Below are positions 1-64,000 of a stretch of 64,000 nucleotides of DNA, piece after piece. Location of the stretch: the NCBI GenBank assembly GCA_050949525.1, contig JBMNFW010000001.1, forward strand, positions 143,890 to 207,889. The letters are read 5' to 3'. This DNA comes from Patescibacteria group bacterium (lineage in GTDB: Bacteria; Patescibacteriota; Patescibacteriia; Patescibacteriales; UBA12465). The notes under the pieces were generated by a model that had not been told where the DNA came from, searched no databases, and saw only the letters and a list, made by a program, of their open reading frames with translations. The position numbers were made by a program, and so were the translations under genes. Numbering within the stretch: position 1 is the stretch's first letter; each line of letters starts with the position of its first letter.

Positions 1-939
1 TGGTAGTTCATTTTGACATTCAGCTGGAGCTGTATTGAATCCGGTGCAAACTAAATCAAGTAAAGCTTGAGAATTACGATCAGGAGTAAAAATTTCTTGA
101 CCGTTAACAATTAGAGTCGGTGACCCTTGAACACCATATTTTTCATTATCAGCCTGATGAATTGGGAACATTGGATAAAGGCCTGATAACCAAGTGGATT
201 GGTCATTATATTTTTCAGTAATACCGTATTCTTTATCAGTAGCCTGAACACAGTTTAAAATATCAGCTTGACTAATTTTATTTTCAGTTAAGCAAAGAGC
301 GGAATTTCCTTTTAAGTTAAAACAGTTAAGATAAGGGATTAATTTATCTTTATTATCTTTTTGAACACAATATTGGGTTAACTGTTCATCTAATTCAACT
401 TTATCATGCATAGCATAAGTATTAAATTTTAATTCAAAGTTAACATTATTAGCACCTAAAGTTTCAATGACTGGTAATAGGGCTTTTTCCATTTGAGTTC
501 CATAAGGGCAATGGCTCATAACAAAAAGTTCAATATCTAGAATATCTTGTTTATTAGTTACCTCATCATCATAGTCGAAATTATTAGAAAATTTTTCGAT
601 TTCAAAAGATTGTGGAAAGAATAATGAGCCATCTTGGCTAATGTATGATTCAATTGGACTCATCTCGCCAACATCAACCATGATTTTGTATAACCCATAT
701 TCTTCTGAAATGTCAGAAATAGTAGCACTCATTCCTGGGGCCATTAAATTATCATTAATGAAGTTTTCTGCTTTTTCTCTCGCTTCCTCCATTCCTAATT
801 TAGGAGTAGGTTTAGTTTTAAAAAGTAGTAGACCTAATAAAATTAGAACTGCTACGGTAATAGAGATAAAAACAATTTTTTTCTCATTAGCATCTCCTTG
901 TCTCTTCAATTCCGGAGAAGCTTCTTTGTTTTGATTCAT
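1..939 (-). CDS. membrane-anchored thioredoxin-fold (DsbA-like) protein; C-terminus runs off the window
   Basis: Missing from the ORF track because it is open at position 1. My reverse translation from ATG (937-939, minus) gives MNQNKEASPELKRQGDANEKKIVFISITVAVLILLGLLLF (one TM helix), then ...LDIELFVMSHCPYGTQMEKALLPVIETLG... and ...YGVQGSPTLIVNGQ..., a DsbA/thioredoxin-like layout. The CxxC site reads CPYG. The frame stays open for all 313 codons. Confidence 0.6.
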   Translation of the reverse strand, partial: MNQNKEASPELKRQGDANEKKIVFISITVAVLILLGLLLFKTKPTPKLGMEEAREKAENFINDNLMAPGMSATISDISEEYGLYKIMVDVGEMSPIESYISQDGSLFFPQSFEIEKFSNNFDYDDEVTNKQDILDIELFVMSHCPYGTQMEKALLPVIETLGANNVNFELKFNTYAMHDKVELDEQLTQYCVQKDNKDKLIPYLNCFNLKGNSALCLTENKISQADILNCVQATDKEYGITEKYNDQSTWLSGLYPMFPIHQADNEKYGVQGSPTLIVNGQEIFTPDRNSQALLDLVCTGFNTAPAECQNELP

Positions 940-969
940 AGTTTTTTTCTTAATTTTTATTAATAACTA

Positions 970-2301
970 TTATATCTTAACAATTTTAAACAAAAATAAC
1001 AAGCCCAGAATAATGGATAAAGTGATTAAATATTTAAAAAAACTATTTTTATCATTTTTCTTTTCTAGAGTCCAAGATTCTGGCATTAAAATATCGTTTT
1101 GCTCATTTTCTAGATTTTTTTCGCTTTCAATATCACTTAAAGATAAAGGGCAAAGACTTAGAGTCTTACTTTTTTCTCGCAGTAAACCACTAATGGTAAA
1201 AAATTCTCCTTCTTTTAGAGTGTGCCTAGGAATATTAGTATTTTTTCTTATATCGATTAAAATTTCATTCTGTCCATCGTCTAGATAAATCTGATTACTT
1301 TTGTTTTGAGTTATCTCTCCTTTTATTTTTTTTATTTGTCCAAGTTGTTGCGGTTTAAGTTCTGATATTTTTATTAATTCCGCTGATGGTGTTTTATTAT
1401 TTGATGAAATAATTTTTATATCATTCGCTTCCTTGGTTTTTATTTTATAGTTTATTAAAGGTTCTTGTCCGGTAACAGAGATTTGTCCTCGAACTTCTAT
1501 TCGATCACCTATTTTTATTTCTGGAAAAATTTTATGGTAGTTATACACCTGAAGCCCATAGATATTTTTATCATTATCATATTGATCGTGGATGTAGAAA
1601 TATTGTAATCCGAGAGTACCGGGTAAAACCGAAACTATGCCGGTTACTTTTACATAATCTTTATCTGAAGTGTTTTTAATATTTTTTAAACTAATATTTT
1701 TAAACTCTCGTTTCTTTTTTGCTGGGGCCTCTAGTTTTATTTTTATTATTTTTCCCTGAGAATTCCTTACTTTTATATTGGTATTTTCTAAATTATAATC
1801 AATTTGATTGTTAGGGTTGGTATTATTATATTTTATTCTTTTTAAAACTTGATCCTTAGCTGGATTAGGAGCTGGTTTGGTATAGTAATCATTAGTTTCA
1901 CCCCAACCTAATTTATCTATAATTTTATTATTTTGATTATAAAGAATTAGAGTATTATTTTTAGCTAATGAGGCTTGGCTGGAATATTTTAAATCACAAG
2001 CAATTTCATCACAAAGTTCAGGACTAGCGATTAAAAAATATCCTTGTGGTGGAATCTCTCCTTTAAAGTTTTTAGCTGATACCAAGTTACTAGTTTTTCC
2101 ACTAGCTGTTTTTTTCTGAAGACTAAAATTGTTTAGATTAATTATTTTTTGATTAGGATTATATAATTCTACTAATTCATGTTTAGTTCCGGAACTTTTT
2201 TCAATTAAAACTTGATTAATTAAAACCAGGGGTTCGGTTTGAGCTAGAACTTTTAAATTAGGAAATAAGATTATGAGAAAAAATAAAGCCAAATTTTTCA
2301 T
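970..2301 (-). CDS. secreted lamin-tail-domain (LTD) protein with two OB-fold-like segments and a C-terminal TM anchor
   Basis: 443-aa ORF. It has an N-terminal signal peptide (MKNLALFFLIILFPNLKVLAQ) and an LTD-like stretch (LINQVLIEKSSGTKHELVELYNPNQKIINLNNFSL). Two segments resemble OB folds of extracellular nucleases (VKVTGIVSVLPG...IEVRGQIS and IKGEITQNKSNQIYLDDG...FFTISGLL). The C-terminus is hydrophobic (LITLSIILGLLFLFKIV). Confidence 0.7.
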   Translation of the reverse strand: MKNLALFFLIILFPNLKVLAQTEPLVLINQVLIEKSSGTKHELVELYNPNQKIINLNNFSLQKKTASGKTSNLVSAKNFKGEIPPQGYFLIASPELCDEIACDLKYSSQASLAKNNTLILYNQNNKIIDKLGWGETNDYYTKPAPNPAKDQVLKRIKYNNTNPNNQIDYNLENTNIKVRNSQGKIIKIKLEAPAKKKREFKNISLKNIKNTSDKDYVKVTGIVSVLPGTLGLQYFYIHDQYDNDKNIYGLQVYNYHKIFPEIKIGDRIEVRGQISVTGQEPLINYKIKTKEANDIKIISSNNKTPSAELIKISELKPQQLGQIKKIKGEITQNKSNQIYLDDGQNEILIDIRKNTNIPRHTLKEGEFFTISGLLREKSKTLSLCPLSLSDIESEKNLENEQNDILMPESWTLEKKNDKNSFFKYLITLSIILGLLFLFKIVKI

Positions 2302-2349
2302 ATAGAATTTGGCTTTATAATAATATTAAGTATTTAAAAATATCTTAAA

Positions 2350-3105
2350 TTATTTTAATCTCTTTAAAGCTTCTTTTAAATCAGAACTTATTTCTAAAGA
2401 GTATTCTTTCTTTTGCCCATCTTGATCAATAAAGCCAAGATGGTTAGCCATTAAGAAAATTCTTCCCAGATTTATTTTTTTATTTTTTATCTTAGTTTTC
2501 TTATTGGCGTATAAGTTGTCACCAACTAAGGGATGACCATAAGCTGAAAAATGGACCCTGATTTGATGAGTTCGTCCTGTGGTTATTTGTATATTTAATA
2601 AAGTGTAGTTGATGAGTCTTTTTAAAACTGAATATTTAGTTAAGGCAAGGCGAGACTTTTCTCGAGCTTTCAAATTGCCCTCATCTCGATTAGATAAAGC
2701 TTCTTCTTTCATGCTCTTAGGTAAGCAGGCCATTTTATGACCTTGACTAGAGCGAACAATGGAAAAATCAATTACATCTTCATCTCGAGGTACTTGACCA
2801 AAGACTAGAGCTATATAACCCTTATCTATTTTTCGTTTTTTAAATAGGTTTTTATAATATTCGAATGCTTCATTATTTTTCGGGATAATCATTAAACCGC
2901 TCGCTTCTTTATCAAGACGATGAACTATAGCCGGTCTCATTGGATCTTCACCTATCTTAGCTAAGTCGGGATATTTATCTAAGAGAAAATCAACTAAGGT
3001 TTTTTCTTTAATAACTGTTCCACCGTGAACTATTAAACCAGCCGGTTTATTAATTATTAAATAATTTTTTGTTTCATCAATAATTTGTATTTTATTTTCT
3101 AACAT
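2350..3105 (-). CDS. RluA-family pseudouridine synthase
   Basis: HRLDKEASGLMII catalytic-Asp motif and TGRTHQIRVH motif. I chose the start at the internal ATG 3103-3105 (MLENKIQIIDE...) because the longer ORF to 3183 overlaps the upstream flippase gene by 71 nt. Confidence 0.85.
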   Translation of the reverse strand: MLENKIQIIDETKNYLIINKPAGLIVHGGTVIKEKTLVDFLLDKYPDLAKIGEDPMRPAIVHRLDKEASGLMIIPKNNEAFEYYKNLFKKRKIDKGYIALVFGQVPRDEDVIDFSIVRSSQGHKMACLPKSMKEEALSNRDEGNLKAREKSRLALTKYSVLKRLINYTLLNIQITTGRTHQIRVHFSAYGHPLVGDNLYANKKTKIKNKKINLGRIFLMANHLGFIDQDGQKKEYSLEISSDLKEALKRLK

Positions 3106-3112
3106 ATGTTTA

Positions 3113-4552
3113 TTATTTTGAATTTGGTAATAAAGCTTCGATATCTTGACGACTAAAGCCTTTAAAAAAATATAATAAACCAAAGTATATGAGGATAGCT
3201 AAGGCGATTATTAATAATAGGAGGTAATTATTTTGATAATAAGTTCTAGGTATAATGAATAAGAATAATGACATACCTAAACTAGCTAATAGAGATTGGC
3301 CAATTATTTTTAAACGAGGACTAAAGCCGCTGTATTTTTTAACATAATACACTACGCCTAATAATATTAAAATATTACTATAAATAGTAACTAAAGAAGC
3401 TCCGAGATAGGAAAATTTAGGGATTAAGATGAAGTAAAGTAGAAGAGAACTGAGACTAGTAAAAATATATAATCCGATTAATTTTTTTTGTTTATCAATA
3501 GCAATTATTAAATGAGAAAAAATTGAACTAATAAAAAGTAGAGCGGTGGAAGTAATTAAGAATTGTAGAGCTAGTCCACTTTCGGAAAATTCGGCACCAG
3601 CTATGAGACTAATTATTTCTTTGGCTACAAATTGGGTTCCGATAGCTAAGGGTAGAGCTAAGATAATCATTAAATCAAAAGACTTTTGTGATATTTTTTT
3701 AAAAAAATCAAAGTTTTTTTGTAGCCAATTAGTGGTAAACAGAGGTAACATAATGCCAGCAAACATATAGGGGATGGTACCGATCACTTCAATAGTTCGA
3801 TAGGAAGCTCCATATATTCCCACCTCCTCTATTCCTTGGAATAAAGATAGAATAATTAAATCCCCCTTTTGGTATAGAAGATTTAAGATAATAGTTAGGG
3901 CTAGAGGCCAAGATTTTTTAATAATTTTTTTCCAAACTTTTTTATCAAAAGCTAATTTAATTTTAGCTTCTCTTTTTCCTAATATCCAACTTAAAGCAAA
4001 ATTACTGAAAGCTCCTAAAACGGAAGCCCATAAAATTCCGTTTAGTCCTCCATTTAGTTGTATGGATAAAAATATTCCAATTAGCAAAATTATTTTAGAA
4101 GAAACCTCTGCTATCATTGCTTGCTTCATTTTTAATGTTTTTTGAAATAAAGCAATTAGGATTTGATTTAGGGCGGGAAAGATATATGAGATAGTGGCAA
4201 TTAAAACTCCAATTACTATCACTGAGTCATAAGGGAAAAGTAGAACACTGATTGGAGCTAGACTTAGTATAATTAGAGCTGATACCAATCGAAGAGAAAA
4301 TAAATTGCTCAAAGTTTTGTCCTGATCTTCTTGAGGGTCACTAATCATTTGAGCGCTAACTAAAGTTAAGCCTAGATCGGCTGACATAGCAAAAAAAGAA
4401 ACAAAAGTTATAATAGTTGAGTATTGACCAAAACCATTAGTTCCTAAATACCTAGTCATTAAGGCTAAGGCTGCTACTCCGAGAAGAGTTGAGACCGCCT
4501 TACCTATGATTTGAATTATAGTATTTTGAGCTACTCTTTTTTTGAGATTCAT
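3113..4552 (-). CDS. MOP/Wzx-type polysaccharide (lipid-linked oligosaccharide) flippase
   Basis: 479 aa with about 12-14 hydrophobic helices. The N-terminus MNLKKRVAQNTIIQIIGKAVSTLLGVAALALMTRYLGTNGFGQY is typical of the polysaccharide-biosynthesis (Wzx/MurJ superfamily) proteins. Confidence 0.8.
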   Translation of the reverse strand: MNLKKRVAQNTIIQIIGKAVSTLLGVAALALMTRYLGTNGFGQYSTIITFVSFFAMSADLGLTLVSAQMISDPQEDQDKTLSNLFSLRLVSALIILSLAPISVLLFPYDSVIVIGVLIATISYIFPALNQILIALFQKTLKMKQAMIAEVSSKIILLIGIFLSIQLNGGLNGILWASVLGAFSNFALSWILGKREAKIKLAFDKKVWKKIIKKSWPLALTIILNLLYQKGDLIILSLFQGIEEVGIYGASYRTIEVIGTIPYMFAGIMLPLFTTNWLQKNFDFFKKISQKSFDLMIILALPLAIGTQFVAKEIISLIAGAEFSESGLALQFLITSTALLFISSIFSHLIIAIDKQKKLIGLYIFTSLSSLLLYFILIPKFSYLGASLVTIYSNILILLGVVYYVKKYSGFSPRLKIIGQSLLASLGMSLFLFIIPRTYYQNNYLLLLIIALAILIYFGLLYFFKGFSRQDIEALLPNSK

Positions 4553-4611
4553 TTGTTTTTTTTAAGAAATAAGTTATAATATAAGGAGTTAATAAAATAT
4601 ATCATAATTTT

Positions 4612-5064
4612 ATGAAAAAAGCGAAAAACATTTTATTTATTTCTATTCTTTTTTTAGGATTTTCCATTCAGCCAGTTTTAGCTGGTGATCCTTCACCAAC
4701 TCCTGATCAACAACCAAGCTATTGGGATATGCAGGTTGGAATGGATGTGATTGGATCTTCTTTTGGAGAGGAAGTGGGGCAGGTAACTGATGTGAGGATT
4801 CGAGTAGTTAGAATTATTAATGTAGCTTTAACCATTCTAGGATTATTAGTGGTGGTTTTAATCATTTTTGCTGGTTTTAGATGGATGACAGCTGGAGGAA
4901 ATGAGGACACTGTTAAAAATGCTCAAGGAATACTTAAAAATGCTATTATTGGTTTAATTATAATTATACTAGCTTGGTCTATATCTCGTTTCATTTTAAT
5001 TCGTTTAGAGAAAATTACTACTAATCAACCAGATTATTTAAATCCTCAGCCTAATAACCAATAG
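4612..5064 (+). CDS. small secreted membrane protein, T4SS-pilin-like (TrbC/VirB2-like) family
   Basis: 150 aa. Signal peptide, then two hydrophobic helices flanking the motif RWMTAGGNEDTVKNAQGILKNAIIGLIIIILAW. This resembles the type IV secretion system pilin family common in CPR genomes. Confidence 0.55.
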   Translation: MKKAKNILFISILFLGFSIQPVLAGDPSPTPDQQPSYWDMQVGMDVIGSSFGEEVGQVTDVRIRVVRIINVALTILGLLVVVLIIFAGFRWMTAGGNEDTVKNAQGILKNAIIGLIIIILAWSISRFILIRLEKITTNQPDYLNPQPNNQ

Positions 5065-5066
5065 TC

Positions 5067-5094
5067 TTGTTTTTTTTAAAAGCTTTGGTATAAT
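5067..5094 (+). promoter_or_regulatory. candidate sigma70 promoter of nusA (TTGTTT, 16 nt spacer, extended -10 TGgTATAAT)
   Basis: TATAAT at 5089-5094 preceded by TG at 5086-5087. -35-like TTGTTT at 5067-5072. Confidence 0.45.
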
Positions 5095-5100
5095 AATTAT

Positions 5101-5132
5101 ATAAAGCTAATTGATAATACAATTAGCTTTAT
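5101..5132 (+). promoter_or_regulatory. perfect 12-bp hairpin in the nusA leader
   Basis: ATAAAGCTAATT (5101-5112), 8-nt loop, AATTAGCTTTAT (5121-5132). It lies between the candidate promoter and the nusA ATG. Confidence 0.4.
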
Positions 5133-5155
5133 ATTTGATAAATAAATTTTAAAAT

Positions 5156-6412
5156 ATGTCAGAATTAATAAGTGCTATTAAGCAAGTTTGTGAAGAAAAA
5201 AAGATTGAATATGATTTAGTTATATCAGCTATTGAAGCTTCTTTGGCGGCGGCTTATCGTAAGGATTATGGGAATAAAATGCAGAATATTAAAGTTGAGT
5301 TTAATCCTGAGACAGCTAAGACTAAAATTTTTGATATTAAAACTATTGTTGAAGATTTAACTGAAGAGGAGCAAAAAGAATTAGAAGAGTTTGAAAAACA
5401 AAGATTAGAAAACTTAGCTAAACGAGAACGAGGTGAGAAAATTGAGAAGAAGGAAGAAGCTTCTGGTTCAGCTGAGGGAGAAGAAACTGAAAAACGTTTT
5501 AATCCTAAAACTGAAATTCAATTAAAAGATGCTTTATTAATTAGAAAAGATGCTAAAGTTGGGGAAGAAATCATTTTTGATTTAGAGGCTCCGGAGGGTT
5601 ATGGTCGTATGGCAGCTCAAACTGCTAAGCAAGTAATTATTCAAAAAATTCGCGAGATTGAAAAAGAAACCATTTTTAGTGAGTTTAAAGATCAAGAAGG
5701 TCAAGTGGTTAATGGTTTAATTCAAAGAGTTGAAGGTCGCTTAGTTTTTATTGATTTAGAAAAAGCTATTGGAATATTACCACTTGATGAACAGATTTCG
5801 GGTGAGAAATATAATGTTGGTAATCGAATTAAAGTTTATATTAAAGAAGTACGATTAGGTCTTCGTGGTGCGGAAATAATTTTATCACGTAAGTCAGAAG
5901 AAATCGTTCGGCAAATATTTATTTTAGAAATTCCTGAAATTGCTAATGGTTTAGTTGAAATTAAAGGTGTAGCTCGAGAGGCTGGTTCTCGTTCTAAAGT
6001 AGCTATCTATACTGATTCGGAAAATATTGATCCGGTAGGATCTTGTGTGGGGCAACGAGGAGTTCGAATTCAAACTATTATTAATGAGTTAGGGGGAGAG
6101 AAGGTTGATATTATAGAATATAGTGATGATCCAGCTCGATTTATTAGTAATGCTTTAGCTCCGGCTAAGATTTTAAGTTTAGAAATTGATGAAGCTAATA
6201 AAAAGGCAGTAGTTAAAGTTGATGAAGATAAATTATCTTTAGCGATTGGAAAAAACGGTCAAAATGTTCGTTTAGCGGCTCGATTAACTGGTTGGAAGAT
6301 CGACATATTGAGTCCGGAACAGGAAGTGGCGACTAATAGTTCAGCTGATGATATTATAGTAGAAAAAATAAATCCAGAAGAGGAGGAAGAAATAATAGAA
6401 GATAAAAAATAA
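5156..6412 (+). CDS. nusA: transcription termination/antitermination factor NusA
   Basis: 418 aa with an N-terminal domain, an S1 domain and two KH domains (GSCVGQRGVRIQTII; AIGKNGQNVRLAARLTGWKIDI). It carries a Glu/Lys-rich insertion (EEQKELEEFEKQRLENLAKRERGEKIEKKEE...). Confidence 0.93.
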   Translation: MSELISAIKQVCEEKKIEYDLVISAIEASLAAAYRKDYGNKMQNIKVEFNPETAKTKIFDIKTIVEDLTEEEQKELEEFEKQRLENLAKRERGEKIEKKEEASGSAEGEETEKRFNPKTEIQLKDALLIRKDAKVGEEIIFDLEAPEGYGRMAAQTAKQVIIQKIREIEKETIFSEFKDQEGQVVNGLIQRVEGRLVFIDLEKAIGILPLDEQISGEKYNVGNRIKVYIKEVRLGLRGAEIILSRKSEEIVRQIFILEIPEIANGLVEIKGVAREAGSRSKVAIYTDSENIDPVGSCVGQRGVRIQTIINELGGEKVDIIEYSDDPARFISNALAPAKILSLEIDEANKKAVVKVDEDKLSLAIGKNGQNVRLAARLTGWKIDILSPEQEVATNSSADDIIVEKINPEEEEEIIEDKK

Positions 6413-6450
6413 TTAATTTAATATATATATAATTAATCTTTCAAAATTTT

Positions 6451-8424
6451 ATGATGGAAGTTCTTATTATTGCTAGCCCAGTGTTAGCTATAGTTTTTGG
6501 GGCAATTTTGATTGAAAAAATTTCTCGACAAGATCGAGGTAATTTTAAAATGAGAGAAATTGCTCAAGCTATTCAAGAAGGAGCTAAAACCTTTTTAAAA
6601 AGAGAATATATTTATTTGGCTATTTTTGCCTTAATTTTAGCCATTGTTTTAGCTGTTTTTATTGACAAATTAACCGCCTTTAGTTTCGTATTAGGAGCTG
6701 TTTTATCAGCTTTAGCTGGCTATATTGGCATGATGGTAGCTACTATGTCCAATTCTCGGACTGCTCAAGCTGCTCGAGCCGGTCTTAATCCAGCCCTAAA
6801 AGTAGCTTTTTCTAGTGGAACTACTATGGGTATGATGGTAGCTGGATTTGGTTTACTAGGTCTCAGTGTTTTATATTTAACCATCAAAGATCCAGTGGTT
6901 ATTAATGGTTATGCTTTGGGAGCTAGTTTAATAGCTTTATTCGCTCGAGTTGGTGGCGGAATTTATACTAAAGCGGCTGATGTTGGATCAGATTTAGTAG
7001 GTAAAATTGAGGCTGGAATTCCTGAAGATGATCCTCGTAACGCTGGAGTTATTGCTGATAATGTAGGTGATAATGTTGGTGATGTAGCTGGTATGGGAGC
7101 TGATCTTTTTGAATCCTATGTGGGATCTATGATTGCTACTATGACTTTAGGAATAGTAAGTTTTGGTTTTGAAAGTGTTATTTTACCATTAGTAATATCA
7201 GCAGCTGGAATTTTAGCTTCTATTTTTGCTTCTTTTTTTGTTCGAGCTAAAAAAGATTCAAATTTAGGTTCAGTTTTAGAGCGAGGTACTTGGATTAGTG
7301 CTTTAGTAGTTATAATTCTTAGTTATTTTATTGTTGATAAGTTTATTGGAATGGGGGTTTTTAAAGGATTTGGAGTTTTTTATGCTATTGTAGCTGGTTT
7401 AGTAGCTGGAGTTTTGATTGGTAAAATTACTGAATATTATACTTCTGATCATTTTAAGCCGGTTAAAGATATTGCTGAAGCTTCTAAAACTGGCCCCGCT
7501 ACTAATATTATTAGTGGTTTATCAGTTGGAATGAGAAGTACCGTTCTTCCTATTATCGTTATTGTAGCCGCTATTTTAGTTTCATATCATTTTGCTGGTA
7601 TTTATGGTGTTGCGATTGCCGCCATTGGAATGTTATCAACTGTTAGTATGACAGTGGCAGTTGATGCTTATGGTCCAGTAGCTGATAATGCTGGAGGTAT
7701 TGCTGAAATGGCCCAGTTAGAACCGGAAGTTAGACAAGTAACTGATCAATTAGATTCAATGGGTAATACTACTGCGGCTATTGGTAAGGGTTTTGCTATT
7801 GGTAGTGCTGCTTTAACTTCTTTAGCTTTGTTTGCTGCTTATACGGAAGTAGCTGGTTTAAGTTCAATTGATATTACTGATGCTCGAGTAGTATCAGGAT
7901 TATTTATTGGTGGATTAATAGCTTACTTTTTTACTGCTCATACTATGCAGGCTGTTGGCAAAGCTGCCTCTTCTTTAATCACTGAAATTAGACGTCAGTT
8001 TCGAGAAATTACTGGATTAATGGAGGGAAAGGCTAAGCCAGAATATGCTCGTTGCGTTGACATTAGCACTAAAGCTGCTTTAAAAGAGATGATTGTTCCA
8101 GGTGTGTTAGCAGTGGTTATTCCGATAGCGGTTGGATTAATTCCGTTTTTAGGTAAGGAAGCTTTGGGTGGTTTGTTAGGGGGAGCTTTAGTTGTTGGAG
8201 TATTACAAGCTATTTACATGGCTAATGCTGGAGGAGCCTGGGATAATGCCAAGAAATATATTGAAGCTGGTAATTTAGGTGGCAAAGGTAGTGAACCTCA
8301 TAAAGCGGCGGTGGTTGGAGATACAGTTGGAGATCCATTTAAAGACACTTCTGGTCCATCTCTTAATATTTTAATTAAATTAATGAGTATCATTTCTTTA
8401 GTATTTGTGCCTTTATTCTTTTAA
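6451..8424 (+). CDS. hppA: membrane-bound ion-translocating pyrophosphatase
   Basis: 657 aa, polytopic. Signature motifs [38 protein letters not shown] and [21 protein letters not shown]. Confidence 0.95.
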
Positions 8425-8449
8425 TTAGAATAATTTACTTCATTTAAAA

Positions 8450-8478
8450 GTGGGGGCTTTTAAGGTCCCCGCTTTTTT
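8450..8478 (+). terminator. rho-independent terminator after hppA
   Basis: GTGGGGGC (8450-8457) pairs with GGTCCCCGC-type arm (8465-8472), including G.U pairs. Followed by a T6 run. Confidence 0.7.
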
Positions 8479-8486
8479 GTTATAAT
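8478..8486 (+). promoter_or_regulatory. extended -10 element (TGtTATAAT) upstream of tig
   Basis: TG at 8478-8479 and TATAAT at 8481-8486, 34 nt before the tig ATG. Confidence 0.4.
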
Positions 8487-8519
8487 AATTAAATCTAATA
8501 ATTAATAATTTTAAAAATT

Positions 8520-9806
8520 ATGAAAGTTGATCGTAAAGATTTAGAAAAATCGTTGATTGAGTTATCAGTGGAAGTGAGTTTAGAGGAATTAGAGCCTTAT
8601 ATAATCAAGGGGGCTGAAAGTTTATCTAAAGAGGTTAAGATTGAGGGTTTTCGTCCCGGAAAAGTACCACTAGAAATTCTTAAACAAAAAATAGGGGAAA
8701 TGCCAATTCTAGAAGAAGCAGCTCGACTTATAATCAATAAACAGATTGATGATGTCATTTTATCCAATACTAAAGATAAACAAATTGTGGGGCGACCAGA
8801 AGTTAATATTACTAAATTAGCTCCCGGTAATCCTTTAGAGTATAAAATTACATTAATTAGTTTACCAGAAATTAAATTGGGAGAGTATAAGGATTTAGGT
8901 TTTAAAAAGGAGGATGTTAGTGCTAGCTCTGAGGATATTAATAAATTAATGAATAATTTGTTAGAAATGAGAGCAGTAGAAAAAATATCTGATCAAGTTA
9001 TTAAAGATGGTGATAAAGTTTTAGTTTCTATTAATTTGTTTTTAGATAAAGTTCCAGTTGAAGATGGTCAAAGCTCTGAAACTACAGTTATAATTGGTAA
9101 GAATTATTTAATTGATGGTTTTGATAAAAATCTTTTAGGATTAAAAAAGGGTGAAGAAAAAAGCTTTTCTTTGGTTTATCCTAAGGATCATTACAAAAAA
9201 AATTTAGCTGGAAAAAAGGTAGAGTTTAAAGTTAAGATTAAGGAAGTTTATGATCGACAAGTACCCGAAGCTAGTGATGAAATAGCTCAGGCTTTTCGGT
9301 TTAAAAATTTAAAAGATTTAGAAGATAACTTAAAGACCAGTATTGAAAGTCAAAAAAAGAGAGATTTTGAAATAAAGCTGGAGTCACAAATTATTGATAA
9401 AATTATTGATAAAACTAAGTTTGGTGAAATTCCTGAGGAGTTAATTAAGAATGAATCTGAAATAATGTTAAGGGAAATAGAACAAAGTGTTTTATCTCAG
9501 GGGGGAAAATTTGAAGATTATTTAAATAGTATAAAAAAGAATCAAGAGCAGTTAAGGTTGGATATTTTACCTCAAGCTGTTCAAAGAGTTAAAGGAGCTT
9601 TAGTTTTACGTGAGATAGCCAAGTTAGAAAAGATTAAAGTTGAGGATAAGGAGATTGAAGTTGAATTAGATAAGGCTCGAGAGAGTTCTAAAGGTAATGC
9701 GGAGGCTTTAAAAAGCATTAATAGTCCAGCTTATCGTTCTTATTTAAATAATTTTTTAATAAATCAAAAAACAGTTGATCAATTAAAAGACTGGAATTTA
9801 TCTTAA
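8520..9806 (+). CDS. tig: trigger factor
   Basis: 428 aa. N-terminal ribosome-binding signature IEGFRPGKVP, a central FKBP-like region and a C-terminal helical arm. Confidence 0.92.
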   Translation: MKVDRKDLEKSLIELSVEVSLEELEPYIIKGAESLSKEVKIEGFRPGKVPLEILKQKIGEMPILEEAARLIINKQIDDVILSNTKDKQIVGRPEVNITKLAPGNPLEYKITLISLPEIKLGEYKDLGFKKEDVSASSEDINKLMNNLLEMRAVEKISDQVIKDGDKVLVSINLFLDKVPVEDGQSSETTVIIGKNYLIDGFDKNLLGLKKGEEKSFSLVYPKDHYKKNLAGKKVEFKVKIKEVYDRQVPEASDEIAQAFRFKNLKDLEDNLKTSIESQKKRDFEIKLESQIIDKIIDKTKFGEIPEELIKNESEIMLREIEQSVLSQGGKFEDYLNSIKKNQEQLRLDILPQAVQRVKGALVLREIAKLEKIKVEDKEIEVELDKARESSKGNAEALKSINSPAYRSYLNNFLINQKTVDQLKDWNLS

Positions 9807-9815
9807 AATTTTAGT

Positions 9816-10316
9816 ATGGATTTTGATTTTCTTAATATTGAAATATTGCCCGATATACCATTATTTGTGGTGGTTTTTATTGTTTTTGGTATTTTGCTTT
9901 ATTTTCTTTATTATCGTAATCCTAAGGTTATTCGACGGGATTTGGAAAGAAGGTTAGATCAAGGGGGTTATGATAAGGATGGTTATGATCGTTTCGGCTA
10001 TAATCGACAGGGTTTTAATCGAGCTGGTTTTAATGAGAATGGGTTCTCGATTCGAAATTATCGCGCTCAAGATTATGTCAATGGTTTTGATCCTCAGGGT
10101 TATGATGTTTTTGGTTATAATCGTTTTGGTTATAATGAACAAGGTTTTAATCGCCAAGGTTTAGATCGCGAGGGTTATAATTTTGATGGTTATGATGCTG
10201 ATGGTTATAATCGTGCTGGATATAATCGGGATGGTTTTAATCGAGCTGGTTATGATAAATATGGTTATGATAAAGATGGTTATGATCGGCAGGGAAAGGA
10301 TATTTCAGAAATATGA
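9816..10316 (+). CDS. membrane-tethered G-[YF]-[DN]-x-x pentapeptide-repeat protein (no recognised family)
   Basis: 166 aa. One TM helix (IPLFVVVFIVFGILLYFLYY) followed by basic residues, then GYDKDGYDRFGYNRQGFNRAGFNENGF...GYNRAGYNRDGFNRAGYDKYGYDKDGYDRQG. The stop overlaps the smpB start (ATGA). Confidence 0.75.
   Translation: MDFDFLNIEILPDIPLFVVVFIVFGILLYFLYYRNPKVIRRDLERRLDQGGYDKDGYDRFGYNRQGFNRAGFNENGFSIRNYRAQDYVNGFDPQGYDVFGYNRFGYNEQGFNRQGLDREGYNFDGYDADGYNRAGYNRDGFNRAGYDKYGYDKDGYDRQGKDISEI
9963..10295 (+). repeat. about 22 tandem 15-nt units (GGTTATGAT/GGTTATAAT/GGTTTTAAT + 6 nt) encoding the pentapeptide repeat
   Basis: Read directly: ggt tat gat aag gat / ggt tat gat cgt ttc / ggc tat aat cga cag / ggt ttt aat cga gct ... 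The repeat is in frame with the CDS. Confidence 0.85.
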
Positions 10317-10783
10317 AAATATTAGCTATTAATAAAAGGGCTAGTTTTGATTATGAGATTTTAGAAACTTATGAAGCTGGTTTAGTTTTAAGTGGATCGG
10401 AGGTTAAGTCTATTCGACAAGGTCAAGCCAGCCTTAAAGGTTCTTATGTTAGTTTAAAAGTTAACAGTCAAGGACGAGTTGAAGCTTTTTTACTTCAGGC
10501 TCATATTCTACCGTATAAAGCAGCTGGACTGCAACCTGAATATAATAGTGAGAGGCCTCGTAAGCTTTTATTAAAGAAAAAAGAACTGTCTTATTTAATT
10601 GGTAAAAAAGAAGAAAAAGGCTTGACAGTTATTCCGATTAAGTTATATACTAAGAGAAGTTTTATTAAGTTAGAAATTGCCTTGGTTCGAGGAAAGAAGC
10701 TTTTTGATAAGCGGGAAGATTTGAAGAAAAAAGATTTGGATCGGCAATTAAGAACTTTAACAAAAGAAAAACTACGAACTTAA
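10313..10783 (+). CDS. smpB: SsrA-binding protein SmpB
   Basis: 156 aa. KRASFDYEILETYEAGLVLSGSEVKSIR... is canonical SmpB. It is followed immediately by tmRNA. Confidence 0.95.
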   Translation: MKILAINKRASFDYEILETYEAGLVLSGSEVKSIRQGQASLKGSYVSLKVNSQGRVEAFLLQAHILPYKAAGLQPEYNSERPRKLLLKKKELSYLIGKKEEKGLTVIPIKLYTKRSFIKLEIALVRGKKLFDKREDLKKKDLDRQLRTLTKEKLRT

Positions 10784-11167
10784 GGGGATGATTTTTGGGT
10801 TCGATAATAAGAGTTTTTTAAATATTCAAAATGTGTTGAATAATCACAAAAAAATATTCAAAAAATAAGTGTAAAAAATACATTTAAGAAAGCTGCTTTC
10901 TCTTGGAAAGTTCCAGCTTTCGCTCCTGTTGTTGCTTAATAATAGCTTCAACCATCGGCCTGGTGAGGTCTCTATAGCCAGTTCCCGGTGTCAATTATAG
11001 AGATAGATTTTAAGGGTGTTGTCCCTTTAAAATTGAAAGATTAGACAGCTCGTTATTATCTCATTTAGCTTAATTTTAGAGATAATAATTAAATATTTAA
11101 TTAAGCTATTTTTGTAAATGTATTTAAAAAAGCTTGTTAGACACGGGTTCAATTCCCGTCATCTCCA
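10784..11167 (+). ncRNA. ssrA: tmRNA (SsrA), one-piece
   Basis: The 5' GGGGAUG pairs with the 3' CAUCUCC, including the G3.U alanine identity pair. T-arm CGGGTTCAATTCCCG; discriminator A at 11167; CCA not encoded. The internal tag frame is most likely 10892-10936 (AAFSWKVPAFAPVVA), closed by TAA TAA TAG at 10937-10945. It starts 1 nt after the smpB stop. Confidence 0.9.
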
Positions 11168-11182
11168 CAAAATAAAAAATAA

Positions 11183-11266
11183 GCCGCGGTGGCGGAATTG
11201 GTAGACGCGCTGGACTTAAAATCCAGTGATAGCAATATCTTGGGAGTTCGATTCTCCCCCGCGGCA
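11183..11266 (+). tRNA. tRNA-Leu (anticodon UAA)
   Basis: Acceptor GCCGCGG/CCGCGGC, anticodon loop CTTAAAA, long variable arm, T-loop TTCGATT, discriminator A. CCA not encoded. Confidence 0.93.
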
Positions 11267-11277
11267 CTTATTTTTTT

Positions 11278-11349
11278 GCGGGTATGGTATAGTGGCTATT
11301 ATGTAACCTTGCCAAGGTTGAGACACGAGTTCGATTCTCGTTACCCGCT
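11278..11349 (+). tRNA. tRNA-Gly (anticodon GCC)
   Basis: Acceptor GCGGGTA/TACCCGC, anticodon stem-loop TAACC-TTGCCAA-GGTTG, T-loop TTCGATT. CCA not encoded. Confidence 0.93.
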
Positions 11350-11379
11350 CATTTTATTTAATAATAAGATTTATTAAAA

Positions 11380-11943
11380 ATGAGACGAAGATCTAAATTT
11401 TCTAAAAATAATAAAAAAGATTCTAATAAGGATTTTAGAGCTAATGAGAAAATAAAATCTCCTGAGGTTCTTTTAGTTGATGAAAATGGTGAAAGTCAGG
11501 GAGTAATGAAGACCGAAGAGGCTTTGAGTTTAGCACGAGAAGCTGATTTGGATTTGGTTGAGGTTAATCCTCGAGCTAATCCTCCGGTGGTTAAGATTTT
11601 AGATTTAGGTCAGTTTAAGTATGAACAAGATAAAAAAATTCATAAGCAAAAAGTTTTACAAAAAAGAATAGAGTTAAAGAATATTAAATTATCTCTTAGG
11701 ATCAGCAAGCATGATTTAGGGATTAGAGAGGAGCAAGCTTTTAAATTTTTATCAAAAGGTAATAAAATTAAGATTGATTTATTGTTAAGAGGAAGGGAGC
11801 GACAACATTTTGATAAAGCTCGAGAAATAATTACTGATTTTATTAATAGCTTGAAGGCTAGGGAAGAATTAAGGATTGAAGAAGAACAACCCTTGACAAA
11901 ACAGCCAGGAGGCTTTACTATAATACTAGTTAATAAAAAGTAA
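11380..11943 (+). CDS. infC: translation initiation factor IF-3
   Basis: 187 aa. The core INEKIKSPEVLLVDENGESQGVMKTEEALSLAREADLDLVEV...VKILDLGQFKYE is canonical IF-3, with a Lys-rich N-terminal extension. ATG start. Confidence 0.93.
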   Translation: MRRRSKFSKNNKKDSNKDFRANEKIKSPEVLLVDENGESQGVMKTEEALSLAREADLDLVEVNPRANPPVVKILDLGQFKYEQDKKIHKQKVLQKRIELKNIKLSLRISKHDLGIREEQAFKFLSKGNKIKIDLLLRGRERQHFDKAREIITDFINSLKAREELRIEEEQPLTKQPGGFTIILVNKK

Positions 11944-11956
11944 TATTAGCTAAGTT

Positions 11957-11979
11957 CAGGTTTTGATAACCTGTTTTTT
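11957..11979 (+). terminator. terminator-like hairpin between infC and rpmI (possible attenuator)
   Basis: CAGGTT (11957-11962), loop TTGAT, AACCTG (11968-11973), then T6. Confidence 0.45.
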
Positions 11980-11996
11980 AGCGTTTTTATAATAAT

Positions 11997-12194
11997 ATGC
12001 CAAAAATTAAGACACACAAGGCCACGGTTAAGCGAATTACTAAGACTGCTAAAGGTAAGGTTAGGCATCGTAAGGCTGGGCAAGATCATTTTAATGCTAA
12101 AGAATCTGGTAATGCTACTAGAAAAAAAAGAAGAGACTTAGAAATGAGTTCAACATTAACCAAGACAGTTAATAAGTTAACACCTTATAAATAA
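11997..12194 (+). CDS. rpmI: 50S ribosomal protein L35
   Basis: 65 aa, MPKIKTHKATVKRITKTAKGKVRHRKAGQDH... Confidence 0.95.
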   Translation: MPKIKTHKATVKRITKTAKGKVRHRKAGQDHFNAKESGNATRKKRRDLEMSSTLTKTVNKLTPYK

Positions 12195-12206
12195 TTCATT
12201 AATTTT

Positions 12207-12563
12207 ATGCCACGAGTTAAAAGAGGAACTATCCATACTAAAAGAAGAAAGAAGCTTTTACAACAAGTTAAGGGTTTTAAGTGGGGTCGAAAAAAATTAA
12301 TTCGATTAGCTAAGACTGCTCAAACTAAGGCGGGAGCTCATGCTTTTCGTGATCGTCGTCGTAAGAAAAGAACTAATCGAGCTTTATGGCAAGTAAAAAT
12401 TAATGCTTTTGTTAGAGAGCATGATTTGTCATACTCTAAATTTATGGACTTGTTAAAGAAAAACCAAATTGAGATGGATCGAAAAGTTTTAGCTGATTTA
12501 GCTGTTAATAATAAGGAAGTTTTAGTGAAAATAGTTGAAGAGCTTAAGTCTAAACAAAAATAA
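12207..12563 (+). CDS. rplT: 50S ribosomal protein L20
   Basis: 118 aa, MPRVKRGTIHTKRRKKLLQQVKGFKWGRKKL...AFRDRRRKKR... Confidence 0.95.
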   Translation: MPRVKRGTIHTKRRKKLLQQVKGFKWGRKKLIRLAKTAQTKAGAHAFRDRRRKKRTNRALWQVKINAFVREHDLSYSKFMDLLKKNQIEMDRKVLADLAVNNKEVLVKIVEELKSKQK

Positions 12564-12565
12564 TT

Positions 12566-12778
12566 ATGATCAAAATAATCCAACTTATAATTTCTATTTT
12601 ATTAATAATAGTTATTTTACTACAGAGTAAAGGAACAGCTTTAGGTGGAGTATTTGGTGGTAGTAATACAGTTTTTTTAACTAAAAGAGGAATTGAAAAA
12701 AAACTTTTTATTTTAACTATTATTTTAGCCGTTTTATTTTTTGCGGTTTCTTTAGGTTCAATTTTATTAGATAAATAA
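12566..12778 (+). CDS. secG: preprotein translocase subunit SecG
   Basis: 70 aa with two TM helices and the LLQSKGTALGGVFGGS motif typical of SecG. Confidence 0.8.
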   Translation: MIKIIQLIISILLIIVILLQSKGTALGGVFGGSNTVFLTKRGIEKKLFILTIILAVLFFAVSLGSILLDK

Positions 12779-12795
12779 AGCTTTAATTTTGCTTT

Positions 12796-14871
12796 GTGAA
12801 TACTGATAATATCTCAAAACAATCAGATCAGAAGATGTCTTTTAGAAAAAGAAGTATATTTTCTAGAGTTTTTTCTTGCTTTAGTCGAAAAAAGAAAAAA
12901 GATCCTTTTGGTGATTTAAATCGTAAATTAGTTTATTCTTTATCTCCCAAGAAGATTCCTAGTATTAAGCAAGTAAAATATTTGAAAAGGGTTCTAGGTC
13001 CTCGGGAAAAAAAGATTTTGAATTTTTCATTAGTAGCTATTCTTTTAGTTATAATATTTTTTGCTTTTAGATTTTATCAAAAACATTTAATTATTAGCCC
13101 AGCTTTTGGTGGTAAGTATACTGAGGGGCTTCTTGGAACTCCTAAAAATATCAACCCTCTTTATGACGTGGCTCGGGATGTTGATAGTGATATTAGTCGT
13201 TTAATATATTCGGCTCTTTTTAAGAGAGATGCTGTTGGAAATTTAGTTAATGATTTGGTTGAGAGTTATAATGTTAGTGAAAATGGTCTAGAATATGATA
13301 TTAAAATTAGGGAGGGTGTTAAGTGGCATCATGGTGAAGATTTAAGCTCTAATGATATTGTTTTTACCTTTGAAGCGATTAAGAATCCGGATTACGGTTC
13401 ACCATTACGTAATACTTTTTCTGGAGTTAGTATTTCTAAAATAGATGAATATTCAGTAAAGTTTACTTTATCCGAATCTTATTCATCTTTTTTAGAGCTA
13501 TTAACTTTTGGAATTTTACCTGAAAGTTTATGGATTAATATCAGTCCGTCTAATGCTTATTTACATGAATTAAATATTAAACCGATCGGTTCTGGTCCTT
13601 ATAAGTTTAGATCGCTGACTAAAAATAAGTCTGGTGAAATAAAAGAATTTCTTTTAGTTGCTAATAGTGATTATTTTCTTCAAACCCCTTATATTGATAG
13701 ATTAGTTTTAAAGTTTTTTAATAATTACAACGAATTAAGCTCGGCTTTGAATAATAATCAGATTGATGGAATTAGTTATTTACCTCACGCTTTGAAATCT
13801 GATTTAGTATCACAGAGTTCTTTGAATTTTAATAAAATAAATTTACCTCAAATTACTTCAATCTTTTTTAGTAAGAAGAATAATAGTATTTTAAATGATA
13901 AAAATATTCGCCAAATATTGTCTCGCCTTATAGATAAGAACAAGATTTGCGATGAAATTTTTTCTGGTAATGCTAGAAGAGCTGATGGCCCTATTTTACC
14001 TAGCAGTGCCTCTTATCAAGAGATGGAAGAAAAATATAATTATGATTATGATTTAGCTAGTAAATTATTAGATGAAGCCTCTTGGGAGCTCTTTAATTTT
14101 GAAGAATCAGAATTATTATCAATACGAGAGCTGATAGATTTAGAGGGTCAAGCTCCTAGTACTGAAGCTTTAGAGGAGGAGGGAGCTGATTTTTCTGATT
14201 ATTTTAATCGACTAGAAGAACAAAAGGGGATAGTAGTTTCTATTGATAAGTGGGAAGTTAAAAAATATATTGTAAAAAACTTATCATTAATTGAAGATGA
14301 TATTATCGGAGCTTGGCGATTTAAAAAGTCTAGTGATAAAAATAAGGTTTATGATTTTTTAATGGTTAATTTAACTACCGTTGACTTAGCTGATAATATT
14401 ATGGTAGCTGAATTTATTAAAGATTCCTGGGATCGAGCTGGAGTTAAAACTTTTTTGAAAGTTATAAGTCCTAGTCAAGTTCAGACTGATATCATTAAAC
14501 AAAAAAACTTTGAAGCTTTGCTTTTGGGTCAGGTAGTTGGTGGTGATCAGGATAATTATGCTTTTTGGCACTCTTCTCAAATTGGAGATAACGGTTTAAA
14601 TATTTCGGAGTATAAAAATAAGGAAGTTGATAAACTTTTAGAAGAAGCTCGTCTATCTTTAAATTCAGAAGAAAAGATTAATAATTATAAGAAGTTTCAA
14701 GAAACTTTAAATAAAGATTTTCCAATCATATTTTTATATTTTCCAACTTATACCTATGTTCAGAATAAGAAAATTAAAGGTTTTGATTTTGAAAATATTT
14801 TAAATCCAGCTGATCGTTTTAATAATATTTCTCAGTGGTATATAAAAGTTAATAGAAAAATTAAATTTTAA
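12796..14871 (+). CDS. membrane-anchored family-5 (peptide/nickel type) ABC substrate-binding protein
   Basis: 691 aa with an N-terminal TM anchor. The core (GGKYTEGLLGTPKNINPLY...LVESYNVSENGLEYDIKIREGVKWHHGEDLSSNDIVFTFE) matches the SBP_bac_5 layout. GTG start at 12796; an alternative ATG lies at 12835. No permease or ATPase genes are adjacent. Confidence 0.8.
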   Translation: MNTDNISKQSDQKMSFRKRSIFSRVFSCFSRKKKKDPFGDLNRKLVYSLSPKKIPSIKQVKYLKRVLGPREKKILNFSLVAILLVIIFFAFRFYQKHLIISPAFGGKYTEGLLGTPKNINPLYDVARDVDSDISRLIYSALFKRDAVGNLVNDLVESYNVSENGLEYDIKIREGVKWHHGEDLSSNDIVFTFEAIKNPDYGSPLRNTFSGVSISKIDEYSVKFTLSESYSSFLELLTFGILPESLWINISPSNAYLHELNIKPIGSGPYKFRSLTKNKSGEIKEFLLVANSDYFLQTPYIDRLVLKFFNNYNELSSALNNNQIDGISYLPHALKSDLVSQSSLNFNKINLPQITSIFFSKKNNSILNDKNIRQILSRLIDKNKICDEIFSGNARRADGPILPSSASYQEMEEKYNYDYDLASKLLDEASWELFNFEESELLSIRELIDLEGQAPSTEALEEEGADFSDYFNRLEEQKGIVVSIDKWEVKKYIVKNLSLIEDDIIGAWRFKKSSDKNKVYDFLMVNLTTVDLADNIMVAEFIKDSWDRAGVKTFLKVISPSQVQTDIIKQKNFEALLLGQVVGGDQDNYAFWHSSQIGDNGLNISEYKNKEVDKLLEEARLSLNSEEKINNYKKFQETLNKDFPIIFLYFPTYTYVQNKKIKGFDFENILNPADRFNNISQWYIKVNRKIKF

Positions 14872-14898
14872 ATCTCTAAAAATAAAACTTAATCGTAG

Positions 14899-14925
14899 AC
14901 TTTAAATATTTTAAATATTTAAAGT
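14899..14925 (+). promoter_or_regulatory. perfect 12-bp AT-rich hairpin upstream of rnj
   Basis: ACTTTAAATATT (14899-14910), loop TTA, AATATTTAAAGT (14914-14925). No strong T-run follows. Confidence 0.35.
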
Positions 14926-14936
14926 TGCTTATTGTT

Positions 14937-16766
14937 ATGACAAATAAACAGAAAAATGATTCAAAAAAAACACCTCTAGTTAGTAAGTATAAAAGTCGGA
15001 CTAAGTTTCCTACTAAAAGAACTAGGGTGGTAGAAAAAGATAATTTGAAAATAAAAAATCAATATTATATTGGCCAGCTTCGAGTTATAGTCTTGGGTGG
15101 ATTAGAAGAAGTAGGTCGAAATATGACTGTGATTGAATATGAAAAAGAAATAATCATAATTGATATGGGCTTACAATTTCCTGAAGAAGATATGCCCGGA
15201 ATTGATTATATTATTCCCAACGTTACTTATTTAGAAGATAAAATTGATCGAATTAAAGCTGTTTTCATTACTCATGGTCATTATGACCATATTGGCGGTA
15301 TTCCTCATATTATGGGTAAAATTGGTAACCCACCAATGTTTATGGGTAAAATGACAGCCGGATTGGTGCAAAAAAGGATATTAGATTTTAAGAAAGCGCC
15401 GACTTTAAAGATAAAAGAAATTACTGAAAATGATCGGGTTAAGATTTCAGATAAAATTCAAGTAGAATTTTTACGGGTTAATCATTCTATTCCTGATTGT
15501 TTTGCTATTATTGTTAACACTCCTCTCGGTAAGGTAGTTCATACTGGTGATTTTAAAATTGATTTTTCACCAGTTAATGATAAGCCAGCTGATTTAAATC
15601 GTATCGCTCAATTAGGAGCCGAAAATATATTACTTCTGATGTCGGATTCAACTGATGCTACTCATCCTGGTTATCAAATTTCTGAATCAGCTATTGGAGA
15701 TGAAATGGGAAAATTATTTGAAAAAGCTTCAGGACGAATTATCATTGGTACTTTTGCTTCTCAACTTAGTCGGGTTCAAAAGATTTTTGATTTAGCTAAA
15801 AAATATGGCCGTCGAGTTTCTCTTCAGGGGCGTAGCATGAATGATAACGTTGATGTGGCTCATAAGATTGGTTATTTGAAATTTGATCCTAGAATTATTG
15901 TTGAGGACAAGGATTTAAATCGCTTAAGAGACGATAAAGTTATTATTATTGGTACTGGTGCTCAGGGAGAGAGTAATGCTTTTTTATCTCGAGTAGTTAA
16001 TGATGAGCATCGCGTAGTGCGTTTAAAGCCTGGAGATACTGTTATTTTTTCCTCTTCAGTTATTCCTGGCAATGAAAGAAGTATTCAGAATTTAATGGAC
16101 ATGGTGGTTCGACAGGGAGCTAAAGTTATTAATTATAAGATGATGGATATTCATGCTGGTGGACATGCTAAGGCTGAAGATTTAAAGCTTATGATGCGTT
16201 TAGTTAAGCCTCAATATTTTATGCCCATCGAAGCTAACCATTATATGCTTCAAGCTCATGCTGAGTTAGCTGAACAGGTGGGAATTCCATCGGAAAATAT
16301 TTTTGTGGCTGATAATGGTCAGGTAGTTAAATTTAAAAAAGGACAAAAAATTATTGATGGTAAAAAATATGAAGTATTAGGAGAATTAAGTCAAGAAAAA
16401 GTTCCGACTGATTATGTAATGGTTGATGGTTTAGGAGTCGGAGATGTATCTAATATTGTTTTAAGAGATCGTCGTGTTATGGCTGAAGATGGAATGATAG
16501 TAGTGATTGTGACAATTGATTCTAAGACCGGAGATTTAATTGGTAGTCCTGATTTAATTTCTCGTGGTTTTATTTATATGAAAGAAAATCGAGATTTGAT
16601 TGAAAAAACCAGATCTAGGGTTAGAGCAATTGTTCGCGATAAAAACCCTAATACTCCAGCTGATGATGATTATATAAAGAATAAAATTAGGAACGAAGTT
16701 GGTCAATTTCTCTTTAATGCTACCAAGAGAAGGCCGATGGTTTTGCCGGTAGTTATTAAAGTTTAG
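14937..16766 (+). CDS. rnj: ribonuclease J (beta-CASP metallo-beta-lactamase RNase)
   Basis: Contains HGHYDHIGG and the beta-CASP and C-terminal domains. I prefer ATG 14937 (MTNKQKND...) over the track's TTG at 14925, which lies inside the upstream hairpin. Confidence 0.92.
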   Translation: MTNKQKNDSKKTPLVSKYKSRTKFPTKRTRVVEKDNLKIKNQYYIGQLRVIVLGGLEEVGRNMTVIEYEKEIIIIDMGLQFPEEDMPGIDYIIPNVTYLEDKIDRIKAVFITHGHYDHIGGIPHIMGKIGNPPMFMGKMTAGLVQKRILDFKKAPTLKIKEITENDRVKISDKIQVEFLRVNHSIPDCFAIIVNTPLGKVVHTGDFKIDFSPVNDKPADLNRIAQLGAENILLLMSDSTDATHPGYQISESAIGDEMGKLFEKASGRIIIGTFASQLSRVQKIFDLAKKYGRRVSLQGRSMNDNVDVAHKIGYLKFDPRIIVEDKDLNRLRDDKVIIIGTGAQGESNAFLSRVVNDEHRVVRLKPGDTVIFSSSVIPGNERSIQNLMDMVVRQGAKVINYKMMDIHAGGHAKAEDLKLMMRLVKPQYFMPIEANHYMLQAHAELAEQVGIPSENIFVADNGQVVKFKKGQKIIDGKKYEVLGELSQEKVPTDYVMVDGLGVGDVSNIVLRDRRVMAEDGMIVVIVTIDSKTGDLIGSPDLISRGFIYMKENRDLIEKTRSRVRAIVRDKNPNTPADDDYIKNKIRNEVGQFLFNATKRRPMVLPVVIKV

Positions 16767-16768
16767 CT

Positions 16769-17857
16769 CTGAATAAGTTCAGATACATTTTGGAAAATAA
16801 AAAGCCCAAAATGTATGCAGATAAAGTTTAAGTACTATAATTGTCCCGGATTTGGTACATTATATAATGATGCAATTAAGCAAAAATATATGATTACCAA
16901 AGAAGCTAGACAAAGACTCAAAATATTAGAATTTTGAAAGCAATATGGCCTTCAAGCCACTACTGATGCCTTTGGGGTTAAAAAATCTACCCTATACAAT
17001 TGACAAAAAATATTTAGAGAAGGGGGTGGCAAGATAGAAGCTCTCAATCCTAAATCCCAAGCTAGGATTAACAAGAATAAAAGAGAAATACATCCTCTGA
17101 TATTAAAAGAGATTAGACGTTTAAGACTAGAGATTTGTCCTAATATGGGTAAAACTAAAGTTAAAAAATTTTTAGATAAATTTTGTGAAATTAATAATTT
17201 ACCAATATACTCAGAATCAAAGATAGGTAGAATTATTAAAGATAAAGATATATATCATCATAGACAGAAAATATCTCATTTTGGTAAGATTAAAAAAATT
17301 AAAAAAACTAAAAAGAAAAGAAAACCTAAGGAATTACAAGTAAATAATCCTGGGGATTTAATAGAGATAGATACTGTTGTTAGATTTCACAATGGATTAA
17401 AGAGATATATTATTACCGCTGTTGATACTTTTAGCCGAACAGCTTTCGCTTATGCCTATAACAGAATTAGTAGCTCTAATGCTAAAGATTTTTTTAAAAA
17501 ATTAGAAGAAGTCATGCCCTTTAATATTAAGGCTGTTCAGACTGATAATGGTTTAGAATTCCATCTCTATTTTAAAAAATACTTAGAAGAGAGAAAAATT
17601 GAGCATTATTTCAATTATCCAGGTAGACCATACAAACAGGGTCATATTGAGAAGTTTAATAGGACTATTCAAGAAGAATTCATTGATTGGAGTGGTGAAA
17701 AATACTTTGATAATTTAGATGATTTTAATAATTTGTTAATTGATTGGCTTCTTTGGTATAATACCGATAGACCACATTGGAGCCTTGAATTAGTATCTCC
17801 GATGAATTATTTGGTTAATAATAATTTTTTTTCCAAAATGACGTGGACTAATACAAG
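16769..17857 (+). mobile_element. IS481-like insertion sequence, copy 1 (1089 bp, transposase interrupted)
   Basis: Collinear with 20140-21228, differing at only 3 positions that I could find: C/T at 16848, TGG->TGA at 16935-16937, and TGG->TGA at 17001-17003. Imperfect terminal inverted repeats share an inner CATTTTGGAAAA. Flanked by CT on both sides. Confidence 0.9.
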
Positions 17858-17864
17858 CTCTTGA
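16815..17864 (+). pseudogene. IS481-like DDE transposase with two in-frame TGA codons
   Basis: Same frame as the intact copy at 20186-21244. Codons 41 and 63 (Trp in copy 2) are TGA here. The largest remaining ORF is 17145-17864 (catalytic core only). Confidence 0.85.
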
Positions 17865-17889
17865 CTTTATTTGAAAAATGTGCTAGCTT
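17861..17889 (+). promoter_or_regulatory. candidate promoter abutting the IS right end (TTGACT, 17 nt spacer, TGcTAGCTT)
   Basis: TTGACT at 17861-17866, 17-nt spacer, TG at 17881-17882, TAGCTT at 17884-17889. Confidence 0.35.
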
Positions 17890-17917
17890 TAAAATAGTAC
17901 ATTTAAATATATTAGAT

Positions 17918-18172
17918 ATGATTAAAAAAATGAAAGGAGATCTCCTTCATCCTTTCATTATGTTGATTAGTAAAAAGGAATTAAATGATATACTAGAGGG
18001 ATTGAAGGAGATCTTAGAGGAGGGAATTACAACTAATGAGTTGTACCCTCCAGAAAAGTTTTTGAAACACTCCTCTATAGTGGCGGAGGAGTATATTAGA
18101 TTCTTTGAAGAGAAGAATCGAAGCCACGACCCAGGAAAGCTCATTAGCCTGGGCTTACCTTCAAAAAATTAA
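17918..18172 (+). CDS. hypothetical protein (84 aa from ATG 17918)
   Basis: ORF-track frame 17861-18172. The TTG at 17861 coincides with a -35-like box, so I prefer the ATG at 17918 (MIKKMKGDLLHPF...). No recognisable motif. Confidence 0.4.
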   Translation: MIKKMKGDLLHPFIMLISKKELNDILEGLKEILEEGITTNELYPPEKFLKHSSIVAEEYIRFFEEKNRSHDPGKLISLGLPSKN

Positions 18173-18201
18173 CGCTTTCAACAATGGGAGCGTTTTTTTA
18201 A

Positions 18202-18231
18202 TTTACAAGACTTATTTTTTTTTGGTATAAT
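18202..18231 (+). promoter_or_regulatory. candidate promoter (TTTACA, 18 nt spacer, TGgTATAAT)
   Basis: TTTACA at 18202-18207 and TATAAT at 18226-18231, with TG two nt upstream of the -10. Confidence 0.4.
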
Positions 18232-18251
18232 AAAAGAGGTATATTTTGCTA

Positions 18252-18280
18252 TTGACTAAAATTATATTTTATGATATAAT
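18252..18280 (+). promoter_or_regulatory. candidate promoter (TTGACT, 17 nt spacer, TGaTATAAT)
   Basis: TTGACT at 18252-18257 and TATAAT at 18275-18280, with extended -10 TG at 18272-18273. Confidence 0.55.
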
Positions 18281-18371
18281 TAGATCGTAGTAAGCTTTTA
18301 AGGCTTCGATCTAAAAATTAACGTAATAATTAATTTTAAAAACTCTTTAAATTAATTATTTATAAAAACAT

Positions 18372-19211
18372 ATGTCATTTGAAAAAAAATTAAAAACTGA
18401 AGCTCCAGTTGAGGGGCAAGAAAAACAAGAGCTGAGTCCAGAAGAAAAAAGTCAAAAAGAAGAGGCTCGACATGAGGCTATTCAAAGTGCTCAAGCTTCA
18501 TTACAAGAATCTGCAGAACAGGATTATCAAGTTAGTCAGAAAAAGGTTAAAGAGTCTAGGGCACAAATTTATGATCTTGAAAATGATAAGGTTAAGATTA
18601 AAGTTGAAATTAGTGAAAAAAATCCAGAGAGTGGTTTATTGAATTTAGGTATTGATAAAGAGGATATTAGTGCTCTAAAAAAAGAATTAAGCGGATTAAA
18701 TCAAAATCAAGCTTATAACAAGATTAATATGTTCTTAGCTGCTAGTATTGCCGAGTCTTTATCACAGAATAAGGTAGAGGGAGCAAATTTTGTTCAACAG
18801 AAGATTTATAATCAAATTAATCTTCTTAAGGATAATGAGAATATTAAGAGCGGAAAGCATCTTATAAACTTAGAGAAGTTTATTAATTATAATAATGAAA
18901 AAGGAAGCGGAGTTTATATTGAAGGACTTAGTTCTAAATTAGAAAAAATTAGTGGTTATAAAAAGAATCGCAAAGGGTTAGCCAGAATCTTTGGTTCAAC
19001 ACAAATTAATTTTGAGGAAATGGTTCAAGATTTATCTAAAGCTCTTGGTGTTGATAATAGTAAGTTAATTGAGAATGTAAAAACTGGTAAAGAGCCAGCT
19101 TTAAGTTCTGAGACCGCTAAGAGATATGCTGAACGAACTCATTCCGGAAGTTATATGACTACACGTTCAGAAATTAAACGACCTAATTATTTAGTTGAAA
19201 GTTCAAACTAA
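18372..19211 (+). CDS. hypothetical protein, Glu/Gln/Lys-rich N-terminus
   Basis: 279-aa ORF with no TM segment and no motif I recognise. It has its own promoters upstream and a terminator downstream. Confidence 0.6.
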   Translation: MSFEKKLKTEAPVEGQEKQELSPEEKSQKEEARHEAIQSAQASLQESAEQDYQVSQKKVKESRAQIYDLENDKVKIKVEISEKNPESGLLNLGIDKEDISALKKELSGLNQNQAYNKINMFLAASIAESLSQNKVEGANFVQQKIYNQINLLKDNENIKSGKHLINLEKFINYNNEKGSGVYIEGLSSKLEKISGYKKNRKGLARIFGSTQINFEEMVQDLSKALGVDNSKLIENVKTGKEPALSSETAKRYAERTHSGSYMTTRSEIKRPNYLVESSN

Positions 19212-19234
19212 AGATATATAGTCAAGAATAAAAA

Positions 19235-19261
19235 ACAGGAAATTTAATTTCCTGTTTTTTT
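19235..19261. terminator. bidirectional terminator shared by convergent genes
   Basis: ACAGGAAA (19235-19242) pairs with TTTCCTGT (19248-19255). An A-run lies upstream and a T-run downstream. It overlaps the last codons of the minus-strand gene. Confidence 0.7.
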
Positions 19262-20092
19262 ATTTCTAGAACCTTTATTAATTAAGAATCCAATTATTAT
19301 TCCCGTAATCATAAATCCAAGGGCTGGAAATATTTCTTGGCCTTCTAAGTATTGTGAGGGCCAAATTTTTTTTAAGGATCCTAGCATGAATCCAATTAGA
19401 GTTATTAGAGTTATTTGATAGTATTTTTTTAGTAAAAAATTTAAAACTCGACTAAAAGATAATAATCCAATAATACATCCTAAGACGAAAATCAGGATAG
19501 GGAGAATATTATTTAGTGGATTATGTAAAAGTGATAACATGAAATCATATTTTCCTAATATTATCAGAATAAAAGAACCGCTAATTCCAGGTAATATCAT
19601 AGCGCAAATAGCTATAGCTCCACTGATAAAAATGTTGAAATAAGTGTGAGAGCTTTCTATCGGCTGAAGTTTTGCGATCAGAAAGGCTAAAATAAAACCT
19701 ATTAGAAAGGTGATAGCTCCGTTAATTTTAAACTTTCCTCTTGGAAAAAGAAGAATACTTGAAACTAAAATTAATCCAATAAAGAAACTATAAAGATAGC
19801 CGGGATAATTACTTAAAGCCCAACTAATAACTCGAGCTAGGCTAATTAGAGCACTAGAAATTCCTAAAATTAAGGGAATAATAAACTTTAAATCTAGGGG
19901 CTTAAAAGCGTCTTTTATTTTTAATTGGATTATTTTTTTTAAAAAATCTAGATTTATTAATTTTATTTGTTCTAAAATCTTAGAATAGATATTTAAAATT
20001 AAAGCTAGTGTTCCACCAGAAATACCAGGAATAATATCAACTGTTCCCATAGCTAATCCTTGTAGAAAAGTTTTTATAATATTTTTTTTCAT
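19244..20092 (-). CDS. DUF368-family polytopic membrane protein (family proposed as polyprenyl-phosphate transporter)
   Basis: 282 aa with the duplicated signature IIPGISGGTLALILNIY and ILPGISGSFILIILGKY, typical of DUF368. Confidence 0.75.
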   Translation of the reverse strand: MKKNIIKTFLQGLAMGTVDIIPGISGGTLALILNIYSKILEQIKLINLDFLKKIIQLKIKDAFKPLDLKFIIPLILGISSALISLARVISWALSNYPGYLYSFFIGLILVSSILLFPRGKFKINGAITFLIGFILAFLIAKLQPIESSHTYFNIFISGAIAICAMILPGISGSFILIILGKYDFMLSLLHNPLNNILPILIFVLGCIIGLLSFSRVLNFLLKKYYQITLITLIGFMLGSLKKIWPSQYLEGQEIFPALGFMITGIIIGFLINKGSRNKKTGN

Positions 20093-20139
20093 ATTTCCTA
20101 TTATAGATATTATTTAAATTTATGTCTACTCCCTTAGGG

Positions 20140-21228
20140 CTGAATAAGTTCAGATACATTTTGGAAAATAAAAAGCCCAAAATGTATGCAGATAAAGTTT
20201 AAGTACTATAATTGTCCTGGATTTGGTACATTATATAATGATGCAATTAAGCAAAAATATATGATTACCAAAGAAGCTAGACAAAGACTCAAAATATTAG
20301 AATTTTGGAAGCAATATGGCCTTCAAGCCACTACTGATGCCTTTGGGGTTAAAAAATCTACCCTATACAATTGGCAAAAAATATTTAGAGAAGGGGGTGG
20401 CAAGATAGAAGCTCTCAATCCTAAATCCCAAGCTAGGATTAACAAGAATAAAAGAGAAATACATCCTCTGATATTAAAAGAGATTAGACGTTTAAGACTA
20501 GAGATTTGTCCTAATATGGGTAAAACTAAAGTTAAAAAATTTTTAGATAAATTTTGTGAAATTAATAATTTACCAATATACTCAGAATCAAAGATAGGTA
20601 GAATTATTAAAGATAAAGATATATATCATCATAGACAGAAAATATCTCATTTTGGTAAGATTAAAAAAATTAAAAAAACTAAAAAGAAAAGAAAACCTAA
20701 GGAATTACAAGTAAATAATCCTGGGGATTTAATAGAGATAGATACTGTTGTTAGATTTCACAATGGATTAAAGAGATATATTATTACCGCTGTTGATACT
20801 TTTAGCCGAACAGCTTTCGCTTATGCCTATAACAGAATTAGTAGCTCTAATGCTAAAGATTTTTTTAAAAAATTAGAAGAAGTCATGCCCTTTAATATTA
20901 AGGCTGTTCAGACTGATAATGGTTTAGAATTCCATCTCTATTTTAAAAAATACTTAGAAGAGAGAAAAATTGAGCATTATTTCAATTATCCAGGTAGACC
21001 ATACAAACAGGGTCATATTGAGAAGTTTAATAGGACTATTCAAGAAGAATTCATTGATTGGAGTGGTGAAAAATACTTTGATAATTTAGATGATTTTAAT
21101 AATTTGTTAATTGATTGGCTTCTTTGGTATAATACCGATAGACCACATTGGAGCCTTGAATTAGTATCTCCGATGAATTATTTGGTTAATAATAATTTTT
21201 TTTCCAAAATGACGTGGACTAATACAAG
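20140..21228 (+). mobile_element. IS481-like insertion sequence, copy 2 (1089 bp, intact)
   Basis: Near-identical to 16769-17857. Flanked by GG on both sides. The left end is CTGAATAAGTTCAGATACATTTTGGAAAA; the right end is TTTTCCAAAATGACGTGGACTAATACAAG. Confidence 0.9.
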
Positions 21229-21244
21229 GGCTTGTATTTTTTAA
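20186..21244 (+). CDS. IS481-like DDE (rve) transposase
   Basis: 352 aa. N-terminal HTH-like region (ITKEARQRLKILEFWKQYG...STLYNWQK). DDE triad candidates lie in LIEIDTV, VQTDNGLEF and HIEKFNRTIQEEF. The ORF has no stop inside the IS; the stop comes from flanking DNA (21242-21244). Confidence 0.88.
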   Translation: MQIKFKYYNCPGFGTLYNDAIKQKYMITKEARQRLKILEFWKQYGLQATTDAFGVKKSTLYNWQKIFREGGGKIEALNPKSQARINKNKREIHPLILKEIRRLRLEICPNMGKTKVKKFLDKFCEINNLPIYSESKIGRIIKDKDIYHHRQKISHFGKIKKIKKTKKKRKPKELQVNNPGDLIEIDTVVRFHNGLKRYIITAVDTFSRTAFAYAYNRISSSNAKDFFKKLEEVMPFNIKAVQTDNGLEFHLYFKKYLEERKIEHYFNYPGRPYKQGHIEKFNRTIQEEFIDWSGEKYFDNLDDFNNLLIDWLLWYNTDRPHWSLELVSPMNYLVNNNFFSKMTWTNTRACIF

Positions 21245-21259
21245 TTTATTTGTTATAAT
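21232..21259 (+). promoter_or_regulatory. candidate rpsA promoter (TTGTAT, 16 nt spacer, TGtTATAAT) abutting the IS right end
   Basis: TTGTAT at 21232-21237, TG at 21251-21252, TATAAT at 21254-21259. Confidence 0.45.
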
Positions 21260-21378
21260 CTTGATAAAATAAATAGCCTTTTATAAATTCTTAGATTTAA
21301 GGCGTCTAAGAGCTTTCTACTTGTTTTTACAGGAGAGGGTTAAATGAATCTTTTTTTATTTTAAAAAAGAAAATTAAC

Positions 21379-22557
21379 ATGAGTGAAGATAAAAAAACTA
21401 ACCATACCTTAGAGGTTTTGTTAGAACAAGATAAAAATCAAATTCCTCAAAAAGATGATGTCGTGCTTGGTAAAGTTATTTCAGCTTCTAAATCTGAAGT
21501 TAGACTTGATATTGACGGCGTCTTTATTGGAATAGTCCGAGGTCTGGAATTATATTTTGAGGCAGAAGAGTTTGCTAATTTAAAGCCAGGAGATGAAGTT
21601 GAGGCTACTGTTATTGATGAAGAGAATGAGCGAGGTGAATTAGAGCTATCTTTTAAACGAGCTGGACAAGAAAAAGCTTGGAGTAAATTAGAGCAAGCTT
21701 TTAAAGATAAGGAAATTATTAAAGTTAGAGTTACTGAGGCTAATAAGGGTGGGCTTTTAGTTCGTTATTATCAAATCGGTGGTTTCTTACCTGTATCTCA
21801 ATTATCACCAGAAAATTATCCTCGAGTTAGTGGGGGAGATAAAACTAAAATTTTAGAAAAATTAAAATCATTTATTGGGCAAGATATTGAGGTTAATGTT
21901 ATTAACTTGGGGCAAGATTCTGATAAAATTATTTTTAGTGAAAAAGATGTTTGGAATAAGAGACAAAAACATATTATTGATAAATACAAGATTGGTATGG
22001 TGGTTGATGGTAAAATTTCCGCTGTTACTAATTTTGGTGTATTTATTAGTTTTGGTGAAGGTATGGAAGGTTTAATTCATATTTCAGAATTAGCTTGGCA
22101 AAGAATTGATTCTCCAGAAAAATTATATCAAGTTGGGGATAGTATTAAAGCTGAAATAGTAAATTTAGATAATAATAAAATATTTTTAAGTGCTAAGAAG
22201 ATTATTGAAGATCCTTGGAAAAAGGCTGTGGAAAAATACAAGGTTGGTGATATTGTTAAGGGGCAGATTTTAAAAATTAATCCATTTGGTCTTTTTGTGA
22301 AACTAGATGAGGAGATTCATGGTTTAGCTCATATTACTCAGCTCGGTATAAATATTAAAGAAAAGATTAATAGTTTCTTTAATGTTGGCGATGAATTAGA
22401 TTTTGAAATTTTATCAATTTCTCCTAGTGATCATCGTTTAGGTTTAAAGTTGTATAAAGAAGACAAAAAGAAGACTAAGAAAAAGGAAGAAAAAGAGGAG
22501 AAGAAAGATGAGAAAAAAAGTGAAAAAAAAGATAAAAAAGAGAAGCAAGAGGATTAA
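21379..22557 (+). CDS. rpsA: 30S ribosomal protein S1 (four S1 domains) with Lys/Glu-rich tail
   Basis: 392 aa with repeated S1-domain signatures (GKVISASKSEVRLDI..., VDGKISAVTNFGVFISFGEGMEGLIHISEL, VKGQILKINPFGLFVKL...GLAHITQL). The C-terminal tail is KKKTKKKEEKEEKKDEKKSEKKDKKEKQED. Confidence 0.9.
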   Translation: MSEDKKTNHTLEVLLEQDKNQIPQKDDVVLGKVISASKSEVRLDIDGVFIGIVRGLELYFEAEEFANLKPGDEVEATVIDEENERGELELSFKRAGQEKAWSKLEQAFKDKEIIKVRVTEANKGGLLVRYYQIGGFLPVSQLSPENYPRVSGGDKTKILEKLKSFIGQDIEVNVINLGQDSDKIIFSEKDVWNKRQKHIIDKYKIGMVVDGKISAVTNFGVFISFGEGMEGLIHISELAWQRIDSPEKLYQVGDSIKAEIVNLDNNKIFLSAKKIIEDPWKKAVEKYKVGDIVKGQILKINPFGLFVKLDEEIHGLAHITQLGINIKEKINSFFNVGDELDFEILSISPSDHRLGLKLYKEDKKKTKKKEEKEEKKDEKKSEKKDKKEKQED

Positions 22558-22568
22558 ATCCTCTTTTT
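22548..22568 (+). terminator. weak terminator overlapping the rpsA stop
   Basis: AGAGGAT (22548-22554), loop TAA, ATCCTCT (22558-22564), then T-run. Confidence 0.4.
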
Positions 22569-22634
22569 CTCTTTATTTGTTTTTAAATTTAAAGTGTTAT
22601 ATAATGAAGATAGTTTAAGAATTAATGGTTTTTT

Positions 22635-24449
22635 ATGAAAGGAATTTTTAAAAATTTTTTAGTATTTTTCTTTATTTTTTTAGTGATAGCTACTTTATTT
22701 ACTGCGTTAAGCGATAAGGCAGTAAGTAATGAAAATATTGGAATTAATGATTTTATATCTTTAGTTAAAGACGAGCAAATTTCCGACATTACGGTTAGTG
22801 GTAATAAAATTAATCTTGTTTTGTTATCAGGTGATAAAAAGTTTGCTAAGAAAGAAGTTGGTGAATCCTTTTCTTCTTTAGTTAATAATTATTCTATTGA
22901 TCCAGATAAATTATCGAAAATTAATATTAAGATTGAGGAAAATGATGGCTTTGGAGCTTTTATGTTATCTCTGCTTCCTTTTTTAATTCCTTTTATATTA
23001 ATTGTTGTTTTTCTTTATTTCATGACTAGAAGTGTTTCGGGGGCTAACTCTAAAGCTATGATGTTTGGTCAATCTCAAGCTCGAGAATTTGATAGTAAGC
23101 AGAAAAATAAAGTTAGCTTTAAAGATGTGGCGGGAGCTAAAGAGGCTAAGCAAGAATTAAGTGAGATAGTGGATTTTTTAAGATTTCCTAAAAAATTCCT
23201 TGATTTGGGGGCTCGAATTCCTAAAGGGGTGTTATTATTAGGTAGTCCGGGAACTGGAAAAACTTTAATAGCTAAGGCAGTCGCTGGTGAAGCTCAAGTT
23301 CCTTTTTTTAGTATTTCCGGTTCAGAGTTTGTGGAAATGTTTGTTGGTGTTGGAGCTTCTCGAGTCCGATCTTTATTTCAAAGAGCTAAAAAAAATTCTC
23401 CTTGTATAGTTTTTATTGATGAGATTGATGCTGTTGGTCGTCGTCGCGGAGCTGGACTAGGTGGTTCGCATGATGAACGAGAGCAAACTTTGAATCAGAT
23501 TTTAGTTGAGATGGATGGTTTTGATCCTAGTACTAATATTATTGTTATTGCGGCTACTAATAGGCCGGATGTTTTAGATCCAGCACTACTTCGCCCAGGT
23601 CGCTTTGATCGTCAGGTGGTTTTAGATTTACCTGATTTAAAGGATCGAGAAGAAATTTTAGCCGTTCATGCTAGAAAAAAACCGATAGCTAAAGATGTTG
23701 ATCTTAAGAGTATTGCCGAAAGAACTCCAGGATTTAGTGGTGCTGATCTAGCTAATGTTTTAAATGAGGCAGCTATTTTAGCAGCTCGGGAGAATAAGAA
23801 GATTATTGAATTACCAGAATTATTTGAAGCAATTGAAAAGGTTTTAATGGGGCCTGAGAGAAAAAGTCGAGTTATTACCGATGAGGAGAAAAAAATTACT
23901 GCTTATCATGAAGCTGGACATGCTTTGGTAGCTCATTTTTCTCCTAATACCGATCCAGTTCATAAAATTTCAATTATTGCTCGTGGTCAAGCTGGCGGTT
24001 ATACTTTAAAACTACCTTCTTTTGATAAGAGAATGTATTCCAAAAATTATTTCTTAGATGAAATCGCTGTTTTATTAGCCGGACATTTAGCTGAGAAGAA
24101 AATTTTTGGTGAAGTAACTACTGGAGCTACTTCTGATCTAAGGCGAGCAACTAATATTGCTAGAAAATTAATTACTGATTATGGAATGAGTGAAAAATTA
24201 GGTCCTCGAACTTTTGGTGAAAAAGAAGATATGATATTTTTAGGTCGAGAAATTCATGAACAAAGAGATTATAGTGAAAAGGTGGCTGAATTAATTGATG
24301 AAGAAATTTCTCGTTTTATTTCTGAAGGTGAGCTCCGAGCTCAACGTATTTTAGATGAAAAGTCCGATAAATTAGAGGCTATAGTTAAGGTTTTATTGGA
24401 AAAAGAAACTATTGAAAAGGAAGAGTTTGAAGAAATTATGGCTGGTTAG
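22635..24449 (+). CDS. ftsH: ATP-dependent zinc metalloprotease FtsH
   Basis: 604 aa with two N-terminal TM helices. Walker A GSPGTGKT, Walker [13 protein letters not shown] region, zinc site HEAGHAL. Confidence 0.96.
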
Positions 24450-24454
24450 TTTTA

Positions 24455-24483
24455 TTGACTAATATAATTTTTTAAATTATACT
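24455..24483 (+). promoter_or_regulatory. candidate promoter of rpmF-nusB-rnc (TTGACT, 17 nt spacer, TATACT)
   Basis: TTGACT at 24455-24460 and TATACT at 24478-24483. Confidence 0.5.
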
Positions 24484-24512
24484 TACTGATATTAAGTTTT
24501 AATTAAAAATAT

Positions 24513-24710
24513 ATGTCCGTACCAAAGAGAAGAAAAAATAAGTCCGCTGTTGGTCGAAACAGGTCTCATCAAGCTTTAAAGGTAAAAAATTTAGCTTCAT
24601 GTCCAAAATGTGGACAGGCTAAAGCTAGTCATACCGCTTGTGGTTTTTGTGGAGACTATAAAGGTAAAACAGTTTTAAAAATAAAAAGCAAAAAACAAAG
24701 CACTAAATAA
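24513..24710 (+). CDS. rpmF: 50S ribosomal protein L32
   Basis: 65 aa, MSVPKRRKNKSAVGRNRSH... with a CPKCG...CGFCG zinc ribbon. Confidence 0.93.
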   Translation: MSVPKRRKNKSAVGRNRSHQALKVKNLASCPKCGQAKASHTACGFCGDYKGKTVLKIKSKKQSTK

Positions 24711-24727
24711 GAGCTTTGTTTTTTTAT
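24695..24727 (+). terminator. terminator-like hairpin overlapping the rpmF stop
   Basis: ACAAAGC (24695-24701), 11-nt loop, GCTTTGT (24713-24719), then T-run to 24727. Confidence 0.4.
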
Positions 24728-24740
24728 TAATTTTTTATAT

Positions 24741-25214
24741 ATGGCAAATCGACATTTATCTCGAACTATTGCAATGCAAACTTTATTTGTTTGGGATTTT
24801 AATAATCAAAAAGTAGACATTGATAGTGTTATTCAGAATAATTTTTCTAATTTTGCTCCTGGTTCTGATAATCAGGATTTTGTTAAGGAATTAGTGAATG
24901 GGGTTTTAAAAAATATTACTAGTATTGATGATTATATTAAGAAGTATGCGCCAGAATGGCCAGTGGATCAAATTACTGCTGTGGATAGAAATGTTTTAAG
25001 ATTAGGTATTTATGAATTAGTTTTTTCAGAAAATATTCCTCCTAAGGTCGCTATTAATGAAGCTATAGAAGTGGCTAAAAATTTTGGCGGTGATTCTTCC
25101 GGTAAGTTTATTAATGGAGTATTAGGAACTATTTACTCTAATATGAGTGAGACAGAAAAGAAAAAGAAAGAGGAGCAGGCCAATAAGTTTAAGAAAGAAA
25201 AAAAAGAAGAATAG
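24741..25214 (+). CDS. nusB: transcription antitermination factor NusB with Lys/Glu-rich C-terminal tail
   Basis: 157 aa. [13 protein letters not shown]...[14 protein letters not shown]...[26 protein letters not shown] is canonical NusB. The tail is [21 protein letters not shown]. Confidence 0.92.
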
Positions 25215-25215
25215 T

Positions 25216-25911
25216 ATGAAAAATTTAAATGTTTTAGAAAAGAAAATTAACATTAAGTTTAATAATATTGATCTTCTTCAACAAGCCTTGGTTCATCGAT
25301 CTTTTATTAATGAACATTCGGAATTTTCTTTAGGTCATAATGAGCGTTTAGAGTTTTTAGGTGATGCGGTTTTAGAGATAGTTATTACTGAATATCTATT
25401 TTTAAATTTCCCTAATCAAGCTGAGGGAGTTTTAACTAATTGGCGCGCTAGTTTAGTTAATACCAAGATGTTGTATCAAGTAGCTAAGAATCTTGATTTT
25501 GAAGATTATCTTTTATTATCTAAAGGGGAGTCTCGAGATAAAAATTCTAAAGCTCGTCAATCTATTTTAGCTGATTCAGTTGAGGCAGTAATTGGAGCTA
25601 TTTATTTGGATCAGGGAATGGAAGTAGTTAAAGATTTTGTTTTAAAAAATATTATTTCTAATTTAGATCAGATTATCGAGAGCAAGAGCTATCTTGATCC
25701 TAAATCTCGTTTTCAAGAAGTGGCACAAGAGTTAAGAAATATTACCCCTAGTTATAAAGTTTTAAAAGAAGAAGGACCAGATCATGCTAAGAAATTTACA
25801 GTTGGTCTTTTTTTGGAAGAAGAATTGGTAGCTATTGGAGAGGGTTTATCTAAGCAGGAGGCTCAAGCTGAAGCGGCAGAGAAAGGTTTAAAAGCTAAAA
25901 ATTGGCTTTAA
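25216..25911 (+). CDS. rnc: ribonuclease III
   Basis: NERLEFLGDAVLE catalytic signature plus a C-terminal dsRBD (GPDHAKKFTV...GLSKQEAQAEAAEKGL). I chose the ATG at 25216, 1 nt after the nusB stop. The track's earlier start (25147) is an out-of-frame read-through of the nusB tail. Confidence 0.92.
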   Translation: MKNLNVLEKKINIKFNNIDLLQQALVHRSFINEHSEFSLGHNERLEFLGDAVLEIVITEYLFLNFPNQAEGVLTNWRASLVNTKMLYQVAKNLDFEDYLLLSKGESRDKNSKARQSILADSVEAVIGAIYLDQGMEVVKDFVLKNIISNLDQIIESKSYLDPKSRFQEVAQELRNITPSYKVLKEEGPDHAKKFTVGLFLEEELVAIGEGLSKQEAQAEAAEKGLKAKNWL

Positions 25912-26754
25912 TGTTTTGCCATCGTCAATAATAGTGATGCTACCATTTAAATCAGTCCTAAATATTTCAGTTTGTAATTTTTCTAATCTTTTTAAAATTC
26001 TTAGACTTGGGTGTCCGTATTTATTATTTTTTCCAACCATAATAATTGCTATTTTAGCCTGAACAGCTTTTAAGAATTTTTCTTGACTAGAACTAAGGGA
26101 TCCGTGATGTCCAATTTTAATGACATCACTTTTTAAATTTATCCCTTGTTCTAGGAGTTCGTTTTCTACTTCAGCCTCCGCATCACCCATAAAAAGAAAA
26201 ATTGAATTTTGACAGATTAATTGATTAACAATAGAGGAGTTATTAAGATTATCTAGTCCTCGTTGATAATAGCGATCCCCCGGAAAAAGAAATTTAATTT
26301 TACAATTTGGTTCTAATTCAATGGTTTGATTTTCTTGGGGGACTAGCAAGGGAATATTTTTTTCTTTTATTATCTTTAATAGTTCTAAATAAAAGGGTGA
26401 GTTATCTAAAACTCCGTTATAGATAATATTTTTTATTTTATATTTTTTAATAATTGGAATTAGTCCAACAATATGATCATCATGAGGATGACTAATAATT
26501 ATTAAATCAATAGTTTTATCCCACCAAGGAATTTTTTTAGCTAAATCTTTTAATCCTTGCTTATTAGCAAAGTCAATAATAATTTTTCGTTGTTGAGGTG
26601 TTTTAATAAAAATAGCGTCTCCTTGTCCAACATCAATAAAAGATACTTCTAAATTTTTATTTTTTTGATATTGAATATAATCATAAGACAGGAATAATAA
26701 AAGAGTTAAAGTTCCTAAAGCTAAAAATATTATTTTTATTTTTCTATTTTTCAT
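25888..26754 (-). CDS. stand-alone ComEC/Rec2-type metallo-beta-lactamase domain protein with N-terminal TM anchor
   Basis: 288 aa. VGQGDAIFIKTP, IISHPHDDHIVGL, MGDAEAEVE and IKIGHHGS match the C-terminal MBL domain of ComEC. The channel-forming competence domain is absent from this ORF. The 3' end overlaps rnc by 24 nt (convergent). Confidence 0.8.
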   Translation of the reverse strand: MKNRKIKIIFLALGTLTLLLFLSYDYIQYQKNKNLEVSFIDVGQGDAIFIKTPQQRKIIIDFANKQGLKDLAKKIPWWDKTIDLIIISHPHDDHIVGLIPIIKKYKIKNIIYNGVLDNSPFYLELLKIIKEKNIPLLVPQENQTIELEPNCKIKFLFPGDRYYQRGLDNLNNSSIVNQLICQNSIFLFMGDAEAEVENELLEQGINLKSDVIKIGHHGSLSSSQEKFLKAVQAKIAIIMVGKNNKYGHPSLRILKRLEKLQTEIFRTDLNGSITIIDDGKTLKPIFSF

Positions 26755-26844
26755 TTTTAGATTATATAATTATTTAGGTGATTAATTTTTAAAATACTAA
26801 TTAAAATAAAATAAATATGATTTTTAGCCTTTATTTATAGTGTC

Positions 26845-26873
26845 TTGACATAAGTTAAAAAATAATGTATAAT
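26845..26873 (+). promoter_or_regulatory. consensus sigma70 promoter upstream of the rRNA operon (TTGACA, 17 nt spacer, TATAAT)
   Basis: TTGACA at 26845-26850, exactly 17-nt spacer, TATAAT at 26868-26873. This is the only strong promoter I found between comEC-like and 23S. Confidence 0.7.
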
Positions 26874-26955
26874 GACTCCAGTTTATAAAAATTGATCTGT
26901 TTGAAAAATAAATAATAAATTATGTTTATTAAATTTTTATTGTTAAATAAAAATT

Positions 26956-27009
26956 AGCGGCTTCAAGCTTTATAAGCTTTTTTTCGGGGCCGCTTTTCAG
27001 CGGTTTTTT
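26956..27009 (+). promoter_or_regulatory. terminator/antiterminator-like element in the rRNA leader
   Basis: AGCGGC (26956-26961) can pair with GCCGCT (26989-26994). GCCGCT can alternatively pair with AGCGGT (26999-27004), which is followed by T6. The first pairing encloses the hairpin AAGCTT-TAT-AAGCTT (26965-26979), itself followed by T7. Confidence 0.4.
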
Positions 27010-27167
27010 CTTTTTAAAATTTAAATATTAAAAATTCAGTCATCATTGAGGTGGTGCCTGAAAATTGATATTTAAATCAAGGGAACTTTAAAAATTAAAA
27101 AATACTTTATTGTTAGTTTAGCAATTTCAACAATGAAGTATAGAACCAAAAATTTTTGAATTTATTT

Positions 27168-27189
27168 AAAATCAAAAATGTGAGAAAAT

Positions 27190-27190
<1 letters not shown>
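27168..27190 (+). other. 5' arm of the 23S processing stem
   Basis: AAAATCAAAAATGTGAGAAAATC is complementary to 30188-30210 (22 Watson-Crick pairs plus one G.U). Confidence 0.8.
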
Positions 27191-30187
<2,997 letters not shown>

Positions 30188-30192
<5 letters not shown>

Positions 30193-30210
30193 TCTCACAT
30201 TTTTGGTTTT
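30188..30210 (+). other. 3' arm of the 23S processing stem
   Basis: GATTTTCTCACATTTTTGGTTTT pairs with 27168-27190. Confidence 0.8.
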
Positions 30211-30230
30211 AATAAATATTAGATTATATA

Positions 30231-30348
<118 letters not shown>

Positions 30349-30396
30349 ATGTAATTTAATATAATTACAGAGTTCTTTATATAATTTTTTTGGTGA

Positions 30397-30423
30397 GATT
30401 TTGATGCTAACAGGCATCAATTC
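30397..30423 (+). other. 5' arm of the 16S processing stem
   Basis: GATTTTGATGCTAACAGGCATCAATTC is complementary to 32151-32177, with one mismatch in 27. Confidence 0.8.
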
Positions 30424-30493
30424 GGACTTGTTTTTAAAACAAGTAAAAATAATGCAAAATTTTTATCTTGAGTAATCAAGATTCTCAATATTT

Positions 30494-32057
<1,564 letters not shown>

Positions 32058-32150
32058 AGGGAGTTTAGGTTTTAGGTTATTAATTTAAAACCTAGGTCGA
32101 CTCTTTTACTTTGTAAAAGAGAGTCTATTAGAAATAATAGATAAAAAACA

Positions 32151-32177
32151 GAATTGATGCCTGTTAGCTTCAAAATC
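32151..32177 (+). other. 3' arm of the 16S processing stem
   Basis: GAATTGATGCCTGTTAGCTTCAAAATC pairs with 30397-30423. Confidence 0.8.
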
Positions 32178-32191
32178 ACAAAAAAACAAAA

Positions 32192-32222
32192 AAGAATACT
32201 TAATTTAGGTATTCTTTTTTGT
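32192..32222 (+). terminator. rho-independent terminator after 16S (end of the rRNA operon)
   Basis: AAGAATAC (32192-32199), 9-nt loop, GTATTCTT (32209-32216), then TTTTTTGTTTT. Confidence 0.7.
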
Positions 32223-32254
32223 TTTAATTAAGCCTTTAAAAACTTTTAAATATT

Positions 32255-32263
32255 TGTTATAAT
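32255..32263 (+). promoter_or_regulatory. extended -10 (TGtTATAAT) upstream of the PLD-like gene
   Basis: TG at 32255-32256 and TATAAT at 32258-32263, 13 nt before the ATG. Confidence 0.4.
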
Positions 32264-32275
32264 ACTATTTAGCTT

Positions 32276-33304
32276 ATGAAATATAAATTATACTCTAAAT
32301 CTAAAAAAGCGTGGCAAGCCATGCTAGAGGAGATTCGATTGGCTCAAAAATCAGTTTTTATTGAGATGTATATTTTTTCAAATGATTCTTCTGAGTTTAT
32401 TGAGTTATTAAAAGAAAAGGCTCAAGCTGGATTAAGAGTAGTTTTAATAGCTGATTTTTTTGGTAGTTCTTCTTTAAGAAGATCAACTATTAAGGGTTTG
32501 AGAGATAGTGGAGTTGAATTTTTATTTTTTAGAAAATGGCTTCGTAATACTCATCGTAAAGTTTTGATTTTAGATGAAAGAGTAGTTTTTTTAGGTGGAG
32601 TTAATATTTCGCGTAAGAGTAAGGATTGGGTCGATTTACAGGTTAAAATAGTGGGACCAAGGCTAGCTAAAAATGTTTTAAAATCTTTTGCCCGCAGTTA
32701 TTATTTAAGCGGCGGAAAGGATGAGGATTTGCTTGCTTTAAAAAGGAAGAATATTTTTAAAACAATAAAGGCTCAGTTTTTAGATCATTGGCCTAATCAT
32801 AAAATTTTTACTTTACAAGCTTATTACAAAAGAAAAATAATTTTATCTCAGACTAGTATTTTAATTGTTACGCCTTATTTTACTCCACCTAAATGGTTAA
32901 TGTTTTTAATTGAGGATGCTATTGAGCGAGGGGTGGAGGTGGAGATAATAATTCCTCGGAAGTCTGATCATAAGATTTTAGATAAAATAAATCGAGCTTT
33001 TGTTAAGCGTTACTCTTATTTACCAATTAAATTTTATGCTCATAATAAAATGAATCATGCTAAGATTTTAGTTGTGGATGGTCAAGAAACCTTAATTGGT
33101 TCTCAAAATTTGGATTTTTTATCTTTTAATCGTAATCTGGAGTCTGGAGTGTTTATTAAGGATAAAAAATTATTAGCTGAATTAGATGAAATTATTTCGG
33201 CTTGGAAAAGAGATTCTTCAGATTTTGAGATTAATCATAAGAATTTAAATTTTATTGAACGAATATTTATTGGTTTAATTAGAATATTTTATTCTATTTT
33301 ATAA
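32276..33304 (+). CDS. phospholipase D superfamily protein with two HKD motifs (cardiolipin-synthase-like)
   Basis: 342 aa. The HxK(x)4D motif appears twice: [19 protein letters not shown] and [20 protein letters not shown]. No TM helix. Confidence 0.8.
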
Positions 33305-33311
33305 TAAAAAA

Positions 33312-35762
33312 ATGTTAAAGTTAATAAAAATAAAGGGAGCTCGGGTTAATAATTTAAAAAATATTGATTTAGAGATTCCGCATAATAAATTTATTGTTGT
33401 AACTGGGTTATCAGGATCGGGTAAGTCTTCCTTAGTTTTTGATTTAATTTATGCTGAAAGTCAGAGACGTTATGTTGAGTCTTTATCTTCTTATGCTCGC
33501 CAATTTGTTGGATTAATGGATAAGCCGGAGGTTGATTTAATTGAGGGATTAATTCCTGCTATTTCCATTGATCAAAGATCAGCTAGTCATAATCCTCGTT
33601 CTACAGTTGGAACTATAACTGAAATTTATGATTATTTTCGATTATTGTTTTCTAAGCTTGGACAAGCTCATTGTCCTCATTGTGGTAAAAAACTTTCTCG
33701 CACTAAAGTTAAGGATTCTAAGAATAGTTATAAATTAAGTTGTTCTTTGGGGCACTATGAAAGACCTGATTTTAAGCCAATAGACTTTTCTTTTAATTCT
33801 AGCCAAGGAGCTTGTCCAGAGTGTAGTGGTCTCGGGATTAAGATGGAGATTGATAGTAATTTGGTTTTAAATTTAAATCTAAATGTTGCTCAGGGAGCTG
33901 TTAAGCCTTGGTTGCATTATAATTTTGAGAATCAAAATAATTTGATTAAAGAAGTGGAGAATTTAGCTTCAAGACATGGTTTTGATATTTCCTTACCTTT
34001 AAAAAGAATGAGTTCAGCTCAAGTTAATTTAATTTTAAATGGTGATCAACTTTTTGCTGGGGTTCTTCCGGGTTTACGTGATAAATACCAAGAAACTGAT
34101 TCTAATTATATTAGACAGAAAATTTCACAGTATATGAAAGAGGTTAAATGTCCAGTTTGTCAGGGGCGACGTCTTACTAAGGAGATTTTAGATGTTAAGT
34201 TTCAGGATTTAAATATACATGATTTATCTTTAAAAAATATTGAAGATTTAAAGAATTTTTTTAAAAAAGATTCTAAATCCTTTAAATTAAATGCTACTCA
34301 AAATTTAGTTTTTAAATTTCTTAGTCAAGAAATTGTGTCCAGATCTGATAATATTTTACGGGTTGGTCTTCCATATTTATCTATTAATCGTAGTGCTACC
34401 ACTTTATCGGGAGGAGAGTCACAACGATTAAGATTAGCTCATCAGATCAGCTCTAATTTAGTTGGTTTACTTTACGTTTTGGATGAACCTTCCATTGGTC
34501 TTCATCCTCGAGATAATGAAAATTTGATTAAAACTTTAAAAAACTTAAATCAAAAAGGTAATACTGTTATGGTTATTGAGCATGATGCTAGTATGATGTT
34601 AGCTTCGGATTATATTTTAGATATTGGACCTTTAGCCGGTGAGCAAGGAGGGGAAGTAGTTTTTTCTGGAACCTTAGAAGATTTTAAAAAACAAAACAAA
34701 TCCTTAACTGCTAAGTATCTTTTTAATCAAGAGACTATACCTTTACCTGAAAAATATCGTCCTTCTAGTGGCAAGTTTTTAAAGATTATTGGTGCTCAAG
34801 AGAATAATTTAAAAAATATTGATGTTCATATTCCTTTAGAGAATTTAGTAGTTATTAGTGGAGTTTCCGGTTCTGGTAAATCTACTTTAATGATTGATAT
34901 TCTAGCTAAGGCTTTAAATCAAAAGTTTTATCGTAGTAAGGAATTACCCGGAAAACATAAGGCGATATTAGGTTTAGAGCATATTGATAAAATAATTGAC
35001 ATTGATCAATCTCCAATCGGTCGAACACCCCGATCTAATCCTGCTACTTATACCGGACTATTTACACATATTAGAGATTTTTTTGCTTCTTTGAGTGAAG
35101 CAAAAAAACGATCATTAAAAGCCCGTCATTTTTCTTTTAATCTTAAGGGCGGTCGTTGTGAAAAGTGTCAAGGAGATGGTCTTTTGAAAGTTGAGATGCA
35201 ATTTTTGCCTGATGTATATGTTAAATGTGATCAGTGTCAGGGACAAAGATATATTCCGGAAGTTTTGGCAGTTAGGTATAAGGGGAAGAGTATTTTTGAT
35301 GTTTTGGAGATGACTATTTCTGAAGCTTTAAAGTTTTTTTCTAGTGAGAAGATTATAAAGAGTAAGTTGGAAATTTTAAATAATATTGGTTTATCATATG
35401 TTAAATTAGGTCAAAGTGCTACTACTTTATCAGGTGGAGAGTCACAGCGAATCAAATTAGCTTATGAATTATCTCGTCCGGCTACTGGAAAAACTTTGTA
35501 TATATTAGATGAACCCACAACTGGATTACATTTTGAAGATGTTAAAAATTTATTAAAAGTTTTACAAGGTTTGGTTGATAAAGGAAATACGGTTTTAGTA
35601 ATTGAACATAATTTAGATATTATTAAATCAGCTGATTGGATAATTGACTTAGGTCCTGAAGGCGGTGATGCCGGAGGTGAGGTGGTAGCCTGTGGAAGTC
35701 CTCGTGATGTTATTAAGGTTAAAAAAAGTTATACTGGTCGATATTTAAAAAAGATAATATAA
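33312..35762 (+). CDS. uvrA: UvrA-family ABC ATPase lacking the UvrB-binding domain
   Basis: 816 aa. Two ABC modules ([29 protein letters not shown]; [29 protein letters not shown]) and zinc modules. Only about 40 residues lie between CPHCG (C121) and [12 protein letters not shown] (C168). Canonical UvrA has a domain of about 115 residues there. Confidence 0.88.
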
Positions 35763-35766
35763 TTTT

Positions 35767-36585
35767 ATGTCTTTATTTTTTAAGAAAAAAAATAGAAAGA
35801 AAATTGGGTTGGCTCTGGGAAGTGGTGGCTTTCGAGGTGCGGCTCATGTTTCTATTATTAAAGCTTTAGTGGATAATAATATTCCCATTGACTTTATTGC
35901 TGGTAGTAGTATTGGGGCTTTGATCGGAGCCCATTATGCTATTTTTAAAGATGTTGATCGAATAGTTGATGATATTTTTAAAGAACAAGATAAAAAATAT
36001 CGTTATTTAAAGGATTTATCTCTTAAGAACGGCATTTTGAGTGGCAAAGCTTTTGAGCGAGCTTTTTTAAAAATGTTTAAAGGAGCTGAATTTAAAAATA
36101 CTCAAATTCCTCTAAGAGTAACTGCGACTGATTTAATTTCAGGTCAAGCTTATATTTTTAAAAAGGGAGATATTGCTCAGGCGGTGCGAGCTAGTATTTC
36201 AGTTCCTTTAGCTTTTAAACCTTTGAAATATGAAGATATGTTATTGATTGATGGTGGAGTTTCTAAACCGGTTCCGGATGATATTGTTAAAGAGATGGGG
36301 GCTGATATAGTTATATCGGTTAATTTATATGATAATTCTACGATGATAACTAAAAATCCTAGCACTTCTAGGATTTTGAATCGAGTGATTGAAATTGTTT
36401 TACAAGATTCGTTTAAAGCTAATACTAAAAATTCTGATATTATTATTAGTCCGGATGTTTCTAAGTATGCTGAAACATCTATTTTAAAGGCTTATTCCAA
36501 TCAAAAAGTTTTCTTAGAGATGATGAAGGAAGGGGAAAAGGAGGTAAAGAAAGTATTACCTAAAATAAAGAAATTAATTGCTTAA
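35767..36585 (+). CDS. patatin-like phospholipase
   Basis: 272 aa. Oxyanion GSGGFRG, nucleophile elbow GSSIG, catalytic DGG (LLIDGGVSKPVP). Confidence 0.88.
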   Translation: MSLFFKKKNRKKIGLALGSGGFRGAAHVSIIKALVDNNIPIDFIAGSSIGALIGAHYAIFKDVDRIVDDIFKEQDKKYRYLKDLSLKNGILSGKAFERAFLKMFKGAEFKNTQIPLRVTATDLISGQAYIFKKGDIAQAVRASISVPLAFKPLKYEDMLLIDGGVSKPVPDDIVKEMGADIVISVNLYDNSTMITKNPSTSRILNRVIEIVLQDSFKANTKNSDIIISPDVSKYAETSILKAYSNQKVFLEMMKEGEKEVKKVLPKIKKLIA

Positions 36586-37352
36586 ATTTTTAATTTTTTT
36601 ATTATTTGTAAAAGCTTAGAATGAATTTTAGGATTACTAGCTAAAATATCTGGACTATCAATAGTCCAATTTTTTCCTTTAAAATCAGTAACTTTTCCAC
36701 CAGCTTCTTTTACTATTAAGGCTCCAGCTGCTACATCCCAAGGATGAGCTCCTGGAATCATTAAAGAGTCAACTCGTCCTAGGGCGGTATAGGCCAACTC
36801 GATAGTAGCACTACCTAATTGACGACAGTCCAAGCTATTGATTTTTTGATAATTATAATATTTTAGTGCTCTTTTTTTGTCTTTTATTTTGCTACCGTGA
36901 CAAAAAGTGTTAATTATTTTTTCTCCTGTATAAGAAGGGGTTTTTATTTTTTTCCCATTTAAGAAGGCCCCTTTATTTTTTTCAGCTAGATATAATTCAT
37001 TTAGAATGGGGGCTAGGATAATACCTAAAATAATTTCGTTCTTATATACCAGAGATAATGATATTGACCAAAGAGGATTATGAATTGAAAAGTTGGTAGT
37101 TCCATCAATAGGGTCAATAATCCAGAGATAATCTGAATTTTTTTTATTATCACCTTTTTCTTCTGATAATATTCGATGTTCGGGAAAATGTTGTTTTATT
37201 TTTTGGATGATGATTTTTTCTGAATCAAGATCGTGTTTAGTTACAATTTGATTCTTATCTTTTAAATTTATTTTAGTCCGTGAGAATTTATAATATTCTT
37301 TTTTTAATGTTTCTGCTGCCAGAGAAACAGCTTCTAGAGCAATTTTTTTCAT
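36582..37352 (-). CDS. inositol monophosphatase family protein (SuhB-like)
   Basis: 256 aa. Motifs WIIDPIDGTTNF and WDVAAG. Confidence 0.88.
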   Translation of the reverse strand: MKKIALEAVSLAAETLKKEYYKFSRTKINLKDKNQIVTKHDLDSEKIIIQKIKQHFPEHRILSEEKGDNKKNSDYLWIIDPIDGTTNFSIHNPLWSISLSLVYKNEIILGIILAPILNELYLAEKNKGAFLNGKKIKTPSYTGEKIINTFCHGSKIKDKKRALKYYNYQKINSLDCRQLGSATIELAYTALGRVDSLMIPGAHPWDVAAGALIVKEAGGKVTDFKGKNWTIDSPDILASNPKIHSKLLQIIKKLKI

Positions 37353-37363
37353 AAAATTATCTA

Positions 37364-37852
37364 TTAATGAATAAGTTTTAGGTTAGCTTTTCCGTTTTCA
37401 GAATCCCAAATAGCGAAACTCGGGCGATAGAAAAGACCACCTAAGGTTCCCGGATTAATTAGTATAGTTTTATTCTTTTTAGAAATCCAAGGTTTATGAG
37501 TATGGCCATAGAAAATGAAATCAAGATCAGGGTTTTCTTTTAAAAGAGATTTGATAAATATTGGTTCATGACAAACTGCTATTTTAAATTTACCCAGATT
37601 AAAACTTGAGGAGCGACCTAAATTATTGATATGTTTATAATTTTCTAAGTCTGAAAAGTTATAAATATCAGCATTGCCAGAGATTATGAATATTTCTTTA
37701 TTAAAATTTTTTATTAAAGTTTTTAGAGTATCTTGATTACCTAAGTCACCACAAGAAATTATTTTTTCGATTTTTTCTTTGGCTATAGCCTGAAAGAAGC
37801 GATGAAGGTTACTGATATTATCGTGGAGATCAGAGATAATAGCTATTTTCAT
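37364..37852 (-). CDS. YfcE/MJ0936-family metallophosphoesterase
   Basis: 162 aa. Motifs ISDLHDN, CGDLG, SGNAD and YGHTHKP. Confidence 0.85.
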   Translation of the reverse strand: MKIAIISDLHDNISNLHRFFQAIAKEKIEKIISCGDLGNQDTLKTLIKNFNKEIFIISGNADIYNFSDLENYKHINNLGRSSSFNLGKFKIAVCHEPIFIKSLLKENPDLDFIFYGHTHKPWISKKNKTILINPGTLGGLFYRPSFAIWDSENGKANLKLIH

Positions 37853-37855
37853 GGT

Positions 37856-38431
37856 TTAAATATTTTTTAGGCTAATTTCGTAGTCCATTTGCTCGATTTT
37901 TTTTAAATTATTACGAGCTTGATCATATTTAGTTCTGAGAGGTCCAGTAATATCAAAATCAATTAACTCATTCAATATCTCGGTAATTAGTTTTTTTATT
38001 CTTTTAACTTCATTAAAATTTTTTTCAATGCTTTCGTTAATTGCTAGACGAAGTAATTCTCCGGTAAAATCAGATAAGCCTCCGATATATGATTCGATGG
38101 GGAGTTTTTTTATTTCTTTAATTTTTTCAATTTTCCCCTTATGGATATAATTGAAGAATAGTTTAGCTTCCACATACTCTTCTAGGGCCGCCATAAAAGA
38201 GCCTTCTTCTGTTAATCGATAGTAAGTAAATTTTTTAATTAGTTTTTGGATTGATTTTTCATTATCATTTAGGAGTTTTTGTGCTACATCTAGTTCTTGG
38301 CGATGAAGAGCAAAAATAGTTTTCTTGGAATTATTTAATATAATATTAGAAGCACTAATAATTTGCCTTCTTTCGATGGTCTTATTTAAATATTCTTTCT
38401 TTAATGATTTGATAAATGTTTTGTTTAGCAT
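37856..38431 (-). CDS. translin-family protein
   Basis: 191 aa, all-helical. The motif ESYIGGLSDFTGELLRLAINE resembles the translin signature (..Y..G..DLTGEL.R). Its ATG overlaps the upstream ATPase stop by 1 nt (TAATG). Confidence 0.6.
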   Translation of the reverse strand: MLNKTFIKSLKKEYLNKTIERRQIISASNIILNNSKKTIFALHRQELDVAQKLLNDNEKSIQKLIKKFTYYRLTEEGSFMAALEEYVEAKLFFNYIHKGKIEKIKEIKKLPIESYIGGLSDFTGELLRLAINESIEKNFNEVKRIKKLITEILNELIDFDITGPLRTKYDQARNNLKKIEQMDYEISLKNI

Positions 38432-41400
38432 TATTTTGTATTTTTAATAACTTCTTCAATAGTAGTTAGTCCTTGAAGAGCTTTTAAGATGCCATCTTGA
38501 AGCATGGTAATCATTCCATCTTCAATAGCAATATTTTCAATTTCTTGGTCACTTAAATTTTCTTTAAATATCTTTTCTTGGCTAGCTGGACTTAAGGTCA
38601 TAATTTCATAAAGACCTATTCGGCCTCGGTATCCAATATGATTACATTTGTCACAACCTTTACCACGATAGAATTTAAATTCATTAGGGAAAACAAAATT
38701 TTTGTTTTTTATTTTTCCTAATATTTCTTTTATTTCATTTAAGACTTCCGGTGATAAAATGACTTCTTCTTTTTGACAATCAGGACAGATTTTTCTAACC
38801 AATCTTTGACCAATGGAGCATTCTAAAGCATTGGCTAACATTGATTTTTCAACTCCCAAGCCCATGAAGCGAGAGACAGCGCTAGCAGCGCTATTAGCAT
38901 GGATAGTTGATAATACTAAATGTCCTGTTAGAGAAGCTTCGATTGCTGTTTTGGCTGTTTCTTGATCACGAATTTCACCTAACATCATAACATTAGGGTT
39001 TTGTCTTAATAATGATTTCATAGCTACGGCAAAAGTATAGCCTTCAGCCGGATTAACTTGAGTTTGAATAATGCCTTCCATTTGATATTCAATTGGGTCT
39101 TCAATGGTAATAATTTTTACATCCGGAGTATTTAGTTGTTTTATAATACTATAAAGAGTGGTGGTTTTACCACTACCAGTTGGACCAGTGGTTATAATTA
39201 TACCTTTAGTTTTTTGAATAGAGTTCTGTAGTATCGGAAGAGAATATTGAGATAATCCTAGTTTGTCTAAATTTAATTCTCCTTCACTACCAGTCAAGAG
39301 CCTTAAGACCGCTGTTTCACCAAAACCACCAGAAATGATTGAGACTCGACAATCAATTTTTTTATTTTCTAGAGAGATAGCAAAGCGTCCATCTAAAGTA
39401 GCTCGCTTTATATTAGTGGTAAATCCAGCTAAAATTTTAATCTCAGCTAATAATGGTAGAAAAATATCTTTTGATAGTTCAAACATATCGTGTAATATTC
39501 CATCTATTCTAAATCTAATTTTAACATTTTCGGCTGTGGGTTCGATATGTAAGTCTCCAGCCTTAGATTCAATAGCTAATGATAAAAGTAATACTATAAT
39601 TTCATTAGTTGGTATTTCTTTAATAGTCTTAGCCACTAAAATCTTATCATTTATCATACTTCGAGCTTTGTCTAATTCTTTAACTCCTATTTCTATACCC
39701 TGGCTAATGGTTTGAGATATAGCTACTTTGTACAATTCTTCAACATAATCAAAATTTCCAATAACTCGATAAACCTCTTCTAGACTAGTTTGATGTTCTA
39801 AAACTTTTAGAACTCCGTCTTGTAACATAGTGACCATACCATTTTCAATGGCCTGTTGCATGATTTTAAAAGAAGGGGCATTGTCCATGGTTAATTCTTT
39901 TAACTTTTCATCCATGGTAAATATTTCATAAATACCCAAACGTCCTTTATATCCAATACCAGAACATTTTTCACAACCAGGTCCGGCTTTGTAGATAGTG
40001 GGTAGAATGGTTGGAACTTTGATATTAGCTTTTGGTGAAATAACAGCCAATATTTTTTTTAATAATAGTTCTTCATCTTCTTTTAAGTAGTGAACTTCCC
40101 GACAATGGGGGCATAATTTTCTTAATAATCGTTGTCCAATAACTGCATTAATAGCTGGAACAAGGAAATAGGGTTTAATACCCATATCAATTAAGCGGGG
40201 GAGAACACCTGAAGCGTCATTAGTGTGTAGAGTTGATAGAACTAAATGACCAGTTAAACTAGCCTGAACACTAATTTCAGCTGTTTCGAGGTCACGGATT
40301 TCTCCCACCATTACAATATCAGGATCTTGTCTTAGTATTGATCTTAAACCAGAAGCAAAGGTATAGCCTCTTTTAGGTTCAACTTGACTTTGACTAATAC
40401 CTTCTAATTGATATTCAATCGGATCCTCTAAGGTGATTATTTTAGTACCAGGTTGATTAAGTCGATTTAAAATCGCATAAAGAGTGGTGGTTTTACCACT
40501 ACCAGTTGGACCAGTGGTTAAAACTAAACCATTGGGTTTACTAATTTCTTTTTTTAGGATTTGATAAGCTTCAGGTCTTAAACCTAAATCATCAAAAGAG
40601 AGGCCAATTGAGCTGGACTTCAGAAGTCTCATTACGACACTCTCTCCAAAGGCGGTTGGTAAAAAAGAGGATCGAACATCAACTCTTTCATTGGAAAGAA
40701 AAATTGAGTAACGTCCATCTTGAGGCTTGTCCTCAATATTTATTTTTACTCCGGCTAATATTTTCATGCGAGAAATTATTTTTCTCCATTTATTTTTTTC
40801 GATAGTAGCTGCTTCTTGAAGAACACCGTCAATTCGAAGTCGAACAATTATACCTCTTTCTTCAGCCTCAATATGAATATCACTGGCTCCGGTTTTTAAG
40901 GCGGTAGCCAAAATTAAAGTTACTACATCGGTAACATTAACTTCATTGATTGTGTGATTCAAGCTTTTATAATCAGTAATAATTTCTTTAAATCTTTCTA
41001 AGTCTTCCGGACTAATTTCTACTCCCTTAATAATTTTTTTGAATTTAGGAATTAGATCATAAACTGATAAAGCATGTTTAAGACTAATAGGGGAGATTAA
41101 ATAAAGACTACTTTTGGTAAAGTATTCTTTATTTATTTCATCAATTATTTTATTTACTTGAGGATTATTGGGATTAGTGGTAGCAAAGCGGATATTTTCT
41201 CCATCGTAATAAAAGCAGACTAATTTATTTAAATTAGCTTCTTCTTCAGCGATTAAAACAAGGGCTTCATGACTAATGGGAAAACCAAAAAGATTAACAT
41301 AAGGAAGTCCAAGAGATTGAGCTTGGGCTTGAGTTTTTCTTTCGATTTCCTTATTTTTTATTTCCTCTTGTTTGGCCGCTAGTTTGTAGGCGGCACTATC

Positions 41401-41451
41401 TTGATCATCACTTTTTTTTAGTAAGCTGGAAATTGAATCAAATCCACTCAT
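38431..41451 (-). CDS. tandem-fused double PilB/GspE-type secretion ATPase
   Basis: 1006 aa: a GspE-N-like N-terminus followed by two complete ATPase cores. Each core has Walker A (TTGPTGSGKTTTLY, twice), EDPIEYQ, Walker B (VMVGEIRD / MMLGEIRD), a His box (LTGHLVLSTLHTN / LTGHLVLSTIHAN) and a tetra-Cys cluster (CPHC..CEKC / CPDC..CDKC). Confidence 0.9.
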   Translation of the reverse strand: MSGFDSISSLLKKSDDQDSAAYKLAAKQEEIKNKEIERKTQAQAQSLGLPYVNLFGFPISHEALVLIAEEEANLNKLVCFYYDGENIRFATTNPNNPQVNKIIDEINKEYFTKSSLYLISPISLKHALSVYDLIPKFKKIIKGVEISPEDLERFKEIITDYKSLNHTINEVNVTDVVTLILATALKTGASDIHIEAEERGIIVRLRIDGVLQEAATIEKNKWRKIISRMKILAGVKINIEDKPQDGRYSIFLSNERVDVRSSFLPTAFGESVVMRLLKSSSIGLSFDDLGLRPEAYQILKKEISKPNGLVLTTGPTGSGKTTTLYAILNRLNQPGTKIITLEDPIEYQLEGISQSQVEPKRGYTFASGLRSILRQDPDIVMVGEIRDLETAEISVQASLTGHLVLSTLHTNDASGVLPRLIDMGIKPYFLVPAINAVIGQRLLRKLCPHCREVHYLKEDEELLLKKILAVISPKANIKVPTILPTIYKAGPGCEKCSGIGYKGRLGIYEIFTMDEKLKELTMDNAPSFKIMQQAIENGMVTMLQDGVLKVLEHQTSLEEVYRVIGNFDYVEELYKVAISQTISQGIEIGVKELDKARSMINDKILVAKTIKEIPTNEIIVLLLSLAIESKAGDLHIEPTAENVKIRFRIDGILHDMFELSKDIFLPLLAEIKILAGFTTNIKRATLDGRFAISLENKKIDCRVSIISGGFGETAVLRLLTGSEGELNLDKLGLSQYSLPILQNSIQKTKGIIITTGPTGSGKTTTLYSIIKQLNTPDVKIITIEDPIEYQMEGIIQTQVNPAEGYTFAVAMKSLLRQNPNVMMLGEIRDQETAKTAIEASLTGHLVLSTIHANSAASAVSRFMGLGVEKSMLANALECSIGQRLVRKICPDCQKEEVILSPEVLNEIKEILGKIKNKNFVFPNEFKFYRGKGCDKCNHIGYRGRIGLYEIMTLSPASQEKIFKENLSDQEIENIAIEDGMITMLQDGILKALQGLTTIEEVIKNTK

Positions 41452-41465
41452 GATTTTCTGATTTT

Positions 41466-42488
41466 TTAATTAAATACTCTTTCTAATTTTGCTTTTTGTT
41501 TTTTATCTTTTATATTCAAGAATAAACCAGTCCAAGCGCTAGTTTGAAAAGTATTTAAAAGAGATCCACTTAGGATATTAAAGATAATAACTGCTAAAGC
41601 TCCGATAATGGCAAAGAAAACAAAGAAAAAGAAAGGAGCTGAAACTAAGGTAGTTGATAAGGCTAGGGCTATGAAGACGAAGATTAAAGCAATTGAAGCT
41701 AGGGAAATTAGGAGTATCGCGACAAAGTTAATTAGGAAAAGAATTAAAGCCATTTCTAAACTTATTAACCAGTTATCAGAAAATAGCTTCCAAGCCGATT
41801 TGATAGCTGGACCAAATTTCTTTTTTTCTAAAACTACATAAGCAATACTGTATTTAGCTATGAAGGATAGAAGTAGGCATAATAATGTAAAGATAATGAA
41901 GATTAATCCGTAGACTAAAGTATAGGCTATTTTGTTTTTTATAATAATAAATAGAAAGAAAAAACTAGAGATTAAGAAAACCAAATTAATTATTATGGTT
42001 ATTATTAAGTTTAACCAGAAAACGGGCCAAAATCTTTTGTTACTATTTTTTATAGCTTTTTTAATAGTTATTTTCCCCTTTTTTTCTTTAATAATATCTT
42101 TAGTAGAATTGATTAAACTAATTTGTGAAACAGTGGAAAGCCAAGCAAAGAAAACAGCAAAACCGATGATTATCAATACTACTAATATTAAAAGCCACAA
42201 TGTTTTTGGTTCAGTTTTTAGAAGCTCAAAGAAGTTAATCCAAGCGCTTTTAGAAAAAATACCAGTATCAAGAAACATTTTAAAATTGGTTAGTTCCTTA
42301 ATACTAGGTCCGGGACTGATGATTTTAGAGGCAACTTTGAGTTCAGCTGAAAAACTAACTAGAGAAGCAAAAAATCCAAAAAACCATAAGATTTTATTCT
42401 TCCAAGAAATTTTCCAAGCTTGTTTTAGAGTGTTTCGATATGATAGCATAAACTTTTGAAGCCCTGATGGGCTATTAATTTTTAACAT
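41466..42488 (-). CDS. polytopic membrane protein, unknown function
   Basis: Multiple hydrophobic helices. I chose the start at ATG 42486-42488 (MLKINSPSGLQKF...), because the longer ORF to 42620 would run into the divergent tyrS start. Confidence 0.6.
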   Translation of the reverse strand: MLKINSPSGLQKFMLSYRNTLKQAWKISWKNKILWFFGFFASLVSFSAELKVASKIISPGPSIKELTNFKMFLDTGIFSKSAWINFFELLKTEPKTLWLLILVVLIIIGFAVFFAWLSTVSQISLINSTKDIIKEKKGKITIKKAIKNSNKRFWPVFWLNLIITIIINLVFLISSFFFLFIIIKNKIAYTLVYGLIFIIFTLLCLLLSFIAKYSIAYVVLEKKKFGPAIKSAWKLFSDNWLISLEMALILFLINFVAILLISLASIALIFVFIALALSTTLVSAPFFFFVFFAIIGALAVIIFNILSGSLLNTFQTSAWTGLFLNIKDKKQKAKLERVFN

Positions 42489-42594
42489 TTTAATTATAAC
42501 ATAATTTTTAAAAAAATGAAAAGGATGAAGGGTTTGCCAAAAGATCTTAAATAATATAAAATATTGGCGTAAAGTATCATTAAATTTTTTAAAT

Positions 42595-43827
42595 ATGTCA
42601 AAAATTATTACTGATGCCAAGATTATCGACGAATTATTAAATCGTAGTGTGGTTGAGATTTTGCCAGATAAAGAACTTTTAAGGAAAGAGCTACTTTCGG
42701 GCCGACGTTTAAGTATGTATATTGGGGCTGATCCAACTGGCTCAGCTTTACATTTGGGTCACGCAACTAATTATATTATTTTAGAGAAATTTAGAAAATT
42801 AGGTCATAAAGTTTATTTAGTGTTTGGTGATTTTACAGCTCGAATTGGTGATCCTTCTGATAAAATGGCTACTCGAGTTCAATTAAGTCGAGAGGATGTT
42901 ATAGCTAATACTAAAGATTGGCAAAGACAATTATCTCCAATTATTAGTTTTGATGATCCAGTTAATCCAGTTGAGATTGTGTATAATCATGATTGGCTAT
43001 CGGCTTTGAGCTTTGAGGAGTTAATTGATATTGCTTCTACGTTTACGGTGCAACGAATGTTAGAAAGAGATATGTTTGAAAAAAGGTTAAAAGAAAATAA
43101 ACCTATTTATGTGCACGAGTTTTTTTATCCGTTAATGCAGGGTTATGATAGTGTTCATTTGGAAGTTGACATAGAGATGTGTGGTAATGATCAGAGGTTT
43201 AACGCTCTTTGTGGACGAACTCTTTTGAAAAAGTATAAGAATAAAGAGAAATTTGTTTTTATTACTACTCTTTTAGAGAATCCTAAAACCGGAGAAAAGA
43301 TGATGTCTAAGAGTTTAGGTACCGGTGTTTTTTTAGATGCTAGTAATATTGAGATGTATGGTCAGATTATGGCTCAAGCTGATGAAAATATTCCGCAACT
43401 ATTTACTGATTGCACCTATTTAGATTTAAAAGAAATAGAAGAAATTAAATCTGATTTAAAAAGTGGTCAATCTAATCCTCGGGATATTAAGATGAAATTA
43501 GCTTGGGAAATAGTTAAGATTTATCACGGTGAAGATTTGGCTCAAGCCGCTCAAGATAATTTTATTAAAACTTTTCAAAAGAAAGAAGTCCCTGATGAGA
43601 TACCTGAGTTATTCTTAGAAGCTGGAGATTATTCGATCATTGATATTTTAATAACCGGATCTCTAGTGTCTAGTAAAAGCGAGGCTCGTCGTTTAATTAA
43701 ACAGGGTGGTCTTAAGTTGAATGGAGAGCTTCTTTTAGATCCGGAAAAGATTATTAATTTAGGTTCAGAAAGTGTTTTAATTCAGAAAGGGAAGCGACAT
43801 TTTTTACAGATCAAGTTAAAATTGTAA
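42595..43827 (+). CDS. tyrS: tyrosyl-tRNA synthetase
   Basis: 410 aa. HIGH-type motif ALHLGHATN, KMSKS-type motif KMMSKSLG, C-terminal S4 domain (SKSEARRLIKQGGLKLNG). Confidence 0.93.
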   Translation: MSKIITDAKIIDELLNRSVVEILPDKELLRKELLSGRRLSMYIGADPTGSALHLGHATNYIILEKFRKLGHKVYLVFGDFTARIGDPSDKMATRVQLSREDVIANTKDWQRQLSPIISFDDPVNPVEIVYNHDWLSALSFEELIDIASTFTVQRMLERDMFEKRLKENKPIYVHEFFYPLMQGYDSVHLEVDIEMCGNDQRFNALCGRTLLKKYKNKEKFVFITTLLENPKTGEKMMSKSLGTGVFLDASNIEMYGQIMAQADENIPQLFTDCTYLDLKEIEEIKSDLKSGQSNPRDIKMKLAWEIVKIYHGEDLAQAAQDNFIKTFQKKEVPDEIPELFLEAGDYSIIDILITGSLVSSKSEARRLIKQGGLKLNGELLLDPEKIINLGSESVLIQKGKRHFLQIKLKL

Positions 43828-43836
43828 ATAATTTTT

Positions 43837-45504
43837 ATGCCTTTAGATAAGATTAGGGAGCATTTAGCTCAAGTTTTGGAAATTGATAAAAATGATTTGG
43901 TCTATCCTAGTTTTAGTCATCTGGGAGATTTATCTTTACCCTTGTTTAAGTTTACTCAAGAAAAAAAACTTTCATTGGAGGATTTAGCTTTATCTTGGAG
44001 AGATAAAATTATTCAAGATTCTAAGCTTAAAAATATTGTTTCTAAAGTGGAAATACTAAAAGCCTACTTAAATATTTTTATTAAAACCGAATATTTATCA
44101 AGCCTAGTTTTAGAGAGAATAAATAAGGAAAAAGATGGTTATGGTTTTAATGATAGTGGCCAAGGAGATTTAAGTATTTTTGAATTTTCTAATGTTAATA
44201 CTCATAAAGATTTTCATATTGGTCATTTAAGAAATGTAGTTTTAGGTAATTCTTTTTGTCAAATTTTTTTAGCTAATGGTTTTAAATCTTACCCTATTTC
44301 ATATATTAATGATTTTGGTATTCATACTGCTAAAACCATTTGGTCTTATCGTCAAAATCCTAATTCTGATTTAGGTGCGTCTTATGCTCAGACTAGCCAG
44401 AAAATGGAGGAAGATCCTAGTATTGCTGAAGAGGTTGGTAGTATTATGACTGATATTGAAAAACGTCAAGGGGAAAATTATCGATTTTGGAAGAAGACTC
44501 GAGAGATAAGTTTAAAAAATTTTCAGAATGTTTATGATCTTTTAAATATTAAATTTAAAAAAACATATTTTGAAAGCCAAATTATTGGTGCTGGTTTAAA
44601 AATGAGTCAAGAGCTATTAGAAAGAGGTATTTTAAAGAAGAGTCAAGGAGCTATTATCGCTGATTTAGAAGAGTATCAATTGGGGGTTTTGCCAATTATT
44701 AGGAGTGATCACACAGCTCTTTACCCGGTGGCTGATTTGGCTTTGGCCGCTCAGAAATTTAATGATTTTAAAAATTTAAAGAATTCTTATGTCGTAGTTG
44801 ATAATCGACAAAGCCTTTATTTTAAACAATTATTTAAAATTTTAGAATTAGCTGGTTATCAAGAAAATTTTACTCATCTTTCTTATGAGTTTGTTACTTT
44901 ACCTGAGGGCTTAATGTCATCTCGTTCTGGTAATGCGGTTTCTTTTTTTGATCTTTATCAACAAGTTTTAGATCGTTTAATTGAGGAGACTAAAAAGAGA
45001 CATCCAGAATGGTCAGAAAAAAAGATTAGCCAGAATTGTCAGAGATTAGCTGTCGCTGTTTTAAAATTTGAAATGTTAAAGGTTTCACCTAATAAGATTA
45101 TAACTTTCGATATTAAAGAGGCTTTGAAGTTTGAAGGTTTTAGCGCTCTATATATTCTTTATGGATTGGTTCGGGTGAAAAGTATTTTAAGAAAAGGGGG
45201 ATTTAAAATTAAAGGAGATTTTGATTTTAGTCTTTTAGAACATGATTTAGAAAAAGAAATACTTTTAAAATTAGCTAAATATCCAGAAATAGTTTTAAAA
45301 ACTAAAGAGAGTTTAGATCCTAGTGAAATTGCTAAATATCTATTAGAATTATTCAGAACCTTTAATGATTACTATCAAAAAGTAAAAATATTATCATCTA
45401 GTCCAGAAATTAAAAAAGTGAGATTTTTCTTTTTACAGACTATAATTCAGGTAGCTGAAAATGCTTTAAGTCTTTTAGGGCTAGAAAGTTTAGATGAAAT
45501 TTAA
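43837..45504 (+). CDS. argS: arginyl-tRNA synthetase
   Basis: 555 aa. NVNTHKDFHIGHLRNVVLGNS, LMSSRSGNAV, and a C-terminal anticodon-binding helical domain. Confidence 0.9.
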   Translation: MPLDKIREHLAQVLEIDKNDLVYPSFSHLGDLSLPLFKFTQEKKLSLEDLALSWRDKIIQDSKLKNIVSKVEILKAYLNIFIKTEYLSSLVLERINKEKDGYGFNDSGQGDLSIFEFSNVNTHKDFHIGHLRNVVLGNSFCQIFLANGFKSYPISYINDFGIHTAKTIWSYRQNPNSDLGASYAQTSQKMEEDPSIAEEVGSIMTDIEKRQGENYRFWKKTREISLKNFQNVYDLLNIKFKKTYFESQIIGAGLKMSQELLERGILKKSQGAIIADLEEYQLGVLPIIRSDHTALYPVADLALAAQKFNDFKNLKNSYVVVDNRQSLYFKQLFKILELAGYQENFTHLSYEFVTLPEGLMSSRSGNAVSFFDLYQQVLDRLIEETKKRHPEWSEKKISQNCQRLAVAVLKFEMLKVSPNKIITFDIKEALKFEGFSALYILYGLVRVKSILRKGGFKIKGDFDFSLLEHDLEKEILLKLAKYPEIVLKTKESLDPSEIAKYLLELFRTFNDYYQKVKILSSSPEIKKVRFFFLQTIIQVAENALSLLGLESLDEI

Positions 45505-45513
45505 TTTTAATAT

Positions 45514-46887
45514 ATGAATAACAATCAAGATAAAATGGATAAAATTGTATCCTTTTCTAAGCGACGAGGATTTGTTTTTCCTTCTTCCGAAATTTATGGT
45601 GGCTTTGCGGCTGTTTATGATTTTGGTCCTTATGGCGTAGAATTAGCTAATAATATTAAGAGTATCTGGTGGAAGACTATGACTCAGTATCGCGATGATA
45701 TTATCGGTTTGGACTCGGCTATTTTTATGAATCCTAAAGTTTGGGAAGCTTCTGGACATCTTAGTGGTTTTTCTGATCCTTTAACCGAATGTCAGAAATG
45801 TCATCGTCGCTCTCGTTTAGATACTCTTTTAGAAGAAGAGGGGGTTGAGGCTGATGAAAAGATGAGTGAGGAGGAGATTAATAATATTTTTTCTGAGAAT
45901 AAAGATAAAATTAAATGTCCATATTGTGGCGCTAAAGATTTTAGTCCGGCTAAAAATTTTAATCTGTTGGTAAAATCTAATTTAGGAAATTTTACTGGAG
46001 ATTTAGAGCGAGAGCCTAGCTATTTACGAGGAGAAACTTGTCAGGGTATTTATCTTAATTACAAGAATGTGCTTGATTCTAGTCGAGTAAAAATTCCTTT
46101 TGGTATTGCTCAAATTGGTAAAGCTTTTAGAAATGAAATTACGGCCCGGCAATTTATTTTCCGAACCAGAGAGTTTGAACAGATGGAGATGCAGTACTTC
46201 ATTAAACCGGAGGATCGCGATAAATATTATCAGGAATGGAAGGATCTTCGTTTTCAATTTTATTTAGATTTAGGTATTAGTCCTAATAATTTAAGGTGGA
46301 AGAAGCATGATAATTTAGTTTTTTATGCTAAAGAAGCTTATGATATTGAATATAATTTCCCTTTTGGTTTTAAGGAGTTAGAAGGATTACATGCTCGAGG
46401 GGACTATGATTTAAGTCAGCATAGTAAACATTCTGGACAGGATTTAAGTTATTTAGATCCGATTAGCGGTGAAAGATATATTCCTGAAGTTATTGAAAGT
46501 TCAGCTGGACTTGGACGTATTTTTTTAGCTCTTTTATCAGAAGCTTATCATGAGGAAGAGGAGCGAGTAGTTTTAAAATTGAAACCTGAGTTAGCTCCGA
46601 TTAAAATAGCTGTTTTTCCATTATTAAAGAATCGAGTAGAGTTAGTGGAAAAAGCTCGAGAAGTTTTTGATGTTTTAAAAAAATATTGGCGTTGTGAGTT
46701 TGATGATAATGGTAATATTGGAAAAAGATATCGTCGTCAAGATGAGATCGGTACCCCTTATTGTTTAACATTTGATTTTGATAGTTTGGATAATAATGAT
46801 ATTACCTTGCGTCATCGAGATAGTATGGAACAAGAAAGAATAAGTATTGATAAACTTATTAATTATTTTAAAGATAAGTTAGGGTAG
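45514..46887 (+). CDS. glyQS: glycyl-tRNA synthetase (alpha2 homodimeric type)
   Basis: 457 aa. Class II motifs (YLRGETCQGIY, FRNEITARQFIFRTREFEQMEMQYF, ESSAGLGR) and a C-terminal anticodon-binding domain. Confidence 0.92.
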   Translation: MNNNQDKMDKIVSFSKRRGFVFPSSEIYGGFAAVYDFGPYGVELANNIKSIWWKTMTQYRDDIIGLDSAIFMNPKVWEASGHLSGFSDPLTECQKCHRRSRLDTLLEEEGVEADEKMSEEEINNIFSENKDKIKCPYCGAKDFSPAKNFNLLVKSNLGNFTGDLEREPSYLRGETCQGIYLNYKNVLDSSRVKIPFGIAQIGKAFRNEITARQFIFRTREFEQMEMQYFIKPEDRDKYYQEWKDLRFQFYLDLGISPNNLRWKKHDNLVFYAKEAYDIEYNFPFGFKELEGLHARGDYDLSQHSKHSGQDLSYLDPISGERYIPEVIESSAGLGRIFLALLSEAYHEEEERVVLKLKPELAPIKIAVFPLLKNRVELVEKAREVFDVLKKYWRCEFDDNGNIGKRYRRQDEIGTPYCLTFDFDSLDNNDITLRHRDSMEQERISIDKLINYFKDKLG

Positions 46888-46892
46888 TGTAA

Positions 46893-46922
46893 TAAAAAAA
46901 CCGCTAAGTTTATACCTAGCGG
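46893..46922 (-). terminator. terminator of the minus-strand orphan gene
   Basis: CCGCTA (46901-46906) pairs with TAGCGG (46917-46922). The A8 run at 46893-46900 is a U-run on the minus-strand transcript. Confidence 0.5.
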
Positions 46923-46937
46923 CTACTATATATTAAT

Positions 46938-47486
46938 CTATTTCCTATTAATATATATTTTTTCTCCTGATAAAGGAACTTCTATTTCCTCTATTGTTTC
47001 AGAAGATCTTTTTCCTCCTAATTTTATTTCGAAGTCGGCCTCTCGACCTTCTTCTTTTCTTAGGAAGAAATTTAATATAATTCGTTTTTCGCCACTTTTT
47101 TTGTTAGTGGCTAAACAGATCTCTAGATCTGCTATAACAGTTGACCCGAAAGGCATTTTTAACTTGGTATGCCTTTCGTCCCGTTTTTCACCTAGACCGA
47201 CGAAACGGTAGGTGCGGGTTATCAATATTTTTTCTAGCATTGTCCCCATGCGCCAATAGCTGGGGATTTCAATGATTTGCCCATTATCTCGGAGAGATAA
47301 GGGCTTGTTAATGAATTTAGAAGTGATCCCTTTTTTAGGGATTCTAACTTCTACATTATTAACTTCTTTCAAAACTTCATGATCCCATTGGGAGATCATG
47401 AGTTTTCTTTCATTGTTTACTAGAACCACTCCGATTAATTCGCCATCTCTATCTCTGATGGCTTCTTTTACTGAAAATATTCTCAT
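46938..47486 (-). CDS. hypothetical soluble protein (182 aa)
   Basis: Clean ORF with its own consensus promoter and terminator. No TM segment and no motif I recognise. Confidence 0.65.
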   Translation of the reverse strand: MRIFSVKEAIRDRDGELIGVVLVNNERKLMISQWDHEVLKEVNNVEVRIPKKGITSKFINKPLSLRDNGQIIEIPSYWRMGTMLEKILITRTYRFVGLGEKRDERHTKLKMPFGSTVIADLEICLATNKKSGEKRIILNFFLRKEEGREADFEIKLGGKRSSETIEEIEVPLSGEKIYINRK

Positions 47487-47515
47487 AATATTAAATTTTT
47501 AAAGTTCAACCAGAC

Positions 47516-47544
47516 ATTGTAGCATTTTTAATATCAAATGTCAA
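47516..47544 (-). promoter_or_regulatory. near-consensus promoter (minus strand: TTGACA, 17 nt spacer, TGcTACAAT)
   Basis: The minus strand reads TTGACA (47544-47539), a 17-nt spacer ending in TGC, then TACAAT (47521-47516). It drives 46938-47486. Confidence 0.6.
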
Positions 47545-47554
47545 CACTTTGCTA

Positions 47555-47583
47555 TTGACATTTTTAAAATATAGTGATAGAAT
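47555..47583 (+). promoter_or_regulatory. near-consensus promoter (TTGACA, 17 nt spacer, TGaTAGAAT)
   Basis: TTGACA at 47555-47560 and TAGAAT at 47578-47583, with TG at 47575-47576. Its -35 box sits back-to-back with the divergent promoter's, 10 bp apart. Confidence 0.6.
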
Positions 47584-47630
47584 AATCTTTTGTGGTTATT
47601 TAACAATTTAATAATAAAAAATCTAAGAAA

Positions 47631-48203
47631 ATGAAGAAAAGGAAAAAAACTTTAAACAAAAAGGATAGATATATCCTTTTGTTTGGCATCTTATTATTAA
47701 TTTCTCTAATAGTTACTTTTGTTTTTTTCAATAACGAGATCAATAAAAGTCGAAAACAAAACGATCTTATTGAAAATGAAGTTAAAGAGAATAAAAAAAA
47801 GACTTCAGAAAATACTAAAGAGATAGTAAAAATCTCTCAAGATTTTGAATCTCTTGAGGTATATACTGAGACATTAGTGTTATCCTTATTGGATTCCTTG
47901 GATGCTATGAAAAGGGAAATTGCAGTGTTAAAAAACACTATTTCTCAGCAACATGAAAAACAAAAAAGTATAAATGAGTATTGGGCTAGCAAAACGTTAA
48001 GTCTTCTAAATTGGAAGCTTGATATTGAAGAAAAGAATAAGGGCAAGGATAGTGTTCCTGCTCCTGTTGTAGTAAAAAAAAGTGAAGAAAAAAAAGAAGA
48101 GGTTAAGGAAAAGGAAAAGGAGGGAATTAATCCCGTAACTCTCCTCAATCCTCATCTAAAATCCATCACCCCTAGGGTGAAGGATGGAAGGGAGACTCCT
48201 TAA
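47631..48203 (+). CDS. hypothetical single-pass membrane protein with coiled-coil and Lys/Glu-rich region
   Basis: 190 aa. Basic N-terminus, TM helix (YILLFGILLLISLIVTFVFF), heptad-like middle, PAPVVVKKSEEKKEEVKEKEKE tail. Confidence 0.65.
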   Translation: MKKRKKTLNKKDRYILLFGILLLISLIVTFVFFNNEINKSRKQNDLIENEVKENKKKTSENTKEIVKISQDFESLEVYTETLVLSLLDSLDAMKREIAVLKNTISQQHEKQKSINEYWASKTLSLLNWKLDIEEKNKGKDSVPAPVVVKKSEEKKEEVKEKEKEGINPVTLLNPHLKSITPRVKDGRETP

Positions 48204-48212
48204 ACCTTCCTC

Positions 48213-48241
48213 TTGACATTTTTTATAGGATATGATAGAAT
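48213..48241 (+). promoter_or_regulatory. near-consensus promoter (TTGACA, 17 nt spacer, TGaTAGAAT)
   Basis: TTGACA at 48213-48218 and TAGAAT at 48236-48241, with TG at 48233-48234. It is embedded in the inverted repeat CTTGACAT (48212-48219) / ATGTCAAG (48240-48247). Confidence 0.6.
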
Positions 48242-48280
48242 GTCAAGTTAAATTATGTCGAACTTTAAAAATTTAATATT

Positions 48281-48823
48281 ATGGAAGAAGATAATAACAG
48301 AAACGCTAATGCTCAAGAAAGATCTGAGCAACTAAATGATCAGGTAGAAAACAGAAATGGAGATAGAGATAATATTGATGCTAGAAAAGGCACCAGTATT
48401 AATATAACAACCATCGTTTTAGTTGTTATATTATTAGCTCTAGTTTTTGGGTTAATTTTTATAGGCGTTCAAGTGGTGAACGCTAATAAAAATGTGGTCA
48501 AGGTGGAACAGGAGTCTATTGATAGAGATAATGATATCAGAGACGATATCACCAATCTCGAAAATAGAATCAGTGATTCCATAAAAAATATTAGGGCAGA
48601 TCAGGAGAGAATAGAGAGAGAGTTAAAAGGAAAAATTAATTCTCTTCAGGTGGAGGTAAAGAACAACAAAGCTGAGATCAATCAGCTTAAAATTACCCCA
48701 CCAGCTCCACCAGTAGCTGAGGAAACTAAAACTAAGAAAACCTCTAATAAATCTAAAAAGAAAAAGAAATTTTCTTTTGAAGATATAGAGGCGATCGGAG
48801 AGCAGTTTGAAGAAATATTCTAA
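48281..48823 (+). CDS. hypothetical single-pass membrane protein with coiled-coil and Pro/Lys-rich tail
   Basis: 180 aa. Polar N-terminus, TM helix (ITTIVLVVILLALVFGLIFIGV), coiled-coil-like segment, PPAPPVAEETKTKKTSNKSKKKKK tail. Same architecture as 47631-48203. Confidence 0.65.
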   Translation: MEEDNNRNANAQERSEQLNDQVENRNGDRDNIDARKGTSINITTIVLVVILLALVFGLIFIGVQVVNANKNVVKVEQESIDRDNDIRDDITNLENRISDSIKNIRADQERIERELKGKINSLQVEVKNNKAEINQLKITPPAPPVAEETKTKKTSNKSKKKKKFSFEDIEAIGEQFEEIF

Positions 48824-48840
48824 CAATATTTGCTCTCTAG

Positions 48841-48867
48841 AGAGGTGAAAAATCACCTCTTTTTTTA
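48841..48867 (+). terminator. rho-independent terminator
   Basis: AGAGGTGA (48841-48848), loop AAAA, TCACCTCT (48853-48860), then T7. Confidence 0.8.
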
Positions 48868-49028
48868 TTTTAGATTTATGGTTTTAAAAAATTATTTAAT
48901 AATTATTTTTTTAAAATAATTTTATAATTATAATAATATTTTATTTTTATTTTATTAAAATTAATTGTAGTATATACCCTTATTTTTCAATATATTTAAT
49001 GTTATTCTAATTAAATTGGTTTGCCCTA

Positions 49029-49057
49029 TTGACAAATAAAAACATATATGCTATAAT
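49029..49057 (+). promoter_or_regulatory. consensus promoter (TTGACA, 17 nt spacer, TGcTATAAT)
   Basis: TTGACA at 49029-49034, TG at 49049-49050, TATAAT at 49052-49057. This implies a leader of about 115 nt before ATG 49178. Confidence 0.65.
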
Positions 49058-49177
49058 CCTAAGTTAAAATTAAGTTCTTTAACAAACAATTAAACTCAAG
49101 TTCACTACCTAGAATTTAAATCAGTGATTTTAAATTTTTGGCAGTGAATTTCGAAGTTTAATTTAAAATAAATAATT

Positions 49178-50326
49178 ATGAAAAAGTTAGTTTTTTTAGT
49201 AGTGCTTTTCATAGCATCAATCTCTTCCAGTGTTTTGGCACAGGAGGATAAAGATTTGAAATCTTTCGCCAACATGATGGTGAAAGTTAAGAAGGCTCCG
49301 ATGGAAGCCAAGGTTCTGATTCAAAATGATTCTGAGTTTGCGAAAAACTTAGAATTATACCCCGATACTAGATACAAAAATATGAATTTAGCTGCTAATT
49401 GGGGTACAGTGGCTGAGAAAGTTGTATTACTGCCTGAATCCAATAAGGCGGTGGTAAATTTCTTATTCGCTATTAGACGTGTAGATCTAGCAGCTCTCAT
49501 TGCATTTCAGGAGGAAATGAATGAGAACGAAGATGCTAACATCGTTGATGCTGGTATCTTTAACCTAGAGATTAATACTTCTAGAGCTAAACATATTACA
49601 GCTCTGGCAAAGTTTAATCTCAATGGGGTTGAGATTGTACGAAACGTCAATTTTCAACTAGAGAAAATTGGCGAAGAAGATTTCGGCGGCGAATTGCCGA
49701 TCTTCAAAGCGGTTATTAACGATGATCTTTTGGGGATTCCAACCTTAGTTTTTAAGGCAGAATCTGGTATCCCTTTCGACTGTTTCGTGGAAAACGAAGA
49801 TCTTGGAATATCTTTTTCTATAACTACGGAAAAAGTGAAAAAAGATATTAGGGTTTTAGCTCCTAACCTTCCTGAGGACGGAGTTTATAAATTTTCTGTA
49901 AAACCCATTATAGGATCGTATATCGTTCCAAAAATGGTACTACCATTATTAATTAGTGATGGTAAATTAATGTTAAAGGACAACCCTTTTAGTCTGGATG
50001 CTGTGTCTAACGGCGGTAATGGCAAAGGGAACTCGCTTGTGACTTTGAGAAACGAGCGTAATGTTCCAATAACATTGCTAGTACCTACAGGGTATGTGGG
50101 TAAAAACTCAGGAATCTTTGCTGGCAAAGGTGGCAATTATGCTGCTGATGTTAGTGGGGAAAAGAAGGTAAATTGGACCGCTATTCAAATAGCGCCTAGA
50201 TCAACCACCAAGGTGTGGTTGGCAAAGACCTTCTTTAATGGTCTCATTGTCTGCGGACAAGAGACCGGGATCAAGACATTTCATGTTGAAAACAAATCCA
50301 GTCAAACGATTAAAATTGGCTGGTAA
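49178..50326 (+). CDS. hypothetical secreted protein (382 aa)
   Basis: Signal peptide MKKLVFLVVLFIASISSSVLAQ. No further TM segment and no motif I recognise. By eye it is more GC-rich than its neighbours. Confidence 0.7.
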   Translation: MKKLVFLVVLFIASISSSVLAQEDKDLKSFANMMVKVKKAPMEAKVLIQNDSEFAKNLELYPDTRYKNMNLAANWGTVAEKVVLLPESNKAVVNFLFAIRRVDLAALIAFQEEMNENEDANIVDAGIFNLEINTSRAKHITALAKFNLNGVEIVRNVNFQLEKIGEEDFGGELPIFKAVINDDLLGIPTLVFKAESGIPFDCFVENEDLGISFSITTEKVKKDIRVLAPNLPEDGVYKFSVKPIIGSYIVPKMVLPLLISDGKLMLKDNPFSLDAVSNGGNGKGNSLVTLRNERNVPITLLVPTGYVGKNSGIFAGKGGNYAADVSGEKKVNWTAIQIAPRSTTKVWLAKTFFNGLIVCGQETGIKTFHVENKSSQTIKIGW

Positions 50327-50331
50327 AATAT

Positions 50332-50355
50332 AAGGGTACATAAGTACCCTTTTTT
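50332..50355 (+). terminator. rho-independent terminator (first of a tandem pair)
   Basis: AAGGGTAC (50332-50339), loop ATAA, GTACCCTT (50344-50351), then T-run. Confidence 0.8.
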
Positions 50356-50372
50356 AATTTTTTGGAACTAAT

Positions 50373-50407
50373 ATCGGGTTTAATGTATTTGACCCGATTT
50401 TTTTTTC
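50373..50407 (+). terminator. second terminator
   Basis: ATCGGGT (50373-50379), 12-nt loop, ACCCGAT (50392-50398), then T9. Confidence 0.65.
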
Positions 50408-50408
50408 T

Positions 50409-50417
50409 TGATATAAT
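50409..50417 (+). promoter_or_regulatory. extended -10 (TGaTATAAT)
   Basis: TG at 50409-50410 and TATAAT at 50412-50417, upstream of the MBL-fold hydrolase gene. Confidence 0.4.
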
Positions 50418-50477
50418 CTAGGTAGATTAGAGACTAAAAAGCCATTCATGGCTTTTTATATATTAAATAATATACTT

Positions 50478-51122
50478 ATGAATATAACTTGGATTGGACA
50501 TTCTTGCTTCAAAATAGATGAAAAAATTAATGGTGAAAATGTTTCTTTGTTAACCGACCCTTTTTCTTCAGATACCGGATTAAAACTTCCTAGCCTTTCA
50601 CCAGACTTAGTTTCTGTTAGTCATCAACATCATGATCATAATAATATCTCTTCTCTGCGGGGTAAACCAATCATTATTGATAGTGCGGGGGAGTTTGATA
50701 TTAAAGGAGTTATGATTGAAGGTATTAGATCTTATCATGATGAGGAAAAAGGAGCTAAACGAGGAGAAAATATTATCTTTCGTTTTGATATTGAGGGTAT
50801 GAGCTTAGCTCATTTGGGTGATTTAGGTGAATTATTGGATAATAAGCAGCTGGAAAAGTTAGGTGGTTTAGATGTACTATTTATTCCTGTCGGAGGAACT
50901 TATACTTTAGATGCTAAAAAGGCAGTGGAAACTATTTCTCAAATTGAACCTCGCATTGTGATCCCGATGCATTACAAAATTCCCGGACTTAAAATAGATA
51001 TTGATGGGGTTGATAAGTTTATTAAGGAATTAGGTTTAAAACCTAATTATGAAGAAAAACTTAAGCTTAGTAAAAGGGATTTACCGAGTGAAGATATGCA
51101 ATTAATTATTTTAAAAAATTAA
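50478..51122 (+). CDS. MBL-fold metal-dependent hydrolase (UPF0173-like)
   Basis: MNITWIGHSCFKI...SHQHHDHNN (HxHxDH). I chose the start at ATG 50478 rather than 50448. Confidence 0.8.
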   Translation: MNITWIGHSCFKIDEKINGENVSLLTDPFSSDTGLKLPSLSPDLVSVSHQHHDHNNISSLRGKPIIIDSAGEFDIKGVMIEGIRSYHDEEKGAKRGENIIFRFDIEGMSLAHLGDLGELLDNKQLEKLGGLDVLFIPVGGTYTLDAKKAVETISQIEPRIVIPMHYKIPGLKIDIDGVDKFIKELGLKPNYEEKLKLSKRDLPSEDMQLIILKN

Positions 51123-51131
51123 TATAAAATT

Positions 51132-51731
51132 ATGAATCCAAAAAAAGAACGAAGTTTTGTCATTTTAAAACCAGATACTGTTCAAAGATCATTAATTGGA
51201 GAATTGATTTCTCGTTTAGAACGAACTGGTTTAAAAATGACAGCCATGAAAATGATTTTAGCTACTGAAGATCAGTGTTGGAAACATTATAATAAAAATG
51301 AGGAGTGGTTTTTATCCAAAGGAGAAAGAGTAGTAGAAAATCGTCAAAAAGCTGGTTTAGCTATTGAAAAAGATGCAATTGAATATGGTCGCGATATTAT
51401 TAGAGCTTTAGTAAATTTTATGACCTGTGGTCCAATAATAGTTATGATTTTTGAGGGTAATCAGGCAATTGGAATTGTAAAAAAGATTGTTGGTGGAACC
51501 GAGCCTTTAAGTTCTGATGTCGGAACTATTCGCGGAGATTTTACTTTGGATTCTTATGAATTATCTAATCTTGATAATCGAGCTGTACGAAATTTAATTC
51601 ATTGTTCTGATGAAGTAGCGGAAGCGGAAAGAGAAATTTCTTTATGGTTTAGTCCCGAAGAAATTATTAAATATCGACTAATTTCCGAACAGATACTTTA
51701 TGATGTTAACCTTGATGGAATTAGAGAATAA
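51132..51731 (+). CDS. ndk: nucleoside diphosphate kinase with an internal insertion
   Basis: ERSFVILKPDTVQRSLIGELISRLERTGLKM...TIRGDF...NLIHCSD (catalytic His). 199 aa versus the usual 140-150 or so. Confidence 0.85.
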   Translation: MNPKKERSFVILKPDTVQRSLIGELISRLERTGLKMTAMKMILATEDQCWKHYNKNEEWFLSKGERVVENRQKAGLAIEKDAIEYGRDIIRALVNFMTCGPIIVMIFEGNQAIGIVKKIVGGTEPLSSDVGTIRGDFTLDSYELSNLDNRAVRNLIHCSDEVAEAEREISLWFSPEEIIKYRLISEQILYDVNLDGIRE

Positions 51732-51733
51732 TT

Positions 51734-52198
51734 ATGAAAAAAAAGAGTTTAAAAACAAAGCTTGGTGAAGTTTTTAAAAAAAGAGATAATCATTTTTGGT
51801 TAATGATATTTGTTGTCTCTTCCACTCTTTTTATTATAATCATTTGGTCTTTAAATTTAAATAATCTTTTTCCATCTAGAACTTTTAAGGATGATTTAGA
51901 TAGTATGGGTTTAAGTAATTTAAAGAGCGATATTAAAAATGAACAAGAAGCTTTTTCTCGGTTTAAAGAAGTGATGGATAAGATGAAAGAAGAAGATGAT
52001 GCTATTAATCAGGAAGAGATAGAAAAATTAAAAAAAGCTATTGGTGAGCGAGTTGCTACCTCTAGCAGTTCTGAGAACAATAATGATGAAGAAGATTTGA
52101 TTCCAGTCATATCTAGTGATTTAGATGATAGTGAGCAGAGAATCAAAGAGTTAGAAGAAAAATTTAAAGAATTAGAAGAGAGATTAAATAGTAATTAA
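51734..52198 (+). CDS. hypothetical single-pass membrane protein with acidic coiled-coil tail
   Basis: 154 aa. TM helix (WLMIFVVSSTLFIIIIWSL) followed by an Asp/Glu-rich helical region. Confidence 0.6.
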   Translation: MKKKSLKTKLGEVFKKRDNHFWLMIFVVSSTLFIIIIWSLNLNNLFPSRTFKDDLDSMGLSNLKSDIKNEQEAFSRFKEVMDKMKEEDDAINQEEIEKLKKAIGERVATSSSSENNNDEEDLIPVISSDLDDSEQRIKELEEKFKELEERLNSN

Positions 52199-52201
52199 TT
52201 T

Positions 52202-54694
52202 ATGAAAAAAAATATAAAAAAAGAAAAAACACCTGAAAGAAAGGAAACCGATTATGGTTTAGTTGAGTATCAACCCATTAGTGATGAAATGAGTTCTTCA
52301 TATCTAGATTATGCTATGAGTGTTATTGTTTCTCGAGCTTTACCTGATGCTCGAGATGGTCTTAAGCCGGTTCATCGTCGTATTCTTTATGCGATGTGGG
52401 ATTTAGGTTTAAAGCCAAGCGCTAAATTTCGTAAATCAGCTACAGTAGTGGGAGAGGTTTTAGGTAAATATCATCCTCATGGTGATGCTGCAGTTTATGA
52501 TTCAATGGTGCGAATGGCTCAGGATTTTTCTATGCGTTATCCTTTAGTTAGAGGGCAAGGAAACTTTGGCTCCATGGATGGTGATGGAGCCGCGGCTATG
52601 CGATATACCGAAGCTAAATTAGCGGCTGTTAGTGAGGAATTACTGTTTGATATTGAAAAAGATACTGTTGATTTTAATCCTAACTATGATGATTCTCAGA
52701 AAGAGCCTCAAGTTTTACCGGCTAAACTACCCAATCTTCTTTTAAATGGCGGAATGGGAATTGCGGTGGGAATGTCAACTAATATTCCACCCCATAACTT
52801 AGGTGAATTAATTGGTGCGATTAACCTTTTAATAGATAAACCAGATTCTACCGTTGAAGATTTAATGGAGTTTGTAAAAGGACCTGATTTTCCTACCGGT
52901 GGAATTATTTATGATAAAAAGGATATTTTAAATGCTTATGCTACTGGTAAGGGTGGTATAGTTTGTCGTGGTAAAGCTGAAATTAAAGAGCATAAATCAG
53001 GTAGTTTTCAGATTATTATTACCGAATTACCTTATCAGGTTAATAAAGCTAGTTTAGTGGAGAAAATAGCTGATTTAGTGAAGAATAAAAAATTGGATGG
53101 GGTTAAAAATTTACGAGATGAATCAGATAAAGATGGGGTTCGAGTGGTTCTAGATTTAAAGAAAGATTCTTATCCTCGAAAAATTTTAAATAGTTTGTAT
53201 AGAAACACTGCTCTTCAAAGTACTTTTCATGTTAATATTTTAGCTTTAATTGATGGTTTACAGCCTAAGGTTTTAACACTTAAAATGGCTTTAGAGGAGT
53301 ATATTAAACATCGACAAGAGGTAGTTCGACGTCGAACTGAATTTGAATTGAATAAAGCTAAGGATCGAGCTCATATCTTAGAGGGTTTAATGGTGGCTTT
53401 AAAGAATATTGATGCTGTTATTAAAGTTATTAAAGCGTCTAAAGATAAAGAAGTGGCGAAGATTAATTTAGAGAAAAAGTTTAAATTATCTGAGCGTCAG
53501 GCTATTGCTATTTTAGAGATGAGATTACAAAGTTTGGCTAATTTAGAGCGGATGAGGATTGAAGATGAATTAAAGGAAAAATTAAAATTAATTAAAGAGT
53601 TAGAGGGAATTTTAGCTTCTGCTACTAAAATTAAGAATATTATAAAAAAGGAAAATAAGGAATTGGGTGAAAAATTTGCTGATGAACGTCGAACTCAAGT
53701 CGTAGCTCATGGAGTTAAAAGTTTTAATGTTGAAGATTTGATTCCTAATGAAGATACTATGGTGATGATGACTAAGGATGGATATATTAAACGAATTGAT
53801 CCGGATGTTTTTAAAGTACAGGCTCGAGGAGGTAAGGGGGTTATTGGTTTAACCACTAAAGAAGAGGATAGCGTTGAGTTTATGTTTACCACTCAGACTC
53901 ATAATGATATTTTATTCTTTACTACTAAAGGACGAGTCTTTCAATTAAAAGCTCATGAAATTCCACCAGCTTCTCGTACTGCTAAGGGAACTCCAGTAGT
54001 TAATTTTCTCCAATTAATGAATGGTGAAAAGATCACTTCTACTTTACCATTGGATAAGATTGCTAATTATAATTATCTTTTCTTTGCTACTGAAAAAGGT
54101 TTGGTTAAGAAAGTGGTTACTAGTTTTTTTAATAATGTTCGTCGTAGTGGTTTAATAGCTATTAAAATAAAGGATGATGATAAATTGATTTGGTGTAAAC
54201 CTAGTTCTGGTTCTGATGAGATTAGCTTGATTACAGCTAATGGACAAGCTATTAGATTTTCTGAGAAAGAAGTTCGAGATATGGGACGTAATGCAGCTGG
54301 AGTTCGAGGTATTAAATTAAAGGGAGATGATATTGTGGTTGGTATGGGAGTTATAGAAACTGATTTAGCTAAAAAGAAAAATTATCAAATTTTAACTATC
54401 ATGGAAAATGGTTATGGTAAAAGAACTAATTTAAGTTTGTATAAGGTTCAGGGTCGCGGAGGTAGTGGTATTAGAACAGCTAAGGTTACCGATAAAACTG
54501 GAAAAATTAGAAGCGCCTTTATAATTGATAAGGATAGAATGAAGAATAAAGATTTAATAATTATTTCTGATGAAGGTCAAGTTATTAGAGTGCCTTATGA
54601 ATCAGTAAATGAATTAGGACGAGATACTCAAGGAGTTCGAATTATGAGATTTAAAAATGATAATGATTGCGTTGCCAGTGTTACTTATGCTTAG
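52202..54694 (+). CDS. gyrA: DNA gyrase subunit A
   Basis: 830 aa. [43 protein letters not shown] (catalytic Tyr), and a C-terminal beta-pinwheel repeat region. No gyrB is adjacent. Confidence 0.96.
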
Positions 54695-54717
54695 ATTTAG
54701 CTTTAATATATTAAAAA

Positions 54718-54741
54718 AAGACCTAAATAAGGTCTTTTTTT
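54718..54741. terminator. terminator after gyrA (A-run upstream, T-run downstream)
   Basis: AAGACCT (54718-54724), loop AAATA, AGGTCTT (54730-54736), then T-run. Confidence 0.75.
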
Positions 54742-54797
54742 CTTTAGTTTTTAAGTGATTTATAGTATAATTAAGATATAATAAATAATTAATTTTT

Positions 54798-55874
54798 ATG
54801 ACTAATTTTATTTTAATCATTCTATTTTTAGCTATTAGTTTTTTAATATTTTTAACTGTAAAAAAGAGTTCTAATAATCAAGCCAGTGAGAAATTATTAG
54901 TTTTAACTGAGAAGTTAAGTGAATTGAGTCGACAAAATGAAAATTTGCGACAAGAATTAGATAAAAAATTAAGTGAAGCTAATAAGATGAGTCAGGAGCA
55001 AGCCTTTAAATCTTCTCAATTAATACAGGGTATTAGTCAGCAATCTTCTAAACTAATCTCCGAGATTACTGAAAAACTTACTAAATTAGATGAGACTAAT
55101 AGGCAGGTGATTAGTTTTTCAGAACAATTAAGTAATTTAGAAAAAGTTTTAAGTAATCAAAAAAAGCGTGGTAGTTTAGGGGAGGCTGGTTTGAAATTAG
55201 TTTTGGAAAATATTTTACCTCCGGGGACTTATAAAATTCAGCACTCCTTTGCTGATGGTGATATAGTTGATGCTGTTATTATTACTAAAGAAGGTTTAAT
55301 TCCAGTAGATGCTAAATTTTCTTTAGATAATTATAATCGGATTTTAAATGAGAATGATGAAGATAAAAGAGCTGTTTTGGAAAAAGAATTTAAAAATGAT
55401 TTAAAAAAGAGAATTGACGAAACAGCTAAATATGTTCGCCCAAAAGAGGGCACTATGGATTTTGCTTTAATGTTTATTCCGGCCGAAGCTATTTATTATG
55501 ATTTATTAGTTAATGAGGTGGGGGCTGTTAAGGCTAATACTAGAAGTTTAATTGATTATGCTTATAATGATAAGCGGGTTATTATTGTTTCTCCTACTAC
55601 TTTCGCGGCTTATTTACAAACAATACTTCAAGGTTTAAGGGCTTTGCAAATTGAAGAAGGGGCTAAGCATATTAGAAAAAATGTTGAGAACTTGGGGCGG
55701 CATTTATTATCTTATGATGAATTCATGAAAAAATTAGGTCAAAGTTTATCAACGACAGTTAACCATTATAATAATTCATATAAAGAATTTAAAAAGATTG
55801 ATAAAGATTTAACTCGAATTACTGGCCAATCTTCAGGTTTAGAGCCCTTAGAATTAGATCGGCCACAGGAATAA
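54798..55874 (+). CDS. rmuC: DNA recombination protein RmuC
   Basis: 358 aa. N-terminal TM helix, coiled coil, and the RmuC nuclease-like core (RGSLGEAGLKLVLENILPPG...VDAKFSL...FALMFIPAEAIY). Confidence 0.88.
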   Translation: MTNFILIILFLAISFLIFLTVKKSSNNQASEKLLVLTEKLSELSRQNENLRQELDKKLSEANKMSQEQAFKSSQLIQGISQQSSKLISEITEKLTKLDETNRQVISFSEQLSNLEKVLSNQKKRGSLGEAGLKLVLENILPPGTYKIQHSFADGDIVDAVIITKEGLIPVDAKFSLDNYNRILNENDEDKRAVLEKEFKNDLKKRIDETAKYVRPKEGTMDFALMFIPAEAIYYDLLVNEVGAVKANTRSLIDYAYNDKRVIIVSPTTFAAYLQTILQGLRALQIEEGAKHIRKNVENLGRHLLSYDEFMKKLGQSLSTTVNHYNNSYKEFKKIDKDLTRITGQSSGLEPLELDRPQE

Positions 55875-55876
55875 TT

Positions 55877-56737
55877 ATGACCAATCAGGAAGAGGTTTTA
55901 AAGACAATTACTTTTTTTGATTTTTTTTCTCAAGCCTTATCTTTTTGGGAGTTGTTTAAGTTTTTAGAGATTAAAATTAGTCCGGCGAATCTCCAGCAAA
56001 TTTTAGAGGATTTGGTAAGTGAAAGTAAAATCATTACTATCAATGGTTTTTATTGTTTAAAAAATAGAGAAAATTTAATTGATTTTCGTTTTAGACGTTT
56101 TAATTATTTTCAAAATAAGCTTAAAAAGGCTAAAAATTTTAGCAAGATTATTTCTTGGTGGCCCGGAGTTCAGGGTGTTTTTTTAGCTAATATTATTGGA
56201 GATCATAATCTAAAAGAAGGAAGTGATTTAGATTTACTAATTATTACTAAAAATAATAGAATTTGGTTTAGTCGGTTTTTTTGTGTTTTAATAGCTAAAG
56301 TTTTAAATCGTCGGCCTAATAAAAGGACTAAGAAGGATAAGATTTGTTTAAGTTTTTATATTGATGATATGAGTCTAAATTTAGAGTCGCATCTTTATAA
56401 TTCGGACGATCGATATTTTATTTATTGGTTGGCTAATTTAGAACCTTTATTTTTTCGTCCAGGTATTTTAGAACATTTTTATCATAATAATGCTTGGTTG
56501 AATAAATATCTACCTAATTTAAAAATTAATTATCAACCAACTTCTTTTAATGTTAAGTTTAATAAAGCGATAATTTTAGAGAGGGTTTTAAAAGATTTTC
56601 AGTTGAAAGTAATGCCGAAGAAGTTAAAGTTTCAATCTCAAGATAGATTAGGTGTAATTTTAGAGGATAATATTATTAAGTTAATCTTGGATGATAAAAG
56701 ACCAATGTTTATTGATAAATTTAAATCTTCATTATGA
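55877..56737 (+). CDS. hypothetical protein with a nucleotidyltransferase-fold motif
   Basis: 286 aa. GSDLDLLIITKNNRIW resembles the G-S-x(n)-D-x-D minimal NTase signature. The stop overlaps the next start (ATGA). Confidence 0.55.
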   Translation: MTNQEEVLKTITFFDFFSQALSFWELFKFLEIKISPANLQQILEDLVSESKIITINGFYCLKNRENLIDFRFRRFNYFQNKLKKAKNFSKIISWWPGVQGVFLANIIGDHNLKEGSDLDLLIITKNNRIWFSRFFCVLIAKVLNRRPNKRTKKDKICLSFYIDDMSLNLESHLYNSDDRYFIYWLANLEPLFFRPGILEHFYHNNAWLNKYLPNLKINYQPTSFNVKFNKAIILERVLKDFQLKVMPKKLKFQSQDRLGVILEDNIIKLILDDKRPMFIDKFKSSL

Positions 56738-58011
56738 AGAATTTTTTAAGAAAAACTATTGAATACCTTTTTTATTTATTTGTGTTTAGTCTTAGTTTTC
56801 AAACTAAGCTAATTTTAGTTCCAGCGGAGACTAATTATAATGAGATTTCGCTTTATTTAAATTATTTACTATTAACCCTAACTCTTTTTTTATCTTTCAT
56901 TTATTATTTTAAATATCAAGAAGGAGATAAAATAAAAATAGGGCCATTGATTATTATTTTAGCTTCTTGGGAGTTTTTTATTTTTATTTCCCTATTTTTT
57001 TCTAATAATCTAAGCGTCTCTATTTTTAAATATATTTTAATTTTATTATCTTGGGGCTTATTCTTTTTGGCTATTAATTTTAAAATTTTTAATATTAAAA
57101 AAAGAAAAGTTATCATAGTTTTTTTATCCGCTCTTTTAATTCAGGCTAGCTTAGCCTTGTTTCAATTTTTTTCTCAAAGTAGTTTTTCATCTAAATATTT
57201 AGGCATGGCCCGACATAATTCAGCTAGTCTTGGTGTGGCGGTTATAGAAAATGATACCGGTAGATTTTTGCGAGCTTATGGGGCTAGTGATCACCCTAAT
57301 ATTTTAGGAGCTTTAATGTTTTTCGCCTTTTTCTTTTCTTTATTATTAGTTTTAAAAGCTAAGACTAGTCGAGATCGGATTATATTTTTCTTGTTTCTTT
57401 TAATTTTTCTCTTAGCTTTAATAGTTTCTTTTTCTCGAGCGGCCTATCTAGCTTTATGTTTATCATTAATTTTTTTACTTTTCTTTTTTATTAGTCAGAA
57501 GCCGAGAGTTTTCTTAAAACAGTATTTAAAGGTTTTGGCCTTGTTATTTGTTTTTATTTTAATTTTTATTACTATTTTAAAACCATTATTATTCAGTCGT
57601 TTTAATTTAGATTCTCGTCTAGAGCAAATTTCTTTAAATGAGAGATTGGAGCAAAGCTCTTCGGCTAGTGATATTATTAAAGAAAATGTTTTTTGGGGAG
57701 TTGGTTTAGGATCTTATCATAGCAAATTAATGTCTCTAGATTCAAATTTAGCTCCTTATGAGGCTCAGCCAGTTCATAATGTTTTTCTCCTCATTTGGGC
57801 TGAAATTGGTCTTTGGGGTTTCTTAGTTTGTGTTTATTTAATTTTCTATCTTTTAAAAAATAATCTTAATAATTTAATTTATTCTCCTATATTTATTGGT
57901 CTTTTTATCTTTATGATTTTTGATCATTGGCTATGGAGCCTTCCGGCTGGGCTTCTTTTTCTATCTTTCTTTCTATCCTTGACTTTTGTATTAAAATATG
58001 ATAATGTTTAG
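56734..58011 (+). CDS. O-antigen ligase/polymerase-like (Wzy_C) polytopic membrane protein
   Basis: 425 aa with more than 10 TM helices and a periplasmic-loop region (RAYGASDHPNILG...SFSRAAYLAL...) typical of the O-antigen ligase family. Confidence 0.7.
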   Translation: MKNFLRKTIEYLFYLFVFSLSFQTKLILVPAETNYNEISLYLNYLLLTLTLFLSFIYYFKYQEGDKIKIGPLIIILASWEFFIFISLFFSNNLSVSIFKYILILLSWGLFFLAINFKIFNIKKRKVIIVFLSALLIQASLALFQFFSQSSFSSKYLGMARHNSASLGVAVIENDTGRFLRAYGASDHPNILGALMFFAFFFSLLLVLKAKTSRDRIIFFLFLLIFLLALIVSFSRAAYLALCLSLIFLLFFFISQKPRVFLKQYLKVLALLFVFILIFITILKPLLFSRFNLDSRLEQISLNERLEQSSSASDIIKENVFWGVGLGSYHSKLMSLDSNLAPYEAQPVHNVFLLIWAEIGLWGFLVCVYLIFYLLKNNLNNLIYSPIFIGLFIFMIFDHWLWSLPAGLLFLSFFLSLTFVLKYDNV

Positions 58012-58049
58012 GGCTAGTATTGTTCTTTGAAATAAAAATAAAATATATA

Positions 58050-58889
58050 ATGAGTAAAGAAAAAGAAAATAAGAAGCTATATACGCATATGTCAGTTGAC
58101 ATTGATGCGGTGGCTTCTTTATGGTTGGTAAAAAGATTTTTTCCAGAAGATTTTGAAATTGTTTTTGTCCCAGCTAATTGGGATGGCGACGGTTTTGAAG
58201 TCGGTGACATGGCCGTTGATATAACGGCCGGTGGAAAAGGAATAAAAGGTAGGATAGATAAGAATGGAACTGTCCATTCTTCCTTTGCTTCACTTTTATT
58301 CCAATGTGAAGATAAAAAAGCTCAAAAGACCTTAAGAAATTTGGCCTACTTGATCGATCATCATGATGCCTTTGGAGGTATCGGAAAGGTGGATCGAAGA
58401 AGGAAGATTTCTTCTTTTTTAGGGCTTTCCATTGTCTTAAGGGCCCTCCAGTCTTATCATTATAATGATGATGAGACAGTAGTATCTCGAATGTTTGAGA
58501 TACTAGATGGTTTGTATAAAATTGAACTATCTAGGGAGGGTTTTAAAAAATCGGCCTCTGAGCGAGTAGAGGTCGTTGGAAAAACCGCCATCCTAATATC
58601 GGATGGTCAAAAAAACTTCTCCTCTCGGGGACTTTTTAAGAAAGGCTTCCAGGCTGTCATATATATTGATGGTTATAATATGGGCCTTTTGGTACCTCGG
58701 GGAGTATCTATTAATCAACCTGAGTTGATTGAGTTTATAAAAAACTCAGGTGAGTTTGATGAGTGGTTTTTCCACCCCGCGGGATATATGATGTCTCGTG
58801 GGACTAGAAAATCTCCTGTTAAAACCAGTTCAGGAATTGATCCTTATGAATTGGCTAAAAAATGGGAGGAAATAAGAAAAAAATTGTAA
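58050..58889 (+). CDS. DHH-superfamily phosphoesterase-like protein
   Basis: Motif-like strings occur in the DHH order: THMSVDIDAVAS (DxD), DMAVDITAGG (D), LIDHHDAFGG (DHH), FFHPAGYM (DHHA1-like). I prefer the ATG at 58050 over the track's TTG at 58020. Confidence 0.5.
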   Translation: MSKEKENKKLYTHMSVDIDAVASLWLVKRFFPEDFEIVFVPANWDGDGFEVGDMAVDITAGGKGIKGRIDKNGTVHSSFASLLFQCEDKKAQKTLRNLAYLIDHHDAFGGIGKVDRRRKISSFLGLSIVLRALQSYHYNDDETVVSRMFEILDGLYKIELSREGFKKSASERVEVVGKTAILISDGQKNFSSRGLFKKGFQAVIYIDGYNMGLLVPRGVSINQPELIEFIKNSGEFDEWFFHPAGYMMSRGTRKSPVKTSSGIDPYELAKKWEEIRKKL

Positions 58890-58896
58890 TATCAAT

Positions 58897-58921
58897 ACCG
58901 AGTTATTTAACTCGGTTTTTT
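58897..58921 (+). terminator. rho-independent terminator
   Basis: ACCGAGTT (58897-58904), loop ATTT, AACTCGGT (58909-58916), then T-run. Confidence 0.8.
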
Positions 58922-58927
58922 ATTCCC

Positions 58928-58956
58928 TTGATTTTCTGAAATTATTATGGTATTGT
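58928..58956 (+). promoter_or_regulatory. candidate promoter (TTGATT, 17 nt spacer, TGgTATTGT)
   Basis: TTGATT at 58928-58933, TG at 58948-58949, TATTGT at 58951-58956. Confidence 0.35.
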
Positions 58957-58994
58957 TTTTCATTCATTAGTTCATTAACAAGGATTTAAAACTT

Positions 58995-59041
58995 GAGGTG
59001 AGTATATTGGATATAGTATTAGTATTTAATATACTCATCTC
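58995..59041 (+). promoter_or_regulatory. 14-bp stem-loop in the leader of the 273-aa orphan gene
   Basis: GAGGTGAGTATATT (58995-59008) pairs with AATATACTCATCTC (59028-59041): 13 Watson-Crick pairs plus one G.U, with a 19-nt loop. No T-run follows. Confidence 0.45.
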
Positions 59042-59090
59042 ATAGTGAAGTGAGGCGCTTTCGGAGCGGTTCCGATATTAAAATCTAAAA

Positions 59091-59912
59091 ATGGAAGAAA
59101 AATGTGTAAATATTTTTAAAATTGTTCTTGAAGAAGCTGACCTTGATCATTATCAGTTCCAAAAGCTTTTGAAAAATGAGAAGGAGCTTCACCTCAGAAT
59201 CACGAAAGTTATCCAGGAGCTCTCTGGTGATAATAAGTATATTGATGAGGAGGTTACATCTCTTCTAGAATACTTTTCTGGCTATAAGCCGAAAAGTATA
59301 ATGGAGCAAATTAATATTTTGATTAATTTTTTTCCTAACATTAATTTTAATAATTTTGAAAAATTAATAAAAGGAAAAAAACTCCCAGCAGGAGCTGAGG
59401 GATGGTTTATTATTCCTCATTGGAAAACTATTGCTTCATCTTACAATGAAGCGGTGTGTAAGATTTTGGAATTAATTAAGAAATCTTGGAATAATGGCTT
59501 TCTTAATCAATGCGGGAAATTAGATTACCTTTCCCGGTCTGAAAAAACTGCTGAAATTCTAGAAAAGATAAATAATGAGCAAGGTAATAAAGCTTTTATG
59601 ATTATTCCGGCTCAATTAGGCCTTCGTCATCGCGGACGTAGCCCTAATAGAGCTCATGAAATTATGAGTCCTAGAGAGTTTGGGCTTGGGGCTTTTGAGG
59701 TGGGGTCTATGCTTTTAACCCACAAGGAAAGATTAAGTCATTTTAATGACTTATATATTGATTGCTCGGGAGATGTTTATCTTTTTGAGCCAGAAGATAA
59801 ATTCAAAAAAGCACCATTTTTTCAATTTGTTAATCAACAAATTGAATTTGGGGCGCGTTGGTATAGCTATACCAGCCCCTTTTATGGAACAGCCTCAGCT
59901 TTCACTTTTTAA
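59091..59912 (+). CDS. hypothetical protein (273 aa)
   Basis: Clean ORF with no TM segment and no motif I recognise. Conserved-looking patch: IIPAQLGLRHRGRSPNRAHEIMSPREFGLGAFEVGSMLLTH. Confidence 0.6.
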   Translation: MEEKCVNIFKIVLEEADLDHYQFQKLLKNEKELHLRITKVIQELSGDNKYIDEEVTSLLEYFSGYKPKSIMEQINILINFFPNINFNNFEKLIKGKKLPAGAEGWFIIPHWKTIASSYNEAVCKILELIKKSWNNGFLNQCGKLDYLSRSEKTAEILEKINNEQGNKAFMIIPAQLGLRHRGRSPNRAHEIMSPREFGLGAFEVGSMLLTHKERLSHFNDLYIDCSGDVYLFEPEDKFKKAPFFQFVNQQIEFGARWYSYTSPFYGTASAFTF

Positions 59913-59953
59913 ATAAAAATATTGGGGGTATCTATTAACATGGTGCCCTTTTT

Positions 59954-60184
59954 TTATTTCTTTTCAATCTTAAAGTTTTTTTGTAAATAAAGAAGATCTT
60001 CCTCGAGTTGCTTTAGAGTTTTTTTTAGAGTGTCGGGATTTTGAATAGCAAAATCCTCTTGTAGTAGCTTAACTATCGTAGCTAAAGTTCCGAAGTAATC
60101 ATTTTTTTTCACATGAAAATCAACTGTTTCTTTATCTTTAATAAAAGATAAACCCAAACCTGATTGTAATTGATATTGGGACAT
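59954..60184 (-). CDS. hypothetical small helical protein (76 aa)
   Basis: ORF 4 nt downstream of radC on the same strand. No recognisable motif. Confidence 0.45.
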   Translation of the reverse strand: MSQYQLQSGLGLSFIKDKETVDFHVKKNDYFGTLATIVKLLQEDFAIQNPDTLKKTLKQLEEDLLYLQKNFKIEKK

Positions 60185-60188
60185 AAAT

Positions 60189-60905
60189 TTAAACTAGACT
60201 GATGAATTTATTTTTAGAAATAATTAAGTGATCCAGCAGTTCGATACCTAGTAATTCTCCAGCTTTTTGTAGTTTAGCTGTTACTTCTAAATCTTCCGGG
60301 CTAGCCTTTAAAGTTCCAGAAGGATGGTTATGAGCCACAATAACAGCGCTAGTGCCATGTTCAATAGCTGGACGAAAAACTTCTCGCGGATGGATAATAC
60401 TGGTATCAACAGTTCCAATAGAGATAGTTTCACTGTGAATTAATTTATAGCGACTGTTTAAATAAAGTCCCTTGAAATTTTCTTTTTTAGATTGACTAAT
60501 ATCTTTAAGAAAATTAAAAGCTTGTTTAGCATTTCTGATTATAGTAGTGCCTTCTTGGCTCTCCTTAAAGAAGCGTTTTCCTAATTCAAAACAGGCTACT
60601 ATTTGGCAGGCTTTAACTAAAGGAAGAGAAAATTCTTTTTCTAAACGTTGTGGATTTTTTTCATTAATAATAGCATTCGGACCGTATTCTTTTAAGACTC
60701 TATTAGCCATACTTAGAACATCTTCTTTTTTGGTACCAGTATTCAGGACCAGAGCTAGAAGTTCTGATGATGATAAAGATTCAACTCCTAGTTTTAATAA
60801 TTTCTCTCGCGGCCGATCTTCTAGAGGACAATCTTTAATGGTTAATATTTTATATTGTTTATTAGGATTTATAATAATATTATTACTTTTGATTTGATAA
60901 GACAT
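60189..60905 (-). CDS. radC: RadC-family JAB/MPN-domain protein (UPF0758)
   Basis: 238 aa. N-terminal helix-hairpin-helix region (LGVESLSSSELLALVLNTG) and the JAMM motif AHNHPSGTLKASPEDLEVT. Confidence 0.88.
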   Translation of the reverse strand: MSYQIKSNNIIINPNKQYKILTIKDCPLEDRPREKLLKLGVESLSSSELLALVLNTGTKKEDVLSMANRVLKEYGPNAIINEKNPQRLEKEFSLPLVKACQIVACFELGKRFFKESQEGTTIIRNAKQAFNFLKDISQSKKENFKGLYLNSRYKLIHSETISIGTVDTSIIHPREVFRPAIEHGTSAVIVAHNHPSGTLKASPEDLEVTAKLQKAGELLGIELLDHLIISKNKFISLV

Positions 60906-60947
60906 ATTTTTTTCTTATTTTATTATATTTTAATTATAGCAAATATA

Positions 60948-60956
60948 TGCTAGAAT
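60948..60956 (+). promoter_or_regulatory. extended -10 (TGcTAGAAT)
   Basis: TG at 60948-60949 and TAGAAT at 60951-60956, upstream of the M16 peptidase gene. Confidence 0.4.
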
Positions 60957-60985
60957 CAAAATAAATTAATTAACATTTTAAAATT

Positions 60986-62257
60986 ATGAAATTAAAAGAA
61001 ATTAAATTGGAGAATAAGCTCCCAGTTTTTTTAATTAGATTACCTCAATCTAAAACTGCTACTGTGTTAGTGATGTATAAAACCGGATCAAAGTATGAGA
61101 CCCGTCAAAACTCTGGTTTATCTCATTTTTTAGAACATATGTTTTTTAAGGGAACTGAAAAAAGACCTAATACTTTAAGTATATCAGCTGAACTTGATTC
61201 TATTGGTTCTGAATTTAATGCTTTTACTGGTAAGGAGTGTACTGGGTATTATGTTAAGGCAGCTCGGGATAAAATGCCGATCGCTATTGATGTTTTAAGT
61301 GATATGTTGCTTAATTCTAAGTTTGATTCAGAGGAAATCGAACGAGAACGAGGAGTTATTATGGAGGAAATGAAAATGTATGAAGACAATCCTCATATGA
61401 GTGTTCAGGATCTTTTAGAGAATTGTCTTTATGGTGATACTCCGGCTGGTTGGGATACTATTGGCTTTGCTAAAAATATTAAATCTTTACAACGAGAAGA
61501 TTTTATTAAATATTTTGAAAGTCAATATGGTACTAAAAGTGCGGCCGTTTTCTTGGCTGGTAATTTTACTGAAACTGAAGTTAAGAAATTATTTAAAGAT
61601 AATTTATCTCAGATGGGAAAGAATAATTATCAAGATAAACTTAAGGTGGTTGAGAAACAGAGTAAACCAGCTTTAAAAATCAAGCCAAAAAAGACTGATC
61701 AGGTGGCAATGTCTTTAGGCTTTAGAGCTTTTTCAGCTAATCATAAGGATAAACCAGTTTTAAAATTATTATCTAGTATTTTAGGTGGATCAATGAGTTC
61801 TCGTCTTTTTATTGAATTACGAGAACGTCGTGGTTTAGCTTATTTTGTTCGATCTTCAACTCAGTTTTATACTGATAGTGGATATATTAGCGTTTCAGCT
61901 GGAGTTCCTCGGGATAAGGTTGAGGAGGCAATTAAGGTTATTTTGAATGAATTTTCTCGATTAAAAATCGAATTAGTTTCTCCAGCTGAATTAAAAAAGG
62001 CTAAAGATCTTTTAAGTGGTCGTTTAGTGGTAAGCATGGAAACCAGTGATAGTTTTAGTTCTTGGTATGGTCATCAGTTTATAGATTGTGCTAAATTTCT
62101 TTCACCAGCTGAAGCTTTACGACAAATAAAGCAAGTATCAGCTTTAGATATTCAAAAATTAGCTAAAAAATTATTCATTAATGAGTCTTTAAATTTGGCT
62201 TTGATTGGTAATATTAAAGATGAGAATAGTATTAAGAAGGCTTTGAAATTAAAATAA
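60986..62257 (+). CDS. M16-family (pitrilysin-type) zinc peptidase
   Basis: 423 aa with the inverted zinc motif HFLEHMFFKGT (HxxEH) and a downstream Glu region. Confidence 0.88.
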   Translation: MKLKEIKLENKLPVFLIRLPQSKTATVLVMYKTGSKYETRQNSGLSHFLEHMFFKGTEKRPNTLSISAELDSIGSEFNAFTGKECTGYYVKAARDKMPIAIDVLSDMLLNSKFDSEEIERERGVIMEEMKMYEDNPHMSVQDLLENCLYGDTPAGWDTIGFAKNIKSLQREDFIKYFESQYGTKSAAVFLAGNFTETEVKKLFKDNLSQMGKNNYQDKLKVVEKQSKPALKIKPKKTDQVAMSLGFRAFSANHKDKPVLKLLSSILGGSMSSRLFIELRERRGLAYFVRSSTQFYTDSGYISVSAGVPRDKVEEAIKVILNEFSRLKIELVSPAELKKAKDLLSGRLVVSMETSDSFSSWYGHQFIDCAKFLSPAEALRQIKQVSALDIQKLAKKLFINESLNLALIGNIKDENSIKKALKLK

Positions 62258-64000
62258 ATGAAAGAAAATTTAAAAAAATTAAATTCAAGACAACTTCAAG
62301 CTGTTCAGCATCAGGATGGTCCATTGCTAGTGGTTGCAGGAGCTGGTACTGGAAAAACTACGGTTTTAATTAATCGTTTAGCTTATTTAGTTTTAGAAAA
62401 GGGCGTTAAAACAGATGAAATAATTTTAACTACTTTCACTGAGAAATCAGCTCAAGAAATGATTGAACGAGCTGATAAAATATTACCTTATGGTTATTTA
62501 GATTTATGGATTAGTACTTTTCATGGTTTGGGGGAGAGGATTTTACGGCAACATGGAATTGATATTGGCCTAGATTCTGATTTTAAATTAATTGATAGTA
62601 CTGCGCAATGGGTTTTTTTAAAGAAGAATATTCACAGTCTTAATTTAAAATATTATCATAGTGCTGGTAATCCGAATAAATTTATTGGAGATTTAATTAG
62701 TCATTTCTCTCGTCTTAAGGATGAAAATATTAGTAGTGCTGAGTATATAGATCAGGCTGAGAAGATATCTAAAATGGCGGTGGGGCCAGAAGAGGAGATG
62801 GAGGCTAGTAGAATTAAAGAATTATCTCAGGCTTATACTAAGTATAATCAATTATTATTGGAAAATAATTTTTTAGATTTCGGTGATTTGATTACTTATT
62901 CTATTAAGCTCTTTAAAGAGCGACCTAATATTTTAAAAATTTATCAGGATAAATTTAAATATCTAATGGTTGATGAGTTTCAGGATACTAATTATGCTCA
63001 ATATGAGTTAATTAAAATTTTAGCGGGAAAGTCAGAAAATTTAATGGTAGTAGGTGATGATGATCAGTCGATTTATAAGTTTCGGGGGGCCTCTTTATCT
63101 AATATTATGCAATTTAAGGATGATTATCCAAAAAGTCAGGAGATTATATTAAACGATAATTATCGCTCTCGTCCTGAGATTTTAAAATGTGCTCATTCCT
63201 TTATTAGGCATAATGATCCTAATCGTTTAGAGTTTAAACTGAAGATTGATAAAAAACTTAATTCAGCTTTAAAATTCTCTAATCCTCGCCCGGCTATTAG
63301 TGGTCATAGTTTTTTGAATCAATCGGATGAGTTAAGTTTTGTGGCCGCTCAGATTAAAGCTATTCATCAGGAAGAACCTGATACTAGTTGGTTAGATTTT
63401 GCTATTCTAACTCGAACTAATAAAGTGGCAGAAGATTTTTCGACTGAGCTTAATCGTTTAGGTATACCTAATCATTTTGTTTCTTTAAAGGGTTTGTATT
63501 ATAAGCCGATAATTTTAGACATTATCTCTTATTTTAAACTCTTAGATAATTATAAAGAATCCTCCGCTTTATATCGAGTTTTAAATATGGAGGAATTTAA
63601 AATTCCTAATATTGACTTAATAAATTTAATTTCTTTTGCTAATAAAAAATATTATTCATTGTTTGAGGCTTTAAAGAATGCGGATAAAGTGCCAAATCTT
63701 AGTTCCGAGGCTTTTGCTCCGATTAATAAGCTATTAAAATTAATTGAAGAACACCTTCCACTAGCCAGTGAAAAAAATCCTAGTTATGTTTTTATTAAAT
63801 TTATTAATGATAGTCAGATTTTAAAAAATTTAAATCATGAAAAAGATCGGGAAATTTTTTCTTATATCAATCAATTTTATCAGAAAATAAAACGTTTTGA
63901 GGAATTAGGGCCTGATTTAAGATTAAGGGATTTTATGGAAACCCTAGATTTAGAATTAGAGGCTGGGGATCTTGGATCGTTGAAAAATGATTTTGCTGAT
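62258..64000 (+). CDS. UvrD/PcrA/Rep-family (SF1A) DNA helicase, 3' partial
   Basis: Missing from the ORF track because it is open at the window end. My translation from ATG 62258 gives MKENLKKLNSRQLQAVQHQDGPLLVVAGAGTGKTTVLINRLAYL... (Walker A), TFHGLGERILR, MVDEFQDTNYAQYELIK, VVGDDDQSIYKFRGA, NYRSRPEIL. The frame is open for 581 codons. Confidence 0.88.
   Translation, partial: MKENLKKLNSRQLQAVQHQDGPLLVVAGAGTGKTTVLINRLAYLVLEKGVKTDEIILTTFTEKSAQEMIERADKILPYGYLDLWISTFHGLGERILRQHGIDIGLDSDFKLIDSTAQWVFLKKNIHSLNLKYYHSAGNPNKFIGDLISHFSRLKDENISSAEYIDQAEKISKMAVGPEEEMEASRIKELSQAYTKYNQLLLENNFLDFGDLITYSIKLFKERPNILKIYQDKFKYLMVDEFQDTNYAQYELIKILAGKSENLMVVGDDDQSIYKFRGASLSNIMQFKDDYPKSQEIILNDNYRSRPEILKCAHSFIRHNDPNRLEFKLKIDKKLNSALKFSNPRPAISGHSFLNQSDELSFVAAQIKAIHQEEPDTSWLDFAILTRTNKVAEDFSTELNRLGIPNHFVSLKGLYYKPIILDIISYFKLLDNYKESSALYRVLNMEEFKIPNIDLINLISFANKKYYSLFEALKNADKVPNLSSEAFAPINKLLKLIEEHLPLASEKNPSYVFIKFINDSQILKNLNHEKDREIFSYINQFYQKIKRFEELGPDLRLRDFMETLDLELEAGDLGSLKNDFAD

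Follow-up and report, generated by a model that had tools for sequence, protein, structure and literature searches.

A reverse-strand open reading frame of a Patescibacteria contig (38431..41451) had been predicted to encode two complete PilB/GspE-type secretion ATPase units in series, raising the question of whether such a double motor is a genuine gene product and, if so, what kind of ring it would form. Studies of PilB/GspE motors have treated them as homohexamers, and both the coordination of their six sites and the coupling of a six-fold motor to a dimeric or trimeric platform are still debated (PMC5424180, PMC10790770). A fused chain would be a natural "linked-subunit" counterpart of a ring motor whose usual form is built of six identical chains.

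Within the window (the whole 64-kb stretch of DNA analyzed), the gene is, as originally claimed, a single unbroken ORF; it lies on the minus strand, runs from an ATG start to a sole stop codon at its end (38431-38433) and encodes a tandem-fused PilB/GspE-type ATPase of 1006 aa. A putative N1 (GSPII/MshEN-like) domain, of which the chain has a single copy (approximately residues 1-140; 41032..41451), is followed by the N2D (residues 169-288; 40588..40947) and CTD (residues 289-568; 39748..40587) of unit 1, a 42-aa linker (residues 569-610; 39622..39747), and the N2D (residues 611-732; 39256..39621) and CTD (residues 733-1006; 38434..39255) of unit 2, all on the minus strand. The position of the linker agrees with the inter-unit junction first estimated at about 39650-39750. 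The N-terminus matches PF05157 weakly (residues 47-110, 20.6 bits against a cut-off of 23.1, E 4.5e-4), aligns with PilB models from residue 13 and is folded in the AF2 model of the full-length chain. A unit HMM gave two non-overlapping full-length matches (residues 169-568 and 611-1006). Pfam PF00437 (T2SSE), the family proposed for a profile scan, matches two stretches (768 bits, cut-off 24.9, E 1.3e-231), as does each of the NCBIfam GspE and PilB models.

All motifs listed in the original prediction were recovered once per unit and at the expected positions. Each N2D carries its own motif (GASDIHIE, residues 188-195, in unit 1 and AGDLHIEP, residues 631-638, in unit 2) and the arginines of RLRIDG and DGR (unit 1) or RFRIDG and DGR (unit 2). 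Each CTD contains a Walker A (TTGPTGSGKTTTLY in both units, at residues 312-325 and 754-767), an Asp box (EDPIEYQ, residues 342-348 and 784-790), an atypical Walker B (VMVGEIRD, residues 380-387, and MMLGEIRD, residues 822-829), a His box (residues 399-411 and 841-853) and a tetra-cysteine cluster, Cys4 (CPHC..CEKC, residues 447-496, and CPDC..CDKC, residues 889-936).

This gene is authentic and conserved across many Patescibacteria, a group of ultra-small bacteria. That two adjacent paralogues were joined by sequencing or assembly error, or that the second unit is an assembly duplication, can practically be discarded, given that the units share only 44-45% protein identity (their DNA is about 72% identical, in the conserved core only) and that the identical 1006-aa protein recurs on 4 contigs from at least three different assemblies. 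One orthologue (P0089) sits in a closed 977-kb genome (CP066698.1). The search for fused orthologues suggested at the outset recovered more than 100 full-length clusters at 63-81% identity, alike in length and with the linker conserved, and about 32 species representatives (Falkowbacteria-, Moranbacteria- and Paceibacteria-like) carry the two-unit ORF. With the exception of two fragments, the best 120 matches are all about 1003-1018 aa long, nearly all of them with 98-100% coverage and 63-81% identity to the 1006-aa protein; 14 two-unit clusters occurred among the best 150 matches from 1.84e9 representatives searched. Of the apparent "half" proteins, in which the units might have been separate genes, three proved to be cut by contig ends or gaps: the sequence of P0144 begins at a contig end, L032 is truncated by one and a 200-N gap interrupts the gene in L039, for which recoding was also rejected, genetic codes 11, 25 and 4 giving the same outcome. 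P0211 (558 aa) adjoins a contig end, its stop lying 28 nt before the end of a 2.6-kb contig.

Sequence comparisons place the fused gene in an orphan family of PilB paralogues that Patescibacteria encode outside pilus operons. In a bootstrapped NJ tree this family received 87% support, with canonical PilBs outside and low support within the family. In L035, a related genome, the fused gene lies 5 kb away from a canonical PilO-PilB-REC-PilT-PilC-3 pilins cluster that has its own, separate PilB. The motor module (N2D, CTD and preceding stretch) has undergone an in-frame tandem duplication. The inter-unit linker resembles the stretch that precedes the N2D of unit 1. This linker is homologous between the orthologues of clades 1 and 2, supporting a single fusion origin for the main family. 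Two single-unit relatives, L040 and L008, share the synteny of the fused genes and are closer to the clade-1 unit 1 than the clade-2 unit 1 is, which points either to a secondary loss of unit 2 or to a history more complicated than a single fusion. If lost again in these relatives, unit 2 would be dispensable. Tandem fusion also arose independently at least three more times, in P0127, P0130 and P0139, whose own two units pair together (100, 100 and 93% bootstrap, respectively) at 55, 73 and 44% identity; the last of these is a non-CPR T2SSF-T2SSE-T2SSE protein.

The original prediction had raised the idea that extension and retraction motors are combined in one chain. Scored singly, units 1 and 2 reach 492 and 431 bits with the GspE model and 482 and 392 bits with the PilB model, against 178.8 and 166.6 bits with pilT_fam, under its cut-off of 319.1. 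Neither single unit attains the cut-offs of PilB TIGR02538 (675.65) or GspE TIGR02533 (630.25); the whole protein exceeds both on the PilB/GspE equivalog models (866 and 916 bits) because the two unit scores sum. Likewise, the whole-protein ComGA (NF041000) score of 486 bits arises because both units add up, each remaining below the cut-off of 300 (247 and 242 bits). Cys4 is a mark of the GspE/PilB type, and PilT-type retraction ATPases are not known to carry it. With this cluster in both units, and with PilB/GspE scores well above those for PilT, both units are of the PilB/GspE (extension) type, and the idea of a PilB-like extension motor joined to a PilT-like retraction motor is therefore unsupported. 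Although two diverged units do share one chain, this arrangement is very unlikely, unit 2 being a duplication product within the same PilB paralogue family and L035 encoding a separate 362-aa PilT. The fused protein shares with PilT/PilU the PilT-like ATPase superfamily and presumably the ring architecture, yet differs from them in its two Cys4 clusters, its putative N1 domain and its per-unit scores below the cut-off.

Both units look catalytically competent, as first proposed, and retain every catalytic motif. In 37/37 sequences neither unit shows any variation in Walker A, Asp box, Walker B, His box, N2D arginines or Cys4, and the same set is retained in nearly every one of 54 two-unit entries (the four cysteines in 54/54 for unit 1 and 53/54 for unit 2). 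Identity between the units is 35% in the N2D and 57% in the CTD core, and orthologues are 78-85% conserved in unit 1 and 63-77% in unit 2; unit 2 is the faster-evolving of the two, and the N2Ds are the most diverged parts. This faster evolution, together with the fixed differences of unit 2 (RQNP for RQDP and HAN for HTN), the loss of the Walker A lysine from unit 1 of the independent non-CPR fusion P0139 and the fact that L040 works with a single unit, could indicate that one unit is mainly a regulatory or structural pseudo-enzyme and that only three sites drive the motor. Such a situation is improbable in the main family, essentially all members of which keep the Walker A lysine, the Asp-box and Walker B glutamates, the His box and the N2D arginines in both units. 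This pseudo-enzyme arrangement would resemble rings in which active and inactive subunits take turns around the circle.

A trimer-of-dimers ring built from the fused chain is plausible. The best explanation, and a reasonably probable one, is that the protein is a conserved extension-type tandem ATPase, three chains of which would form a six-unit ring with alternating units on the platform. In PilB, the N2D of one subunit and the CTD of the next (N2D(n)-CTD(n+1)) form the packing unit and the ring follows a C2 cycle (PMC5424180), while in the proposed PulF trimer there are two cytoplasmic domains, each binding one N2D of the hexamer (PMC10790770). Three fused chains would presumably form a single planar ring (a pseudo-hexamer) in which the six ATPase units alternate between unit 1 and unit 2, keeping the usual contact between each N2D and the next CTD around the ring and carrying three N1 anchoring domains instead of six. 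This ring would drive a PilC/GspF-type platform, proposed to be a trimer in which each chain would offer the six N2Ds two different cytoplasmic domains. On such a platform the fusion would fix a 1:1 alternation and might allow units 1 and 2 to become specialised, each for a different one of two non-equivalent positions. Under a C2 rotary cycle, opposite ring positions would always be occupied by one unit 1 and one unit 2, which fits both sites staying active. The likeliest candidates for the output would be an alternative type IV pilus extension motor or a DNA-uptake pilus. The fuller proposal of a natural covalent heterodimeric motor, with alternating active units matched 1:1 to the domains of a trimeric platform and evolved repeatedly, is a serious possibility, if a less probable one.

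The AF2 monomer of the full-length chain reached a pTM of 0.49, with low-to-moderate pLDDT in the linker, and the CTD1-linker-N2D2 construct a pTM of 0.62. AF2 thus gives no confident side-by-side arrangement and each unit, having its own N2D and all motifs, could form a ring separately; six chains might then build a dodecamer of units in which a ring of units 1 is stacked on a ring of units 2. Two complete ATPase modules per chain are indeed a hallmark of stacked machines. However, the N2D face and the pore are the parts with which PilB-type motors work on the platform, without substrate threading (PMC5424180, PMC10790770), and the distal ring would have no obvious partner. Also, the N2D of unit 2 is conserved in orthologues and diverged from that of unit 1, which fits a partner-facing surface better than a face buried by stacking, and the single-unit relatives in the same synteny suggest an ordinary six-unit working ring. 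The stacked arrangement is consequently considered unlikely, although somewhat less so than the pseudo-enzyme.

No PilC, PilM, pilin or PilT genes occur in the 64-kb window, where the fused gene is not encoded beside PilC/GspF, PilM/GspL or pilins; tblastn with one unit across the window returned just the two units and a prepilin-motif regex gave zero matches. Pilus genes are likewise absent within 10 kb at 31 of about 32 fused loci, L035 being the exception. Homology is thus all that ties the fused gene to a pilus machine. Directly upstream and co-oriented, 14 nt from the ATPase gene, lies a gene whose product, a polytopic membrane protein some 327 aa long (41466..42449, minus strand), is a possible partner of the ATPase. 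It has no Pfam match and its homologues, found in Patescibacteria only, are all hypothetical proteins, a few of which match PF24400 or PF25231. It occupies this position in clade 1 and in the single-unit L008, with a gap of 1-21 nt at all loci except L015 (92 nt), and is missing upstream of the ATPase in clade 2 and L040. Downstream, the start of a translin-family gene (37856..38431, minus strand), conserved in clade 1 and the single-unit L040, overlaps the ATPase stop by 1 nt, and a metallophosphoesterase gene (37364..37852, minus strand) belongs to the same tightly packed block. Pfam matches among the neighbors in the window comprise translin, metallophosphoesterase, IMPase, aminoacyl-tRNA synthetases and UvrA; in clade 2 the neighbors are RuvB and, as identified by eye from sequence, a putative DHH/NrnA-type phosphoesterase.

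This setting could reflect a different role, in which the ATPase works with the presumably co-transcribed membrane protein and/or in DNA uptake and processing instead of serving a canonical pilus. The orphan location outside pilus operons, the membrane protein gene adjoining the ATPase in clade 1 and L008, the nucleic-acid neighbors of both clades (translin, metallophosphoesterase and UvrA in clade 1, the DHH/NrnA-like protein and RuvB in clade 2) and the reliance of CPR bacteria on pili and competence genes, as is thought (PMC6744442), all speak for it. A ComGA-like competence motor feeding nucleotide scavenging is one form that such a role might take. However, what surrounds a gene in a small, streamlined genome is mostly housekeeping, and neighbors common to several loci may reflect shared descent only; the membrane protein gene does not accompany clade 2 or L040, and ComEC/ComEA were not seen near the fused gene. 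A role of this kind is rather doubtful, if more conceivable than a stacked double ring.

The closest known systems are PilB/GspE/PilF (e.g. G. metallireducens PilB 5TSH, V. cholerae GspE 4KSR and T. thermophilus PilF 5IT5), which have the same N2D and CTD fold, probably the same N1-type N-terminal domain, the full motif set with the tetra-cysteine cluster and 38-46% sequence identity. The modelled units superpose on PilB 5tsh/5zfr with TM 0.85-0.89. In contrast to these proteins, the fused chain has two motor modules and one N1 per two modules, its gene lies outside pilus/T2SS operons, its single units score under the NCBIfam equivalog cut-offs, and its family stands apart from the canonical Patescibacteria PilB. 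The platform proteins PilC/GspF/TadB-TadC have made the same evolutionary move, an internal T2SSF duplication giving six domains from three chains, with a PulF trimer proposed to face a PulE hexamer (PMC6668835, PMC10790770), but are membrane proteins and not ATPases, and their pairing with the fused ATPase is presumed.

Linked or alternating rings resemble the proposed ring in that two modules per chain, or obligate pairs, yield alternating and individually mutable sites. Linked ClpX is an engineered, covalently linked ring ATPase, and Rpt1-6 and Rvb1/2 are natural alternating or "trimer-of-dimers" rings. Engineered linked Msp1 dimers form pseudohexameric trimers of dimers (PMC12793716). All these are AAA+ and mostly man-made, whereas the fused ATPase is natural, conserved and of the PilT-like (FtsK-HerA related) family. 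ClpB, p97/NSF, KaiC and the multi-domain EccC are tandem-domain ATPases built as stacked rings. They share with the fused protein the presence of at least two P-loop ATPase domains per chain, but belong to other families and stack their rings around a threaded substrate, as opposed to PilB-type motors, which use one of their faces to act on a platform protein.

Fusion would fix a two-position alternation round the ring, which fits a trimeric, internally duplicated platform, would halve the number of N1 anchoring domains and would allow single-site mutation at every second position without engineered linked constructs. An alternating motor, if real, would provide direct evolutionary support for the geometry of a 3-fold platform and a 6-fold motor, and would offer, without further construction, a PilB ring in which every other site can be mutated; a stacked double ring would instead be a new architecture for the PilB-type ATPase family. 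The finding also draws attention to an orphan family of PilB paralogues, as yet unstudied, in Patescibacteria, which need type IV pili for their episymbiotic way of life. PDB Foldseek and sequence searches gave single-unit matches only, with no solved structure spanning two units. The view that the architecture is undescribed holds in part: no description of a tandem PilB/GspE was found in the searchable literature, a scope that leaves aside subscription-only papers, but such proteins are already deposited in GenBank under generic names, as exemplified by KKU82539.1 (1009 aa), a "General secretory pathway protein E".

The fused ATPase gene (window 38431-41451, minus strand) consists of one ORF of 1006 codons with an ATG start and a sole, terminal stop, in agreement with the original prediction of a single frame holding two complete secretion-ATPase units. 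Its product, of a predicted ~113 kDa, matches Pfam T2SSE (PF00437) in two stretches (E 1.3e-231), the NCBIfam GspE and PilB models each match it twice, and a unit HMM made from both halves yields two non-overlapping full-length matches, at residues 169-568 and 611-1006. Each motif that had been attributed to both units is found in each of them exactly once, at corresponding positions. The N-terminal ~140 residues show a weak match to MshEN/GSPII only and can be aligned to the N-terminus of PilB models. The layout is an N-terminal domain (N1D), a first unit formed by the second and C-terminal PilB domains (N2D-CTD), a 42-aa linker (nt 39622-39747, minus strand) and a second N2D-CTD unit. The fused family is plainly a relative of PilB/GspE.

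Duplication during assembly can be ruled out as the source of the two units, since they share 44-45% protein identity and their DNA is alignable (~72%) over the conserved core only. The identical 1006-aa protein is found on four contigs (three shown; one ENA and two NCBI assemblies), and the orthologue P0089 is located in the closed 977-kb genome CP066698.1; P0006, P0060 and L022 trace to contigs of 0.9-1.3 Mb. A search for fused orthologues was productive: the best 120 protein-search matches are 63-81% identical and, except for two fragments, ~1003-1018 aa long, with query coverage of 98-100% in nearly all of them, and are named only 'GspE/PulE family protein' or 'PilB'. Of the 1.84 billion representatives in a 50%-identity library, 16,083 match at E<=1e-30, and two full units are present in 14 of the best 150 listed; among GTDB species representatives a two-unit ORF occurs at about 32 loci. 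The literature search recovered no description of a tandem PilB/GspE, so that the architecture is undescribed as far as the searched literature goes, yet it is already present in databases without a name of its own, as in family member KKU82539.1 (GenBank, Parcubacteria group, 1009 aa).

No variation occurs among 37 orthologues in the Walker A, Asp box, Walker B and His box motifs, in the N2D arginines (R-x-R-x-DG, DGR) or in any of the eight cysteines. Scored alone, unit 1 reaches 492/482 bits with the GspE/PilB models and 179 bits with PilT, and unit 2 reaches 431/392 and 167 bits, respectively. Both units thus score as GspE/PilB and not as PilT, and the suggestion that extension and retraction motors are combined in one chain is unsupported. 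In an AF2 model (mean pLDDT 78.6) the units superpose on PilB structures 5TSH/5ZFR with TM 0.85-0.89; Foldseek and sequence searches of the PDB recovered no solved chain spanning both units. Conservation within clade 1, the clade of the window protein, is 78/85/72% in unit 1 and 63/77/57% in unit 2 (N2D, CTD core and C-terminal part), and unit 2 is the faster evolving of the two. Divergence between units is greatest in the N2Ds (35% identity versus 57% for the CTD core), and fixed unit-specific differences exist, such as RQDP versus RQNP.

The gene belongs to a minus-strand block of closely spaced genes. The gene of a polytopic membrane protein (41466-42449) lies 14 nt upstream, a translin-family gene (37856-38431) shares 1 nt with the ATPase stop codon, and a metallophosphoesterase gene (37364-37852) begins 3 nt after the translin-family gene and is followed by an inositol monophosphatase; TyrRS, ArgRS and UvrA are encoded around the block. 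This arrangement is conserved throughout clade 1 (61-81% identity). The membrane protein is ~327 aa long (its ORF is listed at 384 aa from an upstream TTG, and homologues begin at M58) and directly precedes the ATPase in clade 1. Its homologues occur in Patescibacteria only and are all 'hypothetical'; JGI once names one 'membrane-anchored GDPDase', and a few match PF24400 or PF25231. Clade 2, the second group of fused proteins (42-47% identity; labelled Moranbacteria, Paceibacterota and Parcubacteria), has a different block, with a protein upstream that by eye resembles a DHH/NrnA-type phosphoesterase, and RuvB and a bacterial PH-domain protein downstream. Also, eight loci with close orthologues (L010, L018, L027-L029, L031, L038 and L039), some with clade-1 (Falkowbacteria-like) synteny, come from co-assembly MAG bins labelled 'uncultured Gammaproteobacteria', 'Bdellovibrionales' or 'Saccharibacteria'; these taxon labels look unreliable.

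The 64-kb window contains no further T2SSE gene and no prepilin motif, and Pfam scans of ten genes near the ATPase recovered no PilC and no PilM. An informative exception is L035 (Ca. Moraniibacteriota), where the fused gene lies 5 kb from a canonical type IV pilus cluster on the opposite strand (16036-22877, minus strand). The cluster encodes PilO, a 592-aa PilB and a 362-aa PilT separated by a stand-alone receiver-domain protein, then PilC and a set of three small pilins. Since this genome has its own canonical PilB, the fused ATPase is an additional paralogue.

A bootstrapped NJ tree places every unit 1 and unit 2 of the main family (the fused proteins of clades 1 and 2) in one family with 87% support, which also holds P0127, P0130 and the single-unit proteins of L008 (P0136) and L040, as well as P0143, P0146, P0148, P0157 and P0173. 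Canonical Patescibacteria PilBs, that of L035 included, fall outside it. The 567-aa protein of L040 shares 55% identity with unit 1, 46% with unit 2 and, across the N-terminus, 38%, and is followed by translin, metallophosphoesterase and UvrA, so that the ATPase-translin-phosphoesterase trio kept in clade 1 also occurs with a single-unit ATPase; in L008 a membrane-protein homologue (29% identity, E 8e-26) precedes the single-unit protein. The inter-unit linker is homologous between clades 1 and 2 (G-x-DY-x2-LY...RG-I-x-I) and resembles the stretch preceding the unit 1 N2D, which argues for the whole main family having arisen from one duplication of residues ~127-568. Unit 2 would then have been lost later in L040 and L008, or the history is more complex, two options that the tree, with low support within the 87% family, does not separate.

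Tandem fusion has had at least three further independent origins, as the linkers of P0127, P0130 and P0139 are unrelated to that of the main family and within each protein the two units pair as closest relatives (bootstrap 100, 100 and 93; inter-unit identity 55, 73 and 44%, respectively). P0127 (L006 10001-12985) and P0130 (995 aa, on a 7-kb NCBI contig) arose inside the same paralogue family, and the 73% identity in P0130 indicates a recent duplication. In P0139 (L007 10001-13144, 1047 aa) two T2SSE units come after a T2SSF-like (platform) domain at the N-terminus. The surrounding genes, in a non-CPR genome, encode sulfatases, BatA-like proteins and an ECF sigma factor.

Neighbouring PilB chains pack through the N2D of one and the CTD of the next, an interface that buries ~1,600 A2 and yields six 'packing units', and ATP turnover follows C2 symmetry, with opposite sites in the same state (PMC5424180). 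A two-module chain would most simply form a trimer, with six units alternating in a single ring, and we infer that this would be the most likely mode of assembly; monomer AF2 runs, with pTM 0.49 (full chain) and 0.62 (CTD1-linker-N2D2), did not place the two units side by side with confidence. Recurrent independent fusions and the synteny shared with single-unit relatives suggest that an ordinary six-unit ring can readily tolerate fusion. The main structural rival, a stacked double ring, seems unlikely beside this. In the alternating ring each unit 1 would lie opposite a unit 2, which fits both sites staying active. Among the 54 two-unit entries, every main-family member retains the Walker A lysine (K320 and K762 in the window protein) and the glutamate of Walker B (E384 and E826), the sole loss of that lysine affecting unit 1 of P0139 (GPTGSGTTT), an unrelated protein; that one unit is mainly regulatory, a functional rival, is judged more improbable still.

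The platform protein PulF has been modelled, with cross-linking, as a trimer, each chain having two cytoplasmic domains that each sit on one N2D of the hexamer (PMC10790770), and platform proteins themselves derive from an ancient internal duplication (PMC6668835). An alternating ring would present six N2Ds in two classes to two classes of platform domain, in keeping with N2Ds that are conserved and yet diverge more than any other part, and would leave three N1 anchors only. The moderate value of the fused family for the type IV filament motor field would lie mainly in providing a natural linked-subunit ring and in what it says about the 3:6 platform-to-motor geometry.

As to role, the fused ATPase is a candidate alternative extension motor sharing PilC and pilins with canonical PilB. 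A DNA-uptake motor is another candidate, because nucleic-acid enzymes adjoin the gene in both clades and CPR bacteria are thought to rely on pili and competence genes (PMC6744442). It could also act with the co-transcribed polytopic membrane protein. Gene neighbourhood is weak evidence of role in streamlined genomes.

Within the ATPase gene, a 150-aa antisense ORF (39263-39715, plus strand) resembles a shadow ORF, with no sign of being a gene. Elsewhere in the window, rRNA genes (27182-32055, plus strand), which account for a GC bump at 28-32 kb, are arranged as 23S (27182-30198), 5S (30233-30346) and 16S (30494-32055), an order permuted with respect to the usual 16S-23S-5S. Also, a tmRNA gene (10784-11170) is directly followed by two tRNA genes (10784-11349 in all, plus strand).
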